Source: Candidatus Hodarchaeota archaeon (lineage in GTDB: Archaea; Asgardarchaeota; Heimdallarchaeia; Hodarchaeales; Hodarchaeaceae). Taken from it: a DNA stretch of 64,000 nucleotides. Positions 1-64,000 of the stretch are shown piece after piece. The translations under genes were made by a program, and so were the position numbers. Numbering within the stretch: the stretch's first letter is position 1; each line of letters begins with the position of its first letter. The notes under the pieces were generated by a model. That model ran no database searches. It worked only from the letters and a program-made list of their open reading frames with translations, and was not told the DNA's origin. The stretch is from NCBI GenBank assembly GCA_029856365.1, contig JAHQWW010000003.1, positions 32,001 to 96,000 of the forward strand, in the 5' to 3' direction.

Positions 1-1
1 A

Positions 2-481
2 CCTCAAGCATATTATTTTCTTGCTAATGCCATGTTAGATTGGGCAATAAACATCGGAACTAAACAAGTGATTTGTTTGGACGGATTTGTAGCAGATCCT
101 CGTGATGAAAAAACGAATAATGTATTTTTAGTGGCTGAACCTCAGGTCTATAAGGAAAATAAGGAATTAATGCAATTGGATTTTCCCAAACCCCACACTG
201 GTTTTATTTCTGGTCTCTCTGGTGCAATTATGAATGAGGCTCTTCTTACGCAAATTGAAGGCTTTTCACTCCTTGTACCTGTATCCACTCCATATCCCGA
301 CCCGGGAGGAGCTGCTAAACTGATTGATTCACTTAATCAAATAAAAGGTCTCAAGATCGACACTTCTAAGCTCCTTCAGGATGCTGAAAAAATTCAGAAA
401 TCTCTGATGGAATTAGCAGAACGAAATCGTCAGCTATCGCAAGGTGAAGGAATAGAACCTAGTAAAGGCCTTTATGTCTGA
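2..481 (+). CDS. PAC2-family proteasome assembly chaperone (5'-truncated by window edge)
   Basis: Frame is open from position 2. Motifs 'GFISGLSGAIMNEA', 'YPDPGGAAKLI' and 'IDTSKLLQDAEKI'; C-terminus ends in HbYX-like 'LYV'. Confidence 0.85.
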   Translation, partial: PQAYYFLANAMLDWAINIGTKQVICLDGFVADPRDEKTNNVFLVAEPQVYKENKELMQLDFPKPHTGFISGLSGAIMNEALLTQIEGFSLLVPVSTPYPDPGGAAKLIDSLNQIKGLKIDTSKLLQDAEKIQKSLMELAERNRQLSQGEGIEPSKGLYV

Positions 482-498
482 AAAGGATCACATTTGTT

Positions 499-1008
499 TC
501 AGCGATTACTCTGCCACTCAAGAAGACAATCCCAATTATTAAAATAGTTTTTCAGAGATTTTGCCACGGATTTTGAAAGCTTAGAATTTGATTGTTTGTT
601 CAAAATTTGTAGATCAGAGAATGGCAGAGTCACTATCCATTTGTCATTTTTAGTCTTCATTCGATGTTTTTTTGCTATCTGCAAAAAATTTTTCGATTCT
701 AAAATAAAATGATGTTTCTGAAAAGTCTCATCTTCTTCAGGTAAACGTATAGCGAGAATTATGAAACTCTCATTATCCATAAAAAACCCTATTTCAAGCT
801 CCCATATAATGTTGGAACCTTTTTTTAATCCTGTACACACTTTAATATCAGCATAGCGTACGAGACCCCCGTTTTCTGAACGAATGACCATATCTACTTT
901 ACCAGATCCAGCATATGGACTGAATGACTCTACACCCATCTGATATAATTTTAATTGGATATCTAACTCATCTATTCCATCCAGGCTAAATTCTTCATCT
1001 GGATTCAT
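499..1008 (-). CDS. hypothetical protein, possible degenerate PD-(D/E)xK fold
   Basis: 169-aa ORF; 'KVDMVIR...RYADIKVC' resembles the restriction-endonuclease-fold core. Confidence 0.45.
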   Translation of the reverse strand: MNPDEEFSLDGIDELDIQLKLYQMGVESFSPYAGSGKVDMVIRSENGGLVRYADIKVCTGLKKGSNIIWELEIGFFMDNESFIILAIRLPEEDETFQKHHFILESKNFLQIAKKHRMKTKNDKWIVTLPFSDLQILNKQSNSKLSKSVAKSLKNYFNNWDCLLEWQSNR

Positions 1009-1252
1009 TCACATAATGACCCCTAACTGTCCCTTCATATCAAATATTTTAAAATACGTTGCTAAAATATCTTCAATTCAATTTTCAAATACATGTAAAG
1101 CAAATACTTTTGCAAGATTTCTCATTGTTCTGTTTAATAAAAAGTTTTTGAAATTTATTTCAGAAGAGGTAAATATTTCTTGAAAGAAAAATAGTATTCA
1201 ATTCCACTAGAAAATCATTACTAGATAAAGCTCTAGGAAGAAAAATGATCTC

Positions 1253-2254
1253 TTAAGAAGGATTAGAAAACAAAGTTAGTCGTTCATGACACATTGGACA
1301 TTGATTGAATACTTTCAACCATTCCAACAAGTGATTACGATGAAAAGTATGTTGACAGATCGGACACGCAACACTATCATCATCAGACTCTATAGGATAT
1401 CGACAAATTACACAATACTTTTCAGATTGTTTAAATACATCCAAAGGGATGTCACTGATTGTCTCACCTTCATGGCAATCATCTACGGCTAAAATCAATT
1501 CACCGACCCTATTGAGCTCTAATCTCCCGATGATTTCTTCTTGAAACAATATGTGTTCAAGAATACGTTGAAGCAAATGATAATCTACAATTCGATCATG
1601 AACGTGTTTTTTGACTTTGAACATTAAGTAATCAGATTCAATCTCGTTTCGAGGTCGGGACATCTGGGTATTAATAGTATCGAGTATAATTTGCCTCATA
1701 TTTGATAAAAAAACAATATTCTCACGTTTCTTTTTGATTTCATTTAGAGATTGACCTACTAACTTGACAATATCCCTCAGTTCTCTTTGAATGTGCGAAG
1801 TGCTAATAGGAGGGGAGCCTACTGAAATTTCATTTGAAGTTACATTTAATATCTCCTCCATTTCAATGTAAAATTCATCTAATTGTTTTAGAATGGTTTT
1901 AGTGTTATTTAGGGTCTGGAGTGGTTCAATTAATTCAATTTGAGCTATTATTTGTTTCACATCAAAACGACGGGTGACCAAGTCATCTAGGTAACGCGAA
2001 ATCTCTATAAAAAAGGGTTGGCGTAATTTTTTATTCACAATATATGAAAAGAGAATACTTAGTAAGAATCCTGTGATGACAGTAAGCTTTTCAAGATTAG
2101 AAGATAATCCAATTGCACTTAGAACAGATGTTACCCCAATAAATATTACTATTAAGATGATAAAATTCCCAGTTGTTTTATTTCGTGATAACCTAGAGAG
2201 TTTTACAACATTGGTGGCCATTATTACACCAAACAACAGAAAATAACACTTCAA
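1253..2254 (-). CDS. membrane-anchored RING-finger protein (putative E3 ligase)
   Basis: Two N-terminal hydrophobic helices; C-terminal CVIC...CPICQHTFHRNHLLEWL...CPMC. Confidence 0.85.
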   Translation of the reverse strand: MKCYFLLFGVIMATNVVKLSRLSRNKTTGNFIILIVIFIGVTSVLSAIGLSSNLEKLTVITGFLLSILFSYIVNKKLRQPFFIEISRYLDDLVTRRFDVKQIIAQIELIEPLQTLNNTKTILKQLDEFYIEMEEILNVTSNEISVGSPPISTSHIQRELRDIVKLVGQSLNEIKKKRENIVFLSNMRQIILDTINTQMSRPRNEIESDYLMFKVKKHVHDRIVDYHLLQRILEHILFQEEIIGRLELNRVGELILAVDDCHEGETISDIPLDVFKQSEKYCVICRYPIESDDDSVACPICQHTFHRNHLLEWLKVFNQCPMCHERLTLFSNPS

Positions 2255-2324
2255 AACTTTCTGGATTTATTTTATACGAGGATTAATTAAAAACTAGCCT
2301 AGAAAAAGACTCCGCAAAACCTAC

Positions 2325-3290
2325 TCATTCCAGTAAAGCCTGTTCCTTTTTACTATCAGTAAAACACTCATAATAGTCTGATTGAACAATTGAATTTTCA
2401 TAATTTCGATCTATGATTGTATTTGGTAAAACGACACTACTCGTTAATTCTACCCCCTTTTTAACCACAGAGTTGTCTCCTATAATGGAGTTCTTTATGA
2501 CAGCTGATTCATCAATATGGACATTTTTTCCAATTATATTTTCATTAACTCTCCCTTTCTGAATCTTATGAAGAAATTTGAGGTTATAACGCCACAAATC
2601 ATGAGATGTACTGATATGAAAGACTCTCTTCGCAATTAGTCCGCCCACTCGCCCTCCATGACGAATGGTTTTGTTAATTGCTGTAGCTAGTTCATATTCA
2701 CCACGTTTGGTCTTTTCGATGCTTTTTATTATGTTGAAAATTGATTTTGAAAAAATATAAAGAGCTGCTGAATTTAGATCACTCAGTATTTCAGCTGGAG
2801 TTTGTGGTTTTTCTCGAACCTCTAAAACACGGCCATTTCGATAATCAACTGTGGAGGATTCTTTCATTAAGTCAAACTCCATTATTTCAAGAGAAAGAGT
2901 GATGTTATTTCTTTCTTTGATATGTGTTCTACATAATTCCTTTAAGAAAGAAGCTGAAAACAATGAATCCCCTGCTATTACCAGAAAATGTTTGGTTGTT
3001 AGATATTCTTCAACCTGTAAAACCGCATGTGCTGTCCCAAGTGCTTTTTCCTGAGCGATAAAAAGTGTATTGATGTCTGGAAAAGCCATATTAATAAATG
3101 AGGGGATAATCTTGTCATCTTTTTGGATAACAATTCCAATATTTTGAATATCAGCCTTTAAAAGTCGTTCTATTGAGTATTGTAAAATAGGTTTGTTTAA
3201 TAAAGGTAACATCGGTTTAGGAGTGTTGTATGAAAATGGATGCAGTCGTGACCCTACACCTGCAGCCAAAATAAACGCAGAAACAGTCAT
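2325..3290 (-). CDS. sugar-phosphate nucleotidyltransferase with C-terminal hexapeptide repeats
   Basis: 'ILAAGVGSRLHP...PKPMLP', 'LGTAHAV', 'REKP', 'RGEYEL'; left-handed beta-helix tail. Confidence 0.9.
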   Translation of the reverse strand: MTVSAFILAAGVGSRLHPFSYNTPKPMLPLLNKPILQYSIERLLKADIQNIGIVIQKDDKIIPSFINMAFPDINTLFIAQEKALGTAHAVLQVEEYLTTKHFLVIAGDSLFSASFLKELCRTHIKERNNITLSLEIMEFDLMKESSTVDYRNGRVLEVREKPQTPAEILSDLNSAALYIFSKSIFNIIKSIEKTKRGEYELATAINKTIRHGGRVGGLIAKRVFHISTSHDLWRYNLKFLHKIQKGRVNENIIGKNVHIDESAVIKNSIIGDNSVVKKGVELTSSVVLPNTIIDRNYENSIVQSDYYECFTDSKKEQALLE

Positions 3291-3392
3291 TTTTGTCAGA
3301 TCAATTAAATTAACCGTTATTTTTCAATTAATAAAGATTTATAAGTCATTTTGTTAGAATTGTCTCATAATTAATAATCGGGGATTAGTTGC

Positions 3393-4136
3393 ATGGTTCG
3401 TTTAAAAGCTGTTTACCTGATTAAAGAGGAAGGATTTGTAATATATCACCAATCATTTGGTGTAACAGAGCAGGATCAGGATATGGTAGCGTCTTTACTT
3501 ATGGCTTTGAGGAGTTTTGGAAAAGAAGCTTTAGGAGAGGGAGGATCTTTGTCCAAGGTAGACTTTGGAGAAGGGGCAGACATGATTTTAGAAGCGGGTA
3601 ACCGAATAGTTGCAATCGCGGTAGTAGTTCTCGATAAGGAACATAAAGAACGAGAGGAGTATGACATTCGTAAAGACTTATTGAAATTCGTTAGAAAAAT
3701 TGAGGAAAAATACTCAGAAGAGCTGAATGACCCCATTTTTCAAAAGAGTGCTTTTTCTGGAGTTGCAACCCAAATATATCAACATTTTTTCCGTGATAAA
3801 ATGTCTAGGATTCATCAAAACCAATTTGCAAGTATTAATGAGTACTTGAAATATCCCACAACCCTATTATTTGAAATCACTCCTCGGGGAGGTAAGCTCT
3901 ATCAATTTTATAGAGAATTTCCAAAATTCACTGAATTAATCGGAGATATCCAGAAAGAAGAATTTGATAAATTAATTGACAGTATGCAAGACAAGAATAG
4001 CATGGTTTCATTTAAAGATTGCCTTGATCTCTTTGGTGAACAGAAGATGGATCAGATTCTTGAAATATTCAAATTTTTGACAAATCGTGGAATGTTTGAA
4101 GCATATAATTTTGAACGAATAGCAATTGAGTCATAA
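3393..4136 (+). CDS. longin-like domain protein with C-terminal winged-helix-like region
   Basis: 'VYLIKEEGFVIYHQSF...DMVASLLMALRSFGKE...LSKVDFG' is the Asgard longin pattern; ends 'ILEIFKFLTNRGMF'. Confidence 0.7.
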   Translation: MVRLKAVYLIKEEGFVIYHQSFGVTEQDQDMVASLLMALRSFGKEALGEGGSLSKVDFGEGADMILEAGNRIVAIAVVVLDKEHKEREEYDIRKDLLKFVRKIEEKYSEELNDPIFQKSAFSGVATQIYQHFFRDKMSRIHQNQFASINEYLKYPTTLLFEITPRGGKLYQFYREFPKFTELIGDIQKEEFDKLIDSMQDKNSMVSFKDCLDLFGEQKMDQILEIFKFLTNRGMFEAYNFERIAIES

Positions 4137-4160
4137 TTAGTATTCATTCTAGAAATGAAC

Positions 4161-5015
4161 CTAGCATGTAACATCTTTCCCGCAATGAGGACATTTAATA
4201 GTTTTTTCCCTCTGGGTTCGTACAATAAATGCAGTCATCTTTCTCATTTCTTTTTGCATTGTATTGAGTTCAGTTATAATTCTCGTTTCAATACTGGTGT
4301 TAATTTGCTGATTCATCACCTCAGGAAGAGTAGAAATATTTTTAGTCAACTGTTCGGCTGCTAGTACTAATCTTTGAAGAGTTCCATCCTGTTTAGCCAA
4401 ACGTTCTGTCACAGATGTCTTTAATTCGTTGACGGATGACTCTAAGTAAATAGAGATACGATCACGCAGTGATGTCAATTCTACTTGGATTATTGCATTC
4501 ACTCGATCTCTAAGTTCAGCAACAGTGGTTAATTGATCAGTCTGATTCTCAATTAGGGCATTTAGATTACTTACAACGTTATCAAGTTTGTCTGAAATCA
4601 CTACGAAATTATTAATACTAGCTTCGAATCGGCCCTTGGTTTCTTCAGTAGATGAGTCTACCATTGTGGTGATATCATTGGATAACCTCCGCATACTCCC
4701 AACAACATCTTCCACGTAGCTAACTTTAATAAATTTCAGATCGTTCTTTGTTTCTTCAGCAGTTGTCACGAATGTCTTTTGAAAAGACCCAATGGATTCC
4801 TCAAGGTTAGAAATTACTGTAGGAAGGTTTTGGATTGAAACCTGTAAATCAGAACTGATTTTTGAAGTGTCAACTATTTGCTGGATCGTAATAAGCTTTT
4901 CATCAATACCATTTGTAAGTTGGAGGAGGTATTGTAATTCTGAGGGATCTTTAATGGTCTGTTTTAATTCCAATATCAGTTGCAATATCTCTTTAATGTC
5001 ATCTTCTAAGCCCAT
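4161..5015 (-). CDS. long coiled-coil protein with C-terminal zinc knuckle (CPHCG)
   Basis: Heptad-rich 284 aa; ends 'IKCPHCGKDVTC'; SD-like GAGG upstream. Confidence 0.7.
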   Translation of the reverse strand: MGLEDDIKEILQLILELKQTIKDPSELQYLLQLTNGIDEKLITIQQIVDTSKISSDLQVSIQNLPTVISNLEESIGSFQKTFVTTAEETKNDLKFIKVSYVEDVVGSMRRLSNDITTMVDSSTEETKGRFEASINNFVVISDKLDNVVSNLNALIENQTDQLTTVAELRDRVNAIIQVELTSLRDRISIYLESSVNELKTSVTERLAKQDGTLQRLVLAAEQLTKNISTLPEVMNQQINTSIETRIITELNTMQKEMRKMTAFIVRTQREKTIKCPHCGKDVTC

Positions 5016-5183
5016 ACTATTTCCTCACATCTTTTCACTATTGTTGAGTAATAAACTCAAAGATTCTAAAAGATTTTCGAAGCTTCAAGACTCCAGCAGT
5101 TAAAATTCTAATCTTTTATTAGGGTTAATTAAAGATGCCTAGTAAATGTCTTTGAATCTTATTACAATGTTCAGGGAAACAGG

Positions 5184-6269
5184 TTATTTCAAGCGTCTTA
5201 AAAACGTCACAAACTTGTCATTTTCTAACATTGTGTTATTTAATCGATTGATCATAATAATCGTTTCAGAGTAAATGAATTGCTTGAAATCATTCTCTGT
5301 GGCATTTTGTAAGTCTAGATAAATCTCTTTCACAACAGAAAATGAAATATTAGGTATTCTAGATTCTAGATCTCCTGTTCCGAGATTATAATTCTTTAAA
5401 ATACTGGAGGAGACACGAAGAGAGTCTTGCAGCTTTCGATTATCACCAGAGTACTCTGAAATACTCAGATAATAATTCTTTACAATATCTTGGACTTGTT
5501 CTTGTTCCAAAGATGTAAGACTTAATTCATCTTCACTAGGAAACAATCGACGGAGGTTTTGGAGTAAGCGTGCGGCGGGGGCTTCTCGTAAGAGCTTACC
5601 AATAAGATTCTTTAACTCAAAAGATGGAATCTGAATAATTTCACGTGGATTAGGGAGAGAAGATTCTGATTGAAGCTCGTAACGATGTAGCTCTTTACAT
5701 GCAGCAAAATAGTAATTAGGAAAACCCAAGTGAGACAAATTCGAATATGAGGAAAATAATTTGTCAATAGTCTCAACGATTCCCCATTTGTCCAGATATT
5801 CAGTATTTCGTAGAAATAGACCTATTTTTTCCTCTAGAGGCTTTGTTGTTTGAGGCATTCCTGAAGCTTCTGTTGGTGTTGAAATAGTAGAGTGTGCACC
5901 TAGTAATGAAGAAACTTCCAAATCGATTTTTTCTATTTTTTCTAGAATTTCCAAACCTGATTCCGGTTGTAAACGCATTTTAGAAAGAAATTCCTGGACC
6001 ATGGTTAATGTTTCAATTACATCATCATTTAGGCCATCCTCACTCCTTAAAGTTGTAACTAGTGTTGAAAGAAGCTTAATGAGTAAGAGATTCAAACCAA
6101 TGAGGAGATTGATCTTCTCCCCCATGTTACCTCGTGAAGTCCAAAAATTAAATGAGGGATACTTCTGTTTATCTTTATCAGGTGCCAAGTTCGATTGATT
6201 TCTAAGAAGTTCGTTAGAATCAGGTGAGTCTCGTGTAGATTCGAACCTTGGGTGATCATTTTCGTCCAA
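5184..6269 (-). CDS. hypothetical all-helical protein, 14 bp downstream of tubulin-family gene
   Basis: 361-aa ORF with tight spacing. Confidence 0.7.
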   Translation of the reverse strand: MDENDHPRFESTRDSPDSNELLRNQSNLAPDKDKQKYPSFNFWTSRGNMGEKINLLIGLNLLLIKLLSTLVTTLRSEDGLNDDVIETLTMVQEFLSKMRLQPESGLEILEKIEKIDLEVSSLLGAHSTISTPTEASGMPQTTKPLEEKIGLFLRNTEYLDKWGIVETIDKLFSSYSNLSHLGFPNYYFAACKELHRYELQSESSLPNPREIIQIPSFELKNLIGKLLREAPAARLLQNLRRLFPSEDELSLTSLEQEQVQDIVKNYYLSISEYSGDNRKLQDSLRVSSSILKNYNLGTGDLESRIPNISFSVVKEIYLDLQNATENDFKQFIYSETIIMINRLNNTMLENDKFVTFLRRLK

Positions 6270-6283
6270 CTTAATCCAGCACC

Positions 6284-7648
6284 TTATTCTGGTTTGATGT
6301 AGTAACCAAATAACTTCTCCAAATCATTAACCGCTGCATCTAATTCTTTCCTTGTTGTTCCTTTTGATCGTTTAAACCAATGTTGTTTCAATTCCGAGTC
6401 ACCACTATGAAGATTGATGAGTGCTTTGGCCTCCTCAAGAATATCATATAATTCTGGTATTTTTGGCAAACCAAATAATAGAAGGAGCGAGGCTCGTGTG
6501 GTATCATCATCATAGGCACAGTAAGTTGGAGAAATACTTGCACCCTTAGCTAAAAATGGTGTCAATGCCTTTTTCAAAAGTGGATCATACTCCACTCGTG
6601 CAATATTACGGGGACCACTGAGTACAGAGAAAACAGATGAAGCAGCAGGATTTGTTCCCATATTTGTCAAGCTACAGTTAGAAAGAGTGTATTCAACTGC
6701 AGTGGATAGTTGAGAGTCCATTCCTCCAATTTCTGGAAAAACGGATAAATCGTCAAACATTGCTGGTACAACAACGCTATCCAATTTCAATGCAAAGTCA
6801 CCAATATCGGTAGTAGGTAATACTTCCTTTCCGATTTCAGGTACTCCAGGAGACAACATTTCAGCAATCGATTCTAAAGCTAGAGGGTTGATTAGTTCAA
6901 CAAAAGCCTCTTCTATCTGAGCTGGATAAGCTGTTCCGTCTTGGCCGATAACAGTTGGAACACTGGAACTAACCTGCTCACTACTTAAATCAGCTAAATT
7001 CCTTCCGATTTGTCTACTCAATAAATCAACAGATTCCCCACGTTGCCAACTTAAAACCCGTTCAAGCATTGTTCTATTAGAAAGAAGAAGGATAAGATCT
7101 GGCCCCATGTTTCCTTCCTCTAGTTGGAGTCGCAATAATCTTGATAACGCCCAGACGCTATTAATCGCTTCAGAAGACTGGTTAACGAATGGTAAGACCC
7201 CAAAAACATAAATAAAAATTTTACGTTTCTCCTCTTCAGCAAAACGGTTTCTTAACAATCGTATTAAAGCAGGAGTTCCACCACATCCAGTACCTCCTCC
7301 AAAACTGGTAAAAATACAAAAACCACTGATTCCCTCGTAACCAAGCCCTTGTAACTGATTTAGTACAATATCCTGAGAATTCATAACTGCTTCATAACCC
7401 GCAGAAAATTTTCCACCTACTCCAATCTCTGCATCTGAATAAAGAAGTGTTCTCTTCTTGGAAATGGAATACTTCTTTCGTGCTTTTAACAAATCACCAC
7501 GATCAGTATTCATCACTAGATATTCTCTGATGCGCTGAGGTAACTCACCTTTTTTTGATTTGGCTAAATAACTACCTACTAAATTTGACCCACACTCACC
7601 AATACCGATTGCGAAGATTTCTGACTCTGTTCCTCCTTCAATTGACAT
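6284..7648 (-). CDS. tubulin/FtsZ superfamily GTPase (tubulin/CetZ-like)
   Basis: T1 'GIGECGSNL', 'NTD', signature 'GGGTGCG', 'VLPF', 'LLSN', T7-like 'TTDIGDF', C-terminal helices with HWF. Confidence 0.92.
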   Translation of the reverse strand: MSIEGGTESEIFAIGIGECGSNLVGSYLAKSKKGELPQRIREYLVMNTDRGDLLKARKKYSISKKRTLLYSDAEIGVGGKFSAGYEAVMNSQDIVLNQLQGLGYEGISGFCIFTSFGGGTGCGGTPALIRLLRNRFAEEEKRKIFIYVFGVLPFVNQSSEAINSVWALSRLLRLQLEEGNMGPDLILLLSNRTMLERVLSWQRGESVDLLSRQIGRNLADLSSEQVSSSVPTVIGQDGTAYPAQIEEAFVELINPLALESIAEMLSPGVPEIGKEVLPTTDIGDFALKLDSVVVPAMFDDLSVFPEIGGMDSQLSTAVEYTLSNCSLTNMGTNPAASSVFSVLSGPRNIARVEYDPLLKKALTPFLAKGASISPTYCAYDDDTTRASLLLLFGLPKIPELYDILEEAKALINLHSGDSELKQHWFKRSKGTTRKELDAAVNDLEKLFGYYIKPE

Positions 7649-7699
7649 TTCAACACGCTCTATTTGTATTATTTATCTATATATTCATTATTATATTGG

Positions 7700-10600
7700 C
7701 TATTTTTCCAGTTTAATACCAGATTTGATTTCAATAAGTAATTTCATTACTAGAGATAAGTACGATCGAATAACCTTATTATGAGGATATGTTTCTCTGA
7801 TTTTCTTAGATATTTCTTTATACTGTCGTGAGTTCTCCTCTCTGCTCTCCGTTGGGGTGTACCGAGGACGGAACATACGAATAGCATGATGCCAATGGTT
7901 CAATTGCACTGAAACCTTTTTCCATTCTTTTCTTTGTTCATCTATTAGTGGTATTAACTCCAGAATATATCTAAGATCATGAGAATCTAAGAATTCCTCA
8001 CGAGCTTTTACTAATTTAGATAAAGGAAAAATATTCTCAGACGCTTCCTCTGTATATCTCTTGAATACTTCCTGAATGTTAGAGTAATATTCTAAATTCC
8101 CCAACTCAATCTGTAGAGCAGCATTTCGATCTTTTTCAATTTTCTTCATGATTTCAATGACGGTCCCTCGTACTGAAACTAGTTCAAGTATTGCTTGTGT
8201 TAAGCGGCTAATGTGATTTGTTGTAGCAATTTCTTGAAATTGACTCAGATATGCAAGATCAACTCGTTCGTCTTGCCGTAAGTCAATTTGGTAATGATTA
8301 AATAAATATTCAACCGCATCTTGAATTTCAGTAATATAGCGTTTTCCCATGGATCTAATTTCACGACAAGCTTTTGTATCAGTTTGCAAGCGATCAATTT
8401 CAACAAAAACGTCAGTTATTTCCAGTAATTGGACATCTTCTTGATTTTTAACTATTACTTGGCTAAATGTTTCGATATATCCCCCGACATACTCGATAAT
8501 ATTGATCCCAACTTCTTTCAAATCATTAACATTTTTCAGAACCTTTCGTGATTCCTTTACACCATGTGCTAACAGAACAGCGACGATTTCTGTGTCATAC
8601 AAAAAAATTAGCTGCCGTAATTTGTGTGCTAACCGCTCATGGGACACTTCCTCGGCTTCAAAATCTGCAATTTTTTTCTCAGCACCAAAAACCCGATCAT
8701 CAAGCGGTGTTATTTCATTTATCCGTGGAAGACTGAGTCTTAGCCAATTGTAGAGATTTTGGTGAAGTGTAGCTAAGGAATCTTTCGCCATTTGCAAACT
8801 TTCCAAGCTATAACTTTCAAAAACGTTGACTAATCTGATAATATCCTTGTGAGTTTTAATCTCAGCCATTTTCTCGTTCATAAGTTTCAGGGTTTCTTCA
8901 AAAAAGATTGTATACTGGCTAGGAAGTTTAGAATAGTCCTGTATATGAGAGGATATTTCCCGTTCCATTTGTTCAGCCAATGTGGAAGCTTTTCGTTCAA
9001 CAAAAGCTCTTAATTGCCAAAATTCGGTTAAAGCTTCAGAATAATCAAGGTCATCAATTTCTCTATCAGTAGAATAGATTAAACTGCTTTTTCGAGATTT
9101 TAATAGCCTAAAAAGTCTTCTATCGACTCCCTCGAGATTTGTTATCTGCTTTTTTAATTCAATAAGAATTTCATTTTTATTTTCTTCAATCGTTTCAAGG
9201 AAAGAAATGTATTCTTTAATTACAGCCTCAATATTTCCTGATTCTGAATATTCATCAATTAAATCCACGATTTTACTGCGTTTTTCTCGTAGGTCAAATC
9301 GTGTCTCTATAGGAATTAATGGAAATGGAATCGACTTTAAATTCTCACGGATCCGTGAGGAAATCTTGTACTTCCAAACTGGAATCTTTTCATACTCATC
9401 TAAAAGCTCTTGGGTACTTTTTTGGGCAACAGCACTAGCCTCATCTCGGAATGATTTCAAATCGTCAACTGCAAGAATTGGAACATGAACCTTTAATTTA
9501 GGGGGAATTGTTTCTAGATTTATCAGTTGATTATAAATCGGATGTATTTCATTATCTATTTTATTCCAAAGTTCAGTTTTAATATTTGTATTAAGTCTAT
9601 GAAGTCTTTCGATTTCATGAACTAAGTCACGAATATCTATTTCTTCCACAATTTTATGTTTTCTTTGATATTCGATTTGATCTTTTAGGTCTTCAGATAG
9701 AATATCCCGTAAACTTTCACGTGAATCATAGAGATTCAACAAATTTTGTCTGAGACTTTGTTGAGCTGGTTTAGAAAAATAAGCAACCAGTCGAGTCTCC
9801 CAATCCTTTATTTCTCGAGCCTTACTACTTAATTCACTGGGTGATAAAGCCTCAAAATCGCGAATAATCGGTATTTGAGGCCCCTCACTTAAATTTATAA
9901 CTTCTTGGATGTGAGGATTTTCTAGTAATCTGAAGAAATAGTTTTGACACTCTTCAGCTAGAGCTGACTTCAATTCGTGATATCTTTTTGCGAGTTCTAC
10001 CCATTCCTGAAGGTCTCTTGTTTTCGCTGCCTCTTTTTCAATTGCTCGTATATCCTTAGTGAAATCAGATGGAACTGGTATCTTCATTGCACGAATAGCT
10101 TTAGAAGCGTTTATTAGTTCTGATGTACTGATCAGCTTCTTTGTAACAATAATTTGTTGTTGACGCCAAGAACGGATTTTCTCAATATCTTGGATTATAG
10201 TGGGTATATTTGTAGATGAAACATCTGTTTCTGGAACTGGTGAAAAAGAAGATTCCAGTCCTTCTCTTCCTGTAATCTGTATAATACGTCCGATTTGATC
10301 CTCAGTTTCTGTTTTTAATGAAATTTCATAAGTTCTTAGAGCATTTACGAATTCATTACTCAATGAATTCAATCTCTTTTCCAATGTGATGAGAGTTTCT
10401 ACTGAAGTTGTTTTTTCCGTACTGGCTTGAATATCTTGTATTTCCTCCTTCAGTACATCAATTTTTGCCCAAAGATCCAAACCAATTGAGGCTACTGTAT
10501 CGATATGTTGTTGTAACTCAGAAGACATTTGAATTATTGCCAGTTGGATTTTACCTTCTGTACCTTTTCTGCGCTGCTTTAAATATGCGTTTTCCGCTTC

Positions 10601-11218
10601 CAACTGACTATAGACTTCTAGTAAATCAGGAATAGTCATCACATGAATGCTTGTTTTTGTTGTTTGATTCGTTATTCGAATCTTTTCTTCATCAAAATTA
10701 ACAAATTTTCCATAAAGTTCGATAATCTCTCGATTAAACAATAATATAGATACATTTTTTCCTCTTAGAACCTCTGAAATCTGATTATAGGTTCTAAGCA
10801 CATTTGAACTAAATTTCACAATCTCTTTGATGTTAAAACTGGGAATTTGTAGTTTACGAATGGTTTCTGTCTCTTGGGGGATAAATTTGGCAATTTCTTT
10901 GATGTTATTTGCCAAGTCAAAGTAAATCTTACGATATCCAACTAAAAGGGTATTTAGTAAATCCTCAGATAATTTACCAAATTTCTCTTTATTTTGAGTA
11001 AGGGATCTTTTCATTCCCCTCTTTTTAAAGAATCCTGCTGTAGGCAAGTCTTTTTCCAATTTTTCGATTTCTATCACTAATTTTTGTGCTTCGTTTAAAG
11101 TGGAGACAGCTTGCACTGTTGGGTCAATTGATCGTAATTCAGTCACTAAATCTCGAATCTTATGAAGAACTTCCTTTGAAAGGAGTTCTCCTGCTTCCGA
11201 TGTCATATTGGCTGGCAT
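7700..11218 (-). CDS. 1172-aa helical-repeat / coiled-coil protein
   Basis: Almost entirely amphipathic helices with recurring units; no NTPase motif seen. Confidence 0.8.
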   Translation of the reverse strand: MPANMTSEAGELLSKEVLHKIRDLVTELRSIDPTVQAVSTLNEAQKLVIEIEKLEKDLPTAGFFKKRGMKRSLTQNKEKFGKLSEDLLNTLLVGYRKIYFDLANNIKEIAKFIPQETETIRKLQIPSFNIKEIVKFSSNVLRTYNQISEVLRGKNVSILLFNREIIELYGKFVNFDEEKIRITNQTTKTSIHVMTIPDLLEVYSQLEAENAYLKQRRKGTEGKIQLAIIQMSSELQQHIDTVASIGLDLWAKIDVLKEEIQDIQASTEKTTSVETLITLEKRLNSLSNEFVNALRTYEISLKTETEDQIGRIIQITGREGLESSFSPVPETDVSSTNIPTIIQDIEKIRSWRQQQIIVTKKLISTSELINASKAIRAMKIPVPSDFTKDIRAIEKEAAKTRDLQEWVELAKRYHELKSALAEECQNYFFRLLENPHIQEVINLSEGPQIPIIRDFEALSPSELSSKAREIKDWETRLVAYFSKPAQQSLRQNLLNLYDSRESLRDILSEDLKDQIEYQRKHKIVEEIDIRDLVHEIERLHRLNTNIKTELWNKIDNEIHPIYNQLINLETIPPKLKVHVPILAVDDLKSFRDEASAVAQKSTQELLDEYEKIPVWKYKISSRIRENLKSIPFPLIPIETRFDLREKRSKIVDLIDEYSESGNIEAVIKEYISFLETIEENKNEILIELKKQITNLEGVDRRLFRLLKSRKSSLIYSTDREIDDLDYSEALTEFWQLRAFVERKASTLAEQMEREISSHIQDYSKLPSQYTIFFEETLKLMNEKMAEIKTHKDIIRLVNVFESYSLESLQMAKDSLATLHQNLYNWLRLSLPRINEITPLDDRVFGAEKKIADFEAEEVSHERLAHKLRQLIFLYDTEIVAVLLAHGVKESRKVLKNVNDLKEVGINIIEYVGGYIETFSQVIVKNQEDVQLLEITDVFVEIDRLQTDTKACREIRSMGKRYITEIQDAVEYLFNHYQIDLRQDERVDLAYLSQFQEIATTNHISRLTQAILELVSVRGTVIEIMKKIEKDRNAALQIELGNLEYYSNIQEVFKRYTEEASENIFPLSKLVKAREEFLDSHDLRYILELIPLIDEQRKEWKKVSVQLNHWHHAIRMFRPRYTPTESREENSRQYKEISKKIRETYPHNKVIRSYLSLVMKLLIEIKSGIKLEK

Positions 11219-11516
11219 CCTTCGATAATGAGGTGTAGTCTCTTTTCATTACCACTTAGGTAGAGGGTTCTTTATATGTTTCAGTATTATACACACACTA
11301 TACTTTTCCCCTTTTTTAAATTAATCAAATAATCAAACACTCTGTGGATCTAAAATGCCTTTATTAGCTATACCGCTGGCAAAAACTAAGGGAAAATCAA
11401 CTTAATTTACATAAAAAAAGGTATGACTCATGAAAGTATGAAAGAAAAATTTAAGCAATTATTTATAAGAGAAAAGAAATTAAATTTCAAGATAAGGCTA
11501 AACTATCAATTCATGT

Positions 11517-12338
11517 TTGAAGGTTGAAAGATTGCTGAACGCATTGTTAATCTCAATAGGAAATGAGTTACTATCAGGTAAAACTATCAATACAAATGCG
11601 ACTTATCTTGCGAAAAATCTTACAAATTTAGGATTTGTCGTAAAAAAAATCATTACTGTTCCTGATGATCCAGAAATTGTACCAATCGAGATTTCTCACG
11701 CACTCTTATCGAATGATTACCGAATTATTCTTATAACGGGAGGTTTAGGTCCGACTTGGGATGACTCAACAGCATTCTTTCTATCAAAAGCACTAGGTGT
11801 TGACACAGAACTTAACGCTAAAGCTTTATCAATAGTTACACAACGCTACCAAGTTTTATTCAATAAAAAACTGGTAGAAACGTCTGAAATTACCCCAGCA
11901 CGAAAAAAAATGGCAATTCTACCAGTAAACGCTGATCCTATTGATAATCCTGTTGGGACTGCCCCTGGAATCTTTTTTAACCATAAAGACTCAAATACAT
12001 GGATTTTCTGTCTTCCTGGGGTACCTCGGGAAATGAAGGCAATGTATCTTTTAATTGAGTCCGAAATTATGGCTTTAATAAAAGAGAAACATATGAGTTA
12101 CTATGAAACAGAATTTACATCATCGTTCACAGATGAATCTTTACTTGCCCCGTTTTTAATACGAGTGCGTCAAAAGTATGATGTGTGGATAAAATCACTT
12201 CCAGAAGCTTATCAAGAGGAAAAAAATATTCGCTTAATTATATCAAAATCAGCAGACTCAGAGGTGGATGCGAAGAAAGAAGTTATGGATGCAAAAGCAT
12301 ACCTCCAAAAATTATTAGATTTATCACATAATTCCTAG
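11517..12338 (+). CDS. cinA: CinA-like molybdopterin-binding-domain protein
   Basis: 'IGNELLSGKTINTN', 'TGGLGPTWDD', 'NPVGTAPG', 'LPGVPREM'. Confidence 0.9.
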   Translation: MKVERLLNALLISIGNELLSGKTINTNATYLAKNLTNLGFVVKKIITVPDDPEIVPIEISHALLSNDYRIILITGGLGPTWDDSTAFFLSKALGVDTELNAKALSIVTQRYQVLFNKKLVETSEITPARKKMAILPVNADPIDNPVGTAPGIFFNHKDSNTWIFCLPGVPREMKAMYLLIESEIMALIKEKHMSYYETEFTSSFTDESLLAPFLIRVRQKYDVWIKSLPEAYQEEKNIRLIISKSADSEVDAKKEVMDAKAYLQKLLDLSHNS

Positions 12339-12586
12339 TGAAGTAATAGTGTAACCCATATATGTAGGAAAATTACTAGGAACAACTGAATGAATTGCAG
12401 TTAATATCTAATGTCTAAACTTTGTATAGAAAATAAATATAGAAGAAAAACTTTACAAGAGTGATAGCTGAATATCATACACAGTGTTGTTGTTTTCACT
12501 TAGATCACCATCTTTGTTAGACTATTTAAATGAGATCAAACTAGGATTTAATTGCAGAAAAATGGCATTGGAGAATTGCTTGCCAA

Positions 12587-14893
12587 ATGAGCGACGATAA
12601 TGATTCAAAATTACTACTACTAAAAGTTGCAGAGGCGAACCAGGGGGACGTGGGACGAGGATTGGTTCGCATAGATTATTCCATCATGCGGGAAAATGGA
12701 TTAGAAACAGGAGATATAATTGAAATCTCTAGTGAGAGAGCTAATGGAAGAAAAACAGGTGCCTTGGTCATACCTGGAAGACGAGAAGATCGGGGGAAAA
12801 ATATCATCAGGATGGATGGGTTAATCAGAGGGAATGTGGGGACAAGTTTAGGTGAAACTGTTCGAATTCGGCAAATCAAAAAACGAGAAGCAAATCGTAT
12901 CACTATAGCACCTGCAGAAGAACGTATTAGGCTTTTAGTTAGATCAGAAATTATTCGTGAACGTTTACAGAATCATCCAGTCTCACGTGGTGATTTACTG
13001 GTTATAACGGGGCAAATCCGTAAGATTCCTCCCTCTGGAGGATCCAGTGGAACAGGAATGGATGATTTCATCTCTCGTTTCTTCGGCGCATCAAGTCCCG
13101 TATCTTTGGGTGAGATTAAAGTTGTGGTCGTTGCAACGGACCCAGAAGGCATTGTTACGGTAGGAGATACAACAGAAGTCAATATTGTTGAAGAAGCTCC
13201 TAAGGATCTTCGAATGATGCCACGAGTGACATACGAGGATATTGGTGGCCTATCGGAGGAAATTAAGCGTGTGAGAGAGATGATCGAGCTTCCGATGAAA
13301 CATCCCGAACTCTTTGAAAGGTTAGGGATCGATCCTCCAAAAGGTGTCTTATTACATGGACCTCCAGGTACAGGAAAAACATTACTTGCCAAAGCTGTTG
13401 CAAATGAATCAGGAGTTAATTTCGTATCAATTGCTGGGCCCGAAATTATGTCAAAATTTTATGGAGAGAGTGAACAACGAATTCGTGAGATTTTTGAACA
13501 AGCTGAGAAAGACGCCCCAAGTATTATTTTTATAGATGAATTAGATTCAATCGCAGTAAAAAGGGAAGAAGTCACTGGAGAAGTAGAAAGACGAGTTGTT
13601 GCTCAATTGTTGGCCTTGATGGATGGTTTAAAGAGTCGTGGTAAAGTTATAGTTATTGGGGCAACGAACCGGCCTAATGCACTCGATCCTGCCTTGCGAA
13701 GACCTGGACGATTTGACAGAGAAATTGAAATTGGGGTTCCAGATAGAAATGGGCGTTATGAAGTCTTGTTGGTTCATACAAGAGGAATGCCTATTGATGA
13801 AGATGTCGATTTAGAAGAATATGCTGCTAAAACACATGGTTTTGTTGGAGCAGACATCGCTGCTCTTACAAAAGAAGCTGCAATGCATACTCTTCGAAAA
13901 GTTTTACCAAAAATTGATTTTGATAAACCTCTCACGCCAGAAATTCTTTCAAAATTAGTTGTCTCGAAAGAAAATTTCGATGAAGCACTTAAAATTACAG
14001 AGCCCTCAGCTATGCGCGAAGTACTGTTGGAGATTCCAAATATTCACTGGAAAGATATTGGGGGTCTTGAAGGGGTGAAACAACAACTTATTGAAGCTGT
14101 AGAATGGCCCATTATTTATCCTGAGATGTTTAAGCGCCATGGTATTACCCCTCCCCATGGTATTCTTCTTTATGGTCCACCTGGGACTGGAAAGACCCTC
14201 TTAGCCAAAGCTGTTGCTACTGAAAGCCAAGCAAATTTCATAGCAATTCGTGGGCCTGAGTTTCTGTCAAAATGGGTTGGTGAAAGTGAAAAAGCTGTTC
14301 GTGAAGTTTTTAGGAAAGCTAAACAAGCATCTCCTTCTATTATATTTTTAGACGAGCTTGATGCCATTGCTCCTCGCCGAGGAGTATTTGCTGGTGGTAG
14401 CCACGTCACGGAGAGTGTTGTGAACCAAATATTATCATTACTAGATGGTTTAGAGAATCTTCGTGATGTTGTTGTACTAGGTGCAAGTAATCGACCAGAT
14501 ATGATCGACCCAGCTCTCCTCAGACCAGGGAGGTTTGATCGATTATTATTGGTGAAGCCTCCTGATACTGAATCTCGAGAAAAAATCCTACAGATTCATA
14601 CAAATGCAATGAGGCTGGCGTTGGATGTCAACATTTCCCAACTTGCTAGTGACTTAGATGGATATGTAGGTGCAGATATAGCTGCAATTTGCCGTGAAGC
14701 TGTTATGATTGCACTCCGTGAAGATTTAAACACGGAATTAATAGAAAAACGTCATTTTTTTGAAGCAAAAAAAGCCATTCATCCCAGCATTAGTGATAAG
14801 ATTATCAAAGAATTTGAAGAATTAGAACGTAAGCTTTTAGGGAAATCGGAAATTGGACGGAAAGATGTATTAGGATTGAAAGATTATCTCTGA
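12587..14893 (+). CDS. cdc48: Cdc48/VCP-family AAA+ ATPase
   Basis: N-domain plus two AAA modules (GPPGTGKT twice, FIDELD/FLDELD, RPGRFDR twice). Confidence 0.98.
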
Positions 14894-15073
14894 TATGCTC
14901 TCAACAATGAGATAGTACGATCTTATTATAGCTAAGGCATAGTATTTCCATGTTCTCTTCTTGAGAAAAAGTGAACACTATTATATTACAATATTGACGT
15001 TTAAGTATTTTCCAATCTGCCCCATTTTGGTATAGTTAAATTCTCCTGATATTTATCCATAATCCAAAGAATA

Positions 15074-16024
15074 TCACTTGGTATTATCTGCAGATCGAAT
15101 TATTGGTTTATAAATGTCTAAAGGCCACTGTTTCTCCATCAATTTCAGAAGCACACGTGAGTCAAATTGATCAATCTCAATCGAAGCTGATGCTGTTTTC
15201 ATTAATCGTTCAGCTATCAATTTTGATCGTACGACGGAATCGGAGTACCCTATTATGAGTCCAATCACTAAAGGATGATTTTTCACTATAACAAGCTGAA
15301 GATCGGAAGCTGTTATTACTTCCATTCCAGTTGGATTCTTTGATAATTCTTTCACTGTTTCACTAATACCCAAATTTAGCTGATCCAGGATAGGACGTTC
15401 TATATTTATGAATTTCGTAGTATAGATCTGATGTGTTTCGAGATCAATTAAAATTACTACTCGTACTTTACATTTGAATGTGGATTCAACTCCAGCCAAT
15501 ATATCGGCTATCCAGTCAAATGCATCATAAAAATTCTCACCAGTCTTTGCTGATACCCGAAATAAGCCTACAGGTCTATCTGATCTTTGCGCGCGAGGTA
15601 AATCAAGATCCTGTACAATTAGATCAAAAGCTCGAGCCCCCTCTAAGTCAATTTTATTAGCAATGAAGAGAACAGGGGCTTTCTCGTTTCTCTGAATGGA
15701 ATCCCAGAAAGCCTCTGATGCTTCTGTGATACGAATATCAGCACTATCAAGTACAAAAACGATTGCTGACGCTTTTTCTAGAGAATCATGCCATAAAAGG
15801 TTACGGTATATCTCTTGTCCACCTAAATCAACCAAATTGAACTCAATTTGACGATATCTCACGGTTCGATAGTTGACACCGAGGGTTCGTGTTGTAGGTA
15901 CAAATTCTGAACGTAAAAGTCTATTAACGATTGTGGTTTTACCAGCGCCGTCGAGACCAATAATGGTAATCTCATATTTCTCGACCTTTTTTCCTTTGAA
16001 AATTCTTCGCAATATACTCGACAC
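15074..16024 (-). CDS. Arf-like small GTPase fused to C-terminal roadblock/longin-like domain
   Basis: N-terminal amphipathic helix; G1 GLDGAGKTT, G3 DLGGQ, G4 NKID, G5 SAK; about 140-aa alpha/beta extension. Confidence 0.88.
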   Translation of the reverse strand: MSSILRRIFKGKKVEKYEITIIGLDGAGKTTIVNRLLRSEFVPTTRTLGVNYRTVRYRQIEFNLVDLGGQEIYRNLLWHDSLEKASAIVFVLDSADIRITEASEAFWDSIQRNEKAPVLFIANKIDLEGARAFDLIVQDLDLPRAQRSDRPVGLFRVSAKTGENFYDAFDWIADILAGVESTFKCKVRVVILIDLETHQIYTTKFINIERPILDQLNLGISETVKELSKNPTGMEVITASDLQLVIVKNHPLVIGLIIGYSDSVVRSKLIAERLMKTASASIEIDQFDSRVLLKLMEKQWPLDIYKPIIRSADNTK

Positions 16025-16456
16025 TAATAACCACCGATCGTAATAGAGTAGTCAATAATTCCAAAAAAATTAATGTATTTTTTGTAAATAAATTTTCTAC
16101 TTGCACTCATAAATCTTTACAAATCATAATTAAGAATGGCTAGAAAATCAACTTAATTAATTTTGAGGAAACACTCAATATCTTTTCCGTTATTCAAAAA
16201 AGAGGGATATTACTAATTTATATTCTTAAACTTTTTAAATGAAGCTACTTTTTCATCATTGATATGGGCTACTACCAGTCAGAATTGGAATTTCTCATGA
16301 GTTTTTTAGCTTCTTTGAGATATTTACACTTTTTCTTATAGACCTTTATGTGGAGTGAAATAAACTAAACTTCGCTTTGGGTTAATAATAGAAATATTAA
16401 GTAAACTTAAAATTGCATCTTAAGCTGTTAGGAGACTTTAAAGGAGAGATTTTATT

Positions 16457-17404
16457 TTGAGAGGTAATTTTACAGAAACTCCAGAGTTTCGTGAACTAAA
16501 AACTACAATGAAGAAAATTAAAAATTTAACCATTCAAGGTGCTACGAATGTTGCTATTTTTGGGGTTCAAGCTTTCGCAAAACATGCCAAAACTGTTCCA
16601 TTAAAAGGAGATGATCTATTTAAACACTTAGAGGCTGTTGTTGATCAACTTAGCAGTGTTAGAGTTACAGAGCCAGCATTAAGAAATGGTTTACGATATG
16701 TCATGACAGGGATACGGCTAGATGGAAAAGAAACTGCTGATATTCATGGCAAGAAGTATATTAACTTAATAAATGAAGCTAAGCTGAAAATCTTTAAAAC
16801 TGGGGCCGAACGAATACAAGATGGCTCGCGAGTTTTCACCCACTGCCATTCGTCTATTACAGTGGGGATTTTTCTTGAAGCAGCTAAGCAAGGGAAGGAC
16901 TTCGAAGTAATTAACACAGAGACTCGACCTCTTTATCAAGGGAGAAAGACAGCAAAAAAACTATTAGAGAATAACATTAGAGTTACTCACATTGTAGATT
17001 CAGCAATGCGATGGGCAATGAACATTTACAATCCTCATATGATTTTTATGGGAGCAGATGCTATTACTGTTGAAGGGGTAGCTTTAAATAAGATTGGTTC
17101 CCGTCTCTGTGCTCTAGCATCGGAAGAAGAACATATTCCTCTCTATATTTGCACCTCGCTTTTAAAATATGATCAAGCTACCAGCATAGGCCGACTTAGT
17201 GAAATTGAAATGCGTGCTCCCTTTGAAATTTGGGATGATGATGTTCCTCCAGGTATTAGGGTTGTTAACCCTGCTTTTGAAACCATTGACCGAAATAATA
17301 TCTCTGCTTATATAACTGAAGCAGGATTAATTCCCCCTCAAACGGTTCATATGACATTTCAACGTCTGTATGGCAAAAAAATTCAATACTATCATCATTT
17401 TTAG
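16457..17404 (+). CDS. ribose-1,5-bisphosphate isomerase (eIF2B-like family)
   Basis: 'IQGATNVA', 'RVTEPALRN', 'THCHS', 'ETRPLYQG', 'GADAI', 'NKIGS', 'NPAFE'. Confidence 0.9.
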   Translation: MRGNFTETPEFRELKTTMKKIKNLTIQGATNVAIFGVQAFAKHAKTVPLKGDDLFKHLEAVVDQLSSVRVTEPALRNGLRYVMTGIRLDGKETADIHGKKYINLINEAKLKIFKTGAERIQDGSRVFTHCHSSITVGIFLEAAKQGKDFEVINTETRPLYQGRKTAKKLLENNIRVTHIVDSAMRWAMNIYNPHMIFMGADAITVEGVALNKIGSRLCALASEEEHIPLYICTSLLKYDQATSIGRLSEIEMRAPFEIWDDDVPPGIRVVNPAFETIDRNNISAYITEAGLIPPQTVHMTFQRLYGKKIQYYHHF

Positions 17405-17455
17405 AGTAAAAATTGCATTATTTCATCAAAACAGTTTAATAGGATCTTTTAGGTG

Positions 17456-17812
17456 TTAACGAATATCAGGCCCGTCACCTAGATAATATGCATCGTCCTC
17501 TACAAACCCTATTTTTTCAAGTTCATCACGTATGCTTCTTAGAATAAGTTGTTCTTCATTTTCATCATCTTCATATGGCCAAATCGTGAATCCAACGATT
17601 ATTTCACATTGATGAGTTTCATCATCAAAACTATCCAATTCGACATAAAACCCTCGTGCGGTTCCTGCGAATTCTTTTTCTAGTGTTTGACTCACTTCGA
17701 TTAGGTTTGCATCGGCTGATTCGAAGGTCATTTGCTCCTCTCCCTCACGAAAAAGACCGTTGAAAACATAATATCGTGTAATAGCAGCAGTCAAAGACTC
17801 ACGATAAACCAT
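17456..17812 (-). CDS. acidic hypothetical protein
   Basis: 118-aa ORF filling the gap between genes. Confidence 0.65.
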   Translation of the reverse strand: MVYRESLTAAITRYYVFNGLFREGEEQMTFESADANLIEVSQTLEKEFAGTARGFYVELDSFDDETHQCEIIVGFTIWPYEDDENEEQLILRSIRDELEKIGFVEDDAYYLGDGPDIR

Positions 17813-17937
17813 GGGAATTCACAGGCCTACTGACAATTTCTTTCTAGAAATCCTTTATATTAATGCATTTTATTCTTCAATGATATATTAATTACTGAGA
17901 TTAATTTTTTCTTTTCAATTGTTACGATATCTTTGTT

Positions 17938-19197
17938 CTAAAAGAAATCATCTAATGTTTTTCGATTTAAAATGGGGCTTTGATGATAATAAAATCTCAT
18001 TGGAATTGTTAAATTCTCACCAATAAATTGAAGTGCCTGTTGCAAATTATCAAAACACTGATATGGATTGTTGACTGCTTTACGCATGTTTTCCCGGACT
18101 TGCCAAACACCCAATGGAATTGAATATCCCTTTCCAACCTCACGAAAAGCAACCACTGCGGCTTTACGCCTCATTTGTACGAGCTTTTCTTGTACAGCTA
18201 ATCTAGCAGCATAATAACCTCCAACAGTATTAGTTGCGTAAGTTTTTCGTCCATTTGGCCCTTCAGTATCAGTTGAAATTCCTGGAGTTGAACTAGTAAG
18301 ATTCCAAGCACTCTTTTTTTTCCATGTTTCATGATAATCGAAGTGCCACTCACGCCTAGGAATAAATAGAACCCAAAAATCATTATCCAAGTAGGAATTA
18401 TGAAAAACCATATAATCTTGAATTTCAGGATAGTCTTGAATTTGTCTCCTGAGATGATTACCAGTCATATCGTCAACAGCTGTGATACTCCACCTTGTAG
18501 GTACAAACTTTCGATTTTTAGTCAAACCTAATAAGCCAGCAGATAATATTCTTGATATTTGAGTGACTGTTGCCTCTGTTTTATATAGTTCTGTGACTGC
18601 AGAGACAGCATTCAAATCAGAATCACTTACAACTCGATCGACTTTATGATCGACTTTAGGTGTTGTTGTCAATTGGATAGAGTCTATATTAATACGAGCA
18701 CCCATAGGTTGGGTGAAACGATCGAAATTTATGTCTAACCGAGGTTTTTTAGAGAATTTTACTTCCAAATCAATAGGAGATGAAGATTGGATTTGTTCCT
18801 GTGTGATTTCAAGGATTTTTGTGGACGAGGTTATATCTGTGACTTTGATTGGTTCAGCTATAAATCGAAATAACTTTGCTCGGAGGTTAACTATGTCTTC
18901 TAATGACATATTTGTCTGCCAAATATCAGGTTCATCGATTACCTGAATATTTTCCCAGTTAATTGCTGCCATTGGTCCTAATCTAACCTTAGGATATCCG
19001 AATCTACCAACAAACAAGCTCGGAGGGCTAGGCCCATAGTATTCATTTTTTAATTTAGGTAAGATCTTCCTAACGGGCAATAGGGCCTTTGTTTTAAGAA
19101 TTATGGGACAATAGGAAAGACCACATAAAAATTTCCCGCCCTTACAGCGTAAACAGAGCTCTTTGTTTGTAGATAATTTAACCATGATTTCACTCAC
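17938..19197 (-). CDS. nreA: Nre-family PCNA-interacting DNA repair protein
   Basis: N-terminal 'CLRCKGGKFLCGLSYCP', 'FVGRFGYPKV', 'VPTRWSITAVD', 'GGYYAARL', 'GVWQVRE'; C-terminal PIP-like 'RKTLDDFF'. Confidence 0.93.
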   Translation of the reverse strand: MSEIMVKLSTNKELCLRCKGGKFLCGLSYCPIILKTKALLPVRKILPKLKNEYYGPSPPSLFVGRFGYPKVRLGPMAAINWENIQVIDEPDIWQTNMSLEDIVNLRAKLFRFIAEPIKVTDITSSTKILEITQEQIQSSSPIDLEVKFSKKPRLDINFDRFTQPMGARINIDSIQLTTTPKVDHKVDRVVSDSDLNAVSAVTELYKTEATVTQISRILSAGLLGLTKNRKFVPTRWSITAVDDMTGNHLRRQIQDYPEIQDYMVFHNSYLDNDFWVLFIPRREWHFDYHETWKKKSAWNLTSSTPGISTDTEGPNGRKTYATNTVGGYYAARLAVQEKLVQMRRKAAVVAFREVGKGYSIPLGVWQVRENMRKAVNNPYQCFDNLQQALQFIGENLTIPMRFYYHQSPILNRKTLDDFF

Positions 19198-19245
19198 TAA
19201 GTACTTTATATAGACTCATTGCTCTTTACACAGATAATATCTTTT

Positions 19246-20631
19246 TTAAAGTGTTTTTTGAACTGGTTTTGAGGAACGAGTCACATTCACATTTTTATAA
19301 TTTCCTTTCTGACCAATTATCAAAGTCCCATATACTCCATCAAACCCATAGGGATGAAAAGTGAAATTACCAGCTTTAACTTGTAGAATTGCTTCAATTA
19401 TCGATGTTTCTATTTGACCATGAAGTTTTGCTTCAACTTCTTCAGAAGTAAGTTGCCATAAAATCCGTTCAGGGCCTATATAACTTGTAATTCGCCGATA
19501 TTGATTAATTAAAGACTTAGCTGTCTTAGTTCTTATATTTAAGACATGACTTAAGATATCTATTAATGGTACCATACGAATGAATTTTTTTGGTGGTTTT
19601 TCTTCCCCAAGTACTCTTTTTCCTTTTTGAGTGTTACTAATCTCAACACATCTCTGGAAGACCCCGATTGTTAACGGTTTTTTACAAATTGGGCAAATAT
19701 CATCTAATGGTACGTGTTGAGGAGAAAAATAACAATAATCATTATCACCGTGTAAACCAGGGCGTTTCCTTCCTGCACGATGACCAGTTAAAAAAAACCT
19801 TCCTTCTTCTGGAGGAAATTCAACTGTATATAACACTTGATTATTACGTAGAGCTAATACTATACTTTGATAATCAAATTTCGATACAGAAAGAACAGTG
19901 AATTCACGGCCCATCCTATGTAAGGCACTTGAGTGAGCATCTGAATTTGATATTAATGTTCTATCATCTAATTCAGGAATTAATGCTAAGAATTCGGGAT
20001 CAGCGGATAACCCAGTCTCAAAAACGTGTAATCTTGAAGTTGCTGAAGCGAAAAAATCTGATAAATAGTTAATACGAATATTGCCTTTCCCAGATCCGAA
20101 AACTCCTTGGGGTGTCATAATATGAGCTGGAATAGCCTCGATCCATGGATCTAAATCTAAAATGGCGTGAATTCGTTCTGCAACTTGATCTGAAGATTGA
20201 CATGTAATAAAAGGTCTTGCCATTTTATGGTGTTTAACCCCCCATTGGTCCAATAAAACTCTAAATGTTTCTATTAAGGGAAAATTTGGAAATAGAAAGA
20301 TTACATGTGTTTCTTTAGAATATTCTCCTATCTTTGCCGTGAAAATCATTTCCGTCTGCAAAATAAACCGAGTTTGATTATTATTTTGGAGAAAAAATAC
20401 TCCTTTCATATCTTCAATAAGAGCTTCCTTGAGAATATCAGTCCACATTGTGAATTGACAATCTCCTGTCCCAATCAAGTCAACGCCTTTTAATGGCATT
20501 GTCTGATTCGTTTTTGCTAAATGTAAAATTCCTTTTTTCCGATTTATAAGCTTAGTTTCTGGTTTAATTCCAAGGCTTTGAGTTCCACCAGCAAAAATAG
20601 AATGAGCGTGTAAATCTACCGCTACTTCCAA
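19246..20631 (-). CDS. endoQ: endonuclease Q family (PHP domain + Zn finger)
   Basis: 'DLHAHS', 'GTGD', 'PAHIMTP', 'ETGLSAD', 'NSDAHS...GREF', CPIC, 'GFDGVYG'. Confidence 0.88.
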   Translation of the reverse strand: MEVAVDLHAHSIFAGGTQSLGIKPETKLINRKKGILHLAKTNQTMPLKGVDLIGTGDCQFTMWTDILKEALIEDMKGVFFLQNNNQTRFILQTEMIFTAKIGEYSKETHVIFLFPNFPLIETFRVLLDQWGVKHHKMARPFITCQSSDQVAERIHAILDLDPWIEAIPAHIMTPQGVFGSGKGNIRINYLSDFFASATSRLHVFETGLSADPEFLALIPELDDRTLISNSDAHSSALHRMGREFTVLSVSKFDYQSIVLALRNNQVLYTVEFPPEEGRFFLTGHRAGRKRPGLHGDNDYCYFSPQHVPLDDICPICKKPLTIGVFQRCVEISNTQKGKRVLGEEKPPKKFIRMVPLIDILSHVLNIRTKTAKSLINQYRRITSYIGPERILWQLTSEEVEAKLHGQIETSIIEAILQVKAGNFTFHPYGFDGVYGTLIIGQKGNYKNVNVTRSSKPVQKTL

Positions 20632-20646
20632 TAATCGTTCTCCTCA

Positions 20647-21978
20647 TTAAATATTAAGTTTATTAGGCATATTACTATTATCATTATTGTTTGAGTCAGG
20701 TTTTACTTGATATTCTAACACCTGCTCACTGACTAGTTTCAATAGTCCTACTCCTTTAGTAGAATCACCGACCATGAAGAGAGAAGTATCTTTCGTGTTA
20801 TTTGTTGCCCACCTTAATGCAATGGCGTTCGATCCATGTTGGGACAATACCATTTGAACCAAATCAGTACGAAACAATCGTGAGCTAATATTGTTAATTG
20901 CTATGAAAATCTGGCATATAAACGCATGTTTTCTTGCTACACGAATAGTGCTAGCGCGGAGTGTGTCAACTTTGTCCATACTACACCGTAAAAGGGAAAC
21001 ATCTGTAATAATTGGTTTAAAGCTTTTGAGTAATTCGAAACTCTTATCTAAAAACTGATTTTGAGGATATAGTTTGATTTCATCATTAATTGACATTGAA
21101 TATCTCGAAATATAAGGTTGTGAAATATTCGAGCCTTGTATATTCAAATGCCATAAAATTTCCCGAAAGGTTCTGAATAAACTCCCAAGGCGCCCTTTGC
21201 CTGAACTAAATGCAATGATAAAATTATTCCTAATATATATTAAATAGAATTGTTGATTACTGTAAGTTTTCCCATGTATTTCGATGGGAAGCGCATCAAA
21301 GAAGGTTCCAAATGTCTTTAACTCACGCTCATAATCTTGTAGGAGTGTAGGAATTGTATTCACTAAAGAAATTATATCTGGAGACAGAATGATGTTATGA
21401 AGAGCTCGAATGGTTCCATCTGAAACCAAAACCGTCTCCGTATCTGTACAAATTTCACTAATTCGATTTTGAAGGGTATGATCAATTTTAGTTAAAAGAA
21501 CTTTCCTAATGTTACTGAACACCTTGTTTAATGAATAGGCTTCTTGCTTACTGTTGTTTTGAAATTTTATTTCTCGGATGGCTTCTTGAAGAATATTTGA
21601 GAAAGCAAGAGAATGTTGCAATAATTTGTCCTGATGAATGCGTGGGATAAATAGCATGAAACTTTCAATTCGATTTTTTCCTCTAGCTTTAGGATCCTCA
21701 ATTGTGAAAGAGTGGATCAATACACGGCCGCGGATACCTGTAACATTGATTGGTATTATTGCAGTCTCAGACTCTCCTGTTGGTTCACCCACACCAATTG
21801 CCATCGTAAATAACGTTGTTGTGATACCTTGAAGAATAATTGTCGGGATTTCTAACTCATGGGTCAAATGAGATTTTAATACAGGACCATGTTCTTCATC
21901 AAAGACTATATGGGCCAAAAAAAATTGAATAGGAATATCTTCTGACGTTTCGGAAGTTCCCATGATATTAGGTCTCAC
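20647..21978 (-). CDS. uDENN/longin (folliculin/SMCR8-like) domain protein with degenerate roadblock-like C-terminal domains
   Basis: 'HIVFDEEHGP' and 'HSFTIEDPKARGKNR' motifs. Confidence 0.72.
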   Translation of the reverse strand: MRPNIMGTSETSEDIPIQFFLAHIVFDEEHGPVLKSHLTHELEIPTIILQGITTTLFTMAIGVGEPTGESETAIIPINVTGIRGRVLIHSFTIEDPKARGKNRIESFMLFIPRIHQDKLLQHSLAFSNILQEAIREIKFQNNSKQEAYSLNKVFSNIRKVLLTKIDHTLQNRISEICTDTETVLVSDGTIRALHNIILSPDIISLVNTIPTLLQDYERELKTFGTFFDALPIEIHGKTYSNQQFYLIYIRNNFIIAFSSGKGRLGSLFRTFREILWHLNIQGSNISQPYISRYSMSINDEIKLYPQNQFLDKSFELLKSFKPIITDVSLLRCSMDKVDTLRASTIRVARKHAFICQIFIAINNISSRLFRTDLVQMVLSQHGSNAIALRWATNNTKDTSLFMVGDSTKGVGLLKLVSEQVLEYQVKPDSNNNDNSNMPNKLNI

Positions 21979-22168
21979 CTTTTACTTGTTGAAACCAAAT
22001 TGAAAAGGATTCTCAGTCTTTGTGTGAAATCAATCTCTATCTAGAATCTACCTATATCCTCAATTAAGTGTTTTTCATTACTTATACGAAAATATTTCTT
22101 TCTTGGATCAAGAGAAAATAACATCTTTAAATGTGATAAAACATTATTGACATAAGAAAGTAATAAAT

Positions 22169-22465
22169 CTAAGATTCAGACTCTTTCTTCTTTATCAAAT
22201 CGATTATATCCTCCCATTCTTGCTCTTGCTTTTGTTTTTTTGGAGGATTTAAACGATTTTCTACTCCTAGAATATCTAACGCCCATTGGCGCTCTTTTTC
22301 ACGTTTTTGCAACTTCTTTTTTTTTCGATGTTCAGCTGCATTGATCCAAGTCTCTAATGCTGCTTCCTGTATTCCACATTTAGTACAAACATACAATCTT
22401 TCCTCAGGATTCCAAAAAAGGGTTCCATTCTTGCAATTAGGGCAAGGAATTCTTGAATCGCGCAC
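22169..22465 (-). CDS. small zinc-ribbon protein with basic helix
   Basis: CPNC...CTKCG. Confidence 0.75.
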   Translation of the reverse strand: MRDSRIPCPNCKNGTLFWNPEERLYVCTKCGIQEAALETWINAAEHRKKKKLQKREKERQWALDILGVENRLNPPKKQKQEQEWEDIIDLIKKKESES

Positions 22466-22486
22466 AGGAGGCTTAGACAGAGCTGT

Positions 22487-22981
22487 TCACTTCTCCATTG
22501 ACAGAATGTTATCTAGTTCTTTCTGAGTAATAGATAAGGATGAAATTTGTGATTGAGGACGCTTTGAAGGAGGCCATTGTTGTATTATCTGCATTATTGA
22601 ATCAATAGCTGGGCCAATTATCAACTTCAAGAGCTCAAGATCCACATAAGGATCTGTCAAGACTCCTAAGAAAGCGATACGCCCAATTGCTCGTAAAAAT
22701 AATTTAAAATTATTTCTTTCTGCAGTGAAAGAAACCCAGGGGGAACTCCCAATTTCGTGTCTAATGGTATCCATGTTCGATTGAATTCCAGCCACTAAAG
22801 AACAGAGAATAAGACTGCTTTCTTTACCTAGCGTACCTTCTAAATTCGCCTCTTCAATTAGAAGTCCATCTGTATCTACACAGAAACCTGAATAAATACC
22901 ATCTAGAGAGTTCACGATGTCAGTTAATACTTGTCGAAGTCCAGTTTTCGATTGTCTTGAATTATCATTGGAAAAGGTCAA
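22487..22981 (-). CDS. roadblock/LC7 (MglB/LAMTOR-like) protein
   Basis: 'LDGIYSGFCVDTDGLLIE', 'FLGVLTDPYVDLELL'. Confidence 0.85.
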   Translation of the reverse strand: MTFSNDNSRQSKTGLRQVLTDIVNSLDGIYSGFCVDTDGLLIEEANLEGTLGKESSLILCSLVAGIQSNMDTIRHEIGSSPWVSFTAERNNFKLFLRAIGRIAFLGVLTDPYVDLELLKLIIGPAIDSIMQIIQQWPPSKRPQSQISSLSITQKELDNILSMEK

Positions 22982-23199
22982 GGATCATCAACCAGATCTT
23001 AGTCATATTGTTGAAGAAACCCTTTATTTAGTTAAGAAAAGACTATAATTGTCTTATATCTGAATCTATTTAATCTTTCTCACGTTTCTGACAATTGAAT
23101 CTATGCTTAATTATGAATATAGATTAAGTAAATCAGGAGAACCACGATAAAAGAGGTGGATAGCTCATAGAGAAACCTCTTTATTATCAAGAGATGGTC

Positions 23200-23207
23200 T
23201 TTATAAA
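23200..23207 (+). promoter_or_regulatory. TATA box of SRP RNA gene
   Basis: TTTATAAA about 21-28 nt upstream of the predicted 5' end. Confidence 0.6.
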
Positions 23208-23227
23208 GGCCCATAAGACAGACTACT

Positions 23228-23534
23228 TGGAACAGTAGGCGGCTGAGGATAGCGGCTCAGCTAAATCGTAACGCTATATGACGAGCTTAATCCCAGAACT
23301 GAGATGCTGAAGCCTGGTAAGGCTCCTTGGTTTGTGCAATGAGAGATCCTCCGACTAGGTGGCTTCTGGCTGAGATTCCTCTGGAGAGAGGAATAAGAAA
23401 GCGAGGTTAAACTGGGTCAGGCATGGGAATGAACAGCCCTAAGACCGAGAGGTTATGCTTTTCGGGTTCGGGTCTTAAGCACGGCTAAGTTCAACCGATC
23501 TAGAGTGGAAGCCCCGAAGTTCTGGTCTGTTCCA
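23228..23534 (+). ncRNA. ffs: signal recognition particle RNA (7S)
   Basis: About 307 nt. Helix 1 TGGAACAG/CTGTTCCA; helix 5 CCAGAACT/AGTTCTGG; helix 6 ATTCCTCT-GGAG-AGAGGAAT (23375-23394); helix 8 GGGTCAGGCAT-GGGA-ATGAACAGCCC (23414-23439); T-run downstream. Confidence 0.92.
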
Positions 23535-23694
23535 CTATCATTTTTAAAATAACAGAGTTAAAGAATTGTATCTCTGGTTTCTTTACTTGTAAGAATCCAT
23601 AAGAGACCTAGAAGAACAGAAATTCAATAATAGAATAATCTTTTTTATTTAACATTGTTAGTATCATTTTCTTCATTGATACAAAAGTTTAAAA

Positions 23695-23747
23695 GTGTCG
23701 CGCGACACGATCAACACGAGCAACACTAACAACACTAACAACATGCA
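23695..23747. repeat. 14-bp palindrome plus five 9-bp direct repeats (putative operator)
   Basis: GTGTCGCGCGACAC, then CGACACGAT/CAACACGAG/CAACACTAA/CAACACTAA/CAACATGCA, directly after TTTAAAA. Confidence 0.7.
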
Positions 23748-23824
23748 CAGGAAAAAACTGTCATTTTAAATTCAATTTTGCTCAAATTTCCCATTAAATA
23801 GTATGAAATTGGTGAAAAAAGAAC

Positions 23825-24103
23825 TTGATGCAAATTTTGCTAGATAAAGAAGAGATCAATAAAGAATTACCAACTATTATTAGTTCAATACCTTTGCCTC
23901 AAAGTGCAAAGAGAATTTTCGAAATTTTATGTCAAGAGGGGCCTCTAACATCAGGAGATTTGGAGAAGAGATGTACCTATTCTGATCGGACAATTAGAAA
24001 CGCCCTGAAGAAGTTAATAGGAATAGGTTTAGTCATAAAAGTTGCTAATTTCAGCGATATGCGAACTTCATTGTTTCATGTTCAAATGATGAATGCTGCA
24101 TGA
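23825..24103 (+). CDS. winged-helix transcriptional regulator
   Basis: 'LPQSAKRIFEILCQEGPLTSGDL...SDRTIRNALKKLIGIGLV...DMR'. Confidence 0.85.
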   Translation: MMQILLDKEEINKELPTIISSIPLPQSAKRIFEILCQEGPLTSGDLEKRCTYSDRTIRNALKKLIGIGLVIKVANFSDMRTSLFHVQMMNAA

Positions 24104-24143
24104 TCCGATTTTGTATTGAATAGCTTATTTTACTTTTCTTTTT

Positions 24144-24758
24144 TTAGAAGAAGAATTTTTCCCCGTAATAATTCCAGAGTATTTTCCAAATCCAACTAAT
24201 GGGCAGTCCTACCACGTTAAAGTAATCTCCCTGTATTTTACTAATTAAAAATGCGCCCAATCCTTGAATTGCATAACCTCCTGCTCTATTTTGCCATTCA
24301 CCCGTTTCCAGGTAATACCGTATCTCTCCTTCTGAGATTATCCTGAATTTTACTAATGTGGAAACTTTAGTCTGGTATTTCACTTTATCGGGGTAAATAA
24401 GAATTGTACAGCCTGTGAGAACCGTATGAGTCTTACCAGACAGTGTTTGTAACATAATTTTCGCTTCATCTCGATCCTTAGGTTTACCTACAATCGTGTG
24501 AGATGGATCAATGACAACTGTGTCACATCCTATAACAATATAATTTTTCTTTTTGTATTGAAGTTGAGAAGCGACTAAAGCTGCCTTTTTCTGAGAAATA
24601 TTTAACACGAACTTTTCAGGATCAGCAGAGAATTCAGTTTCATTGTCATTTTCATCTATTTCACTAGGAAAAACTGTAAAAGGTAATTGAACCTGCTTCA
24701 ATACCTCGGCTCGTGCTGGGGATTGGGATGCAAGAATTATTTCTGGGAAGTGTGACAT
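24144..24758 (-). CDS. maf: Maf-family nucleoside triphosphate pyrophosphatase
   Basis: 'ILASQSPAR', 'GCDTVV', 'GKP', 'LSGKTH', 'AGGYAIQG', 'NVVGLP'. Confidence 0.95.
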   Translation of the reverse strand: MSHFPEIILASQSPARAEVLKQVQLPFTVFPSEIDENDNETEFSADPEKFVLNISQKKAALVASQLQYKKKNYIVIGCDTVVIDPSHTIVGKPKDRDEAKIMLQTLSGKTHTVLTGCTILIYPDKVKYQTKVSTLVKFRIISEGEIRYYLETGEWQNRAGGYAIQGLGAFLISKIQGDYFNVVGLPISWIWKILWNYYGEKFFF

Positions 24759-24909
24759 TTTTTGTTCAATTTTTTGAAATTAAAAAAAAGACTTAAGGAC
24801 TATTCATTTCCTATTGCAAATAGTAATTCTCTGAAAACTCCAAATGATCATCTATTTTTCTTTGGTAAAACTCTTTTTTTCATAAAAAAATAAGGGCTAG
24901 GCAAATAGA

Positions 24910-26109
24910 ATGACAGTAGAGAAAAACATTTTTGATTCTAAGCGAATCGCCATTCGTATGTCTCAGATTCGCCCATCAGGATTGAGAAAATTATTTGATC
25001 TTGAACATAAAATCGCAAAATCCTCTTCTCTCAAGATTCTCTCTTTTGGGCTTGGAAATTTAAATATTCCAACTATGCCTGAGATTATCAATCAATTGAA
25101 AATTGCCCTTGATGATCCTCTTTCTCACCGTTATTCTCCGAATGCTGGACTCTTCGAACTACGAGAGGCATTGGCTGCTAGATATAAAACTGAATATCAT
25201 CTCGATTACTCTACAGATCAAATCGTTGTTACTTCAGGTTGTTTAGAAGCTTTGATTGATACATTCTTTGCTCTTATTAACCCTGGTGATGAAGTTCTCA
25301 TCCAAGATCCTACTTTTGGTTACTATGCTAGCCAAATTACGCTTGCTGGAGGAGTAGTAAGACCAATTCCTTTGAATGACAAATTTGAACTAGAAGCAGA
25401 AGCAGTGAACGAAGCTATCACCTCAAAGACCAAAGCTCTTGTTCTAAACTTCCCATGTAATCCGACTGGTAGTGTAATGAATCGTGAACAGATCCAAGCA
25501 GTAGTCGAAACTGCAACGGATAAAGGAGTTACCATAATATCCGACGAAGCATATGAAGCAATCACATTTAATGGCCACAAACATACATGTGCAGCAGAAA
25601 TTGACTATGATAACGTGATTATTATTTCATCTTTTTCTAAAACTTATTGTATGACTGGTTTTCGTGTTGGTTATGTTATAGCTCCCCCTGAACTTCTTAC
25701 TCCTATTTCATTAGTTCATCAATATAATACTGCTTGTGCAAACAGTCCAGCTCAAATAGCTGCCAGAATTGCTTTACATTCTCCCTCTTCCATTAGGGAG
25801 GCAATGATGGAGACCCTTATAAAAAGGCGTACTGAGACTATTAAAGCTTTTACTTCTGTTAAAGGTATTGAATTAAATTATAATCCACTAGGGGCTTTTT
25901 ACATTTACCCCAACGTCAGAGGCCTAGGGATGAATGGAACAGAATTCTCTGAAATTCTCTTAGAGAATTGTCAGATAATAGTGGTCCCAGGAACAGAATT
26001 TGGAACTGCTACCCCTGACCACGTTCGTGTATCTTATGGTTTTTTAAACCAAGAAGATATCCGAGAAGCAGGCACACGAATTCAATCATACTTTTCAAAA
26101 TCTCATTAA
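24910..26109 (+). CDS. class I/II PLP-dependent aminotransferase
   Basis: 'NFPCNPTG', 'SDEAY', 'SFSKTYCMTGFRVG'. Confidence 0.95.
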   Translation: MTVEKNIFDSKRIAIRMSQIRPSGLRKLFDLEHKIAKSSSLKILSFGLGNLNIPTMPEIINQLKIALDDPLSHRYSPNAGLFELREALAARYKTEYHLDYSTDQIVVTSGCLEALIDTFFALINPGDEVLIQDPTFGYYASQITLAGGVVRPIPLNDKFELEAEAVNEAITSKTKALVLNFPCNPTGSVMNREQIQAVVETATDKGVTIISDEAYEAITFNGHKHTCAAEIDYDNVIIISSFSKTYCMTGFRVGYVIAPPELLTPISLVHQYNTACANSPAQIAARIALHSPSSIREAMMETLIKRRTETIKAFTSVKGIELNYNPLGAFYIYPNVRGLGMNGTEFSEILLENCQIIVVPGTEFGTATPDHVRVSYGFLNQEDIREAGTRIQSYFSKSH

Positions 26110-26230
26110 ACGAAGAAAGGCCTGATTAAGAGTGCATAGGTTTCGTTGTTTTAAATAAATCCTTTATTCTTGACCATTTCTCCAAAATAGAGTCGCAGAA
26201 AATATAAAAAATATTAATTTTATTATTTCT

Positions 26231-27568
26231 ATGAATCTAAAGGTGCAAAACATGTCAGAAAGTAGAGAATTTATTCTTAAAGCTGATGATTTGCCAGATA
26301 AATGGTATAATATCATCCCAGACTTACCAGAACCTCTCCCACCACCTAAAGATCCTCCTGAAGGGTATTCAAGAGTTAAAGACCTGCCCAACATGCTCTT
26401 ACATGAATGTTTAAAACAAGAAATGTCGAATCAGAGATGGATACCCATTCCTGAGGGAATTCGTAACCTATATTTAGCTGCAGGAAGACCAAGACCATTA
26501 TTCAGGGCAAAAAATCTTGAGGAAAAATTAGGGACGCCCGCAAAATTATTCTATAAATCAGAATTTTTTAGCCCAACAGGTAGCCATAAGGTTAACACTG
26601 CCCTTGCTCAAGCTTATTATGCAAAACAAGAAGGCTTTGAACGACTCACAACAGAAACAGGGGCAGGTCAATGGGGTAATGCACTTGCTTATGCTGCGAG
26701 TTTAAATGATCTAGATTGCACTGTTTTTTGGGTTCGAGCTGTTTATCGTTGGAAAGAGCAGAGATTAAAATTCATGCAATTATATGGTGCAGATGTTTAT
26801 GCTTCTCCTAGTAACAAAACGGATTTTGGAAAGAAATTATATAAGGAAGACCCCAACCATAATGGTTCTCTGGGAATTGCTATTTCTGAAGGATTAGAAG
26901 AAGCCAAGAAAGACCCGAAAGCAGTTTATTGTCTTGGCTCTGTATTGAATCATGTTTTAATACATCAATCTATAATAGGCCTTGAAACCAAGGCACAGAT
27001 GGAGCTTGCTGGAACATATCCTGATGTTGTGATTTCGTGTCTTGGTGGGGGTAGCAACTTTGGTGGGATTGCTATTCCCTTCATGCGTGATGTCCTTAAG
27101 AAGAAAACAGAAATTAAGTTTATTGCCTCACAAAGTAAGGCAGCCCCGAATTTACAGGGAGAGTATAAGTATGACTTTGCTGATCACGCAGAAATGACTC
27201 CTATGTTGAAAATGTATTCACTTGGACATCAAGTAACAATGGTACCTATTCGTGGTGATGGTCTTAGATACCATGGCTGTTCACCAATCTTGAGCTTATT
27301 AAGGCATCACGGTTACATTGACACAGTAGCTTATCCAGAAGATGAAAAATATGTTTTTGAGAGGGCTAGAGAGTTTGTACGAGCAGAGGGCTTTCTTCCT
27401 GCACCTGAATCAGCGTACAGTATTACGTGTGCTATAGATGAAGCAATAAAGTGTAAGAAAGAAAATGAGGAAAAAGTTATTGTTTTCAATGTAAGTGGAC
27501 ATGGTTTCATGGACATGGATGGTTATGCTGAGATCCTAGGTTTGAAAAAGCAGCTGGACAGGGCATGA
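26231..27568 (+). CDS. trpB2: tryptophan synthase beta chain 2
   Basis: 'WYNI', 'GSHKVNTA', 'TETGAGQWG', 'GSLGIAISE', 'GGGSNF', 'LRYHG', 'NVSGHG'. Confidence 0.95.
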   Translation: MNLKVQNMSESREFILKADDLPDKWYNIIPDLPEPLPPPKDPPEGYSRVKDLPNMLLHECLKQEMSNQRWIPIPEGIRNLYLAAGRPRPLFRAKNLEEKLGTPAKLFYKSEFFSPTGSHKVNTALAQAYYAKQEGFERLTTETGAGQWGNALAYAASLNDLDCTVFWVRAVYRWKEQRLKFMQLYGADVYASPSNKTDFGKKLYKEDPNHNGSLGIAISEGLEEAKKDPKAVYCLGSVLNHVLIHQSIIGLETKAQMELAGTYPDVVISCLGGGSNFGGIAIPFMRDVLKKKTEIKFIASQSKAAPNLQGEYKYDFADHAEMTPMLKMYSLGHQVTMVPIRGDGLRYHGCSPILSLLRHHGYIDTVAYPEDEKYVFERAREFVRAEGFLPAPESAYSITCAIDEAIKCKKENEEKVIVFNVSGHGFMDMDGYAEILGLKKQLDRA

Positions 27569-27644
27569 AGGGTTCCTGAGAGATGTTGCTCTAATAGCAG
27601 AATCTTTATGAGAAGTTCGATCCTCCCTGTGTAATCTTATATTT

Positions 27645-27857
27645 TCACGCAATCAATCTTCGAGATATATAATCGGATAGCTTCTTGTTACGGGGAATCC
27701 TGGTTACAAACGCATCCATACCACATTCATTGCACTTCAGACGAAGTGTCCCATGATTAACGATGGTACTGATGGTATGAGTATGACACCAAGGGCATAG
27801 AAGCTCTAATTCAGCCCGATGTTGTAGATCTACATTCTCTTCAATTTCGATAGTCAC
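27645..27857 (-). CDS. small zinc-ribbon protein
   Basis: CPWC...CNECG; strong SD AGGAGGT before GTG. Confidence 0.75.
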   Translation of the reverse strand: MTIEIEENVDLQHRAELELLCPWCHTHTISTIVNHGTLRLKCNECGMDAFVTRIPRNKKLSDYISRRLIA

Positions 27858-27880
27858 TTTTTTACCTCCTTTTCTTTATT

Positions 27881-27998
27881 AGGATGGAAAACTGCCCATT
27901 ATGGGTTCATTTTCCGATATAGCTTAGCTATATCACACCAATTCGATTTTGGTGAGCTTTTCCTGTATGGAGATGCAAACTAGTAAAACTAGAGTGCA
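27881..27998 (-). promoter_or_regulatory. structured 5' leader (multi-hairpin RNA element)
   Basis: Three abutting hairpins closed by AGGA/TCCT, plus a fourth hairpin, between a TATA-like box (about 28021-28029, minus strand) and the SD. Confidence 0.55.
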
Positions 27999-28707
27999 GA
28001 TAATTTTTTTTCTTTAGGGTCTATAAAAATGTTATGATTTATGACGAATTTTGTAATTTTATACATATTTTCATGTTAATTTTCATACTGATTAATTTCA
28101 TCTAACAGGTTTATTCTGTGTTTAAAGGATTAATATAATTATATTTTATCACTATTTATTATAAATCTTCCTGTATTGGTAAATCTTATCAATTTCTACG
28201 ATTATGAATTTTTTAAGGGAATAATAGCTCACATCTTATTCATAAACATAAAATTTAGAAAATTTTAAAGCAAATGAATCTAGTATGACCTGGATTGGCA
28301 AAAAAATTCGCTGATTAGCACAGTTACAAGAAAATTCTAGATTAATGATAAAAATCCTTAAAAAAAGATCTATTTAATTTTTACACCTACAAAACTGATG
28401 AAAAATACCTTCATGTGATGTTTAACAAAAAGAATGTGAGGTATCAAGCTATAATTAATATATCATCAGGTTTTTTTCATTGTATTGCATTTGTTAGCAT
28501 TTATTTCTTAAAACATTCTTGTAAAAATTAACAGATCTCCATTTAAAACTACGATATATTGTTTGAGTAAAGATTAAGTAGCAATGTTTTCACTTCATTC
28601 TATAAAAAATTTTTTCATTAAAAAATGTCTTTACTATTTAAAGCAAAATTACCTTGAACCATCCATTAACAAGAAATTTCTAGATTATTTAGAACTGTGT
28701 CCCCAAC

Positions 28708-29871
28708 ATGGCAATTATTCACCAGATATTTAGTAAATTCGCCTTAATTGGAGATGATCTCAGATTAAAGCAGAACGTACTGATTGATATCAATAAGCAA
28801 GGTAGAATTTTAAATATTAATTATAACTCATCGAAAGATGAAAATGATGTAAAATTTTCTTTTCCTCATCATTTGCTTTTACCCAAGTTTATTAACTCTC
28901 ACACACATCTTGGTGATACCGTTTTAAAGGATCAAGCTTTTGGATTGTCTTTAAATGAAGCTGTAGGGATCGGAGGTCGTAAATATCAAGCTAATAAACA
29001 CGAAAGAATCCATAGAATCACTGCAATGAGATCTGCAATAATAGAAATGATCGAAAGTGGTACTTCGGCTTGTTATGATTTCAGAGAAGGCGGATTAAAT
29101 GGAATTATTGAACTCCAAGAAGCTGCAAACGATCTTCCAATTGATCTTCATATCCTTGGGCGACAAAATACCAAGATTGATTTAGATGACGTTCTTTCTC
29201 AATGCGATGGATTGGGATTACCTACTCCTCTTTTCTTTTCCCCGCACGAATTGAATATGATTCAACAACAAACTTCTTCTCGGAATACCTTGGTGGCAAC
29301 ACATGTTGGAGAGGAGCCCCAAGTAATTCAAGAATCTCTAAATCAGTTTGGACTTTCGGATTTACAGGTGGCTTTGAAATACCTTAATCCGAATATTCTG
29401 ATTCATTTAACAGCGTATGATGAAAATGATCTCATTAAAATCCCTTCTTCTAAATTTATTGTTTTTTGTCCCCGATCCAATGCTTATTTCGGACTGGGAT
29501 TTCCACCAATCAACTATTTTCTTAACAAGAAAAATTTGATTGGCTTAGGAACCGATAATGTTATGACAATAGCCCCAAACATATTGGAAGAGCTAAGATG
29601 GCTTGTATTACGATTAAAAGAGCAAGGAATTTCAATTGACCCGGTTCAAGCTCTAAAATTAATTACAATTAACCCCTCAAAAGCATTAAAAATGAAAACA
29701 GGCTGTATCAAAGAAGAATTTTGGGCCGATTTATTAATTATTAATCTTCAAAGCTGTAGAACCGCGTATGGAAAAGATCCAATCATGAGTTTACTCTTTC
29801 GTTGCCTTCTTCCAGAAGATATTTCTCTTAATCTTTTCCACGGAGAAATTGTTTCCAATGAGCTCTTTTAA
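28708..29871 (+). CDS. amidohydrolase-superfamily metallo-deaminase
   Basis: 'NSHTHLGD', 'ATHVGE', 'LIHLT', 'CPRSN', 'GLGTDN'. Confidence 0.9.
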   Translation: MAIIHQIFSKFALIGDDLRLKQNVLIDINKQGRILNINYNSSKDENDVKFSFPHHLLLPKFINSHTHLGDTVLKDQAFGLSLNEAVGIGGRKYQANKHERIHRITAMRSAIIEMIESGTSACYDFREGGLNGIIELQEAANDLPIDLHILGRQNTKIDLDDVLSQCDGLGLPTPLFFSPHELNMIQQQTSSRNTLVATHVGEEPQVIQESLNQFGLSDLQVALKYLNPNILIHLTAYDENDLIKIPSSKFIVFCPRSNAYFGLGFPPINYFLNKKNLIGLGTDNVMTIAPNILEELRWLVLRLKEQGISIDPVQALKLITINPSKALKMKTGCIKEEFWADLLIINLQSCRTAYGKDPIMSLLFRCLLPEDISLNLFHGEIVSNELF

Positions 29872-30568
29872 ACCTCCTGAGAACCGGCCTTTTGTATTAC
29901 TGTCAGCAGCTATCAGTCTTGATGGTCAAATCGCAACACTTCAAGGTAACACCCTTCTATCGAACTCAAAAGATTGGATTCGGGTCCACCATTTAAGAGC
30001 AGAATCTGATGCAATAATGGTTGGAAGTGGAACTATTCGAGCTGATGACTCTAAACTGACCGTTAATGAAAAATTAATTAATAAAGGCATTGAAAACCAT
30101 CCCATCCGAGTCGTAGTTAGTTCGAAAGGTATTATTCCTTTGAAGTCTAGGGTAATTACCCATCGACCTGATATCCTGACCCTAATTGCAACTACATCAC
30201 AATGTTCTCAAAACCAAAAAAAAAATCTGGAAGAAAAAGGTTGTCATGTCATTACATGCGGAGATGGCCCCTTAACAGACCTAATCCAGCTATTATACAT
30301 CTTGAAAAAGGATTATCACGTTAAGAAATTAATGGTGGAAGGGGGAAGTCTCTTGAATGGAGAAATGTTAAATAATCAACTTATTGATGAAGTTCAACTA
30401 GCGATAGCACCAGTAATTTGTGGTCAAGGCATTCCTCTTTTTAATCTTTCACAGGCAATTCCTGCATTTTCAAAGTCCCCCTATTTCGAAATAAAAGCAC
30501 ACAACCAAATAGATGATATGATATGGCTTAAAATGTCAATTCACTATCGATCCAGACGAGTTTCATAA
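29849..30568 (+). CDS. arfC: 2,5-diamino-6-ribosylamino-pyrimidinone 5'-phosphate reductase (RibD C-terminal/Rib7); start may be ATG 29858
   Basis: 'SAAISLDGQIA', 'HHLRAESDAIMVGSGT', 'MVEGG'. Confidence 0.88.
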   Translation: MFPMSSFKPPENRPFVLLSAAISLDGQIATLQGNTLLSNSKDWIRVHHLRAESDAIMVGSGTIRADDSKLTVNEKLINKGIENHPIRVVVSSKGIIPLKSRVITHRPDILTLIATTSQCSQNQKKNLEEKGCHVITCGDGPLTDLIQLLYILKKDYHVKKLMVEGGSLLNGEMLNNQLIDEVQLAIAPVICGQGIPLFNLSQAIPAFSKSPYFEIKAHNQIDDMIWLKMSIHYRSRRVS

Positions 30569-30673
30569 CTATCTCCTTAATAGTTAATGAAAAATGATGT
30601 AAATAAGCTGATACTAGATTATTTTCCAGTCTTTGGGAGGTTTGTTTGAGTCTGTGTTTTTGAAAGAGGTGTT

Positions 30674-31588
30674 TTAACCCAAAAAGAAGAGAATTACAGC
30701 ATATATTATTGCAATGATAACCGCATGTGACCCCTCTGGATCAATTGACTTAACAGCAAAATAAACCAGCACAATACCCCAAATAAGGAAAATAATATCT
30801 ATAAAGAAGAGAATATCCCCCACTATCCCAAGAGGAGTACTCATTGCTGAAAAATCCAATATATCATTGATTATGATAGTTGATGGTTCAATAAAAAGAG
30901 CAAAAGCGGCAAGTCGAACCAGTTCATTGAAAATTCTAGGAAGAAAACTCCAACCCACGATAGATATCATAGTTTTAAAGTTTCTTTCATGTGATGGAAC
31001 TCGGGACGAGAATATTGCATGTAAGATCCACAGGACAATACTTCCAACCAACCAAGTAATAAAAAATCCAAAAGGAGTAAAAAATGCAGATAATATCGTA
31101 AGAAATTGCATAAATTCTTCCATTTCAATATCCATCCCTGACAAACCCAAGCTCTCAAAGAAAGAAGAAGAGAATTCAATTGTAGTCTTTAAGGTAAGAA
31201 CATAAAGAGCTAAACCTGAAACAATTCCAGCTATTAGAACAATAAGAAATGGTTGGCTTAAGTTTGGTCGTTTAACAATCCGAGGCATCTCCAATTGAGG
31301 AGACATCAATACTCCTTGAAAATGTTGAGTAAATGGTAGAGCTGGTTCCCTCACTATTTTTTCAGGTCTATATGAAGGTGGATAAGTAGGAGTACCTCTA
31401 TCAGAAACAGTTGGAGGGATTGATGTATGTGGAAAGGAAGGTTTCGCTCTGACCACTCCAGTTGAATCAATGGTTGGAACTGGAGTGCCACAGTATGCAC
31501 AAAAAGTAGCTCCCCCTAGTAGCTTCTGACCGCAATTTCCACAAAATTTTGGAGCTGTTTCAGGAATATCTTTACTCATGAAAATCAA
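30674..31588 (-). CDS. zinc-ribbon + Yip1-domain membrane protein
   Basis: CGNCG/CAYCG, Pro-rich linker, then about 5 TM helices with 'IVGWSFLP'. Confidence 0.82.
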   Translation of the reverse strand: MIFMSKDIPETAPKFCGNCGQKLLGGATFCAYCGTPVPTIDSTGVVRAKPSFPHTSIPPTVSDRGTPTYPPSYRPEKIVREPALPFTQHFQGVLMSPQLEMPRIVKRPNLSQPFLIVLIAGIVSGLALYVLTLKTTIEFSSSFFESLGLSGMDIEMEEFMQFLTILSAFFTPFGFFITWLVGSIVLWILHAIFSSRVPSHERNFKTMISIVGWSFLPRIFNELVRLAAFALFIEPSTIIINDILDFSAMSTPLGIVGDILFFIDIIFLIWGIVLVYFAVKSIDPEGSHAVIIAIIYAVILFFLG

Positions 31589-31868
31589 CTTAATGATGTT
31601 AATACAGGAGAATATTCTATTATAAGCTAATGAAACATGAAATAAAAATTTATTGTTTGCGATGGCTATTTTTCACTAGAACATCCCACTAAGTATCCCC
31701 AAAGGGCTTCTTTTTGAATTAATCTGTGAAATAGAACTTGATTGAACTCTATTTCATGTAAAAAATATGCTTTCTAGCTATCAACAGTGATTCCAGAAAT
31801 AAATGGGAGGAGATAGGTAATGAGTGTGTCAAACAGGTTATGGTGAGAAAAACTAGTCAAAAATAGGA

Positions 31869-32186
31869 TTAGCCTGATCTGTCTTTTAAAACAACAATAG
31901 TGAAGCCAGCTGCTTCGTCAGGGGTGATGATTATTTCTGATTTAGGCATCTCTACGTATACACTTTGAAGTCGTCCATGATCGAGGGCATCTGAAACACT
32001 ACGAACCTTTTTTACTAGTGAAGCCACATGAGCAGATACTCTTTCGGCATCTGACTGTGGAAGATTACTTTGGAGTGGCAAACCATCTTCATCACAAACC
32101 AGTATCCCTTTAACCCCACGTCGTGCGGCTAATCTTTTAATTGTGTTCTGTAACACCGAGGGAATTACATATTCATCATTTGACAT
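31869..32186 (-). CDS. roadblock/LC7 protein (dynein light chain roadblock-like)
   Basis: 'TIKRL...GVKGILVCDEDGLPLQSNL...KVRSV...EIIITPD'. Confidence 0.92.
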   Translation of the reverse strand: MSNDEYVIPSVLQNTIKRLAARRGVKGILVCDEDGLPLQSNLPQSDAERVSAHVASLVKKVRSVSDALDHGRLQSVYVEMPKSEIIITPDEAAGFTIVVLKDRSG

Positions 32187-32202
32187 TTGATCACATTCCT
32201 CT

Positions 32203-32550
32203 TTAATCCTTGGACGTTAGTGTCATTTTACTGCTCTCCCGTTTCACTAACGCCACAATAATAATTTCTGAGTCATAATCAGGGATTATCTCAACATCAC
32301 CTACTTCCAATTCTAACCGTACGCTTCGAGCTTCTTCTTGTGAGATTTCCCTAGAAATACTTCTCACCTTCCCCACCAAAGAGGCAACGTGAGCAGCCAC
32401 TCTCTCTGTATCCTCTTCAGGAAGAGAAGATTGGAGTGGTAAACCATCTGTATCACTTAATACGGCACCATATACTCCCTTATGCTTTCCGACTGATTCA
32501 ATGACCTTCTCCAACGCCTGTTGTGATAAATACCCTGCTTCTTGTGCCAT
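32203..32550 (-). CDS. roadblock/LC7 protein, tandem paralog
   Basis: 'HKGVYGAVLSDTDGLPLQSSL...AHVASLVGKVRS...EIIPD'. Confidence 0.92.
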   Translation of the reverse strand: MAQEAGYLSQQALEKVIESVGKHKGVYGAVLSDTDGLPLQSSLPEEDTERVAAHVASLVGKVRSISREISQEEARSVRLELEVGDVEIIPDYDSEIIIVALVKRESSKMTLTSKD

Positions 32551-32735
32551 TTTTCATCGTATGCCTTTTCTCCGACGGCCACTTAAAACCTTTTGCTTTT
32601 GATTCCACGAAGGAAAAGGTAAACCCTATTGAGTAGTATAACCTTTTTAAAAATAGGCTAGTATATCAAAGTTCTGGTAGGCTAAACCTTAAAAGCGGGG
32701 GAAAACATGAAGCCCTTAGTCCTAGGAGGCTATAT

Positions 32736-33185
32736 ATGTTGGACTCACAAGAAAGTGATAGCAGCAAATCTTCAGATAAAAAGCTAGATGAAATTCTGTC
32801 AACGATCAAAAACTTAGGAAATCGTATCAAAACCCTAGACCACAGGATTTCTCGACTTGAGGGACGTATCGACCTCCAATTGTCTAGTGTAATAGAATCT
32901 AGTGAGTCAAAATCAACAGAAAGAAAAATTAAACTAGATAGTTTTGATGAATTGGATGAGCATCTAAAGCGTACATATCAAACTTTAGCAACAGCTCAAA
33001 AACCGATGGATGCCTCAGAACTCGCGGAACGAATGGGCCGAAGTCGCAGCACCACTAGTTATCATCTTAACCAGCTTGAGAAGATGGGTGTTCTTGAAAA
33101 AATTCCAAGTCCAAAAGATAGGTCAAGAAATGTCTTTTTTCGTCCTAAGGGTAGCTCTTTTGAGCTGATAGACTCTAAAAAATAA
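32736..33185 (+). CDS. coiled-coil + HTH (ArsR-like) regulator
   Basis: N-terminal heptads; 'ASELAERMGRSRSTTSYHLNQLEKMG'. Confidence 0.85.
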   Translation: MLDSQESDSSKSSDKKLDEILSTIKNLGNRIKTLDHRISRLEGRIDLQLSSVIESSESKSTERKIKLDSFDELDEHLKRTYQTLATAQKPMDASELAERMGRSRSTTSYHLNQLEKMGVLEKIPSPKDRSRNVFFRPKGSSFELIDSKK

Positions 33186-33225
33186 TTTTTAAGGAAAAGA
33201 GAAAAGTAAAGCGGAGCTGTAACTT

Positions 33226-33774
33226 TTATTCAGAAGTAAAATCTAGTATCTTTGTTCCCAGCTGGTTAAAGGCAGCTTGTACACCCTCACCAGTTTTCGC
33301 ACTGGTTTCAATGAAATTCAGCCCTAAACGGTCAGCAAGTGCTTTACCTTCATCTGTAGATACTGTTTCGGTTCCTTCCTCACGTAAGTCACTTTTATTT
33401 GCGAGGAGGATTACGGGAACGTCCCTATCACGTTTGGAATTTTCTCGGATATCATTTAACCATTTTTCTACATTCTTAAAGGTTTGATGGCGTGTAATGT
33501 CATAAACAAGAATTCCACCAAATACTTTGGTATAATATGCTTTTACAACATCTTTAAAAACAGGCTGCCCAGCAAGATCCCAGATTTGCCAGCGAATGTG
33601 TGTTTCTTTTACTGTTGTATCATACAAGGCAAAATCTGCGCCCATTGTACTTAGATAATCTGTTTCGAACCCCTCACCTAGGTAACGTTTACGCAGTGAG
33701 GTTTTTCCAACTGCTCCATCTCCAATTAACACAATTTTCCATAAGCGATGATCCTCATTACTCAACAATTCCAC
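33226..33774 (-). CDS. Rab-like small GTPase
   Basis: GDGAVGKTS, YLSTMGADF, WDLAGQ, NKSD, ETSAK; no C-terminal Cys. Confidence 0.93.
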   Translation of the reverse strand: MELLSNEDHRLWKIVLIGDGAVGKTSLRKRYLGEGFETDYLSTMGADFALYDTTVKETHIRWQIWDLAGQPVFKDVVKAYYTKVFGGILVYDITRHQTFKNVEKWLNDIRENSKRDRDVPVILLANKSDLREEGTETVSTDEGKALADRLGLNFIETSAKTGEGVQAAFNQLGTKILDFTSE

Positions 33775-34019
33775 CTTTTGTAATCCTATTTTGATAAATT
33801 TTACTATTTTAAAGTTTTCTAAAGCCTGTGTATGAAGGTTTAAAAACTTTTTTTCAATAACACTTGTATATATCTGAGTTTTTTTCGTTTTAAGTCAATT
33901 TTCTTTAAACACATAAATATCATTTGACTAGTGAGGATAGAATTTTAGGAGTTTTGATAAGGATTCTTAGACAATTTGTTATTTTTTTTCTTAGATCTCT
34001 CTGATTAAAAAGAATTAGA

Positions 34020-35723
34020 TTAAACATAAGATTTAGAATCAGTAGGAGAAATTCGTTTGACATATCCCCGTTTTCGTAATTCTTCTAAACACTCAAGTTC
34101 TATATCTTGATCACGTTTTGTTATTTCTGTTGATGTTTCAGGAGAAAGCACATTGGATGTTAGTAGAGCTCTAATGGTTGGCCGTAATTTTTCTGGCAGA
34201 GCTAGTATCCCAAGGGTGTCGAAAGGTTGGATTTGAACATATTTAGGGGGTTCTGTACATGAACAAACCTTTCTTCCTGTTTCATCTTCCAGTTTATGAA
34301 GAAATGGCCTTGGATTAATTCCTATTTCTAGCAAATATTCATGTCTAATGTTGTGGGCAGTTGTAAACTCATATAATAACAAATCTTTGACAATAGGGTC
34401 TGAAAAAAATTTTTGAACATAATTATGGAATAGAACTTCAGGATCACCGCGTAGGAGATCCATCTCAGCACCATATGTAAGTATATTCTGGCGCAATTGT
34501 TCATTTACAGTATCAATATCAAAGACATATGGTTCAAAGATTTCTTCTACAACTTTTGTAGCTCCTGCAAATCCACCAGTTTTTCCTGTCTTGGAAAAAT
34601 CATGAATAGCTTCACTAAACTCTTTCTCAAAACGTTGAATATACTGAAAAAGCAATTCAGTCAGGGTTTCGGTCATCACTGGGCTATAGAGGATACCAAT
34701 AACACGCTTTCCTTTTCGTTGAACAATTTTCATATTCCCATTATCAATATAACGTAAATCACCCCGGCGTCCAGCAGTCTCCGAAACCATATGAGCAATA
34801 CTAGTTAACGCTGCTGTTATCAGAACTGGGTTCTTCATTTCGTCCTCTGCCTTTCCAAAAAAGTAATAATACATAGTTGATCCTGATTCTCGATCTGTTA
34901 TAAATATAGCGATGGGTGACGCTTCAATTTCAGTAGTAATCCGTCCAAATTCCTCTTTTTCAGTGATTTCATAAAATTTTTGATTCAAATCTTGAAATGT
35001 TTCATTTACTGGGGAATATGGTTCTTCCAAATAATAGACACCTTGATCTGAAAATTCATTAAGTTCAGAAATCCAAGGAATTATGTAGAAAATGGGATGC
35101 TTTAATTTTGATTCCATCTGTTCAAGCATATATTCAAGTTTCCCAAAAACCACAGGGGGTTTAACCATGTTCATGATTAGCAGAGTCGGAGTGGTAAGGA
35201 AAGATAAGAAGTTCTGAATTACGGATTTTGTCAAACTGAATGTAGGATATTTTTCTGACGAAACAATCCAGACCATGTCACTTTGAAGAATAGCTTCCAT
35301 TGTGATACTTTTTTCTTCCAAATTAGCTGGTAAGATGAATGCGAGAAGATCAATTGTGTCTTTAAAAAAAAGCGATTGTACTCGATATTTTGTGCGTTCT
35401 CTTAAGTCAATTTGTGATATTGGGCATCCTGCAGAAGGAAGAACCCGTACAAATGAGCCTTTATCCTCATCATCAAAGATTGACAAGGACTCACTCACAA
35501 GGGTATCCTCTGAAATTTCGCTTAGGAAATCTGAACTAGTAAAATGAGATTTACCATATTTTAAAAGAGAATATCTTAGCTTCTCGGTGATTGAAAAGTC
35601 GACAACAAGAATCCGGAATCCAGGTCTCGAACGAGCGTAAGCTAGGAAAAAATTTAGTGCTATAGTCTTTTTTCCACAACCAGGGGTACGAGAATAAATA
35701 CTTATCACTTTTGGAGATACCAT
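34020..35723 (-). CDS. degenerate MinD/ParA-like domain + longin + winged helix fusion
   Basis: 'VISIYSRTPGCGKKTIALN', 'ILVVDF', 'LIMNMV', 'IIPW'; central longin pattern; C-terminal wHTH. Confidence 0.78.
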   Translation of the reverse strand: MVSPKVISIYSRTPGCGKKTIALNFFLAYARSRPGFRILVVDFSITEKLRYSLLKYGKSHFTSSDFLSEISEDTLVSESLSIFDDEDKGSFVRVLPSAGCPISQIDLRERTKYRVQSLFFKDTIDLLAFILPANLEEKSITMEAILQSDMVWIVSSEKYPTFSLTKSVIQNFLSFLTTPTLLIMNMVKPPVVFGKLEYMLEQMESKLKHPIFYIIPWISELNEFSDQGVYYLEEPYSPVNETFQDLNQKFYEITEKEEFGRITTEIEASPIAIFITDRESGSTMYYYFFGKAEDEMKNPVLITAALTSIAHMVSETAGRRGDLRYIDNGNMKIVQRKGKRVIGILYSPVMTETLTELLFQYIQRFEKEFSEAIHDFSKTGKTGGFAGATKVVEEIFEPYVFDIDTVNEQLRQNILTYGAEMDLLRGDPEVLFHNYVQKFFSDPIVKDLLLYEFTTAHNIRHEYLLEIGINPRPFLHKLEDETGRKVCSCTEPPKYVQIQPFDTLGILALPEKLRPTIRALLTSNVLSPETSTEITKRDQDIELECLEELRKRGYVKRISPTDSKSYV

Positions 35724-35934
35724 TTTTATTTCAGCACTGATATTTTGAGATTTTATATATATTAAATGTCCTTCTGCATTATGATCAAGTAAATTATATG
35801 TTTTCTTTCAAACCATAATCAATAAACTTTTGGTTCAATATCAAATTCTATCATTTAATACCCAAATGGCAAAGAAAATGACTACTCAAAAGTATTTTAA
35901 TTCTGGCAACTTAATCATCCAAGGACTGTTTTGA

Positions 35935-36765
35935 ATGGAAAAAGAAACACAAGACCAATCCCCTGTTGTCTCATTATCTTTAGATGAAGTGGGACTCACT
36001 GATTTTCAGACTCAGGTCTCTATCACTCGGGGAACCAAGGTTTATCATTATCAAACAACTGTCAGTGTTGTTATTAACTTACCTCCTTCCCGAAAAGGAG
36101 CGCATTTATCTCGTTTTGTTGAATCGATTTCTGAAATTCTGAGTAGTGAAGTTCAAATCCATTATTCCTTAGAAGAGATGTCTATTCATGTTCTCCGAAA
36201 GCTAAATGAACGGCATCCGTTTGAAAAAGGAGCAATCACATTAGATTTCATTTTTTTCACGAATAGAATTACTCCAGTCTCACAGCGACCTTCAATAGAA
36301 AATTATAATGCTCAATTGATAACTTGGTGGGATCAGGGTAGTATTCTTCATAAGCTAACTTTGGGAACGTATGGAAGCACCGCATGTCCTCATGCTCTTT
36401 CTCAAAACTCTGCAAATCGTACCCACATTCAACGTGCTTACGCAGAAATCAGTTTACAAGGTAGAACAATAGATATTCCCGATATGGAAGATTTATGTAT
36501 AATTCTTGATGAAAGTTTCTCAGCTCCAACATTTTCTCTTCTAAAAGCTGAAGATGAACAGTGGGTTGTCAAACGAATGTGGGAAAATCCATTATTCGTA
36601 GAAGATGTTACCCGAAATCTTTTACAGCAAGCTCTGAAACACTTCTCTGATCGAAAATTAGAAGTTCATGCTAAAACGATCTCTCAAGAATCTATTCATA
36701 AGCATAATATTATATCGAAGGGTAGTACCAGAACCTCCCCCTTGAAACGAGATAACAATCAATAA
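35935..36765 (+). CDS. mptA: GTP cyclohydrolase MptA/FolE2 family
   Basis: 'RKGAHLSRF', 'TACP', 'THIQR', 'LLKAEDE', 'NPLFVED', 'ESIHKHN'. Confidence 0.92.
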   Translation: MEKETQDQSPVVSLSLDEVGLTDFQTQVSITRGTKVYHYQTTVSVVINLPPSRKGAHLSRFVESISEILSSEVQIHYSLEEMSIHVLRKLNERHPFEKGAITLDFIFFTNRITPVSQRPSIENYNAQLITWWDQGSILHKLTLGTYGSTACPHALSQNSANRTHIQRAYAEISLQGRTIDIPDMEDLCIILDESFSAPTFSLLKAEDEQWVVKRMWENPLFVEDVTRNLLQQALKHFSDRKLEVHAKTISQESIHKHNIISKGSTRTSPLKRDNNQ

Positions 36766-36808
36766 TATTTTTAAAGAAAAATTGCCAAAAAAGGTTTACT
36801 CAAAATTT

Positions 36809-38137
36809 CTAGTCGGATTTCTCTTTCTCTCTGAATATTTTACTTCGAAATTTCTTTGCTGCAGAAAATATACCGACTCCGCTTGCTTCAACTGCTTTTT
36901 TTCCCACAGTAAGGGCAATATCTGTTTTACTTATTTCTCCTTTCTTAATACGTTCTATATAATCTACTAAATCATCGTATGGAGGTAAAAAATCAAAGCG
37001 AAAAATATCAGATGCCCAATAGCCAGATCCTCGTTGTGCTATGTAGAAAATAATTACAATAACAAGGATGAAAACCATAAATATCAAAGTAATATCGTGA
37101 TAGACTTCAGAAAAAGATAGATCTCCTATTAAGCTCTTTATGACCTCTGGTAATAACCTTACGCTCATTAATTGGAGCTGAAAGACTTGAAATCCTAAAG
37201 CAAGACCCAGATAAATTAAGACAACTCCTTCCCCTCCAACGAAGCCAACAAATCTGCCAATGCGAAAAGGATCCTCCTTGAGTTCTTTCTTTGATGGATC
37301 TCCGACAACTCCTTTCATTTTAATTCGACGTGAAACATTCTGAGCGGTATATACTAGTGAGAACAGAACCATAATATAATTGAAACTAGTAATAATACTC
37401 TCGGATCCGTTAATAGAAGTAATAAAGATCATAATTTGATTTGGTAAACTCACAATGAAAAAGAAACCTAAAATTGTATTGAAAACATCATCCCCCAATA
37501 ATATTCCTTGTACCACTAAGATAATTAGGACTGCAGCCCCAATTCCAATAACCCCGAGAATTATATAGCTAATGCGTGTTTCATTATAGCCAACATAGAT
37601 CATTATCAGATTCCACACAAGAGACAAAAATATAATAAGGGTCATTAATCCAGAAAAAATGGATTTACGATCTGTTGTTGGTTTTCCCAAAAATAACACG
37701 CTTCCTGTTATTTTATTGGAAAAGAGACCTTTTGAAAATGAGAAAGTGGCTAATGGGACTAAAAATGCCCAAATCAAGAGAGCTATTAGCGGAAAAAATG
37801 TAATGAAGAGATCTGAAATAGAAGCTATTACAGCAAAGATAGCAGCAACTAATAAAAGCAGAAGAAATCGAAATAACAAATTTAATTTTTTAGAAAGTAA
37901 GCCCGAAATTATGAATCCAATTGCAATGCTAATTTGTAACGAAAATATTAGGTTAAGCAGGTCGTTAGTGATTACATCAGAAGCTTGGCTTTGAAGTACA
38001 AATGCGCCTGTAGTAACTGCCGAAGTAATAAATAAAATTAAAGAAAAAAGAACAAGGCGCCTTGATAATAGAATTCGTACGCCACCAAACAATGTTGATT
38101 TTAAATAGTCCCAAAATGCCTTTTCTACATAACTCAT
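36809..38137 (-). CDS. polytopic membrane protein of unknown function
   Basis: About 10-11 hydrophobic segments. Confidence 0.75.
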   Translation of the reverse strand: MSYVEKAFWDYLKSTLFGGVRILLSRRLVLFSLILFITSAVTTGAFVLQSQASDVITNDLLNLIFSLQISIAIGFIISGLLSKKLNLLFRFLLLLLVAAIFAVIASISDLFITFFPLIALLIWAFLVPLATFSFSKGLFSNKITGSVLFLGKPTTDRKSIFSGLMTLIIFLSLVWNLIMIYVGYNETRISYIILGVIGIGAAVLIILVVQGILLGDDVFNTILGFFFIVSLPNQIMIFITSINGSESIITSFNYIMVLFSLVYTAQNVSRRIKMKGVVGDPSKKELKEDPFRIGRFVGFVGGEGVVLIYLGLALGFQVFQLQLMSVRLLPEVIKSLIGDLSFSEVYHDITLIFMVFILVIVIIFYIAQRGSGYWASDIFRFDFLPPYDDLVDYIERIKKGEISKTDIALTVGKKAVEASGVGIFSAAKKFRSKIFREKEKSD

Positions 38138-38280
38138 TAGTCATTCCTCAATTGTTTCTACTAAACAACACCACTAAAGAACAAATAAGAGAAATTTTAA
38201 AATTTCTTCGAACCCTTGGATTTTTGTTGTAACAAAGGACAATTCTGTTATGAAAGAATGCTTTCAAAGAAGTGAATATG

Positions 38281-38580
38281 ATGGATTTGAACAGGATTAC
38301 TAGTTAATTAGACAAGTTTATTCGGAATCATGGTGGTTATTGGGAAGATCCTTGACTTTTAGCTGCAATAACAGAAGAATTGGGGGAGTTATCTCGAAAT
38401 TTACAAATTTATCATAAAATTCAAAATATAAACGGTTTAAACCAGAAAAAATCAAGTAAGATATTCATTGAAAAAGAATGTGGTGATCTTTTCTTTGCCT
38501 TTACCTGTTTGGCAAATTCATTAGGTATAAACCTAGAAGCTGCATTACTTAATACATTGAAAAAGTATAAATCTCGATAA
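38281..38580 (+). pseudogene. MazG-like (YpjD-type) nucleotide pyrophosphohydrolase with two in-frame stops
   Basis: MDLNRITS*LDKFIRNHGGYWEDP*LLAAITEELGELSR...KECGDLFFAFTCLANSLGINL; TAA 38305-38307, TGA 38353-38355. Confidence 0.8.
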
Positions 38581-38773
38581 CTCTTCTATTATCAGCCCGT
38601 AAAAAATAACAATTAAAGTGATTATTACTTAAAATAGGATTATTATGAGGGATAGACACCTAAGAAGCGGGTTAATAGGATTTAAACGAATTTTATCCTA
38701 TTAAGAATACCGCAACCTCTAATTATTTATTAAAAGTTATTATTTACTTTAAACAGACATTAATACAAAATAG

Positions 38774-40240
38774 ATGAGTGTAATAAGCATGACAAGTGTA
38801 ATAAAAATCATTGCAGGCATATTCATCATATTAATTGGATTTCCCATCTTTATTGGTGGTTCAGCGATTCTTCTTTTTGTCCCGCTATTTACTGATGGCG
38901 AAGGGTATTTTATGACAGATCCGATTGCTATTTCATCGGAGGATCTGAACGCTAATTTTTCAGCAATTCGAGTAGATATTCCTCTTGATGACGTTCAAAT
39001 AGGGGTGCAAATTGATCCTGCTAAATTTGTCAAGTTCAAAATGAATGTTCATGGACAAACCCGCTCAGAGGAAGTCTTCTTGGGTTTGTGTACTGCAGAC
39101 GAAGCTGATACATTTCTAGGTACGAATATTGCTTATCTTCTGATTCGAAATTTTGAATATTATGGCTTTGACCTTGGTGAAAATAGAGAAGATCCTATTT
39201 ATCAGATGGAGTATGAAATTTTTCCAAATTCTACCAATTGGACTCTTCCATTGGAAGACAGTGTATCTTGGCTTACAGGAGGTTATAGTGATACCTCTTT
39301 CAAATGGGATCCGTCATACGAAACCTTAACAGGAAACGAACCTATCTCACTAATTCTAATGCACGAAGACCTTGGTGAATCAATTAGTGTTGATATAACT
39401 TTCAGTGTTGGTGCGAATGTTCCTATAATAAATGCAATCGGATGGATACTCCTCATATTTGGTGGTTTATTCACCTTATTGGGTATTATCCTTGTATGGA
39501 GTGGGATGCGAACTAAAAAGCCTCAAGTTGAGCGTGTACGATATTACTACGGAGCTTCAGCACAGATAGTTGAACCTGTAAGCAAACCTACTCCCAAATT
39601 CCAACTTCAATGTTCCAACTGTGGTTCATTAAATGAACCAGATAGCGCATTCTGCTCTCAATGTGGTGAGATTCTCCTTTCAGAGGATCGAAAATCCGTA
39701 GAAGATGTGGTAGAAGGGAAAAAAATCGAGCTATATGAACCAGTAGGAACTAAACTAGTTGTAGCAGAAGGTTGGCCTCGCTTCTGGGCATGGTTAATTG
39801 ACATCTTCATCGTTGGTATGATCACGAGTATTCTGAGCTCGATAGTGTTCTTTTCTTTCAGTAATTGGGATTGGTGGTCATTTGGTTTCTGGAACCCCTT
39901 TCAATGGTTATTTAGTCTCGGACCCTCTTCAATAATTTTCCTTTTGTACTGTATTTTCATGGAATATTACTATGGGCAGACTATAGGAAAGATGGTTCTG
40001 AATCTCGAGGTAGTGTCAGAAACCACTGGGGATCGTCCCGTATTGCAAGATTTAATCATTTCTGCGCTAGGAAAATCCTTCTTTCTTCCATTGGACGTGA
40101 TATTAGGATGGTTTGCACGTGACAAGAGCCAAGTACCAAATCTTGAGCAACGATTGACCCAGAAATGGGCTCGAATCGTTGTTATAGTTCAACAGAAGAA
40201 AAAGGAGAAATCTGCTCAATTTGTTTCCAGTAGAATTTGA
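38774..40240 (+). CDS. membrane protein with extracellular domain, zinc ribbon and RDD domain
   Basis: CSNCG/CSQCG; 'RFWAWLID', 'GQTIGKMVLNLEVV', 'QRL'. Confidence 0.85.
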   Translation: MSVISMTSVIKIIAGIFIILIGFPIFIGGSAILLFVPLFTDGEGYFMTDPIAISSEDLNANFSAIRVDIPLDDVQIGVQIDPAKFVKFKMNVHGQTRSEEVFLGLCTADEADTFLGTNIAYLLIRNFEYYGFDLGENREDPIYQMEYEIFPNSTNWTLPLEDSVSWLTGGYSDTSFKWDPSYETLTGNEPISLILMHEDLGESISVDITFSVGANVPIINAIGWILLIFGGLFTLLGIILVWSGMRTKKPQVERVRYYYGASAQIVEPVSKPTPKFQLQCSNCGSLNEPDSAFCSQCGEILLSEDRKSVEDVVEGKKIELYEPVGTKLVVAEGWPRFWAWLIDIFIVGMITSILSSIVFFSFSNWDWWSFGFWNPFQWLFSLGPSSIIFLLYCIFMEYYYGQTIGKMVLNLEVVSETTGDRPVLQDLIISALGKSFFLPLDVILGWFARDKSQVPNLEQRLTQKWARIVVIVQQKKKEKSAQFVSSRI

Positions 40241-40307
40241 GAAAACTTTACTACCTCCTCCACCTTTTTTTCTTTTCATCTTTTTTACTTGATTTAATTT
40301 CCACCAG

Positions 40308-40790
40308 TCAAATTGAACTCTTGATTCCCTCATCAGTCATCAGGACTTCATGGGACTCTTTTAAAACCCGTTGATAATCATCGAATGTGAGTAACGAGAG
40401 AGCTTCTTCAAACGTAACCCATCGCCAGTTGATATGCTCTGGAGAAATATTTATTTCTTTAGAAAAGAATCTAACTAAAAAAAATACTACTTTTTTGACT
40501 ATTGTTTTTGGGCCTCGTTTAGGAAAATAGATTGAATCACTAAGTAATCTTCTAATAATTTTGAAGTTTGATTGCCCTGTTTCTTCACGGATTTCGCGAA
40601 TAGCGGTTTGCTCATAGGATTCCCCTTTATCTTGACGCCCTTTAGGAAATGCCCAATACTTGATAGGTCCATGGTGTTGTACTAATAAATAGAGAGGTTT
40701 ATTCCGTTTATCCAGTTCATTGATGTACACAGGCACCCCTCCGCACGAAATTTCATCGAAATGAGGGAGAAATTCCTGTTTGGAGGTCAT
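40308..40790 (-). CDS. Nudix hydrolase (Ap4A hydrolase-like)
   Basis: 'WAFPKG...GE...AIREIREETG', 'SPEH'. Confidence 0.92.
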   Translation of the reverse strand: MTSKQEFLPHFDEISCGGVPVYINELDKRNKPLYLLVQHHGPIKYWAFPKGRQDKGESYEQTAIREIREETGQSNFKIIRRLLSDSIYFPKRGPKTIVKKVVFFLVRFFSKEINISPEHINWRWVTFEEALSLLTFDDYQRVLKESHEVLMTDEGIKSSI

Positions 40791-41015
40791 AAATTGGCAT
40801 TCCTTGACATTGGGATTAGGAATATTGACTAATCATACTATTACAAGCAATGTTTTAATAGTTAAAGATGTTCTGTTATAAGCATAGTAAATCATTTGTT
40901 CATTATTAGGCATACTAATAGAGAAATAATTTAAAACTTATTATTCTGTTTCTGAAAGTGAATAAAAAACACAATTAATGTGTAAAGGATTGACACATTA
41001 TCTGGAGATAGATCT

Positions 41016-41903
41016 GTGAAAGAAAAGGACATCATTAAATACCGTGTGATTCTGAAACACGAGGATCCATCGACTGATATTTCAAATGTAAAAGGAGTCT
41101 TATCATTCCAAAGGAATGAAATATTTTTCACCCCCCATGATCTTGATCCAAACCTAGAAAGAACTTATGCTTTAAATGAATTAACAAGTGCAACATTAGT
41201 TACTGCGCGAGAATGGTTCAAGAAAAAAGAAATGGTGTCACTACAATTTACAAAGAGGCATGTTTCTGTATCCGTCCTTTTTGAACCCATTGATGTATCG
41301 CCTGAGTTTTTTTTGCAGGAAATCCTGAAGCTTCAGGAGCATATAACAAAAGGATCTTTTTCTGGTGTAGTAGGATCTCTGATTGAAAAAATTGGAGAAG
41401 AAGGCCAGAAGATAGTCCGTGAAGTCGGGGCAATGATTCAATCTTCTTCCCAAGAAATTACCCAAGCTATTGATCAAACGAGACAGTTCATCAGAGAAGC
41501 AACAAAGACGGCTAACTTATTGGAATCTGTCGATGTAGATCCTGAGAGAAAAAGTAAAACAATCAATTTAGAGGTAACCGATATCGATGAAATTCTAAAG
41601 AGGTCTCTAGCTTCAGAAAAAATAGAAGCAATGATTTCTGGTTTGATAGCTAAAGGCCTAATTTCTGCAAAGGATCAAAAATTTCAGGAGGCGTTAGATG
41701 CTTTAAAGATTGCTCGAGAAGCTGCAAAGAATGAAAATCTGAAAGAATATACTGAGGTTGCTGATGAAAATATTAAACAGATTGAAAACCTAGATACTGA
41801 GAATCTAGATAAAAAAGCTATCAAATATGCTAATGAGGCTCGTGATATTGTAGCAGAATGGGAAGCGTCAAAAAATAATGAAAAAAAAGATGTACCTGAT
41901 TAA
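41016..41903 (+). CDS. PH-like domain + amphipathic/TPR-like helices
   Basis: Beta-rich N-terminus capped by a helix, then helical remainder. Confidence 0.6.
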   Translation: MKEKDIIKYRVILKHEDPSTDISNVKGVLSFQRNEIFFTPHDLDPNLERTYALNELTSATLVTAREWFKKKEMVSLQFTKRHVSVSVLFEPIDVSPEFFLQEILKLQEHITKGSFSGVVGSLIEKIGEEGQKIVREVGAMIQSSSQEITQAIDQTRQFIREATKTANLLESVDVDPERKSKTINLEVTDIDEILKRSLASEKIEAMISGLIAKGLISAKDQKFQEALDALKIAREAAKNENLKEYTEVADENIKQIENLDTENLDKKAIKYANEARDIVAEWEASKNNEKKDVPD

Positions 41904-43005
41904 ACGGATCATTATAATAATATGTATTATATGGAATTCGTCCTTTACAATCCCTCTTTGGGCTGTAAGTTATGTTCATTCCCCCTCATCTTATGAAATA
42001 TTTGTAAACTATGATTTTAAATTTAACAGCACACGAGCTTATGATATTATCCAAAAGCAAGTCAAATTTGGGCCGCGTTTTCCTGGTTCTGAAGGTATTG
42101 AGAAAACTAGAGGATTGATCGCTTCAGAACTCCTCCCAACTCAAAAGTGGGTCATCTCATATCAAAATTTCTCAAAAAATTGGATAGATGGCCAAGAAGT
42201 AAATCTAGTGAATGTCATTTGCAATCCTATTGATTGGGATCCAATGCGGCAATCCTTTTTTCTAATAGCCCATTATGATACACGATTATGGGCTGATGAA
42301 GATCCTGATCCTGTAAACCGAAAAAAACCTGTTCTTGGTGCAAATGATGGTGCTTCAGGAGTAGCAGTAGTACTAGAGCTTGGAAGGGTATTACTTGAAG
42401 ACCACAATGTCACAAATTTTCAATTAATTTTCTTTGATGGCGAAGATCAAGGAGATATTTATGGTTGGGATTGGTTAGCAGGATCTCGATTTTATGTTGA
42501 GTCTCCTCTGTTTAAGAGTCAAAATTTATCGTTTGTAATTCTATTTGATATGGTTGCTGGGAAAAATGCTATATTTAAGCGGGAAAAGTATTCCGATCAA
42601 TATGCAGGTAAACTTGTAAACCAGATTTGGAATGAAGCAAAGGAATTGGGCTTTAACAATTATTTTGTAAATCAATCTGGAGGCTATATATTAGATGATC
42701 ATTTTCCTTTTATCCAAAAAGGATTCCCAGCCATTGACATTATTGATGATTTTTCTCATCGTTTCAAACCTTGGCATACAAGCTTTGATAATATGACTTT
42801 CATTGATACCAGAACTCTAGAAGCTGTGGGTTATACCCTAGAATCAGTATTAACTCGTCTTACGGCCTCAATGGAATGGTTATCTAGACTTTCAACATTC
42901 CATTTTCAAAGTCCAGTTAAAATCTTTGATTTCATGAGTGGATGTCTTCTACTTACATTTGGAATGATATATCGAAAAAGAAAGAATGTAAAACATCGGA
43001 TTTAA
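41878..43005 (+). CDS. M28 family peptidase / glutaminyl cyclase-like, exported
   Basis: Signal peptide; 'FGPRFPGS', 'AHYDTR', 'GANDGASG', 'FFDGED', 'DDH', 'WHT'; C-terminal hydrophobic + basic tail. Confidence 0.9.
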   Translation: MKKKMYLIKRIIIIICIIWNSSFTIPLWAVSYVHSPSSYEIFVNYDFKFNSTRAYDIIQKQVKFGPRFPGSEGIEKTRGLIASELLPTQKWVISYQNFSKNWIDGQEVNLVNVICNPIDWDPMRQSFFLIAHYDTRLWADEDPDPVNRKKPVLGANDGASGVAVVLELGRVLLEDHNVTNFQLIFFDGEDQGDIYGWDWLAGSRFYVESPLFKSQNLSFVILFDMVAGKNAIFKREKYSDQYAGKLVNQIWNEAKELGFNNYFVNQSGGYILDDHFPFIQKGFPAIDIIDDFSHRFKPWHTSFDNMTFIDTRTLEAVGYTLESVLTRLTASMEWLSRLSTFHFQSPVKIFDFMSGCLLLTFGMIYRKRKNVKHRI

Positions 43006-43144
43006 CCATGACTCCTAAGGAGAATTAGTTGAAAAACTATTGTATAAGAAAATAATTTAAAACTGGATCAATAATTTTCGATTAAATCCACAAAGTGACA
43101 AAGTATTTATTTTGTGTCCTAAATCCATCAAAAAACAGTGAGAG

Positions 43145-43618
43145 ATGATAATCATGCCCATGACTAAAGAATTGAGCTCTCAATTAACTTTTAGGCCTCT
43201 TACAGAGGATGATATTGATACTATTGTAAGAATTGATGAACAAATTCTTCGAAGAAAACGTTCTACGTTATTTCATGACCAATTGCGTGAACAAATTCAA
43301 AAACATGGCGAAGAAAGTTTTGGGGCACTTAATGATGATGGGGCACTCATCGGATATCTCATCGCTGAAACTGTGGTTTATATTTATGGAGAAGACGACC
43401 TCAGTGCCTGGATCATTTTACTAGGAGTCGATCCTGCACATCAGGATAAAGGTGTAGGAACAGCTCTTGTAAAAAAAGCAATCAACTACTTTGGTGAAAA
43501 GGGAATTAAAACGATTCGTACAATCTGTGCATGGAATTGGGGTGATTTAGTCGAATTTTTTAGCTCAGTTGGATTCGATCTCTCCACTTACTTGACATTG
43601 GAATTGAACATTGGATAA
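43145..43618 (+). CDS. GNAT acetyltransferase
   Basis: 'LGVDPAHQDKGVGTAL', 'FFSSVGF'. Confidence 0.9.
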   Translation: MIIMPMTKELSSQLTFRPLTEDDIDTIVRIDEQILRRKRSTLFHDQLREQIQKHGEESFGALNDDGALIGYLIAETVVYIYGEDDLSAWIILLGVDPAHQDKGVGTALVKKAINYFGEKGIKTIRTICAWNWGDLVEFFSSVGFDLSTYLTLELNIG

Positions 43619-43640
43619 AGTCCATAGGAGTAAAAAAAAA

Positions 43641-43787
43641 ATGAGTGAACTCATCCGACAAAGTAAATTCGAAGTTTATGGCGAAGAAATGTTAGAAAAA
43701 GAAGTAAAAAAGAGTGGAAATAGTGGTCGGGTATATCTACCACCCTCTTGGATTGGAAAACGGGTGAAAATTATTCGCATGGACTGA
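43641..43787 (+). CDS. DUF2080-family small protein (48 aa; below ORF-track cutoff)
   Basis: MSELIRQSKFEVYGEEMLEKEVKKSGNSGRVYLPPSWIGKRVKIIRMD; SD AGGAG upstream. Confidence 0.85.
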   Translation: MSELIRQSKFEVYGEEMLEKEVKKSGNSGRVYLPPSWIGKRVKIIRMD

Positions 43788-43800
43788 TAAGTACTGATGT

Positions 43801-45051
43801 TCAATTTTTGCTAGGAACATCTGTTATTGATGCTTTTTTATTCTTCTTTTTCCGTAAAGCCTCGGTGTTATCCCGAAGCTCAGATATCATGACCCCTGAT
43901 TCTTTATATAATTTATCAGCTTGTTCCAGATCAAAGTAAAGATCATTTTCAATCCATTTATACTTACGGTACTTGTAAAGTGAGATACTGCCAATTCTAG
44001 ATTCAATGGCAGGGATATCCCTTTGTATGAGAGTCTCAAGTTCTTCAACTGACAAATTTGCAAGTTTACTGAAGTTTTCCGACACAAAGATTTTGCATCT
44101 CTCCAGCTCAGTCTTAATTTTTACCAATTCAGCTTGATATTCCGTAATAATGGGATCTTTTATCTCCTTATAAATTTTTAAGACCATATCACTGTCGACA
44201 TTAAACAAATACTCATCATAGTATTGGATAGCAATTAAGCTATCACCTTGTGCTACTTTCTCAATTTCCGAAACGATGACTTCAGCTGGTAATTGTTGTA
44301 AGGCCCAAATTGCCTTTCCTTGAACATTCACATCCCTATCCTTAGCTACCTGTAATAGAGGGAGGACTGAATCAGTATGCCTGATTTTACCTAAAGCTTC
44401 TGCAGCATTTCCACGAGTTCCTTTATCTTTGTCCTTTAAAGCGTTAATCAAAACAGAAAGAGCCCTAGCATCTTTTAACTCACCGAGACTCCAACTCATT
44501 TCTCGACGAGCATATTCTTCAGGTTCCTTCTCCAGCGCTTTTATCAGGGGTTCAATAGCATTTAGAACCCTAATTTGCCCTATGGCGTGGGCAGCATTTT
44601 CTCGTACTTCAGAGCTTTCAGTATCATTAAGTACTTTAATAAGACTCAGTCCTGCTTCAATAGCTATATCTCCCATTTCTCCTAATTGTTTGGCAACCAT
44701 AGCACGAAAATCTGGATCCTCATCGGATTCTAAATACTTAACAAGGGGGTTAACAGTTGATTTATTTGCGATCTCGCCAAGTGCTTCAACTGCACCAAAT
44801 CTTACTGTCCAATAGTCAATTGATGGATCTAAAGCAGCAAGTATTTTTGGTATAGCCATTTGGGGATTATTTTTACCTAAGATAACTAGTTGATTGACTG
44901 CTGATGCACGAATAAGTAACTGATGACTCTCTAACGCTCGTAGCATAACATCGCACAAAGCATCAGGAGGTAGTTCTTGGTCATCAGGTATTTGCATGAT
45001 TTTTCGAAGGGCAGGATCTATATCTTCCTCTTTATTTGGGATCACAGTCAT
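43801..45051 (-). CDS. HEAT/PBS-lyase repeat protein
   Basis: Repeated 'VR..AA.ALG.I' units. Confidence 0.92.
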   Translation of the reverse strand: MTVIPNKEEDIDPALRKIMQIPDDQELPPDALCDVMLRALESHQLLIRASAVNQLVILGKNNPQMAIPKILAALDPSIDYWTVRFGAVEALGEIANKSTVNPLVKYLESDEDPDFRAMVAKQLGEMGDIAIEAGLSLIKVLNDTESSEVRENAAHAIGQIRVLNAIEPLIKALEKEPEEYARREMSWSLGELKDARALSVLINALKDKDKGTRGNAAEALGKIRHTDSVLPLLQVAKDRDVNVQGKAIWALQQLPAEVIVSEIEKVAQGDSLIAIQYYDEYLFNVDSDMVLKIYKEIKDPIITEYQAELVKIKTELERCKIFVSENFSKLANLSVEELETLIQRDIPAIESRIGSISLYKYRKYKWIENDLYFDLEQADKLYKESGVMISELRDNTEALRKKKNKKASITDVPSKN

Positions 45052-45387
45052 TACTCCTGAAATAAGCTTATCTTAATTCAAATAAGCATCTAATAATATT
45101 TATCTATTTACTGAATAAATCATACTTCATTTAAAGGACAATTTTTCCAAGAACAACAATAATTCAAAAACTATTACTTAGTGAATAAAAGATCATCGAC
45201 TTATCTGATAATAAATTACTCTATTTACTAAATAGGCCTTTATATGAATGTAAAGTCCAGGAAAGACCTCGGAATAAGTTATAAAATTTGTTACTGAAAA
45301 ACAGTAGTAGACTTTTTAAAGACTCTGATGTTAAGAACAGTTCAAAAATACATTTATGAAAAAGGGAAAAATTAAGAATCTGAGGTT

Positions 45388-45882
45388 TTAACCAATCCGA
45401 ACTTCAACTATTTGTTGCTTCGTTCGCAAGTTAGAAGATAAGAAACGTCCTTCTACTGAAGATAATTCCATCATTAGTGGATTATTTGTCCATGAACAAC
45501 GAATTGAAGCCCCTTCAAAAACCCGTTCTGTTATCTCTGGATTTCCTCGTACAATGACTGGTTCTTGAAACTCAAATCCATTTTTGACCTTCTTTACTTG
45601 CAGAAAAAAAACAGAAAGTGCTATCCCTCGCTTCATCATACTAGATACATTCTCCTCTACTTCAATGGCCTGATTCTCCACGTTCCAGAAAATTCGAGCA
45701 CGAATGCGTCGCGGCTCTGGTTGTTCAATATTGATAAATCTCATACCAGTAATGAAGAAACCCGTCCTGTTTCGACCATCTTCATCTTTCAATCCTTTCA
45801 CATTGAGATGACTTTCTACATCAATAATGGGGTAGATTTCGATTTTTTTTACTTCATCGATTCGGGTCATTCTCATTCTCAT
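45388..45882 (-). CDS. hypothetical beta-rich protein
   Basis: 164-aa ORF directly downstream of an aminotransferase; AGGA SD. Confidence 0.6.
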   Translation of the reverse strand: MRMRMTRIDEVKKIEIYPIIDVESHLNVKGLKDEDGRNRTGFFITGMRFINIEQPEPRRIRARIFWNVENQAIEVEENVSSMMKRGIALSVFFLQVKKVKNGFEFQEPVIVRGNPEITERVFEGASIRCSWTNNPLMMELSSVEGRFLSSNLRTKQQIVEVRIG

Positions 45883-45916
45883 TCCTAAGTGCTACATTTT
45901 ACCAAGTCAATAATTA

Positions 45917-47119
45917 CTATACTGTTTTCAAGAAGGATTCAACATGATCTAAGGCTTCCCTCATCATTGTGACATCAGGAAGTACAACAGATCGGAAATG
46001 GCCTTTTCCTAGCTCTCCAAAACCACTTCCAAATACGAAAAGTACGCCTGTTTCTTGAAGAAGATCCAACACAAAACGACGGTCATTGATATCTTTGCTA
46101 ATCCGGGGAAACGCGTAAAAAGCTCCCTTGGGCGGAACAACAGATAATCCATTCATTCCATTTACTCGCGTTGAAAAATAATCAGCACGCTTTTCCAGTT
46201 TTTCAATAACTGCAGGTAGAAAATCCATTTCTTTGTTAATGATTTTACTCACTGCTACTTGCACGGGGCTATTAGCGCACAACCGAATCCGTGACTGTTT
46301 GGCTAATGCTTCCCAAAATTCTGAGTAGATATCATTATCATCCCTTAATATTGCCCACCCTAAACGCCATCCTGGGGAAAGCAACGTTTTTGAAATACCA
46401 TTTAACTCTAAAACTGGTATATCTGTTATTGAAGCCGTTGATCGAAAATTCTTCTCGAATGTCAGTAAATCATAAATTTCGTCAGAGATTAATAGAAGAT
46501 TGTGTTCCCCAGCGAGGTCTGCAATCTTTTTCACAACTTTTTTTGAATAAACTGCTCCAGTAGGATTATTAGGATTGATTATAATAATTGCCTGAGTTTT
46601 TGGAGATATTTTTCTTTGAATATCTTCAACATCAGGTTGCCAATCTTCTGATTCTAGAGTATGATATTCTACCGGAGAAATATTATGATAATTAAAATAC
46701 GATAAATATGGAGGATACGCAGGAGAAGGCACTAATACTTCTGTTCCAGCTTTAAGACTTGCAGATATGAATGATATTGCTTCAGAGACCCCTGATGTGA
46801 CCAGGATTTTGTTAAGATCTAAATCAGTTCCCCAAAGTCGTTTCTGTCTTTTAACTATTTCTTTACGTAAGGTAGGATCCCCTGCAGAATCACTATAGTA
46901 GTTAGCCTTATCTTTTGTAACTGCCTCCAATAATGCCTGTTTTAGAAAATCGGGAGTATCGAAGTCAAATTTATCAGGATCACCAATGTTAAAGTAATAA
47001 AGCTTTTTTCCTTGTTTTTCTACCTTTTTAGCTAGAATTACAATGTCTCTAATTGCATATTGGATATTAGTAACGTTCGGTGAGAGTTCCATAAGTGTAC
47101 CTTCTTTAAATGCGGACAT
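45917..47119 (-). CDS. class I aminotransferase (alanine aminotransferase-like)
   Basis: 'YAIRD', 'NIGDP', 'NPNNPTG', 'SDEIYD', 'NGISK...PGWRLG'. Confidence 0.92.
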   Translation of the reverse strand: MSAFKEGTLMELSPNVTNIQYAIRDIVILAKKVEKQGKKLYYFNIGDPDKFDFDTPDFLKQALLEAVTKDKANYYSDSAGDPTLRKEIVKRQKRLWGTDLDLNKILVTSGVSEAISFISASLKAGTEVLVPSPAYPPYLSYFNYHNISPVEYHTLESEDWQPDVEDIQRKISPKTQAIIIINPNNPTGAVYSKKVVKKIADLAGEHNLLLISDEIYDLLTFEKNFRSTASITDIPVLELNGISKTLLSPGWRLGWAILRDDNDIYSEFWEALAKQSRIRLCANSPVQVAVSKIINKEMDFLPAVIEKLEKRADYFSTRVNGMNGLSVVPPKGAFYAFPRISKDINDRRFVLDLLQETGVLFVFGSGFGELGKGHFRSVVLPDVTMMREALDHVESFLKTV

Positions 47120-47549
47120 GCTCTTTCCTATATCTAACGAAGGAGAATTAACCTGAAAGAACAGTAAGGAGTTGTTAATTAAGTTGTTTAATCAACATTT
47201 ACTTAAACTCTTCTATTTCTCTAGACATGATTCCTTTGATTTTCAGAACTATTATTTCAAGTTCTAGTTGATTTTATTTCTTTATCCTTTAATCCTGCAT
47301 AATTCATTACAATGAAAAGTTAAAAATGGATTTTTAACGCGAAAAATCAATTATGGCTTTAAACTAAATGAATACCTATTTTAAAGTATCATATAGATAA
47401 CTTTCAGAAATTTTATCGGGTTTTGACTAATTGAAATCAAACACCCTCTATTACTCAAAGAAAAAATGATCTTCCTTTTGCAAGCCTTTTTTAAATTTTA
47501 AAAAATTAGGATGATTAATAGAAAGTAACACTCGAGGAAGGTAATCTCA

Positions 47550-48239
47550 TTGAGTACTGATGTAGAATCATTATCTGTACTTATTGCCTCCATTGTAGAT
47601 CTTGGAGCTAAAATCTGTGTTTTATCAGACATTTCAGGGTTACCTATTGTTACTCGTTCGAAAATAAACATAGAAGATGTAGAAATTGCACTTAGTGCTC
47701 TCAGTAGTCTCGTTATTTCAACAGGAGATACTATTGCCCGAGAATTAGAAGGGAATTTTTCAAATATGTCCGTTCGAACGAGTGGTGGTCTGCTTCTTTC
47801 TACTGTCATCGATTCAAATCCCAAAGTGGTTCTTACAGCTATTGTTGATGAGAATCTTGAAACTACAGTCATCCATGAAATGCGTCGTCTTCAACCAATT
47901 ATCTCCAATGCCATTGAGGGAGTAGCCATTGAGATAAAAGAACGTGAAAGATTACAGGCCCCAGATCAACGAAAAATTCTCACATTTTTTGATTCATTTT
48001 CTCTTAAAGTAAACCAAGCAGACTCTCCAAATAATTTGGTTAGTATTATTCAAGCAGCTAAAGATGATCTGTTTACATTAGTCAATTCAGGAACAATATC
48101 TTATGAAATGAATCGATTTGCTCTTAAGCTGGAAAAATACATCCAATACGAATCTCTCAACCCAGAAACTCTATCGAAAATCAAAGAAGAAATCAAAAAA
48201 GCTGTAGAAGATTGGAAAAGACGACTCTTACCAGAATAG
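47550..48239 (+). CDS. roadblock-like domain + helical bundle
   Basis: 'VLSDISGLPIV...ALSALSSLV', then an all-helical C-terminus. Confidence 0.78.
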   Translation: MSTDVESLSVLIASIVDLGAKICVLSDISGLPIVTRSKINIEDVEIALSALSSLVISTGDTIARELEGNFSNMSVRTSGGLLLSTVIDSNPKVVLTAIVDENLETTVIHEMRRLQPIISNAIEGVAIEIKERERLQAPDQRKILTFFDSFSLKVNQADSPNNLVSIIQAAKDDLFTLVNSGTISYEMNRFALKLEKYIQYESLNPETLSKIKEEIKKAVEDWKRRLLPE

Positions 48240-48775
48240 ATCCATTTCACTTATTTGTTGTTAGAAAAACCTGTTTTATCATTTACTTTTCATAACGAAT
48301 AGAGTTGTTTGTCAGTGATTTGTTGTACATTCAATGTTTCTTAAGTGAAAATCTGTTATTCATAAAATACAGCAACAAGAGAATTCCAATATGGAAACCA
48401 GATAACGATAAGAACCTGCAAACTTATAAGAGGAATTTCAGTAAAATCTAAACTTTGATAAGGTGTATTTTTGAAGCACTCAAAGGTAAGTATTTAATTA
48501 ATGTCTAATAACAATATGCCTCTAGCAATATTCGTACTTGAAAATTGTTCCAAAGTACTCCGCGATCTCATGCCTCGAATATCACTAGATTTATCCTCAT
48601 CCATGATCTGAAAGTTCCTCATGTGATATGACTTTCACATTCTTACAAGCTGATATCTCATGTTAAGGCAAGCATCTGTCGAAGTAAAAAACGGTAAGAA
48701 GGGCTCTATTTTCGTAAAAACATGAATCGTCTATACGGGAAAACTTATAATCTAGGATGTGTTAGACTTATGTAA

Positions 48776-48836
48776 GAAAGAAAGGGCTTCAGTTCGTTTA
48801 ACTCTTTTATGGTTACCGCAAACCGCCTTTTCTTTC
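48776..48836 (+). ncRNA. candidate small structured RNA (three-way junction)
   Basis: 12-bp closing stem, two internal hairpins, upstream TTATAA at 48745-48750, pyrimidine tract downstream. Confidence 0.4.
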
Positions 48837-49136
48837 ACCTTTTCTCCCAAACAATAATTTCTCCATGTTTTATTTGAATTCTACCGTTTTTAGCAATGGT
48901 TAGTTTTTTTATCATTAGGTGTCATGAGTGTGTAGAAGTAATACAGCAAAAACTTTTTTGTCGGCTTCTTTCTCCTCAAACTGCTATTTATAAGGTTTTT
49001 AACCATTGAACAATACGACAAAAATGATGAATTATCTTGTTTAGAATCATGCTTCTCAATAGTTATATATTATGTTAATTGAAGTTTATAATTTTAGTAA
49101 AAAATCAAAAAAAATTCTTTTAAGGTTAAAAGAAAA

Positions 49137-49841
49137 CTATTCTGCTGAAAGGCCAATTAGAAAGTTCATTATTGAACTCGCGTTATCAGGACTTTCACGC
49201 TGAATTCCGCAGTTTGTGCACACAGAGTACGGAACACTATGGCTTTTTCCCCAGTAATTAATCTTGTAAGTACCTTGCCAGAATTTCCCCCCACACTCAC
49301 AGTCATCACCAGGAGTCTCTATGAAATCCGTTTCCACTTGTCGCACTTGACCAACGACCTTACGAAGATAAATACTGGGATTAGTTATCTTATGAATGCT
49401 TTCAGGATCATATCTTGTTTCGAAAAAAGTAATTTCGTGTATATGGGGATATTGGCTAGTATAATCTATCTGCAGCAATTCTGGAGTCAAAATTCCATTT
49501 GTTACAAACATAAAATGAATATCATCTAAATTTTCTCCTTGAATTTGTGATATACTATCATTCAAGGCAAGGTCTCCTGAAAAGTGAGCTACTAATTCGT
49601 CAGACTCAACAGATTTAACAAAGGTTTTTCTACTATTGGGATCTAATGTGAAAATATCTGCAATTTCTCCATTGATCAATGGGAGAAGAGGCTTAATGTC
49701 ACTCCGTGAAGCTAATGGAGTGGTCGTTCGTGATAATGCGTGATGAGCAATCCGATGACTGTTTGTTTTTAAATAATCAATGATTACCCTGAGGTATAGA
49801 AATCGCTTACGGTTAGACGAGGTACTTCTAGCTTCAAACAC
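49137..49841 (-). CDS. hypothetical protein with C-terminal zinc ribbon
   Basis: CECGG...CTNCG; SD AGGAG before GTG. Confidence 0.7.
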   Translation of the reverse strand: MFEARSTSSNRKRFLYLRVIIDYLKTNSHRIAHHALSRTTTPLASRSDIKPLLPLINGEIADIFTLDPNSRKTFVKSVESDELVAHFSGDLALNDSISQIQGENLDDIHFMFVTNGILTPELLQIDYTSQYPHIHEITFFETRYDPESIHKITNPSIYLRKVVGQVRQVETDFIETPGDDCECGGKFWQGTYKINYWGKSHSVPYSVCTNCGIQRESPDNASSIMNFLIGLSAE

Positions 49842-50105
49842 TCATACTAACTCCTTCTACTTATAAAAACAAACCAAAAACTTATTCAGATGGGTGAAAT
49901 GCCCATCTAGGAGTATGAATTCACTATAACGATTTACTCCATTTAAAAATATCTCTCTTGATATATATAGCAATATTAGTAACACGCTTTGTTTTTTATT
50001 TTTAGCTCTAGGTTACATTCTCTAAAAGTACTTAAATAAGAAGTTAAATTTTTTAATACCATCTTAGTTTATGTTTTATTTTCTACTTCCATTTAGGTAT
50101 TCTTC

Positions 50106-51278
50106 ATGTCATCATCACATTCTTCAAAGCGAATATTAGTTGTTGGAAGAGAAGTTGGATCTATCACACGTTTACTCAAAGAAAAAATTCCTAAAGTATT
50201 AATAGGCGCGGTTGATGTATTAGGGAACGAGGAAACTCGCTTTTATGCTGATTGGAAATTTTCTGTTGAAAAACAGTCTCCTAATGTTTCTATTTTTCGT
50301 TTCAAACATCGTCCTATTCTTGATCTTCTCTTTGAACTAACCTTAATAATGCTTGAGGATAGAGACTTTGATTTATTGATTCCTTTATCTCCCTTTCAAA
50401 CTAATCCTCAATACATTCACAGATTATCTCGGGAAATAGAAGTTTATACTCCAAATTATAACTCATTAAAACTGACTACATCCGCTTATACTTTTTTAAC
50501 ATATGTTTCAGCTAATTTTCCTGAAGTAATTCCTCCAAATATTATAATTTCTGATCTATCTAAGGTTTCTTCGATCGACCTTCCAGCAATTTTTATTTCT
50601 GACCATCAAACATATTGTTTTTCTTCTGAAACATCTATTTCATCTATTGGTTCATTGAACCAGTCTGGATTTCTTTTTCCTTTTTCTAGGATTCACTGTG
50701 CATTCTTTATAGTTTTTTATCAATGTATAAGATTTCTTGGGATACAAACACTCTCCAATCCTCATGACCACGCATTCTTTCCTGATTACCTTGAGAAAAA
50801 TGCCCTTATCCCTTTTCACTTACCACAAAATTTCTCTTATCAAAGAATCATCTCATTTCTCTCTCGAATTATCACTCAATTGGAAGTTACTGGTATGATT
50901 ACCATCTATTTTGGATTATCAAAGGAAAATATTTTTCCTGTTTCTTGCAGTGTCCTACTTGATGAAAATTTTGACCTTTGGGAAAGACGATCCTCAAAAA
51001 CGCTTATACCATATATTTTTTTTCCTGAAGATGAACGAGATCCTCTTTTAGCTTCCTCCAACTTTGCATTTAAACTTCCTATATACTCTCGTCGTTCTAT
51101 TAGAGTTCCTCCCCTTTTGAATAACCTTTGTTATCAACGAAACTTGGCTGGGGTGATTTCTCACCCTGATTATCCACTTTGTGCCCTCTTAGAAGCAAAC
51201 TTCTCGTTTTCGGTTACACACCACCTATTCCAGCAAAAAAAAATGGAAATCCTTGAGATCCTTGATCCCAAAGCTTAA
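50106..51278 (+). CDS. degenerate ATP-grasp-family protein
   Basis: Pre-ATP-grasp N-terminus ('ILVVG...AVDVLG') and C-terminal 'DYPLC'; EVNPR-type motif absent. Confidence 0.55.
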   Translation: MSSSHSSKRILVVGREVGSITRLLKEKIPKVLIGAVDVLGNEETRFYADWKFSVEKQSPNVSIFRFKHRPILDLLFELTLIMLEDRDFDLLIPLSPFQTNPQYIHRLSREIEVYTPNYNSLKLTTSAYTFLTYVSANFPEVIPPNIIISDLSKVSSIDLPAIFISDHQTYCFSSETSISSIGSLNQSGFLFPFSRIHCAFFIVFYQCIRFLGIQTLSNPHDHAFFPDYLEKNALIPFHLPQNFSYQRIISFLSRIITQLEVTGMITIYFGLSKENIFPVSCSVLLDENFDLWERRSSKTLIPYIFFPEDERDPLLASSNFAFKLPIYSRRSIRVPPLLNNLCYQRNLAGVISHPDYPLCALLEANFSFSVTHHLFQQKKMEILEILDPKA

Positions 51279-51617
51279 TTTCCCGCTTTAACTTCAGAAG
51301 CTTCATGGGTTCCCTTACAAATTCTATTCTAATCTTTTCTAGACCAAAATTGTTAAATTATATTTTTTCTTCTTTCTTCTCGAGATATTTGTTATATCGA
51401 TAAGAATTATCACATAAAGATTATTACTGAATAATTAAGATGATTTTTTAGTACGGATTCAGAGATCCTTTATGAAATTAGTATCGGAGATTTTTCCTTT
51501 TTATCTTGCCCTAAATGTGGAAAAAACAGACATAGAAACCTCTACTAATCGTTTGAAAGCAAAAGAAAATGGAAACCTTTATGAATCATATTTTTTCCAT
51601 GACAGATAGGTGTTAAA

Positions 51618-52025
51618 GTGGTTGGAACTGATTCAACAGATAATTTTGTAAGAGATGCGTTTAAAAAGTGCAGCCCTGAACTTGCTTTCCGGTTTTTTGG
51701 TAGTAATGGTAAAGTTATAGCGACAATTTCTAATCTTTCTGAATTAATCTCTACATTACCAGAGATTCCAGCCACAATTGCGCAATTTCACATCTTTCGA
51801 GAAACAACTAAAGACCTCTTCGACCTAAAACAACTTGATGGCCCAGTAGTACGCTCAGATCTTGCTTTATGGATTAACTATGTTTTAGGTGATGTGGAAC
51901 TCTCTCGTAGAGTATACGAACTCGGAAAAATGGAATCTACTAATCCAGAAACTCTTAAACAGCGAGTCATTGATTTATTAAAACAGAGAGAACGAGAACT
52001 AATTAACTTGATTCGTCCATCTTAG
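51618..52025 (+). CDS. DUF5752-like protein
   Basis: 'PELAFRF', 'NLSEL...L..IP...FH', 'SDLALWINYVLGDVELS'. Confidence 0.7.
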   Translation: MVGTDSTDNFVRDAFKKCSPELAFRFFGSNGKVIATISNLSELISTLPEIPATIAQFHIFRETTKDLFDLKQLDGPVVRSDLALWINYVLGDVELSRRVYELGKMESTNPETLKQRVIDLLKQRERELINLIRPS

Positions 52026-52231
52026 ATCGTCTCAATAATACAATTAATAGCTCTCTTTTTTTAACTTCTTTGAAGTCATATTCTAAGGAGTCATTTTTTC
52101 TCGAGGTATTAATGGTATAATTCTATTAATCTCTTATTCCTTTTAGAAATCATGTTTATCTATTCTACAAACTTTCAAAAAATATTCAAAATTCTATTAA
52201 TTCAGCTGTTTTTTAAAAAGATGGTGTATTA

Positions 52232-53470
52232 ATGTATATTATTCGAAGAATACTCCGTATAGATCCTCAACGAGACTTCTCAAAAGGACGAGAGGCGTTT
52301 GATCAAGGAAATTACGCCTTAGCTTCTAAAATTTTTTTAAAGACTCATAAACAATTTGATACTATCGATATGAAAATCATTTCTATAGAGAATGCGGCTA
52401 TAGCAGCAGAGTATGCTGATATGTTTGATAAATCGCTAGAACTTTATTATCGTACTGTTCTCATCAAATTACATGTAGAGAAATCTCCCAAGGAGGTTTT
52501 ACTAGATATTGATAAGGCCATACATATGGCACGACAATGTGAAAAACCCCCTATTCCTATAAGTAAATTAATCTTTATGAAATTCTTGATTTTCCTTTCC
52601 CAAAAGGATTTTGATCAATTAAACTCTTTTTATAACAAATTGAAGTTTGAAATTTCAGATAATTATAGTAATGCGATTGAAAAAACTTGGATTCTGATTC
52701 ATTCAACTGATACTTATGAAAAAAAAGAACTGCTTCCACAGGTGGATCTTCCAAAAGAATTTTATAGCATTTCGGAAGCTGCTGAACGAGTTATGCAAAG
52801 GTGTTCATTATGTGACATCGTGTTGAATAAAATTGATCAATCTGAGCTTATAGAAAAAGGTACCAGTTTTTCACTGTCTGTAACATTAACAGCATATGCA
52901 CCTTTATCTGTTCAGAAGATTAATCTCAAAACTGGAACAAGAGGAAGGATCTTGACCTCATCAGCTCCTGAATTTCCCTTAAGATTAAGTACAGGTGAAA
53001 ATTATTCGATTATATTCTCTCTTATTCCCAATTTGCCAGGGGAGTGGTTGTTAGGTCCGTTGTTTCTGGTTTATTCTATTCCATCTGAGCCAGGAGAATA
53101 TCCAGTGATATCAAAACCCATTTCTCTCATGGTGGAAGATGCACCACCCGCTTTAAGTTTATCAATGGAATCAGAGACAATTGAAGAAGATCTGGAATAC
53201 TTGATAACTATTTTTGCAGAGAATGTTGGGAAAACAACCCTTCAAGAAGTGAAAATTGTTACAGAGATTCCAGAGGGAATTAAAATTCATGAGGGAACCA
53301 AAGAGAAACATATCAGCACTTTAGGAGAAGGAGAGTTGTTTCAATATGAAATTCGTGTTCGGTTTGAGCTAGATCGAACCCATTTTTCAGGACATATAGT
53401 TAAAGTATCTGGATACATTAAGGACAATCAAAGACTTTCAAAAGCTTCTCTCAGACTGGGAGACAATTAG
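52232..53470 (+). CDS. TPR-like solenoid + two Ig-like beta-sandwich domains
   Basis: Helical N-half; beta-strand pattern 'LSTGENYSIIFSLIP..PGEWLLGP' and 'ENVG...LGEGE'. Confidence 0.7.
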   Translation: MYIIRRILRIDPQRDFSKGREAFDQGNYALASKIFLKTHKQFDTIDMKIISIENAAIAAEYADMFDKSLELYYRTVLIKLHVEKSPKEVLLDIDKAIHMARQCEKPPIPISKLIFMKFLIFLSQKDFDQLNSFYNKLKFEISDNYSNAIEKTWILIHSTDTYEKKELLPQVDLPKEFYSISEAAERVMQRCSLCDIVLNKIDQSELIEKGTSFSLSVTLTAYAPLSVQKINLKTGTRGRILTSSAPEFPLRLSTGENYSIIFSLIPNLPGEWLLGPLFLVYSIPSEPGEYPVISKPISLMVEDAPPALSLSMESETIEEDLEYLITIFAENVGKTTLQEVKIVTEIPEGIKIHEGTKEKHISTLGEGELFQYEIRVRFELDRTHFSGHIVKVSGYIKDNQRLSKASLRLGDN

Positions 53471-53484
53471 TTTATTTCAGTTGA

Positions 53485-55647
53485 TTAACTAGATCGAAGG
53501 CCAAGTCTTGCAATAAAGGTAGAATAATAATCAAAACAATCGACCGATTCTTTTTCATCTAAAGTGATTGAAGAGTGGACAATCCTGTTCCTTAAATTTC
53601 GGAAACGAGCGATCTTCCTATCACTAGGTAGGTCGAAACCCCGTTTACGAAGGCTAGCAACTTGAAACTGAAAATCAGGTTTAGAATGAGTAGGATCGAA
53701 TAATAGTTGTTGAAATCGAGTCGTTAGAAGATTTTTGACTGACGCATCAGCCTTAATCACAAATAATTCAAAATTATTTTCCTTGAAAGCATGTTTAGCT
53801 TGATTCCACAAAACTCGAACATAATTTATGTTTTTCAATGCTTGATCGGGATCCAAAATCTGAGGAGGATATTCTTTATTTGAGTTTTCCTTATAGTTTT
53901 TTAAAATATAATTCATCCTATTAATGACTTGGCTGTAACTAATAAAAGTAGTTACATTTATAAAAATCACTGTGATTACGAGTAATGCTGTTGGAATTGT
54001 CAATACAATGAATAATACTGTGAAACTAGGAATATAAATTGGGAGAAGATGGGATGTAAAAAGAATATAACCTAGAAGATTCAGAAGATCGTAAATCAGA
54101 AATCCAATAAAAATATAGAAAATCCATTCGATTTTTCGGTGCAATCGTTTTGATATCACAAGTGTTTCTGTTTCAGAGGATTCCATGAAACTAAGTAATC
54201 CAAATGTTTTGAATGGGATATTGGTCACTCGGATTAGAATTGACTCGTTAGGAACCTCCTTAATATTGAAGATTCCACGAAGATTACTTTCTAAATATTT
54301 GTAGGTATCTCCCAACGAAGCAGGAATAGTCCATTGATTGATTCGAAACCATTTTCCTTTTGAATCTAAATACATTAGGTATGCTGGTAATGCAGCCAGA
54401 ATAATAATGGAAAGAAGGATCGAGGGGAGAGTCCATATGAAGGGTTTCGGTAGACGATATTCAAAATGAATGTAGAACAGTCCTTTAGTTTCTGTTTTAG
54501 GATAAATTATTAAATAATATTTCCCCTCGTCCAATAACTTGGTAATATTAATCTCGCCATCTTGGGTTGATTGGTGCTCATATGCAGTATGAATTGGATC
54601 TTGAAGTCCCTTGTCTTTGATCTCGATGTGTGCAGAATCAAGGATTTTATTAATCGTTGGATTTTCTGCAAAAACACGAATGTTAACCTTTGATCTACTT
54701 GTATTCACCATAAACCAGAAATAATATTTCTTGAATACATAATTATGAACCTCACGAACAGAAATAGTTTGGTTATAAGGTATTTTTCCTGCTGTAAGGT
54801 AATTAAAAAAGTTTTGATGAACAGAGGAGGATATATTATACAGCCCTGTATATTGTGTTTTGTGTGAGATTTCAATAATATAGTCATCTTGCTCAGGAGG
54901 ATTCCAAGAAAAGTTATACAATCCGAATATTTCAGAATGTTTTTTTTCCACGGCGGTAGGATTTCCTCTTCCCGATTCCTTTGGGTATATTATTACCTCC
55001 ACTTCTTCAAGTACGTTAGATGTTGTTTCTCTTAAAAAAACGGTACAATTTTGGTTTTCCTCCAATGAAACCTTCCAATATTGGATTTCATGATCTATAG
55101 TGAAATTAGCAACCCTAAATGATTTATTAAGGGAGATTGCAGATTCAACGCTATACCCTATACTAGGCATACTAGCCAATATTTCATAAGAAAAATCCCC
55201 GCTTTTCTCCACTCTAGTATCATTCACTTGTATTGTCCAGTTACCTGTTCTTGAAGCAATCCAGGATCCCAAGTATTTATCAGAAGGGAAAAGATTTATT
55301 CTTTTTGGATCTAGTGTAGCTTGTGCACCTGAAGGATCATAAAGCGTGACTTGAAAATCAGATTTGGAGAAAGGTGGATTAGGATCGATTGAAAAATATA
55401 CTATTTGTCTTGAATTAACAGTATTAAGAGTCCAATTATGCTGTGTAGACTTATTTGTGAAATAATGAGTTTGAGGAATTCCATGCCTCAGTATGGTTAC
55501 GTTTTGGAAATTTGTCGATTTCTTCACTTTATCAAGTAAGAACATAGAAGAGGAACTAGTAGACACTGAAGAGAAATGAAAAATTAAGAGATTAAGTGTA
55601 ATAATTGCAACGAGAAGCATAACATGCTTTTGGGGTATAGCTTTCAT
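53485..55647 (-). CDS. signal peptide + extracellular PPC-like repeats + 3 TM + cytoplasmic HEPN domain
   Basis: N-terminal hydrophobic segment; 'LYDPSG', 'GNWTIQV' and 'GKYYLII' repeats; TM helices; C-terminal 'RNRIVH' (RX4H). Confidence 0.8.
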   Translation of the reverse strand: MKAIPQKHVMLLVAIITLNLLIFHFSSVSTSSSSMFLLDKVKKSTNFQNVTILRHGIPQTHYFTNKSTQHNWTLNTVNSRQIVYFSIDPNPPFSKSDFQVTLYDPSGAQATLDPKRINLFPSDKYLGSWIASRTGNWTIQVNDTRVEKSGDFSYEILASMPSIGYSVESAISLNKSFRVANFTIDHEIQYWKVSLEENQNCTVFLRETTSNVLEEVEVIIYPKESGRGNPTAVEKKHSEIFGLYNFSWNPPEQDDYIIEISHKTQYTGLYNISSSVHQNFFNYLTAGKIPYNQTISVREVHNYVFKKYYFWFMVNTSRSKVNIRVFAENPTINKILDSAHIEIKDKGLQDPIHTAYEHQSTQDGEINITKLLDEGKYYLIIYPKTETKGLFYIHFEYRLPKPFIWTLPSILLSIIILAALPAYLMYLDSKGKWFRINQWTIPASLGDTYKYLESNLRGIFNIKEVPNESILIRVTNIPFKTFGLLSFMESSETETLVISKRLHRKIEWIFYIFIGFLIYDLLNLLGYILFTSHLLPIYIPSFTVLFIVLTIPTALLVITVIFINVTTFISYSQVINRMNYILKNYKENSNKEYPPQILDPDQALKNINYVRVLWNQAKHAFKENNFELFVIKADASVKNLLTTRFQQLLFDPTHSKPDFQFQVASLRKRGFDLPSDRKIARFRNLRNRIVHSSITLDEKESVDCFDYYSTFIARLGLRSS

Positions 55648-55939
55648 TGGTTAAACTTCATAAAAATGAGTTAGATTATATTTATAAAATTAATTTGTAT
55701 TTTAAGTTACCATGTTTCTTTTTAGTAAACTATTTGAGGCAGATAGGTTGAATGAATAAATCTGTTATTACGAACTGAAAGATTCATCTTTTATATATTT
55801 TATATATTACTCATTCCTTTTTGATTAAGTTTATTATTGAGTGTAGAGAATTATGGTTAATGAACTATAATAAAACTTATTGTCAATAAATACACTACTT
55901 GGAGAATTTTAGCATCAACCATTCGGGTTTGGAAAAAAT

Positions 55940-56581
55940 TTGAATCAAAATATTCGGATTTTCAAAAAACGCCTCCAAATTTCTCAAAAAAAGTGGAATA
56001 CGGTTCAGGGCCATTCATTAAGAACAGTTAATACCATCTTAACCATCCTTTCGAGATTAAATTTGACTCAACGTCCTGATGCTTTTTCAAAGGCACTTTT
56101 AACTAGATTTACTGACATTCCAGAACGGTTAGCTTATCATCTTGCAGAATTGATAAATAAAAGTATTATAGATTTATATTCTTATATTGAGCAATTCTCC
56201 GATATTGTTCGTGAAATGAGAAAAATAGAGAAAGTTTTTCGGCAAGATTTTTCTCTTATGGCTAGAAAACAAGTGATAGGAGGAAATGATGCATGGCCAC
56301 ATGATCTCGAGATCATAGAACAAGCTGAAAGAACTTTCCAAGAAATAATCGATATGTATGAGACTGAGCTTACACTTAGAAAGCAATTAATAAAAGAAAT
56401 ACAAGAATCAATTTCTTTACAGCCCTTAATGATCACTGTTTACTTGGTTCTCTGGACATCAGAAGTTTATATCGAACCTACTAGGATTCATGAACTCATT
56501 GAAGAATTTACACATGTAGAGAAAGTTTGTGAGCGCGTGTTCCAACAAGATTCTTATAATTCCGTTCCAAAATCTCGATGA
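55940..56581 (+). CDS. CINP/C1orf109-like helical protein
   Basis: 'KKWNTVQ', 'FTDIPERL', 'AWP', 'IIDMYETELTLRKQL', 'YLVLWTSEVYIE'. Confidence 0.7.
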   Translation: MNQNIRIFKKRLQISQKKWNTVQGHSLRTVNTILTILSRLNLTQRPDAFSKALLTRFTDIPERLAYHLAELINKSIIDLYSYIEQFSDIVREMRKIEKVFRQDFSLMARKQVIGGNDAWPHDLEIIEQAERTFQEIIDMYETELTLRKQLIKEIQESISLQPLMITVYLVLWTSEVYIEPTRIHELIEEFTHVEKVCERVFQQDSYNSVPKSR

Positions 56582-56599
56582 TCTATTTTTTGAACACAT

Positions 56600-58033
56600 T
56601 TAGCTTGCATGGAATTTAGTTAATTTTAGAATGTTATCTATTGATCCATTATGAAACCCTTTCACTAGCAAGCCCTGAATTTTATCGTTAACAGCGTATT
56701 CGGGTTCACCATTCTCTAAAAATTTCTTTACTAAATTCATTGACACAGTTAAACTATCTCGAGCATTCTTTTCCAAACCTGCAGGACAAATTGCAACACC
56801 TCGTAATTGAGAATTTTGTGGCCCTACTTGCGATATAAAGACACATCGTTTATCTCCTGCAGTTAAGTGGTCAGGCGTATGCCCAATTAAGTCTGAACTC
56901 ATAGATTGAATAGCAGAAAACAAACCTGTGTACAAACAAACTTCTTGTCCAGCTGGACGATGACTCGCGAATAAAGGAAGACCACCATCATCGAAAATAT
57001 ATATCTCTGAATCTGAGAATATCTTATTCAACACGTTAAAACGTTCATCCTCGTCGGAGGGCTCCGATGGTACTGATTCTATAGAATTTCTTTTGATTGA
57101 AGTTTCACATGAAGCAAGTGCTGGAACCACAGAAGTTAAAAAATCATTTGAAGCAGTATTGGGCATAATATTTCCTATTGTGTTAGAGTCTGTCAGAAAA
57201 AGAACAACATTATAACCTGAAATGCTAGAATCAACCACATTAGAAAAAACTATCTCAAATTCTTTTCCAAATGTGTTTGCTATTTGTTTGGATGTGTTGT
57301 TCATGGTTTTAAGATTAAGAGATTTAATTGAAGTCACAGATAAAAATATCATCTCCAGACTTTCGAGTTTTTCAGGAAGCGTTGTAACTAGATTCTCACC
57401 AACTTGGTCAATAGCGCCGTTTATTGCGTCTTCTAAGATCATTGAAGATGAAATTCCATAATACATACATTTAGAGTCGCCAAAAATACGAATTAAATTG
57501 GGAAATGAAATTCCAAATCCAGATGACGGTGTAAGACTTGATATCAAACTATTTAATAGAACTAAAAAATTCTGTCGACCTTTATCGAGAGTACAATCAA
57601 AATGAAAATAACATTCTCCAAAAAAATCCCTTTGATTCGAGTGAAAACCTTTTCCTGTATCAATAAATATAGGAACAATACCAGAAAAATCGATAGAAGC
57701 CATGATTGCTCCTAAGACTCTGAAAATTCCTTCTTCGGAAGAATTGAATATGAATATCAAGAAAAAAGAATTTAAAAGGCTGCATATTTGCGGTATCATC
57801 GTTTCAGAGTCAAGAACAACTACTTGATCACATATATTAGGCGTGAAGGATGTTCCAGTGGTTATAAGTAGCAGAGGTAAGCGAGACTCACTTTTTGTGG
57901 CTAAGTAATCTTTCAATACTTCTAATTCAGTTACCAAATCCTTGCCAACATATACGATTTTCCCACGAGGTCGGAAATATTCCAATATTGAATTTCTATC
58001 AGATCGTGAGCTCAAAGCTGATATCTCTTGCAT
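56600..58033 (-). CDS. inactive FtsZ-like domain fused to C-terminal longin-like domain
   Basis: FtsZ C-terminal-domain pattern at about residues 165-285; no GGGTG(S/T)G; C-terminal 'IYIFDDGGLPLF...LYTGLFSAIQSMS'. Confidence 0.68.
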   Translation of the reverse strand: MQEISALSSRSDRNSILEYFRPRGKIVYVGKDLVTELEVLKDYLATKSESRLPLLLITTGTSFTPNICDQVVVLDSETMIPQICSLLNSFFLIFIFNSSEEGIFRVLGAIMASIDFSGIVPIFIDTGKGFHSNQRDFFGECYFHFDCTLDKGRQNFLVLLNSLISSLTPSSGFGISFPNLIRIFGDSKCMYYGISSSMILEDAINGAIDQVGENLVTTLPEKLESLEMIFLSVTSIKSLNLKTMNNTSKQIANTFGKEFEIVFSNVVDSSISGYNVVLFLTDSNTIGNIMPNTASNDFLTSVVPALASCETSIKRNSIESVPSEPSDEDERFNVLNKIFSDSEIYIFDDGGLPLFASHRPAGQEVCLYTGLFSAIQSMSSDLIGHTPDHLTAGDKRCVFISQVGPQNSQLRGVAICPAGLEKNARDSLTVSMNLVKKFLENGEPEYAVNDKIQGLLVKGFHNGSIDNILKLTKFHAS

Positions 58034-58318
58034 TTTATGGATTAAATTACCCTATCAGATTTTTTCTTAGAGAAGGGGAATTTCAGATGACAGGTGATCA
58101 CAATCTTCGACAATCTCTTCAATGACCATATTATGTAGAAAATATTCTAAATCGCTTTTAAAGGGAGATGATACAGCTCCATGTTACATTCCTAATTAGG
58201 ATTCTGACAAATTTTAGAGATTAAAAAATTATGAAAATCAACATCCATTGTTTAAGTAATAAATAGATTAATTCATATAGCAATTTTCTTCTTCCATTAG
58301 TATATTTGGTAGGTTATA

Positions 58319-60244
58319 ATGACATTTGAAATCGAAAAATGTGAAGGCTGGGGGCGATTGGGACTAGCTTTTGGAAAAGAAGGTTTTATCACACCAAATA
58401 TAGTAATACCTTGTTTTTTTAACAATAATTCTTCTTCTCAACAAAATTCTCTTTTGGACTTATTAAAATTCCAGGAAAACAATGCTTCTTTAACCTCTAG
58501 AAATAATGTAATAATGGATAACATAGATTTCGACTATTTTCCCTCATGTTTCATTTATCCTTCTTTACAAATGCAAGGAAAGTCTCTAAAGGAGGTTACT
58601 TGCTTTGAGGATATGTTCCCCGTGGACATAAACCAAAGCTCTAATCTAAAAGCTTCGTATCACCTTATCCCATGGGATTTACCTACAATATATTTGAATC
58701 GATATGATAAATACATACAAACTCTTAATAAAATCGAGGTACCAGAGTTAGATGATAAAATTAAGTTAATGTTAAATGTTCCATTCACACCTGAAATCCT
58801 AGAAACAGAGCTCCCACCTCTAAGGCCATCTGTTATTTCTGTGGTAAGTTTGGGAGATATTTCATCATTATTAACACATCCAAAACTTTTAATCAGATAT
58901 TTGATTCGTATAAAGTCATGGTTACCTTCTAATAAGATGCTATACGCCCCTGCAGTTCCTTCAAGTTATATTCCAATTTTGGTGTACCTAGGTATTGATT
59001 TATTTGACTTATTAATTACAGAAATGTACTCAGCGAACCCTGATCAGCAATTGGATCTAATTCTTGAACAGCAGAAGAGTAGAAAGGCTTTTTCACAGAT
59101 TCTGGATCTCACTAGAAAAGCTATAGAAACCTACAAATTAAGGGATTTAACAAGAATTTTCGCGAATTCCTATCCTTCTTTAAAGACATTATTAAGAATT
59201 AGTGATAAACAGATCCCACTTGAAGAAGGAACCCCGATTTATGGGTCTCGAACCCTCTACTGCACTGATGAAACTGATTTTACCCGTCCAGAAGTGACAC
59301 GCTTTCGTGAACGAGTACAAACTCGTTATTTTCCTCCCTCTCACACTACTGGGATCATTTTCCTCCCTTGCTCCGCTAAAAAGCCATATTCAAAATCAAA
59401 ATCACATAATATTTTTTCAAAAGTAATTCGTCAAAATTTGAAGAAAAAACGATTTTCAGTTGGAGAAGTAATTCTAACAAGCCCTTTAGGTGTTGTACCG
59501 CGAGAACTTGAGTACTCTTTTCCAGCAGCCCATTATGATATTCCAGTTATAGGAGAATGGAGTCAAATTGAGAAAAAACATCTTGAAGAAGATCTCGTAT
59601 ATTTTTTAAGTAAAATCAAACCTTCTATTCCGCTTGTGGGATATGTTAAAGGAATTGAACGTGATATATTGAAAAAAGTGTGTAAACTACATAATCGTTC
59701 GATATACCTCATAACTCAAGATACAACATCATTATATTCAAAAGAAGCTCTCAAAGAATTTTCAGCAATTCTCCAAGAGATTTGGCTAAACATTTCCTAT
59801 AAGCCTAAAATCCCTAATCGACTCATGTTCCTAAGAGCAATTGCTGATTTTCAATTCGGAAAAGGGATTGGACAAGTTCTTATTCCTGATCATGTCAAAA
59901 TTTACGGTCGAAAAGAACTTGGTATCAGAGTTCAGCTTAATAACAAACATCTACTCACATTTCGTCCAGAAACAGGTTATCTCACCTTATCCCTTACTGC
60001 AGGAAAACTGTTATTAGATTACAGTTGTAACTTAGTGACATTTGACGGTCAGAAGATCATTGGTTCTACAATATTCTCAAAAGCTATAATCATGGCAGAT
60101 CCAGAGATACGTCAAAATGATGAAGTTCTTATTACAGATAGAAATGGGGAATTATTAGCTGTTGGTATTGCACATTTACCAGGAAAACTTTTAGTTGAAA
60201 TGAAAAGGGGAAAAGGGGTTACTATTCGGCAAAAGGTGAATTAA
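58319..60244 (+). CDS. arcS: archaeosine synthase subunit alpha (TGT-like, DUF5591, PUA)
   Basis: 'LPCSAKKPYSKSKSH', 'TSPLGVVPRELE..FPAAHYDIPV.GEW', 'ADFQFG', PUA domain. Confidence 0.93.
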   Translation: MTFEIEKCEGWGRLGLAFGKEGFITPNIVIPCFFNNNSSSQQNSLLDLLKFQENNASLTSRNNVIMDNIDFDYFPSCFIYPSLQMQGKSLKEVTCFEDMFPVDINQSSNLKASYHLIPWDLPTIYLNRYDKYIQTLNKIEVPELDDKIKLMLNVPFTPEILETELPPLRPSVISVVSLGDISSLLTHPKLLIRYLIRIKSWLPSNKMLYAPAVPSSYIPILVYLGIDLFDLLITEMYSANPDQQLDLILEQQKSRKAFSQILDLTRKAIETYKLRDLTRIFANSYPSLKTLLRISDKQIPLEEGTPIYGSRTLYCTDETDFTRPEVTRFRERVQTRYFPPSHTTGIIFLPCSAKKPYSKSKSHNIFSKVIRQNLKKKRFSVGEVILTSPLGVVPRELEYSFPAAHYDIPVIGEWSQIEKKHLEEDLVYFLSKIKPSIPLVGYVKGIERDILKKVCKLHNRSIYLITQDTTSLYSKEALKEFSAILQEIWLNISYKPKIPNRLMFLRAIADFQFGKGIGQVLIPDHVKIYGRKELGIRVQLNNKHLLTFRPETGYLTLSLTAGKLLLDYSCNLVTFDGQKIIGSTIFSKAIIMADPEIRQNDEVLITDRNGELLAVGIAHLPGKLLVEMKRGKGVTIRQKVN

Positions 60245-60245
60245 G

Positions 60246-61343
60246 ATGCCTCAAGAAAGAAACCAGCTTTTAGCTTCAACGGTTTTTAATTTACGTCAAG
60301 AATACTTAAGTAAACGACCTCCAGATTTTCAACCAAAATTATGGAGTACTAAAACTGAAACAAGAAAAAGTATTGTAATAACTATGGTAATCCCAACAAG
60401 AGGATGTAGTTGGGCTTTTTCAGATAGTGGAGGATGTTCCGTTTGTGGTTATGTAAACGATTCCTCTTATGATCAAGTTATTCCGACCCAAAAAATTCTT
60501 GAGGAAATTAATCTTTCCTTGAGTCAGGTCGACTCTAGTAAGCCCATTGAATATAAGTTGTATAATTCAGGGAGTTTTTTTGACGAAAATGACGTTCCAC
60601 AGAGATTACGATCACAAATTATTGATCTAATTAGGAAAACAAATGGAATTCTTAAATTAAGTGTTGAAAGTAGGCCAGAATATCTCATAAATAATCAAAA
60701 AGCTATCAAAAAAGTAAAAGAAATGCTAGAACCCATTAAACTAGAAATTGGCGTGGGGATTGAAAGCTCAAATAACGCTATCATAAGAGACTGTTGGAAT
60801 AAAGGATTTTCTGTTGAAGATTATCAGAGAAGCGTACAAATAACTCGAACACTGGGTATTCGGATTAAAAGTTATATTCTAATAAAACCTCCCTTTTTAA
60901 CTGAGGTAGAGGCAATAATTGATGCAATAAAGACAGCTTGTGACACAGTGGAATTTGGAACTGATGTTATTTCATTCAATCCCTGTAATATCCAAAAAGG
61001 AACACTAGTCAACCATTTACACAAACAAGACCGTTATCAACCTCCTTGGATATGGTCTGTGTTATATATTGTAAAAACAATTCGAAAAAAGTATCCAAAT
61101 GTCGAGATAATTTGCGAACCGACTGCAGGAGGAAAGCACCGAGGAACTCATAATTGCGGGAAATGCGATAAAACCGTCATTGACCTTGTTGACAAGATTA
61201 TTAATAAGAAAAAGATACCTGATGATCTTTCTACAATCTGCTCCTGTTTTTTAAAATGGAGAATCCTAGTAAAAACCCCAATTGAGATATTTCGCTCAAG
61301 AAATCTGTCACGGTTGCGACGATTTGATCCTCTAAATGAGTAA
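60246..61343 (+). CDS. raSEA: archaeosine biosynthesis radical SAM enzyme
   Basis: 'TRGCSW...GGCSVCGY', 'NSGSFFD..DVP', 'ESRPE', 'KPPFLTE', 'YQPPWIWS', 'RGTHNCG.CD'; 1 bp after arcS. Confidence 0.93.
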   Translation: MPQERNQLLASTVFNLRQEYLSKRPPDFQPKLWSTKTETRKSIVITMVIPTRGCSWAFSDSGGCSVCGYVNDSSYDQVIPTQKILEEINLSLSQVDSSKPIEYKLYNSGSFFDENDVPQRLRSQIIDLIRKTNGILKLSVESRPEYLINNQKAIKKVKEMLEPIKLEIGVGIESSNNAIIRDCWNKGFSVEDYQRSVQITRTLGIRIKSYILIKPPFLTEVEAIIDAIKTACDTVEFGTDVISFNPCNIQKGTLVNHLHKQDRYQPPWIWSVLYIVKTIRKKYPNVEIICEPTAGGKHRGTHNCGKCDKTVIDLVDKIINKKKIPDDLSTICSCFLKWRILVKTPIEIFRSRNLSRLRRFDPLNE

Positions 61344-61349
61344 ATACAT

Positions 61350-62510
61350 TTATTTCAAAGAAGAAAGAGTTTTTAACAGCTCATCATTGTCCTCAAAAAC
61401 ATAATCCTTGTCTATTAACTTCTCAAGTTCATATAAAACTTTTTTAGATGTTTTATTCAGCTTCTTGGGAAATTTCACGATAATTCCTATGTGCATATCT
61501 CCTTTCTGGGAGCTATTTGGATATGGAGCACCTTTATTACGAAGTGTTATGATCTTTCCATGTTCTGTTCCTGGATCTATTTTAATTGTTTCTTTCCCAT
61601 CTATAGTGGGAACTTCAACCTTTGTACCTAGAATAGCATCAATAAAACTGATGGGATATTCTATAAGAATATCAGAGCCATTTCTATGGAAAAAAGGATG
61701 TTCTTCTACTGAAACAACGAGGTATAGATCTCCTGATGGTCCTCCTAGTTCTCCTGGCCGGCCTTCTCCCTGAATAACGACTCGCATACCGCTATCTACA
61801 CCTGCAGGAATTTCAGCATTGACATTTCGAAATTGCTTTACCTTTCCAATACCATTACACGTATTACATTCTGCACCTTTGGGAAGACTTTTGCCCTCTC
61901 CGTGACATGTTGGGCACGTAGATATATTAACAATTTGACCAAACGCGGAACGTTGAATCCTACGGATTTCTCCAGTTCCTTGACATGTGTCACAATTTTT
62001 CAATGATTTTCCTTCTTTTACTTTCATACCATGGCAAGTTGGACACTGTGCCCAATTAGGAACTTTTATTTTCTTTTTTAATCCTTTCATTGCTTCATCA
62101 AAGGATATTTCCAGATTTAAACGCACATCCTGTCCTCGTCTTGCTCTAGGACGTGATGTTCGGGCACGGGAACCCCCACCAAAGGCACTGAATAAATCAT
62201 CGAAGATTCCAAAGCCACCAAAGAGATCATCAAAACTAATCCCAGAGAAATCTCTAAATGGGGTTCCTGACAATCCTTCATGACCAAAACGATCATAAGT
62301 AGCACGTTTGTCGTTATCTGAAAGAACTTCAAACGCTTCAGCTACTTCTTTAAATTTTTCTTCAGCATTTGGATCATCAGGTTTCATGTCAGGATGATAT
62401 TTCCTAGCGAGATTACGAAATGCCTTCTTTATTGTTTTTAAATCAGCATCTCTAGAAACTCCCAAGACTTCGTAATAATCTCTTCTAATCTTCTCGCTCA
62501 GCACTTTCAC
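61350..62510 (-). CDS. dnaJ: chaperone DnaJ
   Basis: J domain with HPD, G/F region, four CxxCxG motifs. Confidence 0.97.
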
Positions 62511-62543
62511 CTAGCTTGGATTTCTAATTTTTGAAATCTTTAT

Positions 62544-64000
62544 TTAATCATCGTCTACTATTTCATAATCAACATCAACAACTTCAGAGTCATCGGCTCC
62601 ACTTGGGGCGCCTTGAAAACCAGACGCACCCGCCTGCTGAGCTTGGGTCTGAGCCTGTTGAGCTGTTTGTTGTGCATATAGTTTTTGAGCGAGTTCGTGA
62701 GTAATTCTTTCTAGTTCCTCACTTTCTTTTTTAATTTCAGAGACATTACTTCCTGTCAACGCTTTTTTCACGACTTCAATCTGGTTTTCAGCTCTTGAAC
62801 GTAAATTAGTATCAACTTGGGCTCCTAAATCTTTTATGAGTTTCTCTGATTGATAAACTAATGAATCTGCTTTATTCCGAGTCTCTGCTTCTTCAAGGCG
62901 CTTCTCATCTTCTTCTTCGTAATTAGCTGCCTCATGAACCATCCGTTCAAAATCCTTCTTGGTGAGCCCGCTTTCACTCTTTATAGTAATTTTTTGTTCG
63001 TTTCCAGTCCCAAGATCCTTTGCAGAGACGTTGACAATCCCGTTTGCATCGATATCAAAAGTTACTTCTATTTGTGGAACTCCTCGGGGAGCAGGAGGAA
63101 TACCAACAAGTTGAAACCTACCTAAAGTTATGTTATTTGATGCCATTTTACGCTCACCTTGTAATACGTGAACTTCGACAGATGGTTGATTATCTGCTGC
63201 TGTAGAGAATATTTGACTTTTTTTAGTGGGAATAGTAGTATTTCTTTCAATTAATCTTGTAAAGACTCCGCCTAATGTCTCTATACCAAGTGAAAGAGGA
63301 GTTACATCAAGTAGCAACACATCCTTCACGTCTCCCATTAAGATTCCAGCCTGAATAGCAGCACCTAAAGCAACACACTCATCAGGATTGATTTCTTTAG
63401 TTAACTCTTTTTTATAGTAGGTTTTTAACGCAGATTGAACAGCAGGTACTCTAGTTGAACCACCAACAAGTAGGATTTTATCAATATCGGAAGGTTGTAG
63501 TTTCGCGTCCTGCATTGCTTGGTGAGTAGGCCCCATAGCAGCCTCGATTAGATCAGCTATCATTATCTCGAATTTAGAACGTGATAATGTAAGGTTTAGA
63601 TGCTTTGGGCCAGTATTATCAGCATAAATATATGGTAAGTTAATATCAGCAGATGTTTTTTGTGATAGTTCAATCTTGGCTTGCTCAGCTGCATCCTTTA
63701 AACGCTGCAATGCCATTGGATCTTTTGAGAGATCTAATCCGGTTTGATTCTTGAATTCTTCAACCATCCAATCCATTATTCTTTGATCAAAATCATCCCC
63801 TCCTAGGCGATTATTGCCCGAAGTAGCCTTTACCTCGAAAACACCTTCTGATAACTCCAAAATCGAGACATCAAATGTGCCTCCTCCTAAATCGAAGACC
63901 AAAACAGTTTGTTCTTCCTCTTTATCAATTCCATAAGCCAATGAGGCACTTGTTGGCTCATTGATAATACGAAGTACCTCCATTCCTGCAATTCGTCCAG
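62544..64000 (-). CDS. dnaK: chaperone DnaK (5' part outside window)
   Basis: 'IINEPT', 'DLGGGTFD', 'VGGSTR', '[10 protein letters not shown]', 'TAADNQ'. Confidence 0.98.

Follow-up and report, generated by a model that had tools for sequence, protein, structure and literature searches.

We conclude, with moderate confidence, that the gene studied here belongs, as a single-copy gene of Asgard archaea, to the CINP/C1orf109 family of small helical adaptors and encodes one of the published 'CINP-like' proteins (CA109-like in Pfam), and that its product may act along the lines of the adaptor model set out below. In humans, the SPATA5-SPATA5L1 ATPase is capped by CINP and C1orf109; this ATPase serves the maturation of the 60S ribosomal subunit, and mutations in it occur in neurodevelopmental disease. 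The Asgard CINP-like family as such is already known from publication: Koestlbacher et al. described CINP homologues ('CINPL') in five major Asgard clades (bioRxiv 10.1101/2024.07.03.601958; Nat Microbiol 2026, PMC12962969) and recovered eukaryotic CINP as the sister group of Hodarchaeales with 99% ultrafast bootstrap (PMC12962969; bioRxiv 10.1101/2024.07.03.601958). The present gene falls in the same family and the same clade and in itself differs in nothing from theirs; a preliminary description of this DNA, made from the sequence alone, had correctly pointed to a report of CINP-like proteins in Hodarchaeales (PMC12962969). In that work C1orf109 is named only in the title of a reference (PMC12962969), and the preprint mentions neither Cdc48 nor AAA ATPases (bioRxiv 10.1101/2024.07.03.601958); a link to C1orf109 or to an ATPase partner thus lies outside its discussion.

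The gene lies in a 64,000-nucleotide stretch of a contig from a Candidatus Hodarchaeota archaeon, referred to here as the window:

55940..56581, + strand: coding sequence of a 213-residue, all-helical CINP/C1orf109-like protein (P0001), supported by the open reading frame, Pfam PF15011, the family profile, the structural model, Foldseek and VIA-align.

The reading frame comprises 213 codons on the + strand, opening with a TTG at 55940 and ending in a TGA at 56579-56581, exactly as first delimited. The TTG start is credible because homologues carry a methionine at the same aligned position (e.g. MNQNIR...). Its nearest protein relatives, at 95-98% identity, are 'hypothetical protein' entries in GenBank from MAGs named Heimdallarchaeota, Hodarchaeales or Promethearchaeota, which marks the source as an Asgard archaeon of Hodarchaeales type. 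The frame is a real, conserved gene. The window has a G+C content of 32-39%, and the genome that carries it amounts to 4.24 Mb in 204 contigs, with a completeness of 83.6%.

Sequence comparison establishes homology of the archaeal protein to CINP. In a search of the PDB, Asgard family profiles (A1 and A2, built from 22 or 44 relatives) recovered human CINP with 45-48.6 bits and E-values of 8e-11 to 6.4e-12 in a colinear match along the full length (profile positions 6-179 on chain positions 8-179), with the match that follows CINP scoring more than 25 bits lower. The likeness to CINP proposed earlier is thereby upheld over the full length of the human protein (E 6.4e-12). Human C1orf109, despite having chains in the same PDB library, was not reached at E <= 10 by either archaeal profile, and by sequence CINP is the closer relative of the two. 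The connection to C1orf109 comes from a Pfam model and from the predicted fold. The sole significant Pfam family for the 213-residue protein is PF15011, 'Ribosome biogenesis protein C1orf109-like' (E 7.8e-11; 42.5 bits against a curated gathering threshold of 27 bits), where residues 10-156 align to profile positions 7-152 of 161. PF15011 is also matched by 21 of 22 diverse Asgard relatives, and most relatives already bear this label among the precomputed Pfam hits of the protein database; a search of NCBIfam with the 213-residue protein gave nothing meaningful. Outside Asgard archaea the family did not surface among the hits inspected: a single-sequence HMMER search over 1.84 billion representatives gave 20 matches, and in the 10 that were looked up all the named ones are Asgard, while a profile search gave 240 matches, the best 120 of which are all Asgard.

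The AlphaFold2 model of the protein, computed from a 44-sequence alignment, is all-helical (pLDDT 90.4, pTM 0.83), with predicted helices at residues 2-43, 51-56, 60-114, 119-156, 162-174 and 180-206. When this model was compared with the PDB by Foldseek, as the preliminary description had proposed, chains of CINP or C1orf109 took 9 of the 10 top places, the sole unrelated protein among them having a TM of ~0.3. The matches comprise CINP 8cih_A (E 6.5e-4, TM 0.66/0.73) and the further CINP chains 9lgo_I, 9gwj_B and 8rhn_C/D, as well as C1orf109 9gwj_A (E 3.5e-2, TM 0.58/0.61) and the further C1orf109 chains 9lgo_H and 8rhn_B; chains were assigned to either protein on the basis of the sequence search, in which the CINP chains are named, and of the titles of the PDB entries. 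The model thus points to a helical fold of ~200 residues common to the archaeal protein, CINP and C1orf109, at identities of 17-18% to human CINP (PDB 8cih, 9gwj_B, 8rhn_C, 9lgo_J) and 12-14% to human C1orf109/AIRIM (PDB 9gwj_A/C, 9lgo_H, 8rhn_B). The two human proteins are the best natural structural matches; de novo designed helical bundles equal CINP in Z, which means that the fold by itself proves little and is supporting rather than decisive, the decisive evidence of homology being the sequence profile and the Pfam score. Taken together, the dual resemblance to CINP and C1orf109 is real: the C1orf109-family side of it, also claimed from the outset, is borne out by a PF15011 score above the cut-off and by the place of C1orf109 among the two best natural structural matches.

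The two likenesses would map to different parts of the polypeptide:

56354..56476, + strand: codons 139-179, with the CINP-like motifs MYETEL...YL.LW..E.YIE, the most conserved part of the family (HMMER alignment, conservation).
56069..56131, + strand: codons 44-64, an ordered and conserved connector from helix 1 to helix 2 (S50, L54, F57, ERL), supported by conservation and a pLDDT of 89-93 and lying inside the PF15011 match.

HMMER aligned IIDMYETELTLRKQLIKEI with LLEMYRKELLLKRTVAKEL and YLVLWTSEVYIE with YLSMWLHQPYVE of human CINP; phmmer placed the archaeal MYETEL.LRK against CINP MYRKELLLKR, just as first described, and the family profile aligned the KKW...S...VN segment to CINP KWETLNDAGFTTANNI. 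The motifs that mark CINP are all present in these HMMER alignments, i.e. KW in helix 1, MYxxEL, and WxxxPYxE near the C-terminus. Each of W19, M139, E143, W172 and E175 is retained by 93% or more of the archaeal family (M139, E143 and W172 by 98%), and the mean over residues 175-179 is 3.4 bits. Conservation in the family is highest at W19, Q23 and S26 in helix 1, at S50, L54 and F57 in the connector that follows it, and at M139, E141, E143, Y168, L169, W172, E175 and E179 in the C-terminal part. The motif pairs first proposed with CINP were aligned by HMMER and lie at positions among the best conserved in the archaeal family; the exception is the pairing of AWP with TWP, which falls in the least conserved loop (1.27 bits) and is probably due to chance. 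The C-terminal WxxEPYIE motif of the archaeal protein is CINP-like and lies outside the Pfam match, which sets it apart from C1orf109 and PF15011. The connector is as conserved as the helices (2.09 bits versus 1.27-1.44 in the other loops), whereas the stretch of human CINP aligned to it is polar and non-matching. Its RFTDIPERL segment, with L54 kept in 91% and F57 in 89% of the family, lies inside the PF15011 match (residues 10-156), and the preliminary description proposed AFPDLKERL as its putative counterpart in human C1orf109.

Both regions would correspond to contacts in the eukaryotic complex. Human CINP and C1orf109 have five helices each and form a T-shaped heterodimer via the helix 1-2 loop of C1orf109 (PMC12019325, PMC11055677), the residues L63, L69 and L73 of which insert into CINP (PMC12019325, PMC11055677), and both proteins bind the N-domains of SPATA5/SPATA5L1 (PMC12019325, PMC11055677). 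Mutation of CINP L162, S181 and S184 breaks complex formation (PMC11055677); indexed on the HMMER alignment, these residues correspond to archaeal L146, V167 and V170, within the C-terminal motifs. The same pair is found in the plant OPENER complex as OPNR and OAP1 (PMC12332008), and its presence in both plants and animals indicates that the CINP/C1orf109 pair is old in eukaryotes.

The copy number of the gene differs from that of its eukaryotic counterparts. Our profile search of 300 Asgard genomes drawn evenly across the phylum found the family in 118, in agreement with the published spread over five major Asgard clades. The gene occurs in 19 of 20 genomes of the window's own family, in both genomes of a sister family, in 71 of 76 genomes of a large family (f11) that looks like Thorarchaeota by its protein names, in 17 of 19 and 4 of 4 genomes of two further families, and in three single genomes. 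The same search found it in none of the genomes of three other families of the same class (0/29, 0/11 and 0/11), and a large family that we guess may be Lokiarchaeia gave one very weak match in 68 genomes. There is effectively one copy per positive genome (118 of 118), three double matches being fragments or very weak, and the genome of the window itself has exactly one family gene. Where 55LCC and OPENER employ two paralogous adaptors as a heterodimer, each archaeal genome has one member of the family. A single copy in every positive genome fits an undivided, ancestor-like state of the CINP/C1orf109 pair and argues against a hidden second paralog, short of a very divergent one. Candidates for such a paralog beside the gene in two loci (L016 6926-7594 and L017 7050-7457) were ruled out by an hhalign probability below 1%.

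Four sizeable genes that flank the CINP-like gene in the window are the following:

52232-53470, + strand: gene for a 412-residue protein without a Pfam match at E <= 0.001.
53485-55647, - strand: gene for a 720-residue protein without a Pfam match at E <= 0.001.
56600-58033, - strand: gene for a 477-residue protein without a Pfam match at E <= 0.001.
60246-61343, + strand: gene for a 365-residue protein without a Pfam match at E <= 0.001.

The order of these four genes around the CINP-like gene is kept in other Hodarchaeales (loci L014 and L015). The window (58319-60244, +; 61350-62510, -; 62544-63983, -) also features an ArcS-like archaeosine-pathway gene (DUF5591, TGT_C2 and PUA domains) and then a DnaJ gene, after which DnaK and GrpE are expected from the synteny with L014; together these would make up a bacterial-type chaperone operon. 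Across 14 regions from nine family-level lineages, synteny of the CINP-like gene is confined to within families: none of the flanking genes recurs from one family to another, and there is no Cdc48 among them. Two closely related genomes, one carrying the label Thorarchaeota in GenBank and the other Lokiarchaeota, have the CINP-like gene on the same strand as a gene for an 824-residue DEAD/Helicase_C helicase and 92 bp downstream of it (L011 5435-7909 and L013 5433-7907), a pairing that was not recovered as conserved in the cross-family comparison. A family B DNA polymerase adjoins the gene in one locus.

The preliminary description had further proposed that the protein may partner an archaeal Cdc48. 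The Cdc48 it placed at 12587 is indeed encoded there: 12587-14893 (+) codes for an ATPase of the Cdc48 family that combines CDC48_N, CDC48_2 and a pair of AAA domains. This gene lies 43 kb from the CINP-like gene and is one of four two-ring Cdc48 paralogs (A, B, C and D) in the genome:

12587-14893, + strand: paralog A, the window's copy, 768 residues, its second N-subdomain bearing a Gly/Ser-rich insert of 30 residues.
G000:C36:52545-56261 (locus L008, outside the window): paralog B, 1238 residues, with a LAGLIDADG intein in D1.
G000:C183:3557-5758 and G000:C36:16632-18809: paralogs C and D, ordinary length, 733 and 725 residues.

The insert of paralog A spans about residues 149-178 and is absent from the other three paralogs; NTD2 of human SPATA5 also has an insertion. 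In paralog B the intein (Intein_splicing and LAGLIDADG_3) takes up about residues 288-766 and interrupts the D1 AAA domain, and among its orthologues in related MAGs both intein-free forms of 728-731 residues and intein-bearing forms of ~1235 residues occur. A Cdc48 paralog from an Asgard genome of another family (L031; G059:C4:19844-21592) has an in-frame TAA, which could mean that it is a pseudogene, that the sequence contains an error or that the codon is recoded.

To relate these paralogs to the adaptor we used a quick tree with SH-aLRT support of 32 Cdc48 sequences from 11 genomes, set up to compare five genomes that carry the adaptor gene with five that lack it. None of the four paralogs tracks the patchy distribution of the adaptor in this tree. 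Orthogroup B is present in all sampled genomes, carriers and non-carriers alike; the A type is present in families without the adaptor gene and absent from the sampled genome of the positive family f11; and the C/D group is mixed relative to adaptor presence. If the partner is a Cdc48, the universal B type alone is shared by every carrier and would be the candidate. An uncontrolled complex prediction for two copies of the protein with the N-domain of paralog B (residues 1-177), both supplied as alignments, gave a score of 0.21 against a mark of 0.32, a value that speaks neither for nor against binding. With neither a conserved Cdc48 neighbour nor a paralog of matching distribution, this part of the original proposal found no support, and the putative Cdc48 partnership is a bare analogy.

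The genome also bears on what the protein could act on. In eukaryotes, the client and docking features of 55LCC comprise a C-terminally tailed eL24 paralog of the Rlp24 type and the C-terminal extension of Nog1/GTPBP4, CINP binding residues 452-474 of GTPBP4 (PMC12019325); both features are absent from the archaeal genome. Its single eL24 is a 72-codon frame, no Rlp24-like eL24 paralog is present in the genome, and its Nog1 frame has 384 codons. Given that eL24 and Nog1 are both short here and an Rlp24-like paralog is missing, the archaeal client cannot be the eukaryotic one, and the role of the archaeal protein is not the release of Rlp24 in the eukaryotic manner. Human CINP works with C1orf109, whereas this genome lacks a gene for a C1orf109 partner and is likewise devoid of Rlp24 and of a long tail on Nog1.

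In the model that we favour, one polypeptide would keep both halves of the eukaryotic heterodimer contact, the ordered hydrophobic helix 1-2 connector acting as the C1orf109-like half (a 'knob') and the MYxxEL/YLxxW surface that would receive it as the CINP-like half (a 'socket'). We consider it slightly better than an even chance that the archaeal protein self-associates in this way instead of pairing with a paralog; purified human CINP and C1orf109 are each monomeric alone (PMC11055677), which means that self-association is not a given. The protein may further dock on the N-domains of a Cdc48-type AAA+ unfoldase and line the substrate entrance, a step proposed by analogy with 55LCC and plant OPENER, to which we give a little under one chance in three. 

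Several other explanations compete with this model. That unrelated coiled helical proteins have come to look alike by chance is a reading for which one might cite the phmmer E of 0.18 against the PDB and the 17-18% identity to CINP, but it is refuted by the full-length colinear profile match (E 6e-12) with the same invariant motifs, the Pfam score above cut-off and the 9 of 10 Foldseek places, leaving it a negligible probability. More substantial is the idea that the protein works without any AAA+ ATPase, as a helical scaffold in another process such as replication/repair or RNA metabolism, and that only eukaryotes recruited it to the SPATA5 lineage. A replication or repair role was the first proposal for CINP. 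Such a scaffold would agree with the lack of a Cdc48 link by neighbourhood or distribution, with the absence of the eukaryotic client features from the genome, and with the DEAD-family helicase 92 bp upstream in two related genomes and the family B DNA polymerase in one locus. Against this, the helicase and polymerase neighbours are not conserved across families, and the CINP motifs shared by archaea and human lie where the proteins of 55LCC contact one another, a sign that such an interaction is ancient; on balance we think this account rather unlikely, if the strongest of the competitors.

It is likewise conceivable, at a still lower probability of about one in five, that the protein is a plain CINP orthologue and that C1orf109 appeared later within eukaryotes, either as a duplicate of CINP or with some other origin. 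The likeness to C1orf109 would then reflect no more than a common helical fold and the permissiveness of the Pfam model, and the archaeal protein would say nothing special about the pair. The boldest form of our own model, in which both 55LCC adaptors go back to a single, still undivided Asgard polypeptide that self-assembles through knob and socket and covers the N-domain ring of an archaeal Cdc48 like a lid, appears to us just as improbable as that plain orthology.

An archaeal relative dates part of the SPATA5-SPATA5L1 machine to before the eukaryotes, a point that for CINP is already in the literature; the remaining interest is that one archaeal protein may stand for both adaptors and may already work with a Cdc48. 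To this the present analysis adds three points: the gene is invariably present in one copy, no natural structure matches its product better than the two human proteins do, and a partner is suggested neither by the genomic context nor by the way in which the Cdc48 paralogs are distributed. The archaeal protein is plausibly ancestor-like. Should the lid model prove true, a Cdc48-type unfoldase capped by an adaptor would predate the eukaryotes, and this adaptor would later have split into CINP and C1orf109 and specialised on the release of Rlp24.
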